From Candidatus Finniella inopinata (lineage in GTDB: Bacteria; Pseudomonadota; Alphaproteobacteria; Paracaedibacterales; CAITNM01): DNA of 64,000 bases. The position numbers and the translations under genes are program-made. This document shows, one piece after another, positions 1 to 64,000 of this stretch; positions within the stretch are counted from its first letter, which is position 1; each line of letters begins with the position of its first letter. The stretch lies in the NCBI GenBank assembly GCA_943322985.2, contig CALPGA020000004.1, positions 10,686-74,685 of the forward strand, in the 5' to 3' direction. The notes beneath the pieces were generated by a model. It did no database searches. It was not told the origin of the DNA and worked only from the letters and a program-made list of their open reading frames with translations.

Positions 1-431
1 CCGCCCTAGATAAACCATGCGAACAACTTGGCCAAAGTTTGATTAAAGCAAGAACGTTGCGTGATGAATTACTAAACACTACCGATGCTCCCATTTTGCT
101 GCATGGCGATTTACATCACGATAATATTTTAGCCCATGACAACAATTGGAAAGTTATTGATCCGAAAGGTGTCATTGGTGAGCTTAGCTATGAGGTGGGA
201 TGTTTTATCAGAAACCCTTTGGACGATTTGCCGAGCCACTCTGATAGCTTAAAAATTATAACGAACAGAATTAATGCGTTTTCTAAAAATTTAAATCTTG
301 ATCCAGATAGAATTGCAAAGTGGTGTTTTGTACAGGCCGTGCTTGCAACAGTGTGGTCTCTGGAAGATAATATCACTCCAACCAGCTTTAAACATTTAAC
401 AGACATTTTTGATGAGTTAGTATTTAAATAA
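1..431 (+). CDS. Aminoglycoside/streptomycin phosphotransferase-family kinase (APH(6)-like), C-terminal part; the 5' end lies outside the window
   Basis: The frame is open from the window edge. It carries the catalytic-loop motif LLHGDLHHDNIL followed by WKVIDPKGVIGE, typical of APH-fold kinases. Confidence 0.7.
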   Translation, partial: ALDKPCEQLGQSLIKARTLRDELLNTTDAPILLHGDLHHDNILAHDNNWKVIDPKGVIGELSYEVGCFIRNPLDDLPSHSDSLKIITNRINAFSKNLNLDPDRIAKWCFVQAVLATVWSLEDNITPTSFKHLTDIFDELVFK

Positions 432-457
432 CTATGTAAAAGCCAGAAATCTCTAGC

Positions 458-872
458 CTATTTTATTTCAGGATATTTGTCGGGATTACTCAAAAAATAA
501 TTAATATAATCATCATCCGAATTCAATTCAACAGACGCATTGTAAACTTTTCCTTCAAAACCGCCATATTCATTTTTCTTTCTAATCCTTGCTTTATCGA
601 CGTCTTCAAAAGATATATTATTTTCTTTTGCATAAGCAAGCATAACCTCTAATACATCACCTAATTCCTCTGTCAGTTCTTCTTTATTTTTTAGCATCAA
701 TCACTTCTTTAGCTTCTTCAAAAAGCTTATTTCGAAGACGCTCTAGGTATTCGTCGTGACCCATAACTCGTTCATTAGTCTGTACGCTTCTGTTTCTAAG
801 GTAATTAGGCACTTTATCACGAATTAATTTATCAACTTTAAAACGTCTATTATTGATCATTTTTTTCCTCAC
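458..872 (-). pseudogene. MazG-like / PRA-PH-like NTP pyrophosphohydrolase, split into two overlapping ORFs (684-872 and 458-700) by a 1-nt homopolymer indel
   Basis: The N-terminal ORF reads KVDKLIRDKVP...EYLERLRNKLFEEAKEVIDAKK*. The second ORF continues NKEELTEELGDVLEV. Deleting one A from the A6 run (plus-strand T6 at 687-692) fuses them in frame as ...EVIDAKNKEELTEE... Confidence 0.6.
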
Positions 873-1137
873 GCTCTGGTTTATCTTGCTAATGCTTTAC
901 AGAAAGGTTGCTACTCAATGGTCTAATTGGGCTGCAACCTTCGTAAACTTTGTGGTCAACAATAGTAGATAGCAATAGACTAAATATTCTTTGGATTTTC
1001 ATAGTGCACTACATGTTTGCCATGAAATCATTGGAAACATCATTGCCAGATTAAAGGCTAAAAATCAAGGTGGGGGTACCTTGTAGCTTCAACGAGCATC
1101 TTTATCAATAGAGAATTGCTGAATGGCTCTGGTCCTA

Positions 1138-1251
1138 AAATGGTGCTTTGTGCAGACTGTTCTTGCAACAGTGTGGTCTCTGGAAGATAATATCACTCCA
1201 ACCAGATTTAAACATTTAACAGACATTTTTGATAAACTAATGGTTGAATAG
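1138..1251 (+). pseudogene. Displaced or duplicated 3'-end fragment of the aph-like gene (a 42-codon ORF remnant starts at ATG 1123)
   Basis: Positions 1141-1251 align to 321-431 at roughly 90% identity, including identical blocks 1162-1205 = 342-385. It encodes KWCFVQTVLATVWSLEDNITPTRFKHLTDIFDKLMVE* against KWCFVQAVLATVWSLEDNITPTSFKHLTDIFDELVFK*. Confidence 0.8.
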
Positions 1252-1269
1252 ATCTGAAAAGGCTTAAAT

Positions 1270-1824
1270 ATGAAATACAAGATCTTAATATGGGATAATG
1301 ATGGCACAGTAACTGGTTCAAAAAATCCAAATGATGGCTCTGTTAATGCAAAAATTATTTTACCAAATGTTGAAAAAACAATGGGTAGTGCCGACTTTAA
1401 TTTTATTATTTCAGGATTTAAGTCTCCTGAAAGCGAGTCTCAAAATTTTGATCCAGAAAAAATAACAGCAATATTTATTGATCTTATGAGTAAACTTCCA
1501 ATCAATGCGGCTGCTTTTTCTCCTAGTATTGGAGGTGTTGCTTGTTACGTTGTGATTAAACGTTTTGACAATAGTATTTATATTAAAAAAGCTCACGAAG
1601 ATCCCCGTTACAGAGAATTCATTGGTCAATTTAAAAAGCCTGGAATTGGAATGTTTATTGTAATAAAAGACATTGCTCAAAAAGAATTTGGTCAGACTGT
1701 TGATAAAAACAATAGCGTTATGATTGGTGATACATGGCATGATGAAATAGCTGCAAAAGACTTCGGAATTTCTTTTGTTGATGCAAAAATGCTTCATGAT
1801 TCGGAGTTGTATATATTATCTTAG
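1270..1824 (+). CDS. HAD-superfamily phosphatase, subfamily IIIA-like (GmhB / histidinol-phosphatase / PNKP type)
   Basis: Contains the N-terminal WDNDGT (DxDGT) motif, FKKPGIGMF (the RKPxxGM-like motif) and the GDTWHDEIAA acidic motif. Confidence 0.6.
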   Translation: MKYKILIWDNDGTVTGSKNPNDGSVNAKIILPNVEKTMGSADFNFIISGFKSPESESQNFDPEKITAIFIDLMSKLPINAAAFSPSIGGVACYVVIKRFDNSIYIKKAHEDPRYREFIGQFKKPGIGMFIVIKDIAQKEFGQTVDKNNSVMIGDTWHDEIAAKDFGISFVDAKMLHDSELYILS

Positions 1825-1922
1825 CTAAATCATTTTCCGTAAAAATACTTTGATTTTTCACGTGGACAATCTTTCGTTAAAATTTTAATTATACGTACAT
1901 AAACCAAACTGCCGAGTAAGTC

Positions 1923-2342
1923 ATGGCAACAATTTATCGCAAGGTCTTGGGGTACAATCCCTTAAAAGATTCAGTGTATATGTCTCCTAGGATGAGACGC
2001 TATTTTCAAGACAGATTATATAATGAGTTGCAGAAAGTGCTTGAGGAAGAGCATTTGCTTTCTTTGTCATTTCCAGAAGATGCAAACCGCGAACCAGATT
2101 TTGTTGACCAAAGCACCATGGATGGCTTGCGTTTTAATCATCATATGTACCAGGAACATGAACAAAATCTTCGTCATGAAATAGAGGCTGCGCTTCAAAG
2201 ATTGGCAGACGGTAGTTTCGGGTACTGCGTCGCTACAGGAAAGCCTATAGGTATTCAAAGGCTTACCGCAACTCCTTACGCAATGTATTGTTTTGATGTG
2301 CAAGCAGAAAAAGAAGGTTACCGGCAAAGCAGCTGGGGGTAG
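1923..2342 (+). CDS. dksA: DksA/TraR-family RNA polymerase-binding regulator with a degenerate (2-Cys) zinc finger
   Basis: Coiled-coil tip motif DFVDQS (DxxDxA-like). The C-terminus GYCVATGKPIGIQRLTATPYAMYCFDVQ aligns to GYCxxCGxxIxxxRLxARPxAxxCxxC with Cys2 replaced by Thr and Cys4 by Val. Confidence 0.7.
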   Translation: MATIYRKVLGYNPLKDSVYMSPRMRRYFQDRLYNELQKVLEEEHLLSLSFPEDANREPDFVDQSTMDGLRFNHHMYQEHEQNLRHEIEAALQRLADGSFGYCVATGKPIGIQRLTATPYAMYCFDVQAEKEGYRQSSWG

Positions 2343-2345
2343 GGG

Positions 2346-3440
2346 CTATGCTTTCTGTTTCTCGTGATTAATTAGCCATTTTTTGCGAGAAATTCCTCCG
2401 CCATAGCCACCTAGCTCACCATTGGTGTTGATGATGCGGTGGCAAGGGATAATAATAGCAAGTTGATTGGCACCGTTAGCATTGGCTACGGCTCTGTATG
2501 CGGTTGGTTTGCTGATTGCGGCTGCCTGGTCGCCGTAACTTCTTGTTGCGGCTGCCTGGTCGCCGTAACTTCTTGTTGTGCCAAATGGAATACGCATAAG
2601 TTCTTCCCAAACAAGTTTTTGAAAAGGGCTTCCCATAAGGAGGATTGGCGTTTTGAAGTTTTTCAATTTGCCCTCAAAGTACAGTTTGAGTTCTATTTCA
2701 ATTGATTTAATGGGGTCAGTAATACCTGGAATGATGGCAGATTTGGTTTTTATGCGAAGTCGCTCTATTTCACGCTCTAGGCCACGTCGCTCAACAAATT
2801 CTAATAAATACAAAGCCTCATCATCAGCAATTGCAAGCATAGGGCCAAGGGGGGAATCTAACCAAGATGCTTTTAGAACATTATGATGATTCCTAAAATT
2901 AGTAGGTGCGGCTCCCATGATTTTGGAAAAGGCATCCCTGAAGCCACTGCTTGATTCATAACCTGTTTCTAATTGCGCATCAGTCACTGTTTTTCCTTCT
3001 CTAATTTGTTTCATTGCAATCCCCATACGTCGTGCTCGGGCATATTCTACAAATGTCATATCAAATCTTTTTTTAAATTGGCGACGTGCTGTTGATGCAT
3101 CTACACATAATTCATCAAAATCACGTGTCTTCCAGCGTTTCTCAGGATTGGCTTCAACAGCATCAACAAGTATACGTACCAAATCTGAAACATGATTGGG
3201 ATGAGACAGAGGACGACAGCGCAGGCAGGGCCTAAACGAAGCAAGTAATGCCTCTTCAGCTGTTTGATAGAATTCACAATTTTCAAACTTTGGCTTTCGC
3301 GCGGGGCAGGTTGGGCGGCAAAACACTCCCGTTGTTTTAACGCCTACGTAAAATACACCTTCATATTCAGCATTCTTATTGAGTAGTGCCTTGTAAAATT
3401 CTTGTGTTATCTCATTTGTTAACATTTTCATCCGATTCAC
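2346..3440 (-). CDS. ada: Bifunctional Ada: methylphosphotriester-DNA methyltransferase / AraC-type regulator / O6-methylguanine-DNA methyltransferase
   Basis: The N-terminal Zn-Cys cluster is FCRPTCPARKP...CLRC. This is followed by an AraC-like HTH region and a C-terminal MGMT domain with the active site IIPCHRII. Confidence 0.85.
   Translation of the reverse strand: MNRMKMLTNEITQEFYKALLNKNAEYEGVFYVGVKTTGVFCRPTCPARKPKFENCEFYQTAEEALLASFRPCLRCRPLSHPNHVSDLVRILVDAVEANPEKRWKTRDFDELCVDASTARRQFKKRFDMTFVEYARARRMGIAMKQIREGKTVTDAQLETGYESSSGFRDAFSKIMGAAPTNFRNHHNVLKASWLDSPLGPMLAIADDEALYLLEFVERRGLEREIERLRIKTKSAIIPGITDPIKSIEIELKLYFEGKLKNFKTPILLMGSPFQKLVWEELMRIPFGTTRSYGDQAAATRSYGDQAAAISKPTAYRAVANANGANQLAIIIPCHRIINTNGELGGYGGGISRKKWLINHEKQKA
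2518..2577. repeat. Perfect 30-bp tandem duplication inside ada (2 x gcggctgcctggtcgccgtaacttcttgtt)
   Basis: 2518-2547 is identical to 2548-2577. It gives the in-frame peptide duplication TRSYGDQAAA-TRSYGDQAAA in the MGMT domain. Confidence 0.95.
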
Positions 3441-3544
3441 CAGAAGCTCAACAGCTTTGATATATCATAATGATTTTTAAAAATCCTACGACCGAAAATC
3501 AGGCATTGATTTTTTTATTAAGAAATCACTATGTCAATTCCAGA

Positions 3545-4144
3545 CTAAATCAACATATTCACAAAATCTAAAATTGTGTTTGCAATACCAAAAATAAGTT
3601 TGTGAATTGGACCGCTGAATATCATTAAGGTACTTATCACAATTACTAAGCCAAATCGTTCAAAGAAATAAAACAATTTATGATTCTGCGGCAAAAAGCA
3701 GGTGATCATTCGTCCGCCATCAAGAGGTAAAATTGGCAATAAATTAAAGGCAGCCAAAATCACGTTAATCTGTATAGCTGCATTTGCTACCTCAAGGTTA
3801 AAAATTCCTATTTTCCACAGAATACTTGCGGTAAGGGCTAAAAGTATGTTCATTAAGGGGCCTGCAAATGCTACGCAAAACACGCCAAATCGTTGCGGCC
3901 TAAGGTTCATAAAATTTACTGGTACAGGTTTTGCCCAACCAATTAAAAACGGGGCGCCTGTGAAAAACAATAAAAAAGGTAAAATTATTGAACCCATGGG
4001 GTCAATATGCTTAATTGGATTCAAGCTTAAACGACCTGCATATTGAGCAGTGCGATCACCAAAAATATAGGCCATTAAACCATGGCTAAGCTCGTGAAGC
4101 ACAATAGCTACCGCTAAACACGTTATTTTTAGTAAAATTTCCAT
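3545..4144 (-). CDS. Site-2 protease (peptidase M50) family membrane metalloprotease
   Basis: Polytopic hydrophobic protein with the HELSHGLMA (HExxH) motif in the first TM segment and a later LLPILPLDGG (LDG) motif. Confidence 0.75.
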   Translation of the reverse strand: MEILLKITCLAVAIVLHELSHGLMAYIFGDRTAQYAGRLSLNPIKHIDPMGSIILPFLLFFTGAPFLIGWAKPVPVNFMNLRPQRFGVFCVAFAGPLMNILLALTASILWKIGIFNLEVANAAIQINVILAAFNLLPILPLDGGRMITCFLPQNHKLFYFFERFGLVIVISTLMIFSGPIHKLIFGIANTILDFVNMLI

Positions 4145-4377
4145 AATTTCTCGTTATTTGGTGTTAAAGATTGACAATGTGTATCATTATTACCATATCA
4201 AGTTTGCTTACACATCTTTTTTATGAATTTCAAGACTTGAAATACAACTTTTTTTGCATATTAATAAGAACACCATCTGATATCAGAAATGTACCTCATT
4301 CTTAAGCTTTTGCCAAAGAATTGTACTTTTTGCATCATTTTGTGTGTGCATCTTAATATTTAAGCAGTGAGGTTTCA

Positions 4378-7300
4378 ATGAAAATACACCGTCGTTTTAC
4401 GGTCGCAGGACAGTCCCCATACGAAGGAATTGATTTCCGCTTAACTACTAGCGAAATTAAAAATCCAGACGGTTCTGTTGTATTTCTTCAGGAAAACATT
4501 GAAGTGCCTGCACATTGGTCGCAAGTGGCAAGTGATGTCATTGCCCAAAAATATTTTCGTAAAGCTGGTATCCCGGATGATTTAGTAACCGTAAAGGAAG
4601 ATGACGTTCCCGTTTGGCTTCAACGTAGAAAAGCAAAAGCAGGGAGCTCTGTTCGTAGCGAAAGATCTGCAAAAGAAGTTTTCAGTCGTTTGGCCGGAAC
4701 TTGGACTTACTGGGGATGGAAAAATGGGTATTTTGACTTAGAAGAAGACGCACGTACATTTTATGATGAAATGCAGTACATGTTATGCATGCAGGTTGCA
4801 GCACCAAATTCACCGCAGTGGTTTAACACTGGTGTTTATTGGGCTTATGGTGTTGATGGCCCTGCTCAAGGACATTTCTTCGTTGATGAAAAAACAGGTC
4901 AGCTAAAGCAATCAACATCTGCATATGAACGTCCACAACCACATGCGTGTTTCATTCAATCGGTAAAAGATGATTTGGTTAACGACGGCGGCATTATGGA
5001 CCTTTGGGTTCGCGAAGCACGTCTATTTAAATACGGGTCTGGCACAGGGTCTAACTTTTCAAATTTACGTGGCTTTGGTGAAAAGCTATCTGGTGGTGGT
5101 TATTCTTCAGGTTTAATGAGTTTTTTACGTATTGGTGACCGTTCAGCTGGTGCTATTAAATCTGGTGGAACGACAAGACGCGCTGCAAAAATGGTGGTGC
5201 TTGATATTGATCACCCAGATGTTATTAATTTCATTGATTGGAAAGTCATTGAAGAACAAAAAGTTGCTGCACTGGTTACTGGTTCAAAGTTAAACCAGCT
5301 TCATTTGAATGAAATTATTTCGGCTTGTATTAATAATGATCTTAAAGAAACAGATCGTTTTGATCCAAAAACCAACCCTGCGTTGAAAACAACCATTCGC
5401 GCTGCACGCGCTGTATTGGTTCCTGAAAATTACATTAAGCGTGCTATTCACATGGCTCAGCTAGGGTACACTAGCTTCCCATTCCCATCTTATAATACTG
5501 ATTGGGATAGTGAAGCTTATGGAACAGTTTCAGGTCAAAATTCAAATAACACAGTCCGCGTTACTAATGCCTTTTTAGAAAGTGTTTTAGAAAATAAAGA
5601 ATGGAGCTTAACTTCACGTACAAATGGTGAAGCAGTTAAAACGCTACCAGCAAAAGAATTATGGGATAAAGTTGGTTTTGCTGCTTGGGCATGTGCAGAT
5701 CCAGGTATTCAATTTGATACAACCATAAACGAATGGCACACTTGCCCAAATAGTGGACGAATTAATGCATCAAATCCATGTTCTGAATATATGTTTATTG
5801 ATGATACCGCATGTAACCTTGCTTCAATCAACCTTGTTACATTGTACAAAGATGGCCAGTTTGATATAGCAGCATTTGAACATGCTATTACCCTTTGGAC
5901 AGTTGTTCTTGAAATTTCTGTGCTTATGGCGCAATTCCCATCTAGGGCTATTGCTCAGCTATCTTATGATTTCCGTACGCTTGGTTTAGGATACGGTAAC
6001 CTAGGTGGTCTATTAATGGCTATGGGTATTGCTTACGATAGCCCAGAAGGCCGTTGTATTGCTGGAGCACTAGCTGCAATTCTAACCGGTGTAAGCTACA
6101 GGACTTCTGCACTTATGGCAAAAGAACTTGGGGCATTCCCAGGCTACGCAAAAAATAAAGATGCGATGATCCGGGTTATGCGTAACCACCGTCGTGCTGC
6201 ATATGGCGAAACTAAAAATTATGAAGATCTATCAATTCTACCTGTTCCGCTTCGTGCAAGTGATTGTGCTATTCCAGGATTAATTGAAGCGGCTTGCCAA
6301 GCTTGGGATGAAGCTGTTTCATATGGTGAACAGTTTGGTTACCGTAACGCTCAAACCACGTGTATTGCCCCAACTGGGACTATTGGATTGGTGATGGATT
6401 GTGACACAACAGGTGTTGAGCCAGATTTTGCTTTGGTTAAATTCAAAAAACTTGCTGGTGGTGGGTACTTTAAAATTATTAACCAAATGGTTCCTTCAGC
6501 ATTGAAAGTTTTGGGTTACACTCCAGAGCAAATGCTGGAAATTTCTAATTATGCCGTGGGCTACGCATCACTTGAAAATGCGCCTGCAATTAATCACACA
6601 TCTTTAAAAGCAAAGGGATTTACTAATAAAGAGCTAACAGCAATTTCCGCTGTGTTGAAATCAGCCTTTGATATCAAGTTTGTTTTTAATAAATACACTC
6701 TGGGTGAAGATTTTTGCAAAGGAACATTAAAGCTAACTGATGATCAATTATGTGATCCATCTTTTGATATGCTGACCCATCTTGGGTTTAGTAAACAAGA
6801 CATTGAAGATGCTAACACATACTGCTGTGGTACAATGACTCTAGAAGGGGCGCCTCACTTAAAAATAGAACATCTTCCAGTTTTTGATTGTGCAAACCCA
6901 TGTGGACGTATTGGTAAGCGTTTCTTGTCTTTCGATAGCCATATTGAAATGATGGCAGCGGTTCAGCCATTCATAAGTGGTGCTATTTCTAAAACTGTGA
7001 ATATGCCGGCTCAAGCAACTGTTGAAGATTGCCAATCAGCTTATATGAAATCATGGCGTCTTTGCCTAAAGGCAAATGCTTTGTATCGTGATGGTTCAAA
7101 GCTTTCTCAACCTTTAAGCAGCATAAGCTTTGATGAAGACGAAGCTGAAGAAATTGCACAAATGCCACAAACGCAAAAAGCTCAAGTGGTTGCTGAAAAA
7201 ATTGTTGAACGTATTATTGAACGTGTTGTTTACGAATCAAAACGTCAAAAATTGCCAAACCGTCGTGGTGGTTATACTCAAAAAGCGGTTGTAGGTGGGC

Positions 7301-7956
7301 ACAAAATTTATATTCGCACTGGTGAATATATTGATGGAAAATTAGGCGAAATTTTCATTGATATGCACAAAGAAGGGGCCTCGTTCCGTTCTCTAATGCA
7401 TAACTTTGCTATGGCCATTTCTATTGGTTTGCAATATGGCGTTCCACTAGAAGAATATGTAGAAGCCTTTACATTCACTCGTTTTGAACCATCAGGAATG
7501 GTTGAAGGAAACGATTGGGTTAAAATTGCAACGTCAATTCTAGACTACATTTTCCGTGATTTGGCTATTAACTACTTAAGTCGTCATGATCTTGCGCATG
7601 TGCAACCAAGTGACTTAACGCCAGACACAATTGGTGACAGAAGTGACTACATGGTTAATCGTCAGAATGAAAATGAAGAACCATTATTAGTAGAAACAAC
7701 GGTGAGTATTTCTGATGAGATCACTTCAATGGATGGATATACAGAGAGCGTTGAAGTTAAAGCCACTGGCACTTACGGTGCTTCAAATGTTGTATCTTAT
7801 GCATCTTCATCAAAGCGAAAAGCAGAGAAATCTACTCAAGCAAAGCTGCAAGGCTACGAAGGTGATTCATGTGGTGAATGTGGCAACTTCACTATGGTGC
7901 GTAATGGTACGTGTTTAAAATGCGTAACATGTGGTTCTACTAGTGGTTGTTCTTAA
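4378..7956 (+). CDS. nrdJ: Class II (adenosylcobalamin-dependent) ribonucleoside-diphosphate/triphosphate reductase
   Basis: 1192 aa. It has RNR barrel motifs ([23 protein letters not shown]) and a C-terminal Cys-rich tail [27 protein letters not shown]. The SD sequence gagg lies 7 nt upstream of the ATG. Confidence 0.9.
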
Positions 7957-7968
7957 AATACTTGGGAT

Positions 7969-7995
7969 CTGTCCTGCTATTTACTAGCGGGACAG
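7969..7995 (+). terminator. Hairpin downstream of nrdJ (possible terminator; no clear T tract)
   Basis: ctgtcctgct (7969-7978) pairs with agcgggacag (7986-7995) across a 7-nt loop, with one G-U pair. Confidence 0.35.
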
Positions 7996-8049
7996 ACGCA
8001 ACGAAACTAATTAATTCGCGAGATTTACGCTAATACTATGACCTGAAGC

Positions 8050-8661
8050 ATGATAGGAAAATGTATGGAACCACTCAACACAGAATTAGTTGTTATTGTA
8101 ATTGCCTTATGCACCTATTTTTTTGCAGCAATTCCTTTTGGTTTGGTATTTGCAAAAATTGCTGGTCTTGGAGATATTAGAAAAATTGGTTCAGGCAATA
8201 TTGGTGCAACAAACGTTCTGCGCTCAGGTAATAAAAAAATTGCAGCGCTGACACTGATTTTTGATGCATTGAAGGGTTCTTTAGCTGTGCTAGTTAGCTC
8301 GTACTTTATTCCAGGACATGAGTATACCATTGGTTTTTTAGCAATCTTTGCTCACATTTTCCCGGTGTATTTAAAATTCAAAGGCGGGAAGGGTGTCGCT
8401 ACGACTTTAGGAGTTTACTTGGCCTGGGACCCAACTTTTGGTTTGTTGGTTTTGACAACCTGGCTGCTTACTGCAAAACTATTTAAAGTTTCTTCAATAT
8501 CTGCGCTTGTAGCAGCTTTATTAGCTCCATTCTTCGCTTATTTTCTTGGGGTTAATTCTGCTGTTATTCCTTTTACAGCGTTGATTGCAGCGATTCTTTT
8601 TTATACGCATCGCGATAATATTAAAAGACTTATTAACAAGCAAGAATCAGAGATTTCATAA
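8050..8661 (+). CDS. plsY: Glycerol-3-phosphate acyltransferase PlsY (the start may be ATG 8065)
   Basis: Contains GSGNIGATNVLR and KGGKGVAT motifs and a multi-TM profile. Confidence 0.85.
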   Translation: MIGKCMEPLNTELVVIVIALCTYFFAAIPFGLVFAKIAGLGDIRKIGSGNIGATNVLRSGNKKIAALTLIFDALKGSLAVLVSSYFIPGHEYTIGFLAIFAHIFPVYLKFKGGKGVATTLGVYLAWDPTFGLLVLTTWLLTAKLFKVSSISALVAALLAPFFAYFLGVNSAVIPFTALIAAILFYTHRDNIKRLINKQESEIS

Positions 8662-8664
8662 AAT

Positions 8665-9213
8665 ATGGTACAGCTTACACGCATTTATACTCGATCTGGC
8701 GATAAGGGCAGAACTTCTCTTGGTGATGGCACACGAAGAAAAAAATCTGATGTTCGTTTTGAAACCATTGGCAACGTTGATGAGGTCAATGCCTACTGTG
8801 GATTAATTGCAGTAGATTTACCTATAGCTCTTCAAAAACTAATCACGCGTATACAAAATGATTTATTTGATTTGGGCGCTGACTTGGCTGTTCCTCAAGG
8901 GGAGGGGCTTCGTATAGGCACCAATCAAGTGGAATTTTTGGAAAAACAAATTGATATATTTAATGACGATTTGAGCCCTCTAAATTCCTTTGTTCTTCCA
9001 GGAGGCACCAAAGCTAGTGCTTTAATGCATGTGGCACGAACAGTTGTGCGTAGGGCAGAGCGAAGCATGGTGCTATTGAATGAATATGAGCTTGTTAACG
9101 GTAATGCATTGAAATATTTGAACCGCTTGTCTGACTTATTTTTTGTATTGAGTCGTCATTTGAATGACAATGGGAAGCTAGATGTGCTCTGGGTTCCAGG
9201 GGCAAATAGGTAA
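8665..9213 (+). CDS. PduO-type ATP:cob(I)alamin adenosyltransferase (MMAB family)
   Basis: N-terminal IYTRSGDKGRTSL motif, followed by the FVLPGG and RTVVRRAER helices typical of the PduO N-domain. Confidence 0.8.
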   Translation: MVQLTRIYTRSGDKGRTSLGDGTRRKKSDVRFETIGNVDEVNAYCGLIAVDLPIALQKLITRIQNDLFDLGADLAVPQGEGLRIGTNQVEFLEKQIDIFNDDLSPLNSFVLPGGTKASALMHVARTVVRRAERSMVLLNEYELVNGNALKYLNRLSDLFFVLSRHLNDNGKLDVLWVPGANR

Positions 9214-9245
9214 ATAAAAAATAGGGTTATCACTTATATTTTAAG

Positions 9246-9322
9246 TGGTCGGGACGAGAGGATTTGAACCTCCGGCATCCAGTACCCAAAACTGGCGCGC
9301 TACCAGGCTGCGCTACGTCCCG
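9246..9322 (-). tRNA. tRNA-Pro (anticodon TGG)
   Basis: Manual cloverleaf: CGGGACG acceptor, anticodon stem CCAGT/ACTGG with loop TTTGGGT, T-loop TTCAAAT, encoded CCA. Confidence 0.9.
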
Positions 9323-9473
9323 AACAGTCTATACAGTATCTAAAAAAAAGCAGATTGCCAAGAGGAATACTGAAATCATAACAAAAAAAAACAGTAAATA
9401 CTGAAAAAATATACGACAAGATTTTATAGTGACTGTGCTAGTATCCTCTAAAGTCAGCATTTGAAGGGTATTC

Positions 9474-10439
9474 ATGAGAAAAAAACTAGTATTTTTAGCT
9501 GTTGGTGCTGTTGCAGCTGTTTTATTTTTTAACGCCTCTTCCACAAAAGCAACCAGTGACGAAATTGTTGTCTCTATAAAACCCTTACACAGTTTAGTTT
9601 GCGCGCTTGCCAAAGGCATTACAAATCCTACGTTATTGCTAGATGGAAATTCCTCACCGCACCACGTTCAGCTGGTGCCTTCACAAGTGCTGGCTATGAA
9701 AAACGCAAAAATACTAATTTGGGTTGGTCCTGCTTATGAACAACCGCTCTTTAAACACGTGAAACAGCTGGAAAACAATGTTTTAGCATTACAAGATGAT
9801 TCATCAATTAAACTGAAACCGCTTCGCTCTGGAACGTTTTGGGATGAAAAATCTTGTTGTGTTCATGATCATCACGAAGATCACGACCATCACAACCATC
9901 ATGAACAATCTGATGCGACCAATCTAGATGGGCATATATGGTTAGATCCTTTAATGATGACACAAGTTGTAGGTGTTGTTTTGCAACATTTAAAAAAATT
10001 ATACCCAAATCATCAAGGGCTATTAACCAGAAATGCAAATGATTATAAAAAGCGTTTAGAAGCGCTACATCAAGATTTATTAAAGAAAATGGAACCTTAC
10101 AAAGGTAAAACGTATATCATTCAGCACGATGGCAATCAATATTTTGATAACGCTTATAATGTAAAAACAATTGCAACCATTTCAATTGATCCAAACGTTC
10201 CGCCAAATGCTGGGCACATGTTAAAAATTCGCAAAGCCATTGGTGATGGAAAAATTCACCCTAAGTGTTTATATGCAGAACGGCAAATGGATGGTGCGCT
10301 AGCGAGAAGCTACGCAGACACGTTGAAGCTATCATTCGTTGTAGTTGATTATTTAGGAGCAGATATCCCTGCAGGGGAAGATGCTTACGAAGCACTAATG
10401 AATGCGTATGTAAACGCATTCATTGAAGGAATTAAATAA
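9474..10439 (+). CDS. znuA: Periplasmic zinc-binding protein of a ZnuA/TroA-type ABC transporter, with a His-rich loop
   Basis: Signal peptide, SPHHVQL motif, the loop CCVHDHHEDHDHHNHHEQSD, and DGHIWLDP. Confidence 0.75.
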   Translation: MRKKLVFLAVGAVAAVLFFNASSTKATSDEIVVSIKPLHSLVCALAKGITNPTLLLDGNSSPHHVQLVPSQVLAMKNAKILIWVGPAYEQPLFKHVKQLENNVLALQDDSSIKLKPLRSGTFWDEKSCCVHDHHEDHDHHNHHEQSDATNLDGHIWLDPLMMTQVVGVVLQHLKKLYPNHQGLLTRNANDYKKRLEALHQDLLKKMEPYKGKTYIIQHDGNQYFDNAYNVKTIATISIDPNVPPNAGHMLKIRKAIGDGKIHPKCLYAERQMDGALARSYADTLKLSFVVVDYLGADIPAGEDAYEALMNAYVNAFIEGIK

Positions 10440-10448
10440 AACATAGAG

Positions 10449-10525
10449 TGGTGGGCCCGACAGGACTCGAACCTGTGACATCCCCGTTATGAGCGGGGGG
10501 TTCTAACCAACTGAACTACAGGCCC
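10449..10525 (-). tRNA. tRNA with CAT anticodon (elongator Met or lysidine-modified Ile2; not an initiator)
   Basis: Manual cloverleaf: GGGCCTG acceptor with a G1-C72 pair, anticodon stem CCCCG/CGGGG with loop CTCATAA, T-loop TTCGAGT, CCA encoded. Confidence 0.85.
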
Positions 10526-10630
10526 AACGTAAGAAATATGCCCCAAATCAGCGTGTTGGTCAATATTTCTGTTGGTAACCTTTGTGAGTTATATTCTACC
10601 CCTTGCATTTATAGGTGGTTGCGATAGGGT

Positions 10631-10654
10631 ATAAGCACTTTATTTAGTGCTTAT
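10631..10654 (+). promoter_or_regulatory. Perfect 9-bp inverted repeat immediately upstream of the polA start codon
   Basis: ataagcact (10631-10639), then ttattt, then agtgcttat (10646-10654). The ATG is at 10660. Confidence 0.25.
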
Positions 10655-10659
10655 AATCA

Positions 10660-13347
10660 ATGACCCTGCATCTTGTTGATGGCTCCGGCTATATTTTTCG
10701 TGCGTATTATGCATTACCACCTCTTACTAGTCCCACTGGTACGCCTGTGGGTGCTGTATATGGTTTTTGCAATATGCTGCACCGACTTATTGAAAAAGTT
10801 GATGGTAATCGCTTATTGGTGATTTTTGACGCAGGTCGTAAAACCTTTCGTCAAGATATTTATCCAGAATATAAAGCCCACAGACCACCTCCACCTGATG
10901 ATTTAATTCCTCAATTTTCACTTATTCGCCAAGCTTGCATTGCGTTTGGTGTGCCAATGGTTGAATTGCCAGGTTTTGAAGCGGATGACTTAATCGCAGC
11001 TTACGCTAAAGCCTGCGTTGCCAAAGGCGATAAGACTCAAATTATCTCCGCTGATAAAGACCTTATGCAATTGTTGCGTCCAGGCGTTACCATGTGGGAC
11101 CCCATGAAAAACAAACCGATTGATGAACAGGTCGTGTTTGAAAAATTTGGGGTGACACCCGATAAGGTTATTGATGTGCAGGCCCTGTGTGGTGACAGCA
11201 GTGATAATATTCCAGGTGTTCCAGGTTTTGGCCCAAAAACAGCGGCGGAACTTATTCAAACTTTTGGAAGTTTAGAAAATCTATTAGAGAAAATTTCAGA
11301 AATTAAACAGCCACGTCGCCGTGATCTGCTAACAGAACACGCTGAACTTGCTCGTATATCAAAAAAATTAGTCACGTTAGATGATAACGCGCCATTGCCT
11401 GTTGCTTATAGCGAAATTGCACCGGTTGAAAGAAAATTTGAACAGCGTGATAACTTTTTAAAAGAGCTTGGTTTCTTAAGCTTAATGAAGCGTTTGCAAA
11501 TGGCAGATGGCTATTTTGAAGCATCTAAATCAATCGCTCAACCAGTTGATTACACATGCATCACCGATATTGATACGTTAAAGCAGTGGATCGATGAAGC
11601 GACCTCCGTTGGGAAAGTTGTGATTGATTGTGAAACAACTTCCCTTAATGCCATGCAGGCAAAGCTTGTTGGTTTATCTTTGGGGATTCCAATTGATTCT
11701 GGTTATAAAGCGGCGTATGTGCCTTTTGCTCATCAAACAGAAGGGCGCCAAATTCCCCTTGATGCGGCAAAAACATTGCTACAACCTTTTCTGGAAAACG
11801 CTGCCATTTTGAAAATCGGGCATAATTTGAAATATGACCTGTTAGTACTTCGTCAACATGGTTTTGAAGTGAATACACTCGATGACACTATGCTGATGTC
11901 TTATGTTTTGCATGGTGGTGAACATGGCCATGGAATGGACGAATTAGCCTTAAAATACCTAAACAGAACTACTATCACGTTTGCTGAAGTGGCCGGTAAG
12001 GGCAAAGCCCAAAAAACATTCGATATGGTTGAAATTCCAATCGCTACTACTTACGCAGCAGAAGATGCAGAAATAACTGGGCTGCTGTGTAACACATTCA
12101 AACCTGAACTTAGCAAAAACCAAGTAAGTGCTGTCTATGAACTAACCGAACGTCCGCTAATCCCCGTTATTGTTTCTATGGAAGAAGCCGGTGTGTGTGT
12201 AGATTCAAACTGGCTAAAGCATTTAGGGCAAGATTTTTCCAAACGCATGGTGGAATTAACGCAAGAAATTTATACCCTTGCAGATTGTGAATTCAACATT
12301 GCATCACCAGCGCAGCTTGGGGAAATTTTATTTGATAAGCAAAAACTGCCAGGGGCTAAAAAAACTAAAACAGGTGCCTATAGTACCGATGTAGATGTTC
12401 TAGAAAAGCTTGTTGCACAAGGACATGCATTGCCTGAAAAAGTATTGGCATGGCGCGGACTTGCTAAGTTGAATTCTACCTATGTTGAAGGCTTGCTAAA
12501 CGCAATCAACCCAGCCACTGGTCGTGTGCACACCAGTTATTCCATGGTGGGTGCGGCTACTGGCAGATTGTCATCATCTGATCCAAATTTACAAAACATT
12601 CCTATTAAAAATGAAGATGGACGAAAAATCCGCCAGGCATTTATTGCAAAGCCAGCTCACAAGCTTGTAAGTCTTGATTATTCACAAATCGAATTACGGC
12701 TTTTGGCACATTTTGCTGATGTACCAACATTGCAGCAGGCATTTTTAAATGGGGAAGATATTCACACTCGCACTGCAGCAGATGTGTTTGGGGTGCCCAT
12801 GACCCACGTTACGCCACAGCTTCGCAGGCGTGCTAAGGTTGTGAACTTTGGTATCATTTACGGTATTAGCGCATTTGGTTTGGCAAGACAACTTGGCACT
12901 TCTAATCAGGAAGCTAGTCAAATGATCAACGCCTATTTTGCGCGCTATCCTGGTATTGATGCGTACATCCGAAATTATCACAGGCAAGCGCGTGAACAAG
13001 GCTTTGTGACAACTCTTATGAGTCGTAAAATTCATACGCCTGGAATTCTTGATAAAAATGGTATGGTTCGTCAGTTTGCTGAACGTCAGGCAATTAATGC
13101 GCCTTTGCAGGGTAGCAATGCAGATATTATTAAACGAGCAATGATTAAAATTCATGGGTTTTTAAAAACGTCCCCAACAAAATTATTGCTGCAAGTGCAT
13201 GATGAATTGATTTTTGAAATTCCAGAAAGCGATGTAGAAAATGTTGCTCCTAAACTAAAAGAAATGATGGAAAATATTGTGCAACTGAAAGTTCCACTAG
13301 TTGTTGATATTGGCATTGGTGATAATTGGGACGCTGCCCATGGGTGA
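10660..13347 (+). CDS. polA: DNA polymerase I (5'-3' exonuclease, 3'-5' exonuclease-like and polymerase domains)
   Basis: 895 aa. N-terminal LVDGSGYIFRAYYA, GFEADDLIA, and polymerase motifs DYSQIELRLLAH, RRRAKVVNFGIIYG and QVHDELIFE. Confidence 0.95.
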   Translation: MTLHLVDGSGYIFRAYYALPPLTSPTGTPVGAVYGFCNMLHRLIEKVDGNRLLVIFDAGRKTFRQDIYPEYKAHRPPPPDDLIPQFSLIRQACIAFGVPMVELPGFEADDLIAAYAKACVAKGDKTQIISADKDLMQLLRPGVTMWDPMKNKPIDEQVVFEKFGVTPDKVIDVQALCGDSSDNIPGVPGFGPKTAAELIQTFGSLENLLEKISEIKQPRRRDLLTEHAELARISKKLVTLDDNAPLPVAYSEIAPVERKFEQRDNFLKELGFLSLMKRLQMADGYFEASKSIAQPVDYTCITDIDTLKQWIDEATSVGKVVIDCETTSLNAMQAKLVGLSLGIPIDSGYKAAYVPFAHQTEGRQIPLDAAKTLLQPFLENAAILKIGHNLKYDLLVLRQHGFEVNTLDDTMLMSYVLHGGEHGHGMDELALKYLNRTTITFAEVAGKGKAQKTFDMVEIPIATTYAAEDAEITGLLCNTFKPELSKNQVSAVYELTERPLIPVIVSMEEAGVCVDSNWLKHLGQDFSKRMVELTQEIYTLADCEFNIASPAQLGEILFDKQKLPGAKKTKTGAYSTDVDVLEKLVAQGHALPEKVLAWRGLAKLNSTYVEGLLNAINPATGRVHTSYSMVGAATGRLSSSDPNLQNIPIKNEDGRKIRQAFIAKPAHKLVSLDYSQIELRLLAHFADVPTLQQAFLNGEDIHTRTAADVFGVPMTHVTPQLRRRAKVVNFGIIYGISAFGLARQLGTSNQEASQMINAYFARYPGIDAYIRNYHRQAREQGFVTTLMSRKIHTPGILDKNGMVRQFAERQAINAPLQGSNADIIKRAMIKIHGFLKTSPTKLLLQVHDELIFEIPESDVENVAPKLKEMMENIVQLKVPLVVDIGIGDNWDAAHG

Positions 13348-14452
13348 ACCTCAACCTATCTCCCTCTACATCCACTGGCCGTTTTGCTTATCAAAATGCC
13401 CTTACTGTGATTTCAACAGTCACGTGCGTGAAACGTACGGCGAAAAAGAATGGCAACAGGCGCTGTGTGCAGAGCTTCGGCGTGTTCGTGATTGGATTGG
13501 CCCTAGGCTGTTAACGACTATTTTTTTCGGTGGTGGCACACCATCACTTATGCAGCCACAAACTGTTGAAACTATCATCAGCGAAGCGTGCAAATTATGG
13601 TTCACTTCTCCTGACCTTGAAATTACTTTAGAAGCAAACCCCAACAGCGTTGAAGTGGAAAAATTTCAACAGCTGGCCCAAGCAGGGGTAAATCGTATTT
13701 CTATTGGGGTGCAATCACTACGTCCCGAACGCTTGCAAAATTTGGGCAGAAAACACAGCGTTGAAGAGGCAATTAAAGCCATTCACACAGCCCAAGCAAC
13801 ATTTAAGCGTGTTAGTTTTGACTTGATTTATGCAACACCCGGTCATACTCCAGATGAATGGCAACCAGAGCTTGAGCAGGCCTTAACCTTTGGCACTGAG
13901 CATTTGTCACTTTATCAACTGACTATTGAACCAAATACAGCATTTGAACGCTTGCATGCCCAAGGAACGCTGGTTCTGCCTGTTGATGACTTGGCAGCAG
14001 ATATGTACGAGCTAACAAATTCATTTTGTGCAGCACAAGGCTTGCAAGCGTACGAAGTTTCAAACTATGCAAAGCCAGGCGCTGAATGCCAGCATAATTT
14101 AACCTATTGGCGCTATGGCGAATACATAGGTGTTGGTCCTGGCGCCCATGGGCGGGTGGCAGTAAATGGAAAATATTTAGCGACTAAACAATTCCGCACA
14201 CCAGAGCGCTGGCTAAAAGAATCTATTCGTGACGAAGAATGCTTGGAGTTATCTGCCGATGAACAAGAACAAGAACGAGTACTCATGGGCCTGCGCACCA
14301 CCGAAGGTATTGCTTGGAATAAACCCATGACGAATGAAATTCAAACCCTTATCAACGAAGATTTTTTAACTCATATCAACAGTAAACTAACTGCAACAGC
14401 AAAAGGACGTTTAGCCTTGCAAGCAGTTCTGCGCTATGGATTCATGGATTAG
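13340..14452 (+). CDS. hemW: Radical SAM heme chaperone HemW (HemN-like, oxygen-independent coproporphyrinogen oxidase family)
   Basis: HWPFCLSKCPYCDFNS (CxxxCxxC) and GGGTPS motifs. ATG 13340 overlaps the polA stop (ATGGGTGA). The longer TTG-started ORF from 13301 is unlikely. Confidence 0.85.
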   Translation: MGEPQPISLYIHWPFCLSKCPYCDFNSHVRETYGEKEWQQALCAELRRVRDWIGPRLLTTIFFGGGTPSLMQPQTVETIISEACKLWFTSPDLEITLEANPNSVEVEKFQQLAQAGVNRISIGVQSLRPERLQNLGRKHSVEEAIKAIHTAQATFKRVSFDLIYATPGHTPDEWQPELEQALTFGTEHLSLYQLTIEPNTAFERLHAQGTLVLPVDDLAADMYELTNSFCAAQGLQAYEVSNYAKPGAECQHNLTYWRYGEYIGVGPGAHGRVAVNGKYLATKQFRTPERWLKESIRDEECLELSADEQEQERVLMGLRTTEGIAWNKPMTNEIQTLINEDFLTHINSKLTATAKGRLALQAVLRYGFMD

Positions 14453-14494
14453 GTGGGTTTGTGTTTTACGTGTTTTTTTTATAAAATCAAATAT

Positions 14495-14568
14495 TGGCTG
14501 GGGGACCTGGATTCGAACCAGAGTTGCCCGGTCCAGAGCCGGGAGTTCTACCGCTAAACTATCCCCCA
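14495..14568 (-). tRNA. tRNA-Gln (anticodon CTG)
   Basis: Manual cloverleaf: TGGGGGA acceptor (U1-A72), anticodon stem CCCGG/CCGGG with loop CTCTGGA, T-loop TTCGAAT, G73, CCA. Confidence 0.9.
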
Positions 14569-14649
14569 GCAGTACATATTCATGACTACCATAATATGCT
14601 GATTAAGTGTAAGGTATAAAAAAAAGCAATTATAAAAAGAAATGCAGAA

Positions 14650-15741
14650 ATGTCTGAATATGATGTACAAAAACCACAGCTTGGGGGCGTTCGTCCTCTA
14701 GAGTGTGATAGTCACCACCCAATTATAGCAGCAATTGACCTTGGCACGAATTCTTGTCGTTTGTTGGTTGCACGTGTAAACGTAGCAGGTGTTCGCACTA
14801 ATTATTTTCGTAGTCGTCCAAAACCATTGTCTTGGAAGGTGATTGATTCTTTTTCTAAGGTTGTTCGTTTAGGCGAAGGACTGCACAATAATGACGAATT
14901 ATCAGTAGATGCAATGGATAGGGCCATGGAAGCCTTGGCAATGTGCCGTAAAAAGCTAGACCGTTATCATTTACACAGTTTACGTGCCGTAGCGACCGAA
15001 GCCTGTCGCCGCGCAACAAATAATCACGTGTTAGTTGATCGTGCAAAAAAAGAGCTAAATTTAGATATTGAAATTATTGATTCTGATCAAGAAGCAAGCT
15101 TGGCCCTTAAGGGATGCTCTGCAATGCTAAGTCCACACATTCCTTACGGAATTGTTTTTGACATTGGCGGGGGCAGCACAGAAGTTATTTTGGTGAAACT
15201 TAAAAAAGACGGTAAACGACGCCCTGGTTATGCAGTTCCGTTCGATGAAATTGACTCAATTTCTGTTCCCTATGGAGTAGTAACTACAACTGAAGCCGCT
15301 GGAATTCCTATAGACACAGTCCAATCACATGAGTATTTGCAAGGTCGTATTTTTGAAGAGTTAAGAGAGTTTGTTGAAAGAAACAATATCGCAAAACTTA
15401 TTGAAAACGATGAATTACAAATTACGGGAAGCTCTGGAACCGTAACAACTCTTGCTGCTTTCCATTTGGGTTTGGCGCAATATGATCGTCGTCTGGTTGA
15501 TGGAATGTCAATTTCCTATGAAGATTTATACGCGGTGATAAATCGTATTCTAACCATGACGCGTGAAGAGCGCCTTGATCAGTCAAACATTGGTTTTAGC
15601 AGGGCTGACTACGTGTTAACGGGGTCAAATATTTTAAAAGCAATATGTGATGCATTACCAATTAAAACAATGCGTATTGCTGATCGCGGTGTGCGCGAAG
15701 GAATACTAATCGATTTAATGTTAGAAGCCATCAGGATGTAA
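14650..15741 (+). CDS. Ppx/GppA-family phosphatase (exopolyphosphatase / pppGpp phosphohydrolase)
   Basis: ASKHA-fold motifs IAAIDLGTNSCRLLVA, DIGGGSTE and SSGTVTTLA. Confidence 0.8.
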   Translation: MSEYDVQKPQLGGVRPLECDSHHPIIAAIDLGTNSCRLLVARVNVAGVRTNYFRSRPKPLSWKVIDSFSKVVRLGEGLHNNDELSVDAMDRAMEALAMCRKKLDRYHLHSLRAVATEACRRATNNHVLVDRAKKELNLDIEIIDSDQEASLALKGCSAMLSPHIPYGIVFDIGGGSTEVILVKLKKDGKRRPGYAVPFDEIDSISVPYGVVTTTEAAGIPIDTVQSHEYLQGRIFEELREFVERNNIAKLIENDELQITGSSGTVTTLAAFHLGLAQYDRRLVDGMSISYEDLYAVINRILTMTREERLDQSNIGFSRADYVLTGSNILKAICDALPIKTMRIADRGVREGILIDLMLEAIRM

Positions 15742-15742
15742 T

Positions 15743-16513
15743 ATGGAATTTGTAAAAGCTCAAGGTCTTGGAAATGATTTTGTCATGTTGGTTAATCCAG
15801 ATGTGCTAGCTAGTCACCTAAGTGATTTAAGCAGACGACTGGCTGATCGCAGATACGGCATAGGCTGTGACCAAGTGATTGTGGCGCACGAAATAAATGA
15901 CCGAATTAATGTTCGCTTTTTCAATGCCGATGGTTCTGAAGCTGAAAGCTGCGGTAATGGAAGCCGTTGTATTGCAAAATATTTGATGGATCAAAAACAA
16001 CAACGCACAATTACCATCGAAACCCTTGGCGGAATTCTGAATTGCCAATTGGAAAATGACATGGTGACTATTCAAATGCCAACCCCAACAGTTGAAATTT
16101 TAGATGGACCACAATCATTAGGGCATCTTTCGACGCCGGATGCTGTGGCAGTTAATGTAGGTAACCCACATTTGGTATGCTTTGTGGAAAATATTGATTC
16201 AGTTTCTAGCTACGGCGAAGGGTTAGAAAACCACCCTGCATTTCCACTTCGTACTAACGTTGATTTTGTGAAAATACTCGATTCTGCACATTTACAGCTA
16301 AAAGTTTGGGAACGTGGAACAGGTATTACCCCAGCTTGCGGTAGCGGTGCGTGCGCATCAGTCGTGGCAGCTTATGCCCATAAAAAAGTTGAGCAAAAAA
16401 CAAAAGTTTCTCAATCGGGTGGGGATCTTTGGATTCAGTGGGATGGGAAAAAACTGTACATGACAGGCCCCGCTGTGATTGTGTTTACGGGCACTTTTTT
16501 CTATAAGTTATGA
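15743..16513 (+). CDS. dapF: Diaminopimelate epimerase
   Basis: Contains GLGNDFV and both catalytic Cys motifs, SCGNGSRC and ACGSGACA. Confidence 0.9.
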   Translation: MEFVKAQGLGNDFVMLVNPDVLASHLSDLSRRLADRRYGIGCDQVIVAHEINDRINVRFFNADGSEAESCGNGSRCIAKYLMDQKQQRTITIETLGGILNCQLENDMVTIQMPTPTVEILDGPQSLGHLSTPDAVAVNVGNPHLVCFVENIDSVSSYGEGLENHPAFPLRTNVDFVKILDSAHLQLKVWERGTGITPACGSGACASVVAAYAHKKVEQKTKVSQSGGDLWIQWDGKKLYMTGPAVIVFTGTFFYKL

Positions 16514-18249
16514 AATCTTTAAAGGGTTTTGATTGGGTTTTAGCATCTGCCGAAGATCGGCGGGTAATGCAGTACATGCAGTCGTACGAACTTCCTGAAT
16601 TCTTATCACGTATTCTTGTGGCACGAGATATTCACTTTGATAAGGTGAAAGATTTTCTGAACCCTTCATTGAAACGTTTTTTACCTGAGCCTTTTCTTTT
16701 AAACGATATGGAAACAGCAGTAAAACGCGCCGTTTCTGCAATTCAAACAAATCAGAAAATTGTTGTTTATGGGGATTACGATGTTGACGGAGCAACGTCT
16801 TCAGCACTATTGCGCCGTTATTTCCGCGATATTGGTGTAAGCACTCAATTATATATTCCAGATCGCCTCGATGAAGGATACGGAGCAAATCCCGCTGCGT
16901 TAAAAAAATTACGTACAGAAGGTAATGACCTGTGCCTTATGGTTGACTGCGGCACTACAGCTTTTGAAGCATTGGGGGAAGCTGCAACATGTGGGTTAGA
17001 TGTCATTGTTCTTGACCACCACACAGCTGAAACTAGCTTGCCTACTGCTATAATCGTTAACCCAAATCGTTTAGATCAAGAATTAGGTGAACGAATAGAT
17101 TTAAAGCTTTTGTGCGCTGCAGGAGTAGCATTTTTATTTATTGTGGCGCTGAATCGTGCGCTTCGTGCTTCAGGTCACTTTCAAACTCATCAAGAACCTG
17201 ATTTATTAAATTATTTAGATATTGTCGCACTTGGCACTGTGTGTGACGTCATGCCTTTAAAAGGGTTGAATCGCGCGCTGGTAACTCAAGGGTTGAAAAT
17301 TGCACGTATGCGTAAAAACATTGGCCTTGCTACATTGGCAGATGTGGCTGAATTAAAAGGTGGCATAACTTCTGCTTATCATTTTGGGTTTATGATTGGC
17401 CCACGCATTAACGCTGGGGGCAGGGTAGGGCAAGCTGACCTGGGGTCACGTTTGCTATTCACGCAAGACGCTTTAGAAGCAAAAGAATTGGCAATTAGGC
17501 TCAATGAATTAAATGCACAACGCCAAGAAATTGAACGTCAGGTTTTAGAAGAAGCTGTTATTCAGGTGGAGACCCAAGATCTTAATTCACGCTCCGTGAT
17601 TATGGTTAAGGGAAATAACTGGCATCCAGGTGTTATTGGTATTGTTTCAAGCCGTTTGAAAGATAAATATCACAAACCCACATTGGTAGTGACTGATTGG
17701 GAAGGTGAGCAAAAAGGCTCAGGGCGCTCTGTTTCAGGGCTCGACATGGGCGTGCTCATGCATCAGGCTTTGCATAAAAGCCTACTTACAAAAGGTGGTG
17801 GCCATGCAATGGCTGCAGGTTTTACCATTACACCTGGTTGCTATGAAAGTTTTTATGATTTTATCGATGCCGCAGCTTTACCCTGCATGCAAAACAGAGA
17901 GCTTAAGCTTACCATAGACGGTTACCTAACTATTGATGGATTGAATGAAGTATTTCTAAACCATGTGCAACAGCTAGAACCCTATGGTAGTGGTCATCCA
18001 ACCCCTACATTTGCATTTAAACATATGATTTGTAATTTTGCAGATGTGATAGGTGAACAGCATATTCGCTTGCAGCTGCAAGATGAAACAGGTAAACGTT
18101 TAAAAGCTATGGCTTTTCGCGCTATGCAAACGCCCTTACAAGAAGTGCTTAACCATCGTGGTCCTCTTGAAATAGCAGGCAATGTAAAGCTAGATGAATG
18201 GCAAGGAAGACAACAACTAACACTAATTGTTGACGATATAAGGATATAA
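16510..18249 (+). CDS. recJ: Single-stranded-DNA-specific exonuclease RecJ
   Basis: DHH motifs [15 protein letters not shown] and VLDHH, and the DHHA1 motif GGGHAMAAG. Confidence 0.9.
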
Positions 18250-18251
18250 AT

Positions 18252-19049
18252 ATGCAAAAAATTATAGAATCCGCATGGGATAATTTAGCGAATTTGACCA
18301 TAACAGATGAGCTAAGAAATGCTGTTGAACAAACACTTCAGCAGCTTGATGCAGGTGCAATTCGTGTTGCGACAAAAACCGCTGAAGGTTGGCAGGTTAA
18401 TACGTGGCTAAAAAAGGCAGTTTTGCTATCGTTTCGCTTAAATTCTAATAAACTACAGCAAGGTTACCCTGCGTCATTTTTTGATAAAGTCCCCTTAAAA
18501 TCTGACAACTGGACTGCTGATCAATTTTTAAATTCAGGGTTCCGTAGTGTGCCAGGTTCGGTTGTGCGTCGCGGTGCGTATATTGCAAAAAATGTTGTGC
18601 TAATGCCAAGCTTCGTTAACATTGGCGCTTATGTTGATGAAGGAACCATGGTTGATACATGGGCAACAATTGGTTCTTGTGCGCAAATTGGAAAAAATTG
18701 TCATATATCTGGTGGCACTGGAATAGGCGGAGTTCTTGAACCTGTGCAGGCTGCTCCTGTTATTATTGAAGATAATTGCTTTATCGGAGCGCGTTCTGAA
18801 GTTGCTGAAGGCGTTATTGTTGAAACCGGGGCTGTACTCAGCATGGGTGTGTTTATTGGTGCGTCGACAAAAATTATTGATCGCCAGACTGGTGCTATTT
18901 ACTTCGGGCGAGTTCCTGCATATTCAGTAGTTGTTCCTGGGTCACTTCCTTCATCGGGTGGGGTCAACCTTAGCTGTGCAGTTATTGTTAAAACCGTAGA
19001 CGCCAAAACTCGTTCAAAAACAGGCATTAATGAACTATTGAGAGATTAA
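18252..19049 (+). CDS. dapD: 2,3,4,5-tetrahydropyridine-2,6-dicarboxylate N-succinyltransferase
   Basis: Left-handed beta-helix hexapeptide repeats and a characteristic DapD N-terminal domain. Confidence 0.85.
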
Positions 19050-19051
19050 TC

Positions 19052-20155
19052 ATGCATGTTCTAGATCTTGCTCAAAAACTTATTCAATTTGATACAGTTA
19101 CCCCCAAGGGGTCTGAATGTCTAGATTTTATTGGGAAATATCTTGAATCATTTGGGTTTGAAGTATCTAGATTACCATTTGGTGATGTTGATAATTTGTT
19201 CGCTCGAAAAGGAACAGGCGCGCCGCACATTATGTATGTTGGTCATGTTGATGTGGTGCCAACTGGTGAAGGTTGGACGCATGATCCATTTTCAGGTGTT
19301 GTGGAAAATGGTGTGTTATATGGCCGAGGTGCGGTTGATATGAAAGGTTCCATAGCGGCATTTTTAGCAGTCATACCAAATATAAAAACTAATGGATCAA
19401 TCAGTATTCTACTTACATCAGACGAAGAAGGCCCTGCTAAAGACGGTGTAGCCAAAGTTATTCCGTGGTTAAAAGAAAATAACCATATTCCTACCTTTGC
19501 TTTGGTAGGTGAGCCTACATCAGTTGATAAGGTTGCAGACACTATTAAAAATGGCAGACGTGGCAGCATTAGCTTCGACATAACTGTTCAAGGTAGTCAA
19601 GGGCATGTGGCATATCCACACTTGGCAAATAATGCGGCCAACCCAATGATTATGTTTCTTGGTGAGTTAGTTTCAACTTCTCTTGATAAAGGCACAGCTG
19701 ACTTTGATCCTAGCAACTTAGAAATTGTAAAATTGAATATGCCAAACAGTGCTTACAATGTAATTGCAGGCACCGCTTATGCTTCCGTAAATATTCGTTT
19801 CAATACTCAACATAGCTTTGAATCATTAACACAACATATTAATTCGATAGCCAAAAAAGCAGAAAAACACTTTAAAGTTACTTTTTCAATAGCACCACTA
19901 CCATCAGCAGAGCCTTTCATCGCTAGTTCTTCGGTATGGGCGAATATAGTATCAAAAGCAGTTGAAGCTGAAACTGGTGTTGCGCCTATCTGTTCAACGT
20001 CAGGTGGAACTTCAGATGCACGTTTTATGCACAAAATCTGTCCTGTTATTGAATTAGGCCTTTTGAACAAAACTGCGCACCATGTTGATGAATGTGTGCC
20101 TGTTAGTGATTTGGAGATGTTTCAAAAAATTTACGAGCGAGTTTTTCAAAGATAG
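19052..20155 (+). CDS. dapE: Succinyl-diaminopimelate desuccinylase (M20 peptidase)
   Basis: Contains GHVDVVP, RGAVDMKG and SDEEG motifs. It lies directly downstream of dapD. Confidence 0.9.
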   Translation: MHVLDLAQKLIQFDTVTPKGSECLDFIGKYLESFGFEVSRLPFGDVDNLFARKGTGAPHIMYVGHVDVVPTGEGWTHDPFSGVVENGVLYGRGAVDMKGSIAAFLAVIPNIKTNGSISILLTSDEEGPAKDGVAKVIPWLKENNHIPTFALVGEPTSVDKVADTIKNGRRGSISFDITVQGSQGHVAYPHLANNAANPMIMFLGELVSTSLDKGTADFDPSNLEIVKLNMPNSAYNVIAGTAYASVNIRFNTQHSFESLTQHINSIAKKAEKHFKVTFSIAPLPSAEPFIASSSVWANIVSKAVEAETGVAPICSTSGGTSDARFMHKICPVIELGLLNKTAHHVDECVPVSDLEMFQKIYERVFQR

Positions 20156-20289
20156 TTTTAAACTCGCTCTTCTTTTGATTGAATTTTTCTATTGCGCTTA
20201 CTGATATAGTGAATAACAATGTCAGTAATGAAAAAGCATCAGTATCTCTATCTTGGCAATGGGTGTAAATACCGCTACATTTCACCAAG

Positions 20290-20366
20290 TGCACCCGTAG
20301 CTCAGCTGGATAGAGCGTTGCCCTCCGAAGGCAAAGGCCGTACGTTCGAATCGTATCGGGTGCGCC
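20290..20366 (+). tRNA. tRNA-Arg (anticodon CCG)
   Basis: Manual cloverleaf: GCACCCG acceptor, D-arm GCTCAGCTGGATAGAGC, anticodon stem TTGCC/GGCAA with loop CTCCGAA, CCA encoded. Confidence 0.9.
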
Positions 20367-20391
20367 AGAATTATTTTACGAGAAATTAATC

Positions 20392-21129
20392 ATGCAACTT
20401 GCTGAAAAGTCCTCCCCATTAGTTGATTTTCAAGATGTGAATTTTTCTTATAAAGGATCAAAACAAGACGTTTTGCACAAGGTTAACGTCATTTTTAGGT
20501 CGCATTCATTTTATTTTTTAACCGGGGATAGTGGAATGGGGAAAACCTCATTCCTAAAATTAATTTATAATGGATTGTTGCCTACAACTGGAAATATTAG
20601 TGTTTTTGGGATTAATACCAAAAATTTAAATATTAACTCTCTGCCAGATTTTCGCCAACAAATTGGCATTGTTCAGCAAAATTGTGAACTTTTTGAACAT
20701 CTGACCATTCAAGAAAACGTAGCATTAGCCTTGAAATTACAGGGAGTGACAGCAAAAAAAGCAAATATGTATGCAGAAGAATTGCTTGCTTGGTCAGGAC
20801 TTGGTGACTACTTAAAGCGCTTTTCTAAAGAACTATCAGAAGGTCAGAAACAACGAGTAGCAGTTGCACGCGCAGTCATTCGAAAACCAAAATTATTATT
20901 GGCAGATGAACCTACAGGAAATGTTGATGAAGCCCAATCAAAACGATTAATAGGGTTATTTAAAGAATTAGTCAAAATGGGAACAACAGTCATAATTGCA
21001 ACCCATAATCGACAGCTTGTTGCATCTAAAGGGTATACTGAATATCGCTTAAGACATGGAGATCTCAGGGAATACAGTGCTTTAAGAGGAACATCTAGCT
21101 TAACTGCACAACTAATGAGGAAGGCATGA
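20392..21129 (+). CDS. ftsE: Cell-division ABC ATPase FtsE
   Basis: Walker A GDSGMGKTS, signature LSEGQKQR and Walker B LLLADEP. It overlaps the following FtsX-like gene by 4 nt. Confidence 0.8.
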   Translation: MQLAEKSSPLVDFQDVNFSYKGSKQDVLHKVNVIFRSHSFYFLTGDSGMGKTSFLKLIYNGLLPTTGNISVFGINTKNLNINSLPDFRQQIGIVQQNCELFEHLTIQENVALALKLQGVTAKKANMYAEELLAWSGLGDYLKRFSKELSEGQKQRVAVARAVIRKPKLLLADEPTGNVDEAQSKRLIGLFKELVKMGTTVIIATHNRQLVASKGYTEYRLRHGDLREYSALRGTSSLTAQLMRKA

Positions 21130-22013
21130 TGTTTTCAATGCCAAAAGACCTTCCACTTCTATACGATAAAAATCGTCGTACTTTTATGTTGATATTGTCG
21201 GTTTTAATTGGGTTACTTTACTTAGCGAGTATTTCTTCAAATGGAGTTCGTGATTTTATAAAGGCATGGCAATTTAGTCCTGAACAAGAAAATTATGTAC
21301 TTATTCCTTACAGTGGTAGTGCCACACAATTGAAAGAAGATACTGCAGAATTAGAGAAGTTCTTAAAAAAATCTCCTCTTGTTAAAAGCTTTAAAAAGAT
21401 CGATGAGCAATCATTTCAGAGAATGTTTAGTCCTCAGTCTACTTCAAGTAAATCATGGATAGAATCCATTCCATTTCCTATTTTTATTGAATTGAATTTA
21501 AAGTCATCATCTCAAAAAAAAGTAGATCTTATCGAAAAACAAATTAAAGAGATGGTTCCAGATGCACAGGTATACACTCAACCGCGCTACTCTGCAGAAT
21601 TTGTCTCATCATTTCAAATTTTAAGTTACATATTAAACAGCATTATCGTTTGCTTTATTGTTGCATTTTTGGCTGTTATGGTGCTGATGACTCGCGCCAT
21701 TTTTGCTCAACAAGAACAAAATATTGAACGTCTTTCGTTGCTAGGAGCAACTCCAATTTACATCAAGAAATTATATTGTTGGTTTATGGCAAGGTGTATT
21801 TTTCTAAGTTCAATATATGGCTTTTTTGGTGCAAGTGTGGCCTGTTGGGTCATTTATATGGCTACACAGCACATGGCCTTTTTCCCTTATGGTTTTGCAG
21901 CTCCTTCATTACTATTGTATTTATTGTTACCATGCTCTTGTCTTGTTGTTGGGGTTGGTATTACATATGTACTGACAACAGGTCTGTTAAAAAAATTATG
22001 GTCATGCGCTTAA
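21126..22013 (+). CDS. ftsX: Cell-division permease FtsX-like
   Basis: One N-terminal TM segment, a periplasmic domain and three C-terminal TM segments, coupled to ftsE. Confidence 0.7.
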   Translation: MMFSMPKDLPLLYDKNRRTFMLILSVLIGLLYLASISSNGVRDFIKAWQFSPEQENYVLIPYSGSATQLKEDTAELEKFLKKSPLVKSFKKIDEQSFQRMFSPQSTSSKSWIESIPFPIFIELNLKSSSQKKVDLIEKQIKEMVPDAQVYTQPRYSAEFVSSFQILSYILNSIIVCFIVAFLAVMVLMTRAIFAQQEQNIERLSLLGATPIYIKKLYCWFMARCIFLSSIYGFFGASVACWVIYMATQHMAFFPYGFAAPSLLLYLLLPCSCLVVGVGITYVLTTGLLKKLWSCA

Positions 22014-22570
22014 AATTACTTATTCTCTTGGTCACATTTTGTGTGTGGTCTTATGGTTTGTTTGATTTTTATCGAGACACTCAGAGTTTTTCTTACATTA
22101 ATAGTCAGGTAAATGGAATTGTTATTTTAACTGGTGGGAAAGATAGAATTCAAACCGGTATGGCTCTTTTTAATCAATTGCACGCTAAACGGATTTTGAT
22201 TTCAGGTGTTGATAAAATTGTTAACTTAGCAGTGATAAAAGATAAACAACTCAAAGGTTATGATCATCTTTATCAGTTTACTGATTTTGGATATGGCGCT
22301 GTTAATACATTTTCTAACGCGCTTGAGTCTGCTGTCTGGGTGCGAAATCATAAATTTAAAACAATTGGTTTAGTCACAAATCGTTTTCATATGCCAAGAA
22401 GTCTTTGGCTTTTTAAAAAAACAATGCCCGAAATATTAATTTTTCCTATTGTGGTTGAAGCGGATGAAGCAGGTCTTTTTTACTTACTACGCGAATTTCA
22501 CAAATACAATCTGACAAGGTTTGTTAGTAGATTTTTATTTGACTCTGAGAGAGAATTGATAGGTCTTTAA
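21998..22570 (+). CDS. DUF218 (YdcF/ElyC-like) domain membrane-anchored protein
   Basis: N-terminal TM segment, ILTGGKDRI...ILISGV core. ATG 21998 overlaps the ftsX stop. The ORF-track extension back to 21776 lies inside ftsX. Confidence 0.6.
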   Translation: MVMRLKLLILLVTFCVWSYGLFDFYRDTQSFSYINSQVNGIVILTGGKDRIQTGMALFNQLHAKRILISGVDKIVNLAVIKDKQLKGYDHLYQFTDFGYGAVNTFSNALESAVWVRNHKFKTIGLVTNRFHMPRSLWLFKKTMPEILIFPIVVEADEAGLFYLLREFHKYNLTRFVSRFLFDSERELIGL

Positions 22571-22717
22571 GATGCCAAACAATTTTGAGGAATTGTAGCA
22601 TCATAAAATTCAAAAAAAAATAGTAGATTCAATAATATTTAGTAAAATTTTATGTATACATATGTGTATTCTCTAGGTTACGCTATACTAAGAATATGGA
22701 AGAGCACATCTGCATAA

Positions 22718-24691
22718 ATGAGATATTCAATCTACACGACTTATTTTTTTCTACTTCTAAGCTCCTGCATGAACAACGCAGAAAAAATGGAATCTGTTGA
22801 TCCAGCAGGAAGCGCAGCTAGATTAAATGATTTAAGCGAAACTGATCTTACTAAAGTTAGTAAAGAAGAGCTTCCCTCAATTTCTGCTGAAGAAGTAAAA
22901 TCCATTCTTGAAAAAAATACCATTGCTTCCGAAGTTAAGGAAGGCATTTATGCAATGCAACGAGGTGATTACCAGGAAGCTTCGAAACTTTTTAATACAG
23001 CTTTGCTTGATGATCCTGCTAACTCATATCTTCATTTTTTAAACGGTTTGAATTATTTACATAAAGCAGCGGCTGGAGATTTAGGTGCTAGAGATTTGGC
23101 ATTGATGGGCTTTCGTTACGCGATTGTTTATGATCCATCAAACGTGTTGGCTCACAAACGTTTAGGATACATGTATTACCAAGCAAAAGAATACAATAAG
23201 GCTCAGCAAAGCTTTGCGGAAATCTTGCTGCTACAGCAACCAGATGTGAAGTCATTATATGCACTGGCGGCTGCTTCTTATTATAACCATGATTTGAAAA
23301 CTGCCTATGCAGCTATTACCAAAGCTGTGAATTTGGCACCTGAAAATCCATTTGTATTGAAGGCAGCAAGCATGATTGCTGCTGCACTTAATCAACCTTT
23401 AGAAGTACAAAATTTTAGAAATAAATACGTTGCTGCAAATAAAAAAGCAGATGGTTATCTTGATAGACGATTACACCAGTGGATGAACGTCCATAATAAT
23501 CCAAACTTAATATTAACTGCTGCTTCTTCTGACGATGATTCGAACGACGATGAGGGTGATGATGATTCGGCAGCAGATACGTCTGGTGATGCGGCAAGTG
23601 CAGATCCATTGGCAGGTGTTGGTGGTGGAACTGCAGCCACTCCAATTGCTAAAAAACTCGGAGCTTATAACGCAAAAAATCCTGATACTTTTGTAGTTGA
23701 TTGCGCAATTATGAGAGTAAGTGAGCAAGGAAAAACTTCAAAAGGAACTAACATTTTAAATTCAATTAATGTTGTTTTTAACCCAGGAACCTACACAAGC
23801 ACTCGCACATGGCGTAACATGCCTGGGCAAAGTCCCACTGGTTCTACTTCGAAAAGTTTCAATCAAGGGTTTGGTCTAAGCCAAGCAGCTGGCGCTGCTT
23901 ACAGTTTGAATATATTTAATGTAACTGATACGCGTATAGAAGTTGTAGCAAGACCAACATTACTTGCAGCTGTTGGTAAAACCTCTGAATTTTTTGCCGG
24001 GACTGATTTGATTGCAAATATTGCATCTGGAACAGGTACAAACAGTATTGAAAGGTTGCCGGTTGGATACCGAGTTACTGTAACACCAATTGGGTCTCGT
24101 AAAGACAAAAATGGGGTTTTAAAAATTCAGTTTGATGTGCGTGTGGAGGGTAACACAATTGGTGTTCTTAATGGTTACGGGGGAGCAGCTTCGGCTACTG
24201 CATCTGCTTATAGTCAGATAAACCATAGTTCAGTGTGCACAACTGTAGAATTAGCATTTGGTGAAACTACTATTTTAGCTGGTATCTATGACAGAGAAGA
24301 TAATTCATCGAAAAATTACACTCCTGTTCTGGGGCAAATTCCTGGAGTAAGCATGTTCTTTTCAAACGATACAACAGATAGCATACGTAAATCTGTTGTG
24401 TACATGATGACACTTCGTCCAACAGAAAAAATGCAAGAAGATGCAAATATGCTGAACGATGGAAAACGAATGAGTCCAGAAGTACGTGAACTTCAGCTAA
24501 AAAACATTAGCTGGTTTAGCACAGTTCCAAACTCTGCGTTAATTATGAAGGGTTTGTCCACAATTTATCGTGAATTTAGAACGGGTGATATCCCTAATAT
24601 CTATTGGTCGGCCGAAGAAATGGGCTCTAAAGGTGTTGAAGGTGGGGCAGATAATGAAATAAGTGAAGCCGTCAAAATGATGGATTCCTAA
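22718..24691 (+). CDS. Lipoprotein with N-terminal TPR repeats, an acidic low-complexity linker and a C-terminal secretin (T2SS/T3SS/T4P secretin C-domain-like) module
   Basis: Lipobox LLSSC. TPR-like helices span residues ~75-240. The linker reads SSDDDSNDDEGDDDSAAD. The C-terminus has VTVTPIG...TTVELAFGETTILAGIYD...TPVLGQIPGVSMFFSN...VVYMMTLRP, matching the conserved secretin gate and S-domain pattern. Confidence 0.6.
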   Translation: MRYSIYTTYFFLLLSSCMNNAEKMESVDPAGSAARLNDLSETDLTKVSKEELPSISAEEVKSILEKNTIASEVKEGIYAMQRGDYQEASKLFNTALLDDPANSYLHFLNGLNYLHKAAAGDLGARDLALMGFRYAIVYDPSNVLAHKRLGYMYYQAKEYNKAQQSFAEILLLQQPDVKSLYALAAASYYNHDLKTAYAAITKAVNLAPENPFVLKAASMIAAALNQPLEVQNFRNKYVAANKKADGYLDRRLHQWMNVHNNPNLILTAASSDDDSNDDEGDDDSAADTSGDAASADPLAGVGGGTAATPIAKKLGAYNAKNPDTFVVDCAIMRVSEQGKTSKGTNILNSINVVFNPGTYTSTRTWRNMPGQSPTGSTSKSFNQGFGLSQAAGAAYSLNIFNVTDTRIEVVARPTLLAAVGKTSEFFAGTDLIANIASGTGTNSIERLPVGYRVTVTPIGSRKDKNGVLKIQFDVRVEGNTIGVLNGYGGAASATASAYSQINHSSVCTTVELAFGETTILAGIYDREDNSSKNYTPVLGQIPGVSMFFSNDTTDSIRKSVVYMMTLRPTEKMQEDANMLNDGKRMSPEVRELQLKNISWFSTVPNSALIMKGLSTIYREFRTGDIPNIYWSAEEMGSKGVEGGADNEISEAVKMMDS

Positions 24692-24720
24692 TCTTTATTC
24701 TCATAACCATTTTGTGCTAC

Positions 24721-24750
24721 AAAAGAGCTAGGTATCTAGCTCTTTTGTTT
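24721..24750 (+). terminator. Rho-independent terminator-like hairpin ending 1 nt before the thrS start codon
   Basis: aaaagagctag (24721-24731), then gtat, then ctagctctttt (24736-24746), followed by gttt. The thrS ATG is at 24752. Confidence 0.6.
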
Positions 24751-24751
24751 T

Positions 24752-26668
24752 ATGGTCTCCCTACGTTTAAAAGATGGTTCTGAAAAAGTATTTGATAAAT
24801 TACCAACAGGTGAAGAAGTTGCGTTTTCAATTTCACCAAAACTTGCAAGGGAAGCTGTTGCAATACGGGTAAATGGTGATTTAAAAGATTTAAATCAACC
24901 AGTTCCAGATGGTTCTCAAATTGAAATTATTACTAAAGCCACTGAAGAAGGGCTTGAAGTTATTCGTCATGATACTGCGCACGTGTTTGCGCAAGCTATA
25001 AAAGATTTATATCCAGATACTCAAATAACCATTGGACCAGCTATTGAAAATGGTTTTTATTACGACATTTACCCCCAAAAGCCTCTTTCGGTAGATGATT
25101 TACCAGCCATAGAAAAGCGCATGCGCGAATTGGTTGATGCTGATATTCCAATTGTTCGTGAAGAATGGAACCGCGATGATGCTATACCATTTTTTAAAAA
25201 CATGGGTGAAAATTTTAAAGCAGAAATTATTGAAGGAATTCCTCAAGGGCAGCCTATTAGCTTGTACCGACAGGGGGATTTTATTGACCTATGTCGTGGC
25301 CCGCATTTGCCATCTACAAAAAAGGTAGGGCATGCATTTAAGCTTATGAAGCTTGCAGGTGCTTACTGGCGCGGTGACCACCGTAATGTAATGTTACAGC
25401 GTATCTATGGCACGGCTTGGGCTACTCAAGCACAGCTAGATGAATACCTACATATGTTGGAAGAAGCCGAAAAACGCGACCACCGTAAACTAGGGGCAGA
25501 ACTTAATCTTTTCCACATGCAAGAAGAAGCAATTGGTTCTGTATTTTGGCACCCTAAGGGTTGGACGATTTACCGTACCCTAGAAAATTTTGTGCGCCGT
25601 CGCATGGAAAAAGCTGGTTATGTCGAAGTCAAAACTCCTCAGTTGGTTGATCTTTCCTTATGGGAAGCATCAGGGCATTGGGAAAAGTTCGGTGAGAACA
25701 TGTACACCGTAGAAAATGACGAAGACAAAGTTCTGGCCATTAAACCAATGAACTGTCCATGTCATGTACAAATTTTCAAACAAGGTCTGAAAAGCTATCG
25801 TGATTTGCCGTTACGTATGGCTGAATTTGGTTCTTGTCACCGTAACGAACCAAGCGGTTCTTTGCACGGCATTATGCGTGTGCGTAGTTTCGTGCAAGAC
25901 GATGCGCATATTTTCTGTACACCCGAGCAAATTATTTCAGAAACTAAAGATTTTTGCGATTTGTTAAAAGGTATATATAAAGATCTAGGGTTTGATAGTT
26001 TTAAAGTAAGATTCTCTGATCGCCCTGAAAAGCGTGCAGGCACTGATGAACTTTGGGACAAAGCAGAAGAAGCCTTAAAAGCAGCAACCCAAGCAGCAGG
26101 CATTGAATATAGCTTAAACCCCGGTGAAGGTGCTTTTTATGGTCCGAAGCTAGAATTCGTTTTGAAAGACTGCATAGGTCGCGAATGGCAGTGTGGAACA
26201 TTACAGGTTGATTACAGTATACCAGAGCGCTTAGACGCTACGTATGTAGGGGAAGATGGTCAAAAGCATCGACCAGTTATGCTTCACAGAGCAGTTCTAG
26301 GGTCAATGGAGCGCTTCATTGGCGTGCTTATTGAACATTACGCTGGAAAATTTCCTGTCTGGTTGGCACCTGTTCAAGTGGTTGTTGCAAGCGTTACAAC
26401 GGAAGCGAATGATTACGCTATAAATATTTGTGAGCAACTAAAAGCAAAAGGCATACGAGCAGAACTTGATATACGCAATGAAAAAATCCCATATAAAGTT
26501 CGCGAACATTCTTTGCAGAAAATTCCATACATTTATGTGGTTGGTAAACGCGAAGCAGACGAAAAAACCGTTGCGATTCGTAAACTAGGTGGTGAACAGC
26601 AAAATGTAATGGCTTTTGACCAAGCAATGCAGGAATTATATGCAGAAGCTAATGCCGTTGTTTGCTGA
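24752..26668 (+). CDS. thrS: Threonine--tRNA ligase
   Basis: TGS domain at the N-terminus, editing domain, class II core (FHPKGW-like WHPKGW, MNCPCH, HRNE, GTLQVD) and an anticodon-binding domain. Confidence 0.95.
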
Positions 26669-26782
26669 TTAAAAACTGATACTTTGAAATATTTTACGTT
26701 ATTTGAAAAATTTAGTTTTTTTGTGTAAGTTCTATATAACTTATGTAATGAATTAACTTAAATTAACTACAAAGGAAATTTT

Positions 26783-27007
26783 ATGAAAAAGTATACATTA
26801 GCACTATTATCAGCAACGGTTCTTTCAACTGCTTTAAATGCGATGGACGGCGCGATAGAAGTTGCTGCACAATTAGCAGCACCTAAGCATGATGCGAACG
26901 GTATAGCTATGTATGATCCTGCAATACTTAACTTGGCATTAGGTTTTGGAATGGAACATCCAGAATTAAAAGCTCAAGCAGAAGCTATAATGGCTGCTAT
27001 GCACTAA
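26783..27007 (+). CDS. Small secreted hypothetical protein (74 aa)
   Basis: Signal peptide MKKYTLALLSATVLSTALNA, with the SD sequence aagga upstream. No recognisable domain. Confidence 0.45.
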   Translation: MKKYTLALLSATVLSTALNAMDGAIEVAAQLAAPKHDANGIAMYDPAILNLALGFGMEHPELKAQAEAIMAAMH

Positions 27008-27071
27008 GATGCTTTAATTAAATATACAAACCTGCATTTTTTTAGGAGAGATGTAGGTTAAGTTTTGTTAG

Positions 27072-27497
27072 TTAGCCATAAGATTTTTTAATGCTTTGAC
27101 TAAGACCCAAAATACAATCCCACTGCTCAGGCGTGACTGGCATAACTGAAAGCCTTGACTGCTTGATTAAGCCCAATTCTTGTAATTGGGCTGTTTTTTT
27201 AATTTTTTCCAAAGTAACTGGTTTTTCCAAAGGCTTTACATATTCCATATCAACCATGCCGAATCTGCCTGTGCCATCAGTTGGGTCATCTTTGTAAGAT
27301 GCGCAAACCTTCACAATGCCCATAATTTGTTTTCCGGCAATTGAATGATAGAAAAAGCAAAGGTCACCAATTTTCATTTGCTTTAGAAAATTACGTGCTT
27401 GGTAATTTCGCACGCCATCCCAATGGGTGATTTTTTTCTTTGCTTGGTCATCCCAAGACCATGCGCTGGGTTCAGATTTTACTAACCAGTATGCCAT
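27072..27497 (-). CDS. EVE (PUA-like) domain protein
   Basis: MAYWLVKSEPSAWSWDD...WDGVRNYQARNF is the canonical EVE-domain N-terminus. The start overlaps the gpsA stop (TAATG). Confidence 0.75.
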   Translation of the reverse strand: MAYWLVKSEPSAWSWDDQAKKKITHWDGVRNYQARNFLKQMKIGDLCFFYHSIAGKQIMGIVKVCASYKDDPTDGTGRFGMVDMEYVKPLEKPVTLEKIKKTAQLQELGLIKQSRLSVMPVTPEQWDCILGLSQSIKKSYG

Positions 27498-28489
27498 TAC
27501 TCAAGTTCCTCTTCTTGTTGGTTGCTCAATAATGTGCGCATAACATCATCAACTGATTTTTCTGCATATAATATATCGTAAACAGCACTAATTACTGGTG
27601 CATGAATTTTGTAATGTGTTGCCAAATCAAAGGCAACCTTAGCGGTTGCAATGCCTTCGGTGACATTTTTACGGTTTCCCAAAATGTCTTCCAAGGATTG
27701 TCCTTTAGCCAAAGCTATTCCCAAGCTGGTATTACGTGACTTTGCGCTAGAGCAGGTTAGTATTAGGTCACCAATACCTGCAAGTGTTTGCGCAGTCTTT
27801 TTTGATCCACCAAGAGCGCTAATTAGCCGGCTGATCTCTGCGCTTGCTCTAGTGATAAGCATTGCCAAGCAATTTTGTCCTAACTCTTTCCCCATAACAA
27901 TTCCAGCTGCAATGGCTACAACATTTTTTAAGGCGCCGGCTAATTCAACGCCTACAACATCATTATGTGCATAAATTCTAAATGCCTGATGACGAAGCTG
28001 AATACTTAATTTTTTTGCTAATTCCAAATTTTCAAATGCAAGCGTAGAAGCAGTTGGCAGGCCATTTGCTACTTCATCGGCAAAATTAGGTCCAGAAAGT
28101 ACGCCAACAGGGTTAGGTAATGCTGCTTTAAAAAGGCTTGATAGGGACTTTTGGGTACTTAACTCTAAACCCTTGCTACAAATAATTATTGGGGCAGACG
28201 AAGGAATATACGCTTTAACAAGCTCTAACAACTGAAGGCTTTGCTGAACAGGCGCTACCCATAAAATAATGTCAGAAACAGCTATTTCATTCACATCACT
28301 AGTAATGAAAAGATTCTGAGGGATAAATGTCCCAGGTAAGTATGCTGAATGCCGCAACGTGCATAGCTCATCCACAAGTTCAGGGCGACGCCCCCACAAG
28401 GTAACATTCATGCCTGAGTTATGAAAACTCATAGCAAGGGCAGTGCCCCATGAACCCGTTCCAATAATCGTAATTTTTGCATTTTCCAT
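27497..28489 (-). CDS. gpsA: NAD(P)H-dependent glycerol-3-phosphate dehydrogenase
   Basis: Rossmann motif IIGTGSWGTALA, GPNFADEV and GALKNVVAIAAG motifs. Confidence 0.9.
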   Translation of the reverse strand: MENAKITIIGTGSWGTALAMSFHNSGMNVTLWGRRPELVDELCTLRHSAYLPGTFIPQNLFITSDVNEIAVSDIILWVAPVQQSLQLLELVKAYIPSSAPIIICSKGLELSTQKSLSSLFKAALPNPVGVLSGPNFADEVANGLPTASTLAFENLELAKKLSIQLRHQAFRIYAHNDVVGVELAGALKNVVAIAAGIVMGKELGQNCLAMLITRASAEISRLISALGGSKKTAQTLAGIGDLILTCSSAKSRNTSLGIALAKGQSLEDILGNRKNVTEGIATAKVAFDLATHYKIHAPVISAVYDILYAEKSVDDVMRTLLSNQQEEELE

Positions 28490-28571
28490 GACCGAATTGT
28501 GATGAATAAAAAAATAACTTGCAAGTTTTTTTCAAACCAGGTTCTTTAAAAAGAAAAAAGAATAAAATTAT

Positions 28572-29255
28572 ATGGCATTTTCTGTAGCGATCGACGGGCC
28601 TGCTGGTGCAGGAAAAGGCACCATTGCTAAGTATCTTAGCGAAAGGTTTAATCTTAAACATTTAGATACAGGGCTTTTATACCGCGAAGCTGCGCGTTTG
28701 GTAATAGCAGATGGTGGCAACACTCTAGATGTTGTGCGTTTAGAAGAAATCGCTAAAAAAGTAGATGCCTACAATATTAATGAAGAAAATCTTCGAAACG
28801 AGGAGATTGCATCTGTTGCATCACAAATAGCAGTTGTACCTTCTTTAAGGCGCGTCTTAACACAAAAAATGCGTGATTTTGCTAGTAGTGTTTCTTCAGC
28901 TTACCAGGGGGTTGTACTTGATGGGCGTGACGTTGGTTCTGTGATTTTGCCAGAAGCAGACGTGAAAATTTATGTAACCGCCGATGAACAAGTGCGCGTT
29001 ATAAGGCGCACAAAGGAATTAGGGGCAGTTGCTATGCAGGAAATTCTAGAAGGCATTAAAGCCCGCGATGCCCGTGATGGAAATCGTCAAACAGCCCCTC
29101 TACAAGTAGCAGATGGCGCAATTGTTCTAGATACAACTTTCCTTGATATAAAAGAAGTCTGCGCAAAAGCTGCAGAAATTGTGGAAAATGCATTATCAAA
29201 TTGTGAACCTATAGATAACATGAGCAAAACTTCCTCTTGTTTATCAAAAAAATAA
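28572..29255 (+). CDS. cmk: Cytidylate kinase
   Basis: IAIDGPAGAGKGT-type P-loop (VAIDGPAGAGKGT), LDTGLLYR and DGRDVGS motifs. Confidence 0.9.
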   Translation: MAFSVAIDGPAGAGKGTIAKYLSERFNLKHLDTGLLYREAARLVIADGGNTLDVVRLEEIAKKVDAYNINEENLRNEEIASVASQIAVVPSLRRVLTQKMRDFASSVSSAYQGVVLDGRDVGSVILPEADVKIYVTADEQVRVIRRTKELGAVAMQEILEGIKARDARDGNRQTAPLQVADGAIVLDTTFLDIKEVCAKAAEIVENALSNCEPIDNMSKTSSCLSKK

Positions 29256-29271
29256 TCCCTATATCTAGTCC

Positions 29272-30372
29272 ATGACAAAAATAAATATTATTGGCCAAAG
29301 CCGCGAAGCACTCACATCTCAATTTTCTGAATTGGGGTTACCATCATTTCGTGTGCAGCAAGTGTGGAACTGGCTGTATTATCATGGGGTTCGCAGCTTC
29401 GATGCTATGAACAACATATCAGCTGAAGGTCGAGCTAAGCTTGGTGATATTTACTCTATAGAACGTCCTACGGTTGCTCAAGCACAAGCATCGGTTGATG
29501 GTACTCAAAAATGGTTATTACGCTTTCCTGATGGTCAAGAAGCAGAAACAGTGCATATACCTGAAGTTGATCGCGGAACCTTATGCATTTCTTCTCAAGT
29601 TGGGTGCACGCTAACTTGTTCATTCTGTCATACAGGAACGCAAGTATTGGTGCGTAACCTAACCTCTGCTGAAATTGTAGGGCAGGTTATGGTGGCACGT
29701 GATGTGTTTCATGAATGGCCAACGCCTATTGGAAACCGCCATGTAAGCAATGTAGTGCTTATGGGCATGGGTGAGCCTTTGTACAACTATGATAACGTTG
29801 CAACCGCCATTAAAATTTTGACCGATGAAAAAGGTCTAAGCCTATCAAAGCGCAAAATTACGCTATCTACATCTGGAATAGTGCCCATGATAGAACGTTG
29901 TGGTAATGAACTGGGCGTTAGCCTGGCCATTTCTCTGCATGCTGTGACAGATGAGCTGCGTAATGAACTGGTGCCTATTAATAAAAAATACCCCCTGAAA
30001 GAGCTTTTAGAAGCTTGCAGAAATTACCCCAACGTTAGTAATGCACGTCGCATAACTTTTGAATACGTTATGTTAAAAGGGGTGAATGATTCTGTAGCAG
30101 AAGCCAGAAAACTGGTGCAACTAATTCGTGGCATTCCTGCAAAAATCAATTTAATTCCTTTTAACCCTTGGCCAGGCAGCCCTTATGAATGCTCAACTCC
30201 ACAAGCAATTTCTGCATTTGCTGAGGTTGTGTACAGGGCAGGGTATGCATCACCCGTTCGTACGCCGCGAGGCCGCGATATTTTGGCCGCCTGTGGACAG
30301 TTAAAATCTGAAAGTGTTCGTCAGCGCAAATCTAAATGTTCGGAACTTTCAACAGAAGAAGCAGCAGCTTAG
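29272..30372 (+). CDS. rlmN: 23S rRNA/tRNA (adenine-C2)-methyltransferase RlmN (radical SAM)
   Basis: [36 protein letters not shown] and the C-terminal CGQL motif. Confidence 0.9.
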
Positions 30373-30385
30373 CCATTTTTTAGGC

Positions 30386-30460
30386 TATGAGTTATAAAAA
30401 TTTGATTTATAACTCATAATTCGTTAAAATCTGAGTTATAAATTGTAAAAATATAACTCA
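30386..30460. promoter_or_regulatory. Two palindromes sharing the half-site (T)GAGTTATA(A) in the rlmN-fic intergenic region; candidate operators
   Basis: Perfect 13-bp arms tatgagttataaa (30386-30398) and tttataactcata (30406-30418). Perfect 9-bp arms tgagttata (30432-30440) and tataactca (30452-30460). The fic ATG is at 30467. Confidence 0.45.
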
Positions 30461-30466
30461 CGCCCT

Positions 30467-31573
30467 ATGACTTGGAATTGGCAGCAACCAAACTGGCCTC
30501 AATTTACATATGATTCAGAAGCCATTAAACCCCTAGAAGCAACATTTCTAAGTGAGTCTGGTACATTGAAGGGGGCCTTAAAATATCTAAATAGCGCTGA
30601 TAAAGAACAACTTATTATTGATCACCTTGCCCAAGAAGCATTAAAAACTACTGAAATTGAGGGTGAGTATTTGAATCGAGAGAGTGTGCAATCTTCAATC
30701 AGACAACATTTTGGATTAGTAGTTGGGCCAAAGAAAGCTTCAAATCCCAAAGAACAAGGAATTGCAGACCTATTAATTAATCTTTATAGGCATTTTGATA
30801 ATTCTTTATCAAATGAAAGCTTATGGGGATGGCATAAAATGGTTTGTATGGGCTTAAGTGATATTGAAAGCGTAGGTTCATATCGTACTCATATTGAACC
30901 TATGCAAATAGTTTCAGGAATGGGATTTAAGCAAAAGGTTTATTTTGAAGCTCCACCATCAAAAAATATTTTTCAGCAGATGGAAAAATTTATTGAATGG
31001 TTTAATGCGACAACAAACTCTTTATCTGCGTTAACTCGAGCTGGCATTGCACATTTGTATTTTGTCTCAATTCATCCTTTTGAAGATGGCAACGGAAGAA
31101 TTGCCAGGGCCATTGCAGAGAAAGCATTGTCACAACACTTAGGTTCCCCCACTTTAATAGCATTATCCCACATAATATCTCTTAACCGTGCTGCTTATTA
31201 CGAGGCTCTGGAAAAAAATAACCAAACTCTAGAAATTACAGATTGGTTGATCTATTTTTCAAATACCATTTTACAGGCACAAAAATATTCTATTCGGCTC
31301 ATTGATTTTCTTATTCAAAAAACAAAATTGCTAGATATAGTCAAAGACAAATTGAAACCCAGACAGTTAAAGGTACTATTACGCATGTTTCGCGAAGGGC
31401 CAGATGGCTTTAAAGGTGGCTTAAGTGCGGATAATTACATTAATATTTCTGGTGCATCTAGGGCAACAGCAACCCGTGATCTGCAAGAATTAGTTGAGAA
31501 GAAGGCTCTTATTTCTAGTGGGCAATTAAAAGGAACCAGGTATCATTTACAACTTAGTGGGTTATCTATTTAG
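30467..31573 (+). CDS. Fic-family AMPylase-type protein (class II: N-terminal inhibitory helix, Fic core, C-terminal winged HTH)
   Basis: Fic motif HPFEDGNGRIARA. Inhibitory motif TTEIEG ([ST]xxxE[GN]) lies upstream. The C-terminal SRATATRDLQELVEKKAL...GTRYHL is wHTH-like. Confidence 0.85.
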   Translation: MTWNWQQPNWPQFTYDSEAIKPLEATFLSESGTLKGALKYLNSADKEQLIIDHLAQEALKTTEIEGEYLNRESVQSSIRQHFGLVVGPKKASNPKEQGIADLLINLYRHFDNSLSNESLWGWHKMVCMGLSDIESVGSYRTHIEPMQIVSGMGFKQKVYFEAPPSKNIFQQMEKFIEWFNATTNSLSALTRAGIAHLYFVSIHPFEDGNGRIARAIAEKALSQHLGSPTLIALSHIISLNRAAYYEALEKNNQTLEITDWLIYFSNTILQAQKYSIRLIDFLIQKTKLLDIVKDKLKPRQLKVLLRMFREGPDGFKGGLSADNYINISGASRATATRDLQELVEKKALISSGQLKGTRYHLQLSGLSI

Positions 31574-31575
31574 CA

Positions 31576-32469
31576 CTACCTTCGCTTTTTGTATTCAACC
31601 CGAAGCAGCCAGCCATAACTCAGCAAAATAACGCCTCCACCTATTAAGGTGGTTAAAGGGGGGATTTCTGCAAAAAATAGCAAGCCGGTAAAAATACTGG
31701 CTGGGAAACGCGCATACTTGAATGGTGCTAAAAAGCTAGTGTGAGCGTAAGTGTATGCTTCAATTAAACACACCTGGGTAATCACATAACTGCATCCAAT
31801 AACAGCAAGTTTAGGCGCATCATTAAACGCTGGCCAAATCCATGGAGTGTGTGCTTGGCTTAATAAAGCAAAGAATGCCATGAACACCAAAAGGTAAATA
31901 AGGGTGGTTTGCGAAGAATCATCCTGGCTTAAACGCTTTACAAATAATGACGATGCCGAAAAAAACACAGCCGACAAAAGTGGCAAAAACGCATAATAGC
32001 TAAAAATTTTCTGGCTTGGGTGCAAAATTAATAACACGCCAGTAAAACCGACAATAATGGCAATCCACGCTTTTCGGTGAAATTTTTCTTTGAAAAATAA
32101 CATGCCACCTAGACTGGTGAAAAACGCACTGGTAATTGATAAAGCGGATGATTCTGCCAAAGGCAAACATTGCACAGCACTAATCCACGCCCAACTTCCC
32201 AACGCTCCACAGGTTCCTTTTAAGCAGTGAATTTGTAAAATTGCAGTTTTAAAAAACGAGAAAAACCTCTGTCTGTACACAACCAACAGTAGGCAGAGCC
32301 CCATTAGGCATTTGAAAAACAAAATTTCCATTGGGGGTAGATTTTTTGAAATGCTATGGGTGGTACCATTGGTAGTGGCCGAAGCAGCCGTGGATAATAC
32401 AATTAATAATCCGCCATAGACATTATCAGAAAAGAATTTTCGACAAAAACTGTGGAAAGTATTATTCAT
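31576..32469 (-). CDS. EamA/DMT-family transporter
   Basis: About 10 TM segments arranged as two EamA-like halves. Confidence 0.65.
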   Translation of the reverse strand: MNNTFHSFCRKFFSDNVYGGLLIVLSTAASATTNGTTHSISKNLPPMEILFFKCLMGLCLLLVVYRQRFFSFFKTAILQIHCLKGTCGALGSWAWISAVQCLPLAESSALSITSAFFTSLGGMLFFKEKFHRKAWIAIIVGFTGVLLILHPSQKIFSYYAFLPLLSAVFFSASSLFVKRLSQDDSSQTTLIYLLVFMAFFALLSQAHTPWIWPAFNDAPKLAVIGCSYVITQVCLIEAYTYAHTSFLAPFKYARFPASIFTGLLFFAEIPPLTTLIGGGVILLSYGWLLRVEYKKRR

Positions 32470-33625
32470 TTACTTTTGATAATTTATAAAAATAAATTCC
32501 AGCAAGGCTTGTGAAAATTAACCCACCGTAAAAAGCCCCGCCTGCTATATGCTCTGCCAAAAATCCTGCAATCGTATTTCCAATTAGTACAGCCACTGCT
32601 GTTACAAGGTAATACATGGCAAATGCAGTTCCGCGCAAATGGGGTAGGGTGTTTTCAGCAATCAGGGTTGAAAGCATTCCATGGGTCATTCCCATATGCA
32701 AGCCGCACAGCATAAATCCAGCAATAATCCACCACTTATTTGGCGCAACAATCATAATGACATTCGCAACTACCAGCACCAATAATCCAAAGAACAAAAC
32801 GCGTATACGACTAGTGCGATCTGCTATTTTGCCTACAGGCCATGCTGTGTTGGCACATACTATGTTGTAACAGACAAACAGCAGCGGAATAAGGGCCACT
32901 GACCATCCGAAATCTTTCGCGCGTATATTTAGAAAAGCTTCACTAAAACGTGCCTGCATTAAAATAAAAATGCCTCCTAAAATTTGCCAATAGCGTTTGG
33001 GCAAATGACGCACTTCTGACCAATGCCAGGCAGCTTGTTCTTTAATAGCTTTATTATCGTGCACAAATTTGTAAAGCACGATCAGCGCGAAAATTCCAGG
33101 AATTATAGAGCACCAAAATACAATGCGGTAGCTTTCAGTTAGGGCGTACAAGCCAGAAGCTAAAGCACCACCAACCACAAGCCCAGTTGTTTCCATGCTG
33201 TAACGCATGCCATATGAAGTTCCTTGGCGTGATTTTGGGCTAATGTCGGCAATTAATGCATCAGACGGTGCTGATCTAACGCCCTTGCTAATACGGTCAA
33301 GTGCTCGCGCCCAAAAGATAGACCAAACACCCGAAGACAATGCAAATAGTGGCTTTACCAGTATGGTGCCAATGGTGCCGGTAATAATAAGAGAGCGCCT
33401 GGTCTTGAAAACGTCGCTAAGAACTCCTGAAAAAACCTTGCTCATAAACGCCATGAATATGGCGATTCCTTCAATGAATCCTAAAGTTGTTTTAGAAACA
33501 TGAAGTTCTTCAGTTAAAAAAAATGGAAGCAGTGAAAACACCATTAAAGATGCCATGCTCCATAAAAATGTAACCCAGCATATAGCCCATAGAGCTTTTT
33601 TTTCTTCACAAGGGAGAGTTTGCAA
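32462..33625 (-). CDS. MFS transporter
   Basis: About 12 TM segments with the loop 2-3 type motif ARALDRISKGVRSAPSDALIAD. Confidence 0.7.
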   Translation of the reverse strand: MQTLPCEEKKALWAICWVTFLWSMASLMVFSLLPFFLTEELHVSKTTLGFIEGIAIFMAFMSKVFSGVLSDVFKTRRSLIITGTIGTILVKPLFALSSGVWSIFWARALDRISKGVRSAPSDALIADISPKSRQGTSYGMRYSMETTGLVVGGALASGLYALTESYRIVFWCSIIPGIFALIVLYKFVHDNKAIKEQAAWHWSEVRHLPKRYWQILGGIFILMQARFSEAFLNIRAKDFGWSVALIPLLFVCYNIVCANTAWPVGKIADRTSRIRVLFFGLLVLVVANVIMIVAPNKWWIIAGFMLCGLHMGMTHGMLSTLIAENTLPHLRGTAFAMYYLVTAVAVLIGNTIAGFLAEHIAGGAFYGGLIFTSLAGIYFYKLSKVNE

Positions 33626-33709
33626 CTGCTGCCTCAGTACTTAATTTCTCCACATCATAAGGGATTTGTTGATGTTTGGCAAAATATCATCTGTCTATTC
33701 GTGTGCCTT

Positions 33710-34486
33710 TTAGAGAAACGAGCCTGCGCGAGAACGTGAGGGAGTGGGAAGTTTGTATAGCTCTAGGCAGGTAAATAATAACTCAAAACACTCATTCGTA
33801 GTTGGATCAATATCATCTAATTCGTTGATGTCTGCTTTTTCGTCTTCTTTGGTATCCTCTTTTTCATCTCTATTTTTTCTAAGCAAAAAGACTTCTTGCA
33901 TAGCAATTTCTATATCTCTTAAATCTAAGTTGTCACTTGTTGATTCAAGTAGATCTATGAAACTGATTCGAGTAGCATTACTAGCTGATTCATTAATGCT
34001 TGCAGGTACATACCCATCAAGCAGGTCTATGATCATAGAAGTGTAATTAGCTAATTTCTGCTTTCTCTCTGCTTCAAATTCATTAATCCACGTAATAATT
34101 TTTTGTGCATCAGCATATGCTGATGCATATTTAGGAGGCTTAATGTGGCTTTTTATTTCAATAGAGAATGAAGGATCGCTCAAAGTTGCACTTTTTAGCA
34201 CATCAAAAAGCTCTTCTTTTAACTCATTTTCTAATTTATTAGTCTCAGTCGTTTTTGATTTTTTGACTCTTTGTTTGAAGTCATCGATAAAAGTCCCATA
34301 AAAATCCCATCTATGAATTATGTATATTGGCTTTGTTTTTTGAGGTCCCGATACAGATGATGACGATATAGTTCTTGATCTTGCTGAGGCAGGGCTTCCT
34401 GGGTCGGCAACTTCTTTGGGGGGTTCTGCTGTCGCTTCTAAATACCCAATCAATAATCCGCTTAACACCACAATTATATTTTTCAT
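33710..34486 (-). CDS. Secreted hypothetical protein (258 aa; Ser-rich N-terminal region, acidic C-terminal region)
   Basis: Signal peptide MKNIIVVLSGLLIGYLEATA. No recognisable domain. Confidence 0.5.
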   Translation of the reverse strand: MKNIIVVLSGLLIGYLEATAEPPKEVADPGSPASARSRTISSSSVSGPQKTKPIYIIHRWDFYGTFIDDFKQRVKKSKTTETNKLENELKEELFDVLKSATLSDPSFSIEIKSHIKPPKYASAYADAQKIITWINEFEAERKQKLANYTSMIIDLLDGYVPASINESASNATRISFIDLLESTSDNLDLRDIEIAMQEVFLLRKNRDEKEDTKEDEKADINELDDIDPTTNECFELLFTCLELYKLPTPSRSRAGSFL

Positions 34487-34502
34487 TCACCCTATCTCTA
34501 AT

Positions 34503-35375
34503 TTATAAACTTGGCGTTTCTTTACGCGTTGCTATCAAAATATTGGTTGGAACTTTCTTACAACCATAACCAAAACAAATATCCAAAACAGGTTTTTTTA
34601 ACTCTTCACTGTATTTTCTGAAATCTTGTTGTTCAAATCCACCTGGGAATTTATATGGCATTAAATATTGGCCATGCAGGTCTAAACTAAAACGATCTTT
34701 CAAATAATCATATGGAATACCGGTGCTATCTTGCACGAAAGTTTTTGCATTTTCCAACATGAAATTTCTAAACATTGAAAATGGTTTTTGGTGTGGTAAG
34801 TATGATGCAGCCTTAAAAAGAACAACATCAAATGGTTTTAATGTTTCCAAAAATTCAAGATTAATTTGTTCGTTGTTAAGTCCCGCTTTGTAATACCTAA
34901 TCATTCTTGGTTTACTATTGTAAATGAATTTTATCTCAACAGCGTTTGTTCTGCCTTCAATTGGTTGAACAGTAACGTCAGTAGCTTCAAGATTTTCAAG
35001 CTGTTTTAAGATAAGGTCAGCTACATTTCGAAGTCCTGCTGCCATATCGATTGTTCTGAAAAAACTGCTTCTATATAGCGATGATAAATTATTAAGCGCT
35101 TTGTTATCTAGCTCTACTGGAGCATCCACTGGTTTTGCTGGTTCAAGCCCCATTAATGTTAGCACTTCAAAATTAGGGAACATCAGAAGTGGATAGGTGA
35201 TATCAGGCCCACCAAAAGGGTAAAAAACATGCGCCCCAACATTTTTCAGATTTTGGTTTCCAAAATCAACCAACGCTTGTTGCTGTTTATCTTTAAACCT
35301 ATCAAACAAAGGTCCAGCAAATGCCGAACTCATGCAAATAAAACATACCCATAATAAAAAATATTTTAGCTTCAT
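34503..35375 (-). CDS. Secreted hypothetical protein (290 aa)
   Basis: Signal peptide MKLKYFLLWVCFICMSSAFA. Contains a conserved-looking YPFGGPDITYP segment. Function unknown. Confidence 0.55.
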   Translation of the reverse strand: MKLKYFLLWVCFICMSSAFAGPLFDRFKDKQQQALVDFGNQNLKNVGAHVFYPFGGPDITYPLLMFPNFEVLTLMGLEPAKPVDAPVELDNKALNNLSSLYRSSFFRTIDMAAGLRNVADLILKQLENLEATDVTVQPIEGRTNAVEIKFIYNSKPRMIRYYKAGLNNEQINLEFLETLKPFDVVLFKAASYLPHQKPFSMFRNFMLENAKTFVQDSTGIPYDYLKDRFSLDLHGQYLMPYKFPGGFEQQDFRKYSEELKKPVLDICFGYGCKKVPTNILIATRKETPSL

Positions 35376-35512
35376 AAACGTTATTTCAAAATTTTCCTTA
35401 TTTTATTTTAATCTTTAAAGAGTTAAGAACCTTTTAACAGAAATAGCACAAACTCTTACTTTATTCGCGTTCTTGAATTTATGGCAAATTTGTGGCTTAT
35501 TTGCAATCACAA

Positions 35513-35602
35513 GGAGAGGTGCCAGAGTGGTTGAATGGGACGGTCTCGAAAACCGTTGTGCGCTCACGCGTTCCGTGGGTTCGAATCCCACTCTCTCCGC
35601 CA
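35513..35602 (+). tRNA. tRNA-Ser (anticodon CGA), long variable arm
   Basis: Manual cloverleaf: GGAGAGG acceptor, anticodon stem ACGGT/ACCGT with loop CTCGAAA, variable arm GTGCGCTCACGCGTTC, T-loop TTCGAAT, CCA encoded. Confidence 0.9.
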
Positions 35603-35638
35603 ATGTAACTTTTGTAGCTAAGTAGTGCCAATGTTTAA

Positions 35639-36379
35639 ATGAATTTATTTGCAGAAAACTTTCCTTCTAAACACTCAGATAATCTGGAAAGCGCCTTCGA
35701 CGTAGTTGATGGTTCTCTTGATTTGCGAACGTATTTTGATATTATCCCCAGTTATCCGCATATTCCACGATCTAATTTGAATCCTTGGCAAGAACCAGAT
35801 ATCAATTTTTCTCATAGACTGAGCATGATTCACCTGAGGACGAGAGATTTTTCAACGATCGATCAACTTCAGGAATTTTTAGAACAACAACCAAACAAGA
35901 CAGGAAAAAATTCATATGGTCTTCTTGTTTTTGGAGATCTAGTTGAAGACGCAGTTGCATCTGAGGTTCAGCCTAGAGAAGCTATTGCAATAGCTAAAAA
36001 GTATTTTTCGAAAGTTGGAGTTGTTGTCAATCCAACTCCAATCATCAGAGATTCAAAGGCAGAACAAGAAAGTTTTGCCTTAAAACTTAAAGAATCACCT
36101 GATTTTGTTGTGACTCAGTGTGTTTATGATGTTGAGGCAGTCCAAGAATTTTTTAAAATAGCTGGTGTTAATCTCAATGAAATTTGTATGAGCTTTGGAT
36201 ACTGGAACAGCAATTTGCCTCAGCTTAAACTCGGTATATCTAATCCCAACAAGCTAATTCTACCACCACAACAACTTATGGACCTTGCGATTAACCAGTG
36301 CCAAGGAATCTATTTTTGTGGCAATGCTCCTGGCGCAGAAACATTATTACAGAAACAAATAGAACATTCCTTAAAGTAG
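35639..36379 (+). CDS. Hypothetical protein; possibly a divergent methylenetetrahydrofolate reductase (MetF)-like fold
   Basis: Only weak resemblance by eye: DFVVTQCVYDVEAVQEFF against the MetF ADFxITQxFFD segment. Confidence 0.3.
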   Translation: MNLFAENFPSKHSDNLESAFDVVDGSLDLRTYFDIIPSYPHIPRSNLNPWQEPDINFSHRLSMIHLRTRDFSTIDQLQEFLEQQPNKTGKNSYGLLVFGDLVEDAVASEVQPREAIAIAKKYFSKVGVVVNPTPIIRDSKAEQESFALKLKESPDFVVTQCVYDVEAVQEFFKIAGVNLNEICMSFGYWNSNLPQLKLGISNPNKLILPPQQLMDLAINQCQGIYFCGNAPGAETLLQKQIEHSLK

Positions 36380-36483
36380 ATTTTTTCATATTTAACTAGC
36401 TGGTAATAGTATCGGCGAATATAATTCCCAATTTTTTCGGTAGTTGTGTTATATTTGGGAACTTTTAACAAGTTGCTACAGAA

Positions 36484-37746
36484 ATGTCATCTTTGAATCA
36501 GGTCATTACGCTTGGCTGTCGCTTAAATACATACGAATCAAAAGTCATTCAAGACTTAGCTGCTCAGGCCGGGGTGGCTAATACTGTATTCATTAATACC
36601 TGTGCCGTAACAGCAGAGGCTGAACGTCAAGCACGCCAAACAATTCGTAAAATGTACCGAGCAAATCCTGATGTGAAAATTGTTGTGACAGGGTGTAGTG
36701 CTCAGATTAATCCTGCTCAATATCAGCAAATGCCTGAAGTTTCTAAGGTTATCGGCAACGAAGAAAAAATGCAGCTAAACACGTACATGAATTTGCACAG
36801 TGCTGACAAAGTTGTTGTTAGCGACATTATGGAAGTTAAAGAAACTGCTGCTCATTTGGTATCAGGGTTTGATGGTAAAGCACGCGCCTTTGTGCAAGTG
36901 CAAAATGGCTGTGATCATCGTTGCACATTCTGCACTATTCCCTATGGTCGTGGAAACTCTAGAAGTGTTGCTATTGGCGAAATTGTTGCACAAATCCGTA
37001 GCCTTTTGGAAAATGGCTATCAAGAAATTGTCTTCACGGGGGTTGATATCACCGCTTATGGTGCTGATCTGCCTGGGCAGCCAACTCTTGGTCAAATGAT
37101 TCGTCGCGTTCTGGCACTTATTCCTGAATTAAAACGTCTTCGCTTATCTTCCCTTGATCCTGTGGAAATTGATGAAGACCTATGGCGACTAATAGGTGAT
37201 GAGCCAAAACTTATGCCGCATTTACACCTTAGCTTACAAGCTGGTGATAACATGATTTTAAAACGCATGAAGCGTCGCCATTTGCGTGAAGATGCTATTG
37301 CCTTTAGCAACCGTGCAAAAATGCTGCGTCCGGATGTTGTATTTGGCGCCGATTTAATTGCAGGTTTTCCTACGGAGACTGATGAAATGTTTGAAAATTC
37401 ACTCCGCATCGTTGATGAGTGTGATTTAACCTATCTTCATGTGTTTCCTTATTCGCCTCGTCCTGGAACCCCTGCAGCGCGCATGCCGCAGCTACCAGGA
37501 GGTATTATTAAAGAACGAGCGCGTCAACTGCGCGACCAAGGTGATATAGCGGTAAATCGCACTTTTGGACGGTTTACTGGTCAAACCTTGAACGTGCTGG
37601 TTGAAGAATCAGAGAATGGCACCATAAAAGGTAAAACTGATCATTTTGCCCCTATTCAAATTCCAGGGGCAGCTAGCATTTCATCTGTAATTTCCGTTAA
37701 AATTATTCAAAATACAAATCAACATCTTATCGGACAACTACTGTGA
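36484..37746 (+). CDS. mtaB: tRNA (t6A37) methylthiotransferase MtaB (MiaB-like radical SAM)
   Basis: UPF0004 N-domain GCRLNTYES...NTCAVT, radical SAM motif CDHRCTFCTIP, and a C-terminal TRAM-like region. Confidence 0.8.
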   Translation: MSSLNQVITLGCRLNTYESKVIQDLAAQAGVANTVFINTCAVTAEAERQARQTIRKMYRANPDVKIVVTGCSAQINPAQYQQMPEVSKVIGNEEKMQLNTYMNLHSADKVVVSDIMEVKETAAHLVSGFDGKARAFVQVQNGCDHRCTFCTIPYGRGNSRSVAIGEIVAQIRSLLENGYQEIVFTGVDITAYGADLPGQPTLGQMIRRVLALIPELKRLRLSSLDPVEIDEDLWRLIGDEPKLMPHLHLSLQAGDNMILKRMKRRHLREDAIAFSNRAKMLRPDVVFGADLIAGFPTETDEMFENSLRIVDECDLTYLHVFPYSPRPGTPAARMPQLPGGIIKERARQLRDQGDIAVNRTFGRFTGQTLNVLVEESENGTIKGKTDHFAPIQIPGAASISSVISVKIIQNTNQHLIGQLL

Positions 37747-38648
37747 GCATTTGGCAAAAACTAAAATCTGGCCTTTCAAAGACTTCTCAAAGCATTACAC
37801 AAGGAATCACATCTGTATTTTTGCATCGAAAGCTAGATGAAGACATCTTAGACGCTTTTGAAGAAATGCTTATTGCCGCTGACCTAGGTGTACAAACTGC
37901 TGCTGAGCTTCGTGATCTGCTGAAGAAACAACGTATGCACCAAGAAATTTCAGAGCCAGAAATCAAGGAATGGCTGGCAACAGAAATTGCTAAAATTCTA
38001 GAACCTGTTGCAGTTCCTTTGCGCATTACCAACAAGCCACACGTTATTCTAATGATCGGGGTGAATGGAGCGGGGAAAACTACCACTATTGCTAAATTAA
38101 GCCAACAGTGGATTGGTGAAGGAAAAAAAGTAATTTGGGCAGCTGGTGATACGTTTCGTTCGGCAGCAGTTGAACAACTACAAGTGTGGGGGAAGCGCTT
38201 GGGAATTGAAGTATGCACCACAAAGCCAGGTGGTGATGCTGCAGGTTTAGCATTTGACGCTTATCAAAAAGCAATTCAAAGCAATGCTAACGTTTTATGT
38301 ATTGATACTGCAGGTAGACTACAAAACAAAAAACACTTAATGGACGAACTAGAAAAAATTGTTCGAGTGCTCAAAAAAGCAGAGTTATCTGCTCCACATA
38401 CAGTTTTACTAGTGCTAGATGCTACAACCGGCAAAAATGCGATAGACCAGGTGAAAACTTTTCAAGAGCTTATAGGCATTGACGGTTTAGTTGTTACCAA
38501 GCTAGATGGTACCGCCAAAGGTGGTGTTGTTGTTGCATTATCAAAACAATTTACCATTCCAATTGTTGCACTCGGCGTTGGTGAAGGCGCTGATGACCTA
38601 AAACCCTTCAATGCCCAAGACTTTTCGAAAGCTCTTGTCGGGGGATAA
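37743..38648 (+). CDS. ftsY: Signal recognition particle receptor FtsY (NG domain only)
   Basis: GVNGAGKTTTIAKL, DTAGRL and TKLDGTAKGG motifs. The GTG start overlaps the mtaB stop (GTGA). Confidence 0.9.
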   Translation: MSIWQKLKSGLSKTSQSITQGITSVFLHRKLDEDILDAFEEMLIAADLGVQTAAELRDLLKKQRMHQEISEPEIKEWLATEIAKILEPVAVPLRITNKPHVILMIGVNGAGKTTTIAKLSQQWIGEGKKVIWAAGDTFRSAAVEQLQVWGKRLGIEVCTTKPGGDAAGLAFDAYQKAIQSNANVLCIDTAGRLQNKKHLMDELEKIVRVLKKAELSAPHTVLLVLDATTGKNAIDQVKTFQELIGIDGLVVTKLDGTAKGGVVVALSKQFTIPIVALGVGEGADDLKPFNAQDFSKALVGG

Positions 38649-38846
38649 GTCAATGGACTCACTCTGTTGTTTCAATTTCTTTACTGCTTCTAGCATGGTA
38701 TATGCAATCAAATCAGGGTTGAAATTGAAATCCTCTGCTAGAATTGCTCTTGTTACACTGTGCTTGTGGATTTGACTCTCTAGCATTGCTTCTGAATCGT
38801 TAACATATTTTACCAGTCTGATAGAATTATTACTTTTCATAACCAT
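38598..38846 (-). CDS. Small hypothetical protein (~82 aa); its 3' end overlaps the 3' end of ftsY convergently by 51 nt
   Basis: The ORF has the SD-like sequence gggga upstream of ATG 38846 and a good promoter-like element at 38903-38930. No recognisable domain. Confidence 0.35.
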   Translation of the reverse strand: MVMKSNNSIRLVKYVNDSEAMLESQIHKHSVTRAILAEDFNFNPDLIAYTMLEAVKKLKQQSESIDLSPDKSFRKVLGIEGF

Positions 38847-38902
38847 TCTCCCCATTCTAATATTTTCTTATATTGCTTTAATCTATATAAAACGCCTTAG
38901 GG

Positions 38903-38930
38903 TATATAGTTTTTTTACTTAAAAAGTCAA
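38903..38930 (-). promoter_or_regulatory. Candidate sigma70-type promoter for the small ORF at 38598-38846
   Basis: On the minus strand: TTGACT (38930-38925), a 16-nt spacer, then TATATA (38908-38903). Confidence 0.35.
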
Positions 38931-38975
38931 TAGCTAGAGGTATAATTTTTTTTGACTGCTCCTTAGTTGAATATT

Positions 38976-39020
38976 TTATCTAAACGGACACTCATCAAAA
39001 CCTCGCAGTTTTCTGGAATA
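38976..39020 (-). repeat. Third, diverged copy of the amn 3' end (15 codons including the stop), located just downstream of the LAS-peptidase gene
   Basis: On the minus strand it reads tat tcc aga aaa ctg cga ggt ttt gat gag tgt ccg ttt aga taa = YSRKLRGFDECPFR*. Over the shared SRKLRGFDECPFR* codons there are five nucleotide differences from the real amn end, all synonymous. Confidence 0.85.
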
Positions 39021-39039
39021 TAAGGTGCTGTGAATGAAT

Positions 39040-39750
39040 CTATTTAATTATCTCAAACTCTACATGATAATGAGAATCATGAGGGAACCAGGCTTTCTGC
39101 GATGCAAAAGGAATGCTATTTAATTTTTGATGAAGATCAGTTTTTCTGAGCAACCTTAATAAAGCTGGGTCAAATATTACAATTTTTATTTTTAAAGAAA
39201 AAAGTTTACATGTTTCTTGTAAGGCTTTTAAATGTTCAATAATTGCTTCAAAACTTATTGAATACTGATCATGAACACCATTTTCATTAAACCTTACGTA
39301 GTATCCCCAACCATTCAGAGCCCACAACCACATAGTTGCTGGATTGTTTTCCTTTTTTACTGGAACCATAAAGTCAACATATAGGCCATTTTTATGGGTT
39401 TTATGAGGCCAAAAATTTCCACCGTTTTTCCATCCTGTTTCTCCATAAACGTAAATAATATTAGGTTGAGTTGTTTCTAAAATTTTGTAGGATTTAATTA
39501 TTGCATCACGCACTCTTTCGTGTACGTGAGTACGGCCTATGGCTGACAAAAATCTAGAATATGTTTGGTAGTTTTTTCCTTCAGTTGGTAGCCTTTTTGC
39601 GTTCTGAATAGTTAAAGATTTTTTGCCATCTATGACTATTTTACTAGGTAAATTGTTTTCTAATTGTCTTAACCAGTCGTTGCCATTGTAAATAAAAATT
39701 AAAAATAAAATTATTGTAAAAAAAGAAATTTTACCTAAACGGACACTCAT
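39040..39750 (-). CDS. LAS-family zinc metallopeptidase (MepA / M74-like murein endopeptidase-like), secreted
   Basis: N-terminal hydrophobic signal/anchor GKISFFTIILFLIFIY. Metal motifs HKNGLYVD (Hx6D) and HDSHYHVEF (HxH). Confidence 0.55.
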   Translation of the reverse strand: MSVRLGKISFFTIILFLIFIYNGNDWLRQLENNLPSKIVIDGKKSLTIQNAKRLPTEGKNYQTYSRFLSAIGRTHVHERVRDAIIKSYKILETTQPNIIYVYGETGWKNGGNFWPHKTHKNGLYVDFMVPVKKENNPATMWLWALNGWGYYVRFNENGVHDQYSISFEAIIEHLKALQETCKLFSLKIKIVIFDPALLRLLRKTDLHQKLNSIPFASQKAWFPHDSHYHVEFEIIK

Positions 39751-39859
39751 CAAACCCTCTTAGTTTTCTAGATTGTAAATAAAAATTAAAAATAAAATTA
39801 TTGTAAAAAAAGAAATTTTACCTAAACGGACACTCATCAAACCCTCTTAGTTTTCTAGA
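39686..39859. repeat. Perfect 87-bp tandem duplication spanning the amn 3' end and the overlapping 5' end of the peptidase gene
   Basis: 39686-39772 is identical to 39773-39859 in a base-by-base comparison. Confidence 0.95.
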
Positions 39860-41269
39860 ATGCAATCGTTGAGGATCCATTTTTTGTAAAATTTCCATAG
39901 CTTCAATACCTACATGCAAGTGGTTGTTTACCCGGTTTTTATAAAATTCATTGGCCATTGCCTGAAGTTTAATTACCCCATGAATAGGCTTGTCGGAAAT
40001 GCATAATAGTGTGCCATATGGTACGCGAAACCTAAATCCATTAGCTGCTATAGTTGCTGATTCCATATCAACGGCAATCGCTCGGCTTTGGCGGAATCTT
40101 TCGTACAGTGCTTTGCTTTGTAATTCCCAGTTTCTATTATCGGTAGTGTGTACCGTACCTGTGCGAATAGCGGACTTTAGTTCACATTCGCCTTTTCCAA
40201 AAATATGTAAAATAGATTGTTGAAGCGCTTGCTGAATTTCAGCAATGGGTGGCACAGGTACCCATTTTGGTAAATCATCGTCTAGCACGTGGTCTTCACG
40301 TACATACCCGTCTGCTAGTACGTACTCTCCCAGAACTTGGCTTGCCCTCAGTCCAGCGCAATGCCCAAGCATAACCCAACAATGAGGCCTTAAAACAGCC
40401 AAATGGTCAGTAATTGTTTTCGCATTACTAGGGCCCACACCAATATTAATAATGCTGATGCCATTTTTCCCAGGTTTTTTAAAGTGGTAGGCTGGCATCT
40501 GGGGCAATAGTTTTGGCAATTCAGTCGTATTTTGTTTGTGTGATGCTAAAATTGTTTCACCAGGTCCAGTTAGTTCCCAGTCATTTTTTTGATGATGTTC
40601 AATTATGTGTGATGTTTGGCTAATGAACTCGTCTATATAGCGTTGATAATTTGTAAGCAGAATAAAGTTTTGAAAATGATTCGGTGGGGTTCCTGTGTAG
40701 TGATGTAGTCGTTGCAAAGAAAAATCTACTCTCTCTCCAGTAAACAAAGCTAAAGGTCGATAACCATCTGGAACAAAAGTGGCATTGGCAAAAGAATCAT
40801 CTATTCGCTTTAAATCTGGAAGTACAAATTTACTTCTCAATCGCATAAGTTCATCAACATCAAATTGTGCGTGCGAATGTTCAATTACAAAGGGTAGGGG
40901 GATTTTACAATCGCTATACCCAACTACAACTGAAACTCTGTGGCGTTCAATAATTAAGCTTATTTGCTCACGAAAGTATGCATCGTAAAGTTCTGGTGCG
41001 GTAACGGTTGTTCCATAATGTCCTGGTTCATTAATCACACCATAAGCAAAGCTTGGGTCAACGAATAAATCATCGTGACCAATGCTTACACCAATGAAAG
41101 GATAATAACTAAATTCGGCATGATCATCGGGAACTTCTCCGCTTTTTTCAAACTCACTGAAATTATCGCAAATTTGCGAAACTGCTTTGTTATAAAGTTC
41201 GTGAACGTAGTCAACAGCATCATCTGCACTATCAAACCATTTTGCGTATTTAAGATGTTCCCAAGCCAT
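39818..41269 (-). CDS. amn: AMP nucleosidase
   Basis: 483 aa. N-terminal Amn-specific domain plus a PNP/UDP phosphorylase-like catalytic domain (GVGPSNAKTITDHL, VDMESATIAANGFRFRVPYGTLLCISDKP). Confidence 0.85.
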   Translation of the reverse strand: MAWEHLKYAKWFDSADDAVDYVHELYNKAVSQICDNFSEFEKSGEVPDDHAEFSYYPFIGVSIGHDDLFVDPSFAYGVINEPGHYGTTVTAPELYDAYFREQISLIIERHRVSVVVGYSDCKIPLPFVIEHSHAQFDVDELMRLRSKFVLPDLKRIDDSFANATFVPDGYRPLALFTGERVDFSLQRLHHYTGTPPNHFQNFILLTNYQRYIDEFISQTSHIIEHHQKNDWELTGPGETILASHKQNTTELPKLLPQMPAYHFKKPGKNGISIINIGVGPSNAKTITDHLAVLRPHCWVMLGHCAGLRASQVLGEYVLADGYVREDHVLDDDLPKWVPVPPIAEIQQALQQSILHIFGKGECELKSAIRTGTVHTTDNRNWELQSKALYERFRQSRAIAVDMESATIAANGFRFRVPYGTLLCISDKPIHGVIKLQAMANEFYKNRVNNHLHVGIEAMEILQKMDPQRLHSRKLRGFDECPFR

Positions 41270-41376
41270 TAAATGCTACCTTTCATTCTAATAAATGCTA
41301 CAACATACAGTAGTAAGCTTAATCCTACTAGCAGCCATAAAAGTGCTCGGTTGCGTTGCTTGAAGTGTTTATCCAT
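41269..41376 (-). CDS. Small 35-aa single-TM protein, absent from the ORF track; positional analogue of the small CoxF-type ORF downstream of ctaB
   Basis: MDKHFKQRNRALLWLLVGLSLLLYVVAFIRMKGSI*. Its ATG overlaps the ctaB stop (ATGGATAA) and its stop overlaps the amn ATG (TAATG). Confidence 0.45.
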   Translation of the reverse strand: MDKHFKQRNRALLWLLVGLSLLLYVVAFIRMKGSI

Positions 41377-42250
41377 AAATTTTCCTATCAGCTATAAGCG
41401 CTGCGAATATAACAAAAAGATACAAAATTGAAAATGCAAAAACCCTAAGTCCTTCGCGCAAATCGTCACTTTTATAAAGTTTTACCGTTAAAAATACAAA
41501 TCCTGCGCCAAATACAAGTGTGCAACCTAAATAAAGCCATCCCGCCATTCCAAGCACGTAGGGTATAATAGCGCTAACTACGGTTAATACCGCGTAAATT
41601 ATAATATATTTTTTTGTTTTTTGGATGCCCGCTGTGTTTGGCATCATCGGTAAACCAGCTTCAGCATATTCAGCTGCGTAGTTTAAGGCGAGGGCCCAAA
41701 AATGTGCGGGGGTCCACAAAAATATAATTAAAAATAAACTCCAAGGGCGCCAATCAAGGGGAGATACAGCAGCCCAACCAATTACAGGGGGCAGGGCACC
41801 CGCTATGCCACCAATTACAATATTATGTGGCGTATTAGGTTTTAAAAGAACAGTGTAAACCCCAACATAAAATCCAATAGTAAGCGCAAGCAACACTGCA
41901 GCTGTTGTGTTCACCGCTACTTGGCAAACCATGATGGACAGCATGCTTAGTATAACACCAAATGCCAAGGCTGAATCAGGATGTATTAAACCAGATGCTG
42001 TAGGTCTTGCCATTGTGCGGATCATACGTTTATCAATATCACGTTCGTACCACATGTTTAAACATCCCGCAGCACCTGCACCTCCCGCAATACATAAAAT
42101 AGCGGTGAATCCTAAAATGGGGTGAATATGCCCAGGGGCAATCCACAGGCCACAAAAGCCTGTAAAAATCACCAAACTCATAACTCGGGGCTTTAGAAGT
42201 TCCCAATAGTTATGTACGGATGGGCTTGTATAAGGTATTACTGTGGGCAA
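41369..42250 (-). CDS. ctaB: Protoheme IX farnesyltransferase (heme O synthase)
   Basis: UbiA-family polytopic protein with YERDIDKRMIRTMARP (NxxxDxxxD-like) and WTPAHFWALAL motifs. TTG start. Confidence 0.9.
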   Translation of the reverse strand: MPTVIPYTSPSVHNYWELLKPRVMSLVIFTGFCGLWIAPGHIHPILGFTAILCIAGGAGAAGCLNMWYERDIDKRMIRTMARPTASGLIHPDSALAFGVILSMLSIMVCQVAVNTTAAVLLALTIGFYVGVYTVLLKPNTPHNIVIGGIAGALPPVIGWAAVSPLDWRPWSLFLIIFLWTPAHFWALALNYAAEYAEAGLPMMPNTAGIQKTKKYIIIYAVLTVVSAIIPYVLGMAGWLYLGCTLVFGAGFVFLTVKLYKSDDLREGLRVFAFSILYLFVIFAALIADRKIYG

Positions 42251-42369
42251 AGTGATCTCGAATTACAAAAATTTATAGGTGCTGTTTAGCCAAATGCTAA
42301 CATAGAACCCTTGTTAAATCTATTGAGATTGAGTCTTTGCATGAGACACTGACGTAGCGTCTTAGATAC

Positions 42370-42906
42370 CTATTTTCTATCGGACTTGTTATATCTATTT
42401 AGGAGGCTACTATAAGCGTCTTCGAGAAAAGTACAAAAAGCTCTGCCTATCTCTCCACTGCTCTCGATGCTGGGATCAAACAATGAACCCTTTATTGAGC
42501 GCAAATATTCGATTTGCTCTTGTAGGTTTCTCTTGGATTGTAAATAGCCAATGCCTGAATATTTTTTTTCTGTACCATCGGGACTCCTACAAATAACAGA
42601 AGCACAATCTTCTTCATCTAGGTTACAATCGTCGTAATCAGCCGATCTGACACTACTTTCTTTTTCGATTCCTAGTTTAGAAATCCAATACTCTTTTCCT
42701 GAACTGTAATCGCAATCATGTTCTTGTCTTTCTCTTGAAAGCGCGGTCTTAATCACAGTTTGAAAAGTGGATGATTCTTCTGTCTTTATAATTGCTTCAT
42801 GAATTAACCAAAAGAATGTAAATTCATCAATTTTCTTTTGTGTTTCATCTGTATTGCTTTGAATAAAATTCCATATTGGTTGCCAAAGAAAAACTACAGG
42901 GTCCAC
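42370..42906 (-). CDS. Hypothetical protein (178 aa), inserted between ctaD and ctaB
   Basis: ORF only (GTG start). Acidic and Cys-containing. No recognisable domain. Confidence 0.4.
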   Translation of the reverse strand: MDPVVFLWQPIWNFIQSNTDETQKKIDEFTFFWLIHEAIIKTEESSTFQTVIKTALSRERQEHDCDYSSGKEYWISKLGIEKESSVRSADYDDCNLDEEDCASVICRSPDGTEKKYSGIGYLQSKRNLQEQIEYLRSIKGSLFDPSIESSGEIGRAFCTFLEDAYSSLLNRYNKSDRK

Positions 42907-42989
42907 TTCAAAACCTAAATGTAAAAATATTATATCGTGGCTAATTTTTCCTTCTCTATAATGCAGAAAACATATTTCAGCTGCATGTT

Positions 42990-43778
42990 CTATGTCATGA
43001 TCTGCAAAAGCATAGGGGCTTGTTTTTGTATTCCATCAAATCCCTCAGTTGCTTCTAAAGGAATGCCCACCAAAGCAACACGATGCACTAAAGCTCTATT
43101 GAATGTTGCAGGGCTAAATAAAGGTTTACGAGATATTATTGGTAACCAAAAGCAATCTGTGTGAAGAATATTGTTCAATGTAACGCATATATCGTAGGAT
43201 AGTGAGGTATTACCCAATAATTCATGAGTAAATTTAGATTCTGGCCAAGCAGAAAGTGAAGGCCTTATCTCTTGGCGCCACTTAAGCATTGGTTCTCTCA
43301 GTACAACATGGTGGTTGTGCACGAGAGTAAAGATATCAAGTTCTTCTGCAAAAGTGGAGCAGCCAAGCGGTAAGGAAAGTGGTTCGTCAAATTTACTTAA
43401 TAATTTTGCACAACCAAGGCCCAAATACATCAACCACATTGAAGTAAGTTGTTTGGTTGCGTACAAATTTTGTGCTTTTGTCTGCAGTACTTCTAATATT
43501 TCTTTTCGGCTTGGATTTTTTTCAGCAAGCACAATTGATGCTTGTTCCATTCCGCTTATAAATCTTGAGTATACTTTTTCTGGAATTTGGCTATCAAATG
43601 TAAGTTCTCGGTTTTTTAACTTTTCACAAACGCTCTAAACTAACTTTGGTATGGCTAGAATGGTAGAATTTGTTCTGGCGCTTTTTATGATGCTTGGTAC
43701 GTCTGATGTACTTAACGCAGCAGACTGGATTGGAATAATAGAAAAAATTACAAATAATATCGTAAAAATCTGCTTCAT
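42990..43778 (-). pseudogene. Secreted hypothetical protein gene interrupted by one in-frame TAG (codon 48)
   Basis: ATG 43778 opens MKQIFTILFVIFSIIPIQSAA (signal peptide). A TAG at 43637-43635 is followed, in the same frame, by the sequence that runs into the 186-aa ORF 42990-43550. Confidence 0.6.
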
Positions 43779-43817
43779 GAACTTATCTACATAAAAAATG
43801 CCAATTTGTCACAAATA

Positions 43818-46195
<2,378 letters not shown>

Positions 46196-46319
46196 TTCTC
46201 GTATGTAAAATAGTTATGCTTGGGTTAAATCATTACACAAAAAACGCTTGTTCGAAAAGCCGTTGAAATGTTTTAGAGGCTAAGTTAGCATGCATTATTG
46301 TCTAATTTTGTTAAAATTT

Positions 46320-47231
46320 ATGACTTTTTTGAGAAATTCCTCTCTCTTACTCATTATTATTTCGTTTTTATTCAAAATAGATGCAGCTCAAGCAATAAAC
46401 GTTTTGGAAGGAGAAGCGTCTGAAGTTCAAGTACAAACTGTTATTCCCGATCACTTAATGACTTTGTTAGAAAAAGAAAAATATATATATACCCTAGATT
46501 CTTACAAAAATATTGTTATAACGATTGATGAGCCTACAGCTGGAAATATTTCTTCTCTTCAAACGATAATCACGGAAATGGGAATAACGTATAGAAATTA
46601 TGGTTTATACGTTCATATTCCAGTTAGTGCAGGAGAGTTTTCAGCAAAGTTAGAAAAGTTGGGGTTACGATTATACGAATTAAATAGCGATGCTAAAACT
46701 TTAACCTACCTTTATGCCAATGGGCGAAATATTCCTGATATAAATTATGCTTATTCAGTGGTAGCGGTGTGCTTATTACGGACTAATCCAAACGGTGCCA
46801 AAGAAGCTTTAGTTATTAATGAACCCCAAAAAACTATATCCAATCTGGTAGGTGGCTGTTTAAAAAAAGGGGAATCACCAGAAGATGCTGTAGTTAGGTG
46901 TGCTCGTGAAGAAATCAGCGTTGACCTAAATAAAGCAAAACTAAAGTTAGTGGCTGTTTGTCATACAATCAGGGCTGATAAAAAATCCTACGTTGAATTT
47001 CTCTATACCTGCGATGAATTTCAAGGTCAGCCAATCGCTGATGGAATTGAAGCTCGTCAATATACATGGGCCCCACTTTCAGAATTACTAAAGAGCGGCG
47101 TCAAATTTTTTGAAAAACCTTTTAGCCCTATTTGGCAAAAGCTTTTAAAGGGCGAGTTTAAAGACTTAGAAAAAGGTGCAGCTATCAATAGAAACAAACA
47201 GGCATATCAACGCTTTAGTTTTATTGAATAA
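46320..47231 (+). CDS. Secreted Nudix-domain protein with an N-terminal pre-Nudix domain (paralog 1)
   Basis: Signal peptide MTFLRNSSLLLIIISFLFKIDAAQA (start chosen by alignment to paralog 2; the ORF is open from 46290). Nudix box GCLKKGESPEDAVVRCAREEISV. Confidence 0.65.
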   Translation: MTFLRNSSLLLIIISFLFKIDAAQAINVLEGEASEVQVQTVIPDHLMTLLEKEKYIYTLDSYKNIVITIDEPTAGNISSLQTIITEMGITYRNYGLYVHIPVSAGEFSAKLEKLGLRLYELNSDAKTLTYLYANGRNIPDINYAYSVVAVCLLRTNPNGAKEALVINEPQKTISNLVGGCLKKGESPEDAVVRCAREEISVDLNKAKLKLVAVCHTIRADKKSYVEFLYTCDEFQGQPIADGIEARQYTWAPLSELLKSGVKFFEKPFSPIWQKLLKGEFKDLEKGAAINRNKQAYQRFSFIE

Positions 47232-47313
47232 TAATCAATCATACATTAGGGACTTGTTTACCAAAAAAATATAACTTACAACCTTGTTAGTTACTTAAGA
47301 CTTCTTATCCCCA

Positions 47314-48126
47314 ATGTTCTTTTTAAAAAACGTTCAGTTCTTATTCATTGTATTATCGGTACTTCTAAAAATAGAAGCTGCAGATGTGCAGGTCCAGGTA
47401 GTAGTTCCTGCTTCTTTAAACACTAAATTAAATGGCCTGGATCATAAAATAGATTCATATAAAAACATTGTTGTAACCCTTAAAACTCCATCAAATGGAG
47501 CTGTTAATCAGTTAAAAAGAGTCATTGCAGAAATGCAAAAATCTTATAAAAATTATGGATTATATGTTCAAATCCCAGTTGTTCATGGAGATTTTTCTAG
47601 AAAGCTAGAAAAAATTGGTTTTAAATTTTGTGAATCAGACACAGCATTAAAAACTTTAACCTATCTTTATGCGAATGGCCGAAACATCCCAGAGCTTAAC
47701 TACGCATACACAGCAGCTGCCGTATATTTGCTGCGAAATAACCCCGAAACAGGTGCGAAGGAAATTTTAATAATAAATGAACAACAAAAAACTATAGCAA
47801 ATATTATTGGTGGAATTTCAGAAAAGGGAGAGTCACCCGAGGAAACAGTAATTCGGGAAACCCGTGAAGAAGTCAGCATTACATTAAATAAAGACAAACT
47901 AAAGCTTGTAGCTGTTGCTCATACAGTACGACCTGATAAAAAATCTTTGGTGGAATTTCTTTATGTGTGTGACGAATTTGAAGGCACACCAAAGGTTGAT
48001 GGTAAAGAAGTCAGTGAATGTACTTGGGTTCCAGTATCCAATTTATTAAAAGAAGGTGTCAAAATTTTTGAAAAACCATTTAGCCCATTTTGGCAACGGT
48101 TTTTGAAAAATGAATTTAAAGAATGA
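47314..48126 (+). CDS. Secreted Nudix-domain protein (paralog 2), C-terminally truncated by a 13-bp tandem duplication
   Basis: Signal peptide MFFLKNVQFLFIVLSVLLKIEA. Nudix box GISEKGESPEETVIRETREEVSI. The ancestral frame continues to TAG 48200-48202 once one 13-bp unit is removed. Confidence 0.65.
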   Translation: MFFLKNVQFLFIVLSVLLKIEAADVQVQVVVPASLNTKLNGLDHKIDSYKNIVVTLKTPSNGAVNQLKRVIAEMQKSYKNYGLYVQIPVVHGDFSRKLEKIGFKFCESDTALKTLTYLYANGRNIPELNYAYTAAAVYLLRNNPETGAKEILIINEQQKTIANIIGGISEKGESPEETVIRETREEVSITLNKDKLKLVAVAHTVRPDKKSLVEFLYVCDEFEGTPKVDGKEVSECTWVPVSNLLKEGVKIFEKPFSPFWQRFLKNEFKE

Positions 48127-48134
48127 ATTTAAAG
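48109..48134. repeat. Perfect 13-bp tandem duplication (2 x aatgaatttaaag) causing a frameshift at the 3' end of Nudix paralog 2
   Basis: 48109-48121 is identical to 48122-48134. Removing one unit restores ...KNEFKDCENGAAINNNKKAYQHFSSVD*, which parallels the paralog 1 end KGEFKDLEKGAAINRNKQAYQRFSFIE*. Confidence 0.9.
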
Positions 48135-48213
48135 ATTGTGAAAACGGAGCTGCTATAAACAATAACAAAAAAGCTTATCAGCACTTTAGTTCTGTCGATT
48201 AGTTGTAAAAAAA

Positions 48214-48234
48214 GGAGCAACCAAAAGTTGCTCC
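48214..48234. terminator. Bidirectional rho-independent terminator between convergent genes
   Basis: ggagcaac (48214-48221), then caaaa, then gttgctcc (48227-48234), flanked by an A run upstream and tgattt downstream. Confidence 0.6.
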
Positions 48235-48282
48235 TGATTTAATTCTACCTAATTTTTACGGTTAGCTAGGTGCTCCATAGTA

Positions 48283-49626
48283 CTAGGGAGTTTCTGTAAC
48301 TGCTGGTGCAACCTCTGGTGCTGGTGCAACCCATGGGATCAACGCTACTGATGGCATAAATCTTGTCCATTCATCATTTTGGGCTGCTACTAGTTGATTG
48401 TAAGCAGCCATCGCTTCAGCAGGAACATGAGCTAACACATCAGCGGTTAAGCCAGAAACTAAAGTGTTTGTGCGTGCTTCAACTTCTGTTAACCAACGTT
48501 CTATTCGCTTTAAAGCTACTTTTTTGATTGTTTCATCTGCTTCCCGCAAGTCTTGTCTTTGTTCATTGGTTGGCACATTAGCTTCAGATACCTTTTGCCC
48601 AACTAAACCTAATACGGCATTTTCATCTTTTGCAGTATTTACCAAATAGTGTGATGTTGGTACTTGTATTTTTACGCGTTTTCCATTCACTACATCAAAA
48701 GTTATTTCTGTGTACACTGCTCCACGGTTTACGTGCAACGTGTCCATAAAGACTCTACCTTGCGCTGCATATTCAGCAATTGTCGTTGGCATAATTGCTC
48801 CATTGTTGCCATAAACATGAACGCCAACTGATGCTAAAGAACGTGTTCCTATTCTTGCAAAAATTTCTTCATTAGTTAAATCAGAGCGTGGATTGAAGAA
48901 AGTCTCTAATTCATTAAATTTATCTGAAGTTTCTCCACTTGTAGCGTTTGCACACAAGCGCGTGATTGCCTTTTCAAGGGTTGGTGCTTCAAGTACATTT
49001 GCTTTCATTGCATATGCTTCATGCAATGCTTGGAATAACGCTGTAATACCAGTGTTATATCGTCTACGTGCAATTTTTTCAGCTTCTCTACGCTCAGCAT
49101 CATCTGGTGCCAATGCTTTTGCAGCGCTTAAGGCTTCTACAGCTCTACGTTCTTTAGCTTCTACATATGCTAATAATGTTTGGTTAAGTGCATTAAAACG
49201 AGAAACCATGTGCCTAGTTGCAAGTGGTAAAGCTTCAGCTCTTGGGTTTTTACCAGCTGTATTTGCTGCATTTAATAAGTTTGCTATTGCTTGTTTTACT
49301 TCTCTTCTGCGGTTATCGACAATGCCATGTGCTTCGTCGTGCATTGCGCCAACAGCTGATCCTAAATTAATGCCATGGGCAGTATATTCGCCATATGTTA
49401 AAGGTACGCCGAAAATTTGATTCAGCCACATTTTTACAAGTGTTGTAATGCCAATTTTACCAGCATCTACCATTGGTAAATAAACTTCTTTGTGTAATCG
49501 AAAACGCTTAGCTTCTTTACTTATAAGTTTTTTCATATTCCAGTCTAATGAACCTAGCTGTAGTCCCGGTTTATGTACATCCTGGCCTCTGGCTTCATCA
49601 TCAGTACTGTTTATAATGCAAGCCAC
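48283..49626 (-). CDS. Hypothetical protein (447 aa; Ala/Glu-rich, Pro/Ala-rich C-terminal tail); the start may be the internal MKKLISK (49536)
   Basis: Long ORF with coding-like periodicity. No signal peptide and no domain recognisable by eye. Confidence 0.5.
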   Translation of the reverse strand: MACIINSTDDEARGQDVHKPGLQLGSLDWNMKKLISKEAKRFRLHKEVYLPMVDAGKIGITTLVKMWLNQIFGVPLTYGEYTAHGINLGSAVGAMHDEAHGIVDNRRREVKQAIANLLNAANTAGKNPRAEALPLATRHMVSRFNALNQTLLAYVEAKERRAVEALSAAKALAPDDAERREAEKIARRRYNTGITALFQALHEAYAMKANVLEAPTLEKAITRLCANATSGETSDKFNELETFFNPRSDLTNEEIFARIGTRSLASVGVHVYGNNGAIMPTTIAEYAAQGRVFMDTLHVNRGAVYTEITFDVVNGKRVKIQVPTSHYLVNTAKDENAVLGLVGQKVSEANVPTNEQRQDLREADETIKKVALKRIERWLTEVEARTNTLVSGLTADVLAHVPAEAMAAYNQLVAAQNDEWTRFMPSVALIPWVAPAPEVAPAVTETP

Positions 49627-49686
49627 AGGTGATTATTATTTTGGGCGGGGTTTACATTGTGCAAAGCTGCAAGAAAGCTAAATCTA

Positions 49687-50574
49687 TTAGTTAGCGACTT
49701 TCTTACCAGAAAGGTATAAGCAACCTGCAACAATCAGCAGCATTCCAAATGCCTGCCCAAGATTCACTGACTCTCCAAACACAAAATACCCAACAGGAAC
49801 AGCCAATAAAAGCCTGGTGTATTCAAAGGGTGATATAAAACTGACTTCAGCAAAACTTACCGCTTTGATATAAGCAAATTGTGAAAGCGAACCAAATATA
49901 CCAACGGCAATTAATAACAGTAAATCTGCGTTGTGAATTGGTTCATTCGATATACAAAAGCCAACAAATGCAATGCTACCCAAAATAAGAGTGGATGTAA
50001 GCATAATTAAGATTGCTGAATCTTTATTGCTAAGTTTTCTGGCTAGTGTATTTGCAGAGCTCGCTAAAATACAAGCTCCCAACCCCGTAAAAACATAGTG
50101 CATGTCTAAACTTATATACCTTGGTTGCACAATAAACAGTACTCCTAAGTACCCCAAAATAAGCGCCAATATTTTGGGCTGACTAAGCTTCTCTTTTAAA
50201 AATAACATACCAAAAGATGATGCTAGCAACGGTCCTGTAAAGCCCACGCTAGTTGCGATTGCTAATGGAAGGTTACGGTAAGTCTGATAGGTTAAAAGTG
50301 TTGATGCCCCAATACATAAAGCCCTAGTTATATGTAACCATACGGATGCTTGTAACTTGTTAAGGCTTGATAATTTCGGCAAAAAAACAGGTAAAAAAAA
50401 CAGCATGCCAAAAAGGTATCGCACACAAAATAATGTAAAATTATTCGTGCTGCCACTCAAAAATTTTGAGGTGGTGACCCCGCAAGTAAAGGTTACACAC
50501 CACCCCAATATCCACAGTAAACCCTTATACTTTGGATGCATCAATTTTTGGGAATAAGGTTTTTGTTTTTCCAC
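49687..50574 (-). CDS. EamA/DMT-family transporter
   Basis: About 10 TM segments in two EamA-like halves. The 5' end overlaps the upstream gene, so the true start may be an internal Met. Confidence 0.65.
   Translation of the reverse strand: MEKQKPYSQKLMHPKYKGLLWILGWCVTFTCGVTTSKFLSGSTNNFTLFCVRYLFGMLFFLPVFLPKLSSLNKLQASVWLHITRALCIGASTLLTYQTYRNLPLAIATSVGFTGPLLASSFGMLFLKEKLSQPKILALILGYLGVLFIVQPRYISLDMHYVFTGLGACILASSANTLARKLSNKDSAILIMLTSTLILGSIAFVGFCISNEPIHNADLLLLIAVGIFGSLSQFAYIKAVSFAEVSFISPFEYTRLLLAVPVGYFVFGESVNLGQAFGMLLIVAGCLYLSGKKVAN

Positions 50575-64000: not shown

Follow-up and report, generated by a model that had tools for sequence, protein, structure and literature searches.

The copy of the amn 3' end that lies stranded behind a peptidase gene in this DNA is most probably the displaced end of the native amn gene, left when the locus recombined with the amn-peptidase locus of a relative, without a dedicated mobile element. 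The window (i.e. the whole analysed stretch of 64 kb) comes from a Candidatus Finniella-like member of the Paracaedibacteraceae (Holosporales), a lake-dwelling symbiont. An earlier note on this DNA had described the insertion scar of an integrative element, of which the displaced native amn end and an insert bringing its own replacement end could be upheld, but not the ~0.75-kb integrative element. Likewise, the foreign DNA is probably not a cargo of ~0.75 kb but measures ~2.2 kb, i.e. a whole amn allele together with the peptidase gene. The scar is a clean but ordinary recombination scar, and no new mobile element. The features of the locus, in window coordinates, are as follows:

38598 to 38975, minus strand: native sequence downstream of amn, i.e. 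a 120-nt spacer with TTGACT-16-TATATA, then orf85 (conserved hypothetical, convergent with ftsY)
38976 to 39020, minus strand: relic, the probable displaced native amn 3' end (YSRKLRGFDECPFR, then stop), with its core at 38980-38999
39021 to 39039, minus strand: 19-nt joint from the peptidase stop codon (TAG, 39040-39042) to the relic, presumably an illegitimate junction
39021 to 41277, minus strand: probable imported segment (amn_W, peptidase and joint), its extent reconstructed by comparison rather than observed as an event
39040 to 39750, minus strand: peptidase gene (MepA-like, Peptidase_M74, LAS fold; 236 aa; ORF also given as 39040-39750/39753)
39685 to 39859, no strand: perfect tandem duplication, 87 bp x 2, with units 39686-39772 and 39773-39859
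39735 to 39754, minus strand: 20-nt core of the proximal junction copy, in which the amn codons GAT GAG form the peptidase ATG
39760 to 39837, minus strand: putative decoy ORF (MSVRLGKISFFTIILFLIFIYNLEN, then stop, as predicted), a duplicated peptidase start running into the unit boundary
39818 to 41269, minus strand: amn (AMP nucleosidase) of allele class 'W', from ORF and profile match, with its stop codon TAA (39818-39820) in the distal 87-bp unit
39822 to 39841, minus strand: 20-nt core of the distal junction copy (functional amn end), located by sequence search

The amn product matched the NCBIfam equivalog NF006142 over its full length (656.8 bits, cutoff 307) as well as TIGR01717 (571.4 bits, cutoff 364.7), and both the AMNp_N and the PNP_UDP_1 domain were found. 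The peptidase of the window itself scored only 18.4 bits against PF03411, i.e. below the 25-bit cutoff (E 0.0017), while 11 of the 14 aligned homologs matched this family (best E 6.5e-10). When the peptidase alignment was run as a profile against PDB sequences no match emerged, and a fold search was used instead: for the AlphaFold model (pLDDT 87.7, pTM 0.86), the top five Foldseek hits were MepA 1U10/1TZP (E 1.8e-8 to 1.9e-7, probability 1.00), with hedgehog N-domains next in rank. The fold match to E. coli MepA and the PF03411 matches of the homologs thus bear out the earlier assignment to the LAS/M74 peptidases. H116, H119, D126, H224, D225, H227 and H229 are invariant in the alignment and are candidate His/Asp and HxH zinc-site residues, and the N-terminus forms a hydrophobic helix. 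The GC content of the gene is 31.4%, compared with 39.5 +/- 3.2 for the ORFs of the window. A promoter and terminator scan gave nothing above shuffled expectation.

The segment at 38976-39020 does read as an amn end, and a repeat search recovered it as a third copy (38973-39023) with 86% identity to both junction copies. Translated in the amn frame, this copy ends in LYSRKLRGFDECPFR and stop, the real amn end in LHSRKLRGFDECPFR and stop. The five differences listed before (TCT>TCC, CTA>CTG, AGA>CGA, GGG>GGT, AGG>AGA) are all present and all synonymous; since 21% of the single substitutions possible in these codons are synonymous, five out of five would be expected by chance with a probability of about 4.5e-4. 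The earlier description needs a small correction, as the similarity extends over two more codons, with TTG CAT against TTA TAT; a further synonymous change and, at the edge, an H>Y change are thereby added. The 20-bp core, said to be identical, occurs exactly three times in the window even when three mismatches are allowed, with 0.00 occurrences expected (100 shuffles). With a stop codon upstream in its own frame and no start codon, the relic is not an independent gene. That the differences are synonymous is accounted for if both the relic and the end now in use have a past as ends of functional amn genes, in different lineages. Decay of a larger tandem array or of a second amn paralog, which the earlier note had offered as the alternative, finds no support: amn-like sequence is lacking upstream of the 48-nt copy, and none of the relatives has an array.

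The 19-nt joint has no homology to amn, this homology ending at TTR YAT TCY, and the exact junction may sit up to ~9 nt deeper in the relic. ATTC and AGAAAAC are possible microhomologies at the joint. The sequence directly after the peptidase stop codon is ATTCATTCACAGCACC.

Five relic haplotypes occur in the population, all of which encode the same peptide. Their five segregating sites are all third positions (including TAA/TAG), and not one change falls on a first or second codon position (30 in all), compared with 19% variable sites in the spacer next to it; over the 26 nt after the relic stop, haplotypes A and B differ at five sites. The variants AGA/AGG, TAA/TAG and GGN are also found in the working amn ends of peptidase-less relatives, and from the core on the relic equals the functional amn end of L100, L110 and L111, i.e. 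peptidase-less members of the same species. Its left part (TTA TAT TCC AGA AAA CTG CGA GGK) and the amn_X end of L100 disagree at 5 of 24 positions, which speaks against the preferred reading and points either to a recipient with another amn allele (L018 reads CTG CGA GGG), to a joint further right or to a donor-derived part as expected under a Campbell-type model. The GGT/GGG site is polymorphic in the relic and therefore uninformative as to the place of the crossover. A metagenome scan for amn genes ending with the exact left part (CARCGNYTNCAYTCCAGAAAACTGCGAGGNTTTGATGA) returned no hits, hence no donor allele for this part was found. A broader scan (amn end plus native downstream sequence) gave only two hits, both peptidase-less amn_X, the scanned collection evidently being without most contigs of the organism.

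A synteny check suggested earlier asked whether amn directly precedes, in relatives, the sequence found at and below 38975 in the window. This is what we observed in the sister species L017, L027 and L018 as well as in L100, L110 and L111, which share the same-species backbone, all of them showing TAAAATATTCAACTAAGGAGCAGTC and then orf85-ftsY. None of the loci of L017, L027 and L018 holds a peptidase gene by tblastn, and none is present at those of L100, L110 and L111. The amn product at the empty sites of L017, L027 and L018 is 97%, 91% and 89% identical at the amino acid level, respectively, and the flanks of L100, L110 and L111 match the window at 97-100%. With site-specific integrative elements the locus thus shares an insert flanked by direct repeats of the target's end and an unoccupied site in relatives.

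More distant Finniella-like lineages (L012-L016, L112/113) carry a peptidase that is 63-66% identical, overlaps amn by 20 nt and is followed by a convergent gene 8-27 nt after its stop codon, and they have no relic. The 20-nt overlap of amn and peptidase is the ordinary arrangement there, and the peptidase and amn trees agree among L012, L013 and L014. The peptidase of P0012 (52% identical) lies apart from amn. A search for the donor gave L114/115 as the best non-self homolog (68% identical), and a donor lineage was not found; these loci were rejected as a donor clue, their C-terminal amn fragment being equidistant from the W and X alleles. The L114/115 peptidase has had its own start destroyed by a palindromic insert.

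The amn allele of the window does not share the history of its surroundings. At the nucleotide level amn_W is 94.6% identical to amn of L017 and merely 81-83% identical to amn of L100, L027 and L018, the flanks of which are 84-100% identical to the window. Identity to L100 amounts to 96.6% upstream, 82.7% in amn and 97.2% downstream, that to L027 to 94.4, 82.2 and 93.0%. The amn_X alleles, on the other hand, follow the backbone, with 94.6, 91.5 and 95.3% between L100 and L027 and 84.4, 88.6 and 85.3% between L100 and L018 (upstream, amn, downstream). Sliding identity against the same-species L100 and L111 gave flanks of 97-100% and 82.6% in amn: the divergence switches on about 8 nt before the amn ATG, where identity falls from about 99% to about 82% within about 10 nt, and off at the 20-bp core. 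The whole peptidase-linked amn allele thus appears to be foreign to the backbone, with sharp edges at the amn start and at the core. The peptidase occurs solely alongside amn_W. The drop at the amn ATG supplies the homology anchor at one end of the foreign segment, and the relic the orphaned old end downstream of the module, both as known from 3'-end displacement.

The earlier statement that no recombinase is present was borne out. None of the ORFs with a length of 170 aa or more in the region from 27.5 to 56.7 kb matched a recombinase or transposase domain, some of them being without any Pfam hit. In particular, rve, Phage_integrase, Resolvase and DDE domains are absent from the called genes at 33.0-45.8 kb and, with the same minimum length, from the ORFs at 27.5-36.4 and 43.0-56.7 kb. 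The nearest ~11 kb to one side and ~17 kb to the other are accordingly free of recombinases, and the element-encoded or adjacent integrase expected of a site-specific integrative element is missing. Nor was the same element found elsewhere in discordance with host phylogeny, the core occurring at this locus only within the window. An IS30-like element adjoins the relic in L009; as a mobiliser of the peptidase it was rejected, since it is missing in the window and in all other contigs.

Considering these mosaic boundaries, we propose the following course of events. The ancestral state, as kept in the distant lineages, would be an amn gene and a MepA-like peptidase gene fused by the 20-nt overlap, in which the Asp-Glu codons of the conserved amn C-terminus, GFDECPFR (then stop), supply the peptidase ATG. 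The immediate clade of the window organism would have been without the peptidase, amn being followed by orf85 and ftsY. DNA of an unsampled relative with the fused pair may then have replaced the resident amn, recombining by homology at the amn start on the left and joining illegitimately on the right, about 20 nt past the peptidase stop codon and about 45-50 nt before the resident amn stop. Such an event probably matches homology-facilitated illegitimate recombination, i.e. '3'-end displacement', and would have pushed the last ~15 codons of the resident amn behind the peptidase as a non-functional relic. Later homologous exchange with peptidase-less strains, across the shared amn end and downstream sequence, would account for the relic alleles. 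The two ~45-nt direct repeats could also recombine and delete the peptidase again, and L017 (amn_W, no peptidase) looks like such a product. The direction, i.e. gain rather than loss, is suggested by parsimony on few genomes from a visibly recombining population. As to the precise combination of a co-import of amn_W, an illegitimate right-hand joint and a secondary loss in L017, we are about evenly divided between belief and doubt.

L017, for which our proposal needs a secondary deletion, would simply be an unoccupied site if the peptidase had instead arrived by Campbell-type insertion, i.e. as a ~755-bp circle (~45 nt resembling the amn end plus the peptidase gene) that entered a resident amn_W by a single crossover in the 20-26-nt identical core, dependent on RecA or on a recombinase encoded elsewhere. 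The relic would then consist of donor DNA on its left and of native sequence on its right, with L017 as attB, much in line with the attL/attR logic of the earlier note. Indeed, L017 shows exactly the empty-site sequence so predicted, the functional junction is W-type on its left (AGA, as in L017) while the relic has a different left and, like the sequence downstream of it, a native right, as in a hybrid formed by a crossover in the core, and the left part of the relic is 1 nt away from the amn end of the peptidase-bearing outgroup L014. We nevertheless regard this course as unlikely. It requires an extra event for the discordance of amn_W with the backbone, which has its edges at the gene start and the core, and a 755-bp circle of exactly such content has to be invented. 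In addition, no recombinase is nearby, a second site is lacking, the 64 kb contain no further copy of the core, nothing points to a mobile cassette, and in the outgroups the peptidase and amn trees agree and relics are lacking.

One might further speculate that the peptidase is a hitchhiking cassette without a recombinase, for which the gene overlap acts as the transfer device, a notion that we hold to be rather improbable. Since the start codon and the first seven codons of the peptidase lie inside the conserved amn end GFDECPFR (then stop), the gene would always travel with a built-in homology arm of ~45 nt. If the notion were true, host RecA would insert and excise the peptidase in any amn allele of the clade, L017 and L100 would be sites that the gene has left or never entered, and repeated exchange would have left the relic alleles as its footprints.

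The preferred reading, a displaced native end, concerns the relic alone. The earlier picture of three copies bracketing one gene had merged two unrelated events, as the 87-bp tandem duplication is a separate, later and independent polymorphism. Its presence was confirmed: Tandem Repeats Finder reported an array at 39685-39859 with a period of 87, 2.0 copies, 100% matches and no indels, and the repeat search paired 39685-39771 with 39772-39858 at 100%, the shift of 1 nt against the register given before being equivalent. The unit boundary reads TTTATTTACAAT followed directly by CTAGAAAACTAAG, and the left edge of the duplication falls within 5 nt of the position of the relic's left edge. As had been stated, amn terminates in the distal and the peptidase initiates in the proximal copy, in agreement with the two ORFs. 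In the unduplicated haplotype the peptidase ATG lies 20 nt inside amn, and the gene calls overlap by 20 nt in 15 contigs (amn 4569-6020, peptidase 6001-6711). The duplication puts 68 nt between the amn stop and the peptidase start; arising later, it would have un-overlapped the two genes and created the 25-codon decoy ORF, which ends 9 nt short of the real peptidase ATG.

Three of the 18 distinct contigs of the locus carry the duplication, i.e. the window contig (ENA), L106 (JGI metagenome 3300035212) and L107 (3300042562). It could be suspected of being an assembly artefact, as every dataset is a short-read metagenome assembly and the duplication is missing in the other 15 contigs, several of them from the same sampling campaign. 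This is very unlikely: the junction is identical in the two JGI metagenomes and the ENA contig (three samples, two sources), and its assembly at all requires a novel junction k-mer in the reads. Moreover, L106 and L107 stem from other samples and have a different downstream haplotype from the window, so that the duplication sits on two linked haplotypes, with relic alleles A and B.

A locus that makes tandem duplications, with one of them starting so close to the relic, might also have produced the third copy itself, namely by a 755-bp tandem duplication of amn end and peptidase, of which the second peptidase decayed or was deleted, with further deletion between the repeats giving the peptidase-less relatives. 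Direct repeats are the expected residue of such a duplication; still, we find this intrachromosomal origin hardly credible. If the two copies had started out identical, most changes would be expected in the copy free of constraint and without preference for a codon position, and here all differences are synonymous; amn ends at work in other lineages match the relic; nothing of a second peptidase follows the relic, homology ending 7 nt past the stop codon; the discordance between amn_W and amn_X is left unexplained; and at least three independent precise losses (L017, L027, L018) would be needed. Equally close to dismissal is the idea that selection keeps the third copy because it is expressed, either as a C-terminal extension by a +1 frameshift at AAA TAG A or as regulatory RNA or DNA: the invariance of the 30 first and second codon positions beside a variable spacer, and a frame (+1 relative to the peptidase) that is open for 22 codons back to TAA in the last codons of the peptidase, would suit it, but a start codon is missing, as are known slippery or stimulatory signals and any terminator- or promoter-like signal above shuffled expectation, outgroup peptidases have no such tail, and import of working amn ends from peptidase-less strains fully accounts for the pattern, haplotype A being identical to the functional end of L100. 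Translation of the relic from the peptidase by a +1 frameshift was therefore rejected as unnecessary.

Read as a displaced native end, the locus offers a well-resolved natural case of a gene gained at the 3' end of a housekeeping gene without mobile-element machinery, in which occupied, empty and probably re-emptied sites have all been sampled from one lake population and its sister species. On this reading it shows that the import of a functional homolog end can be reliably recognised by a displaced end whose differences are all synonymous, that overlapping genes are transferred as a unit, and that obligate protist-associated Holosporales swap short DNA tracts often enough for mosaic boundaries with a width of tens of bases to arise. 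In addition, the polymorphic 87-bp duplication provides a natural experiment in which overlapping, presumably translationally coupled genes are pulled apart. Current concepts remain unchanged by these data; their value lies in a clean case study and in a caution against calling such scars integrative elements.

Integrative elements such as prophages, genomic islands and ICEs target the 3' ends of tRNA, tmRNA or protein genes and bring a replacement end (attL/attR). The locus resembles them in that the insert is framed by direct repeats of the gene end and leaves the gene itself whole, with the displaced end beyond the insert and empty sites in relatives. It differs in having no integrase, either in the insert or within 11-17 kb, in an insert of one gene (or amn plus one gene), in an arrangement that is the ancestral chromosomal one in sister lineages, and in that nothing points to the unit being present at further sites or in hosts that are not related. 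Integron gene cassettes are single promoterless genes of <1 kb that are inserted directionally, which also describes the peptidase gene, but here the repeat is a coding gene end, inverted repeats are weak and none is an attC-like imperfect one, and neither IntI nor attI is present. Campbell-type single-crossover integration duplicates the segment of homology, just as a ~45-nt homologous segment of hybrid composition forms the direct repeat on both sides of the insert; unlike our case, it depends on a circular substrate, to which nothing points here, and leaves the foreign amn allele unaccounted for.

The closest parallel is the displacement of gene 3' ends by incoming homologous modules, known at T6SS effector and rhs loci (Kirchberger et al. 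2017; PMC5361080) and attributed to homology-facilitated illegitimate recombination (Jackson et al. 2009, cited in PMC5361080). Unlike the rhs/CDI/T6SS effector-immunity loci, the target is a housekeeping AMP nucleosidase rather than a polymorphic toxin, one and the same peptide is encoded by the new end and the old one, there is a single displacement and no array, and the passenger is a peptidoglycan peptidase with its start codon inside the displaced region, next to a joint that is presumably illegitimate. The following is shared with these systems: conserved upstream sequence serves as the anchor for an incoming homologous module, which brings a new 3' end and a new downstream gene and orphans the old 3' end downstream, all without a recombinase, and ordinary homologous recombination later shuffles the resulting structures between strains.

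On the minus strand, ctaB, amn, the peptidase gene and orf85 follow one another in this order and face the plus-strand ftsY, amn being assigned by its profile score (656.8 bits; cutoff 307):

41369-42250, minus strand, ctaB (gene call)
39818-41269, minus strand, amn, AMP nucleosidase (equivalog-level profile match)
39040-39750, minus strand, peptidase gene, 236 aa (gene call)
38598-38855, minus strand, orf85, 85 codons, convergent with ftsY
37743-38648, plus strand, ftsY (gene call)

The 3' end of orf85 overlaps that of ftsY by ~50 nt, and the ORF, which matches neither Pfam nor NCBIfam, is 79-96% conserved in the sister species L017, L027 and L018. In the spacer separating orf85 from the third amn-end copy described below, a 36-nt deletion in one strain (L006 ~1930-1965, i.e. 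window ~38890-38925) takes out the TTGACT box of a promoter-like TTGACT-16-TATATA upstream of orf85. Elsewhere, the window harbours a Fic/DOC protein with a DUF4172 domain (30467-31573) and two adjacent NUDIX paralogs (46290-48126).

The amn-peptidase junction had been described in the earlier note as a perfect 87-bp tandem duplication, with amn ending in the distal and the peptidase gene starting in the proximal copy. Tandem Repeats Finder indeed returned a single array (39685-39859; period 87, 2.0 copies, 100% identical), and the gene coordinates place the amn stop and the peptidase start in these respective units. A third copy of the amn end (the relic, 38976-39020, minus strand) lies just after the peptidase gene; the repeat spans 38973-39023, with 86% identity to the junction. 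Translated in the amn frame, it gives LYSRKLRGFDECPFR and stop, compared with LHSRKLRGFDECPFR and stop at the real amn end. All five differences already listed as synonymous are so (chance probability ~4.5e-4), while the homology extends two codons further, with one additional synonymous and one H>Y change. A 20-nt core identical in all copies occurs three times in the 64 kb, against 0.00 expected.

The earlier note had asked whether amn in relatives directly adjoins the sequence found after the third copy, and in peptidase-less relatives it does. By a genome-collection scan with Amn, the organism is Candidatus Finniella-like and falls within the Paracaedibacteraceae (Holosporales). The closest species representatives by Amn, i.e. 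L017 (97%), L027 (91%) and L018 (89%), lack the peptidase gene and show TAAAA(T/C)ATTCA(A/G)CTAA(G/A)G... directly at the amn stop, followed by orf85 and ftsY, just as after the third copy. Likewise, no peptidase is present in three same-species contigs (L100, L110 and L111) with flanks 97-100% identical to the window; from the core onwards, the end of their amn matches the third copy exactly. Judged from these empty sites, the third copy is most likely the end of the native amn, pushed aside when the peptidase arrived.

The amn gene itself falls into two allele classes, amn_W (window and L017) and amn_X (L100, L027 and L018), carried on backbones that are 94-100% identical.

Identity of amn and its flanks in pairwise comparisons (upstream; amn; downstream)
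Window and L100 (same species, no peptidase): 96.6%; 82.7%; 97.2%
Window and L027: 94.4%; 82.2%; 93.0%
L100 and L027 (both amn_X): 94.6%; 91.5%; 95.3%
L100 and L018 (both amn_X): 84.4%; 88.6%; 85.3%

While the X alleles track the genome backbone, W does not, differing from all of them by ~18% at the nucleotide and ~9% at the protein level. In the window the divergence begins ~8 nt before the amn ATG and ends at the 20-nt core. The peptidase was found only alongside amn_W; L017 carries amn_W and no peptidase, and its amn end combines a W-type left part with a native right part.

More distant Finniella-like lineages (L012-L016 and L112/113; peptidase 63-66% and Amn 84-86% identical) share the 20-nt overlap between amn and peptidase, with a convergent gene 8-27 nt past the peptidase stop and no relic. 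In the wider clade the fused pair is thus the usual chromosomal layout and not the signature of a mobile cassette. Two codons of amn, GAT GAG, within the conserved GFDECPFR preceding its stop, make up the peptidase ATG; therefore, a functional peptidase gene is unable to move without an amn end. In a homolog at 52% identity, the peptidase no longer adjoins amn.

The peptidase scores 18.4 bits against the Pfam M74 profile, under the threshold of 25. Nevertheless, its homologs carry PF03411 and the annotation penicillin-insensitive murein endopeptidase, and its AlphaFold model (pLDDT 87.7) best matches E. coli MepA (1U10/1TZP, E 1.8e-8), followed by hedgehog N-domains, which have the LAS fold. 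The label LAS peptidase given in the earlier note is thus right, and by these results the protein would belong to the M74 family. The gene is AT-rich (GC 31.4% vs 39.5 +/- 3.2 for window ORFs and 38.6-40.0% for the L012-L014 orthologs) and sits on a long branch, with 65-68% identity to all relatives, themselves 70-85% identical mutually. Its two population alleles differ by S164L and S166D, both double-nucleotide amino-acid changes. In the nearest non-self homolog (68%; L114 347-505, L115 1-120), ~160 nt with two copies of the MITE/REP-like palindrome CCACGGGGCTTGCCCCGTGG replace the overlapping start and signal peptide, and this gene may be inactivated or use another start. A second peptidoglycan hydrolase (Amidase_2) is found at 51366-51923.

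Taken as attL/attR logic, the layout had suggested an integrative element. The empty sites bear out the proposed scar of an insertion that supplied a replacement amn end; the integrative element is not supported, since from 27.5 to 56.7 kb of the window the ORFs of 170 aa or more encode no recombinase or transposase domain, and the fused pair is ordinary in distant relatives. Mobile elements close to the locus are confined to other strains: L009 has an IS30-like transposase (HTH_38 + rve; 1120-2250) ~20 nt past the relic, and L106 a DDE_Tnp_1 fragment upstream of ctaB (57-353); unrelated sequence interrupts orf85 at the contig ends of L107 and L108. None of these is present in the window.

For the insertion, ordinary recombination with the homologous amn-peptidase locus of a relative is a better explanation than an integrative element. 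In the simplest account, amn_W and the peptidase would have been imported together (~2.2 kb) from an unsampled lineage outside the backbone group that kept the fused pair. The left end would result from homologous recombination at the amn start, and the right end, ~20 nt beyond the peptidase stop, from an illegitimate joint ~45-50 nt before the native amn stop; L017 may then have lost the peptidase secondarily, through deletion between the 45-nt repeats. Homolog and metagenome searches did not recover the donor, the nearest non-self peptidase being 68% identical. Over its left 24 nt, the relic departs from the L100 amn_X end at five positions and from the ends of L018 and the outgroup L014 by 1 nt each. 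Either the recipient allele was not L100-like, or the joint should be placed up to 9 nt to the right, or the stretch came from the donor. The last would be expected if a ~755-bp circle had entered a resident amn_W by Campbell-type insertion. We consider this rather improbable, as the foreign amn_W would call for an extra event and nothing points to the circular substrate. Three points speak against both the decay of a larger tandem array, the alternative raised earlier, and a second amn paralog as source of the third copy: the synonymous pattern, the amn discordance and how many losses would be needed.

Among the contigs, the relic has five haplotypes encoding one peptide, all five segregating sites being third positions (one of them TAA/TAG). 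The two main haplotypes differ at five sites in the 26 nt after the relic stop and at none of its 30 first and second codon positions, as might be expected if a translated relic were under selection. However, it lacks a start codon, haplotype A is the same as the functional amn end in L100, and the same variants also segregate in the functional amn ends of relatives that lack the peptidase. Homologous exchange between strains with and without the peptidase, through the relic and downstream sequence common to both, would give this pattern, every relic allele having formerly been a functional amn end.

The window is the reverse complement of ENA contig ERZ28593089 scaffold_329, and we compared 18 distinct contigs, each with the same amn and/or peptidase protein. 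In 15 of them the genes overlap by 20 nt without duplication; the identical duplication recurs in JGI contigs L106 (3300035212) and L107 (3300042562), from other samples, on a linked haplotype that differs from the window in the peptidase 3' half and the relic. Therefore, an assembly artefact is unlikely. The duplication, whose unit boundaries share just 1 nt of microhomology, leaves 68 nt between the amn stop and the peptidase ATG downstream of it and generates a 25-codon decoy ORF ending 9 nt before that ATG. It is a real, later polymorphism unrelated to the scar. The left edges of the duplication (CATT before CTAGAAAAC, 39855-39865) and of the relic homology (ATTC before CAGAAAAC, 39015-39025) lie no more than ~5 nt apart at the amn palindrome TTCTAGAA, which may be chance or a local breakage/template-switch hot spot.

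The amn-peptidase scar is thus a fresh example of an already known kind of event. Displacement of 3' ends at rhs and T6SS effector loci has been ascribed to homology-facilitated illegitimate recombination (PMC5361080), and its geometry is the same as that of the event proposed here for amn and the peptidase.
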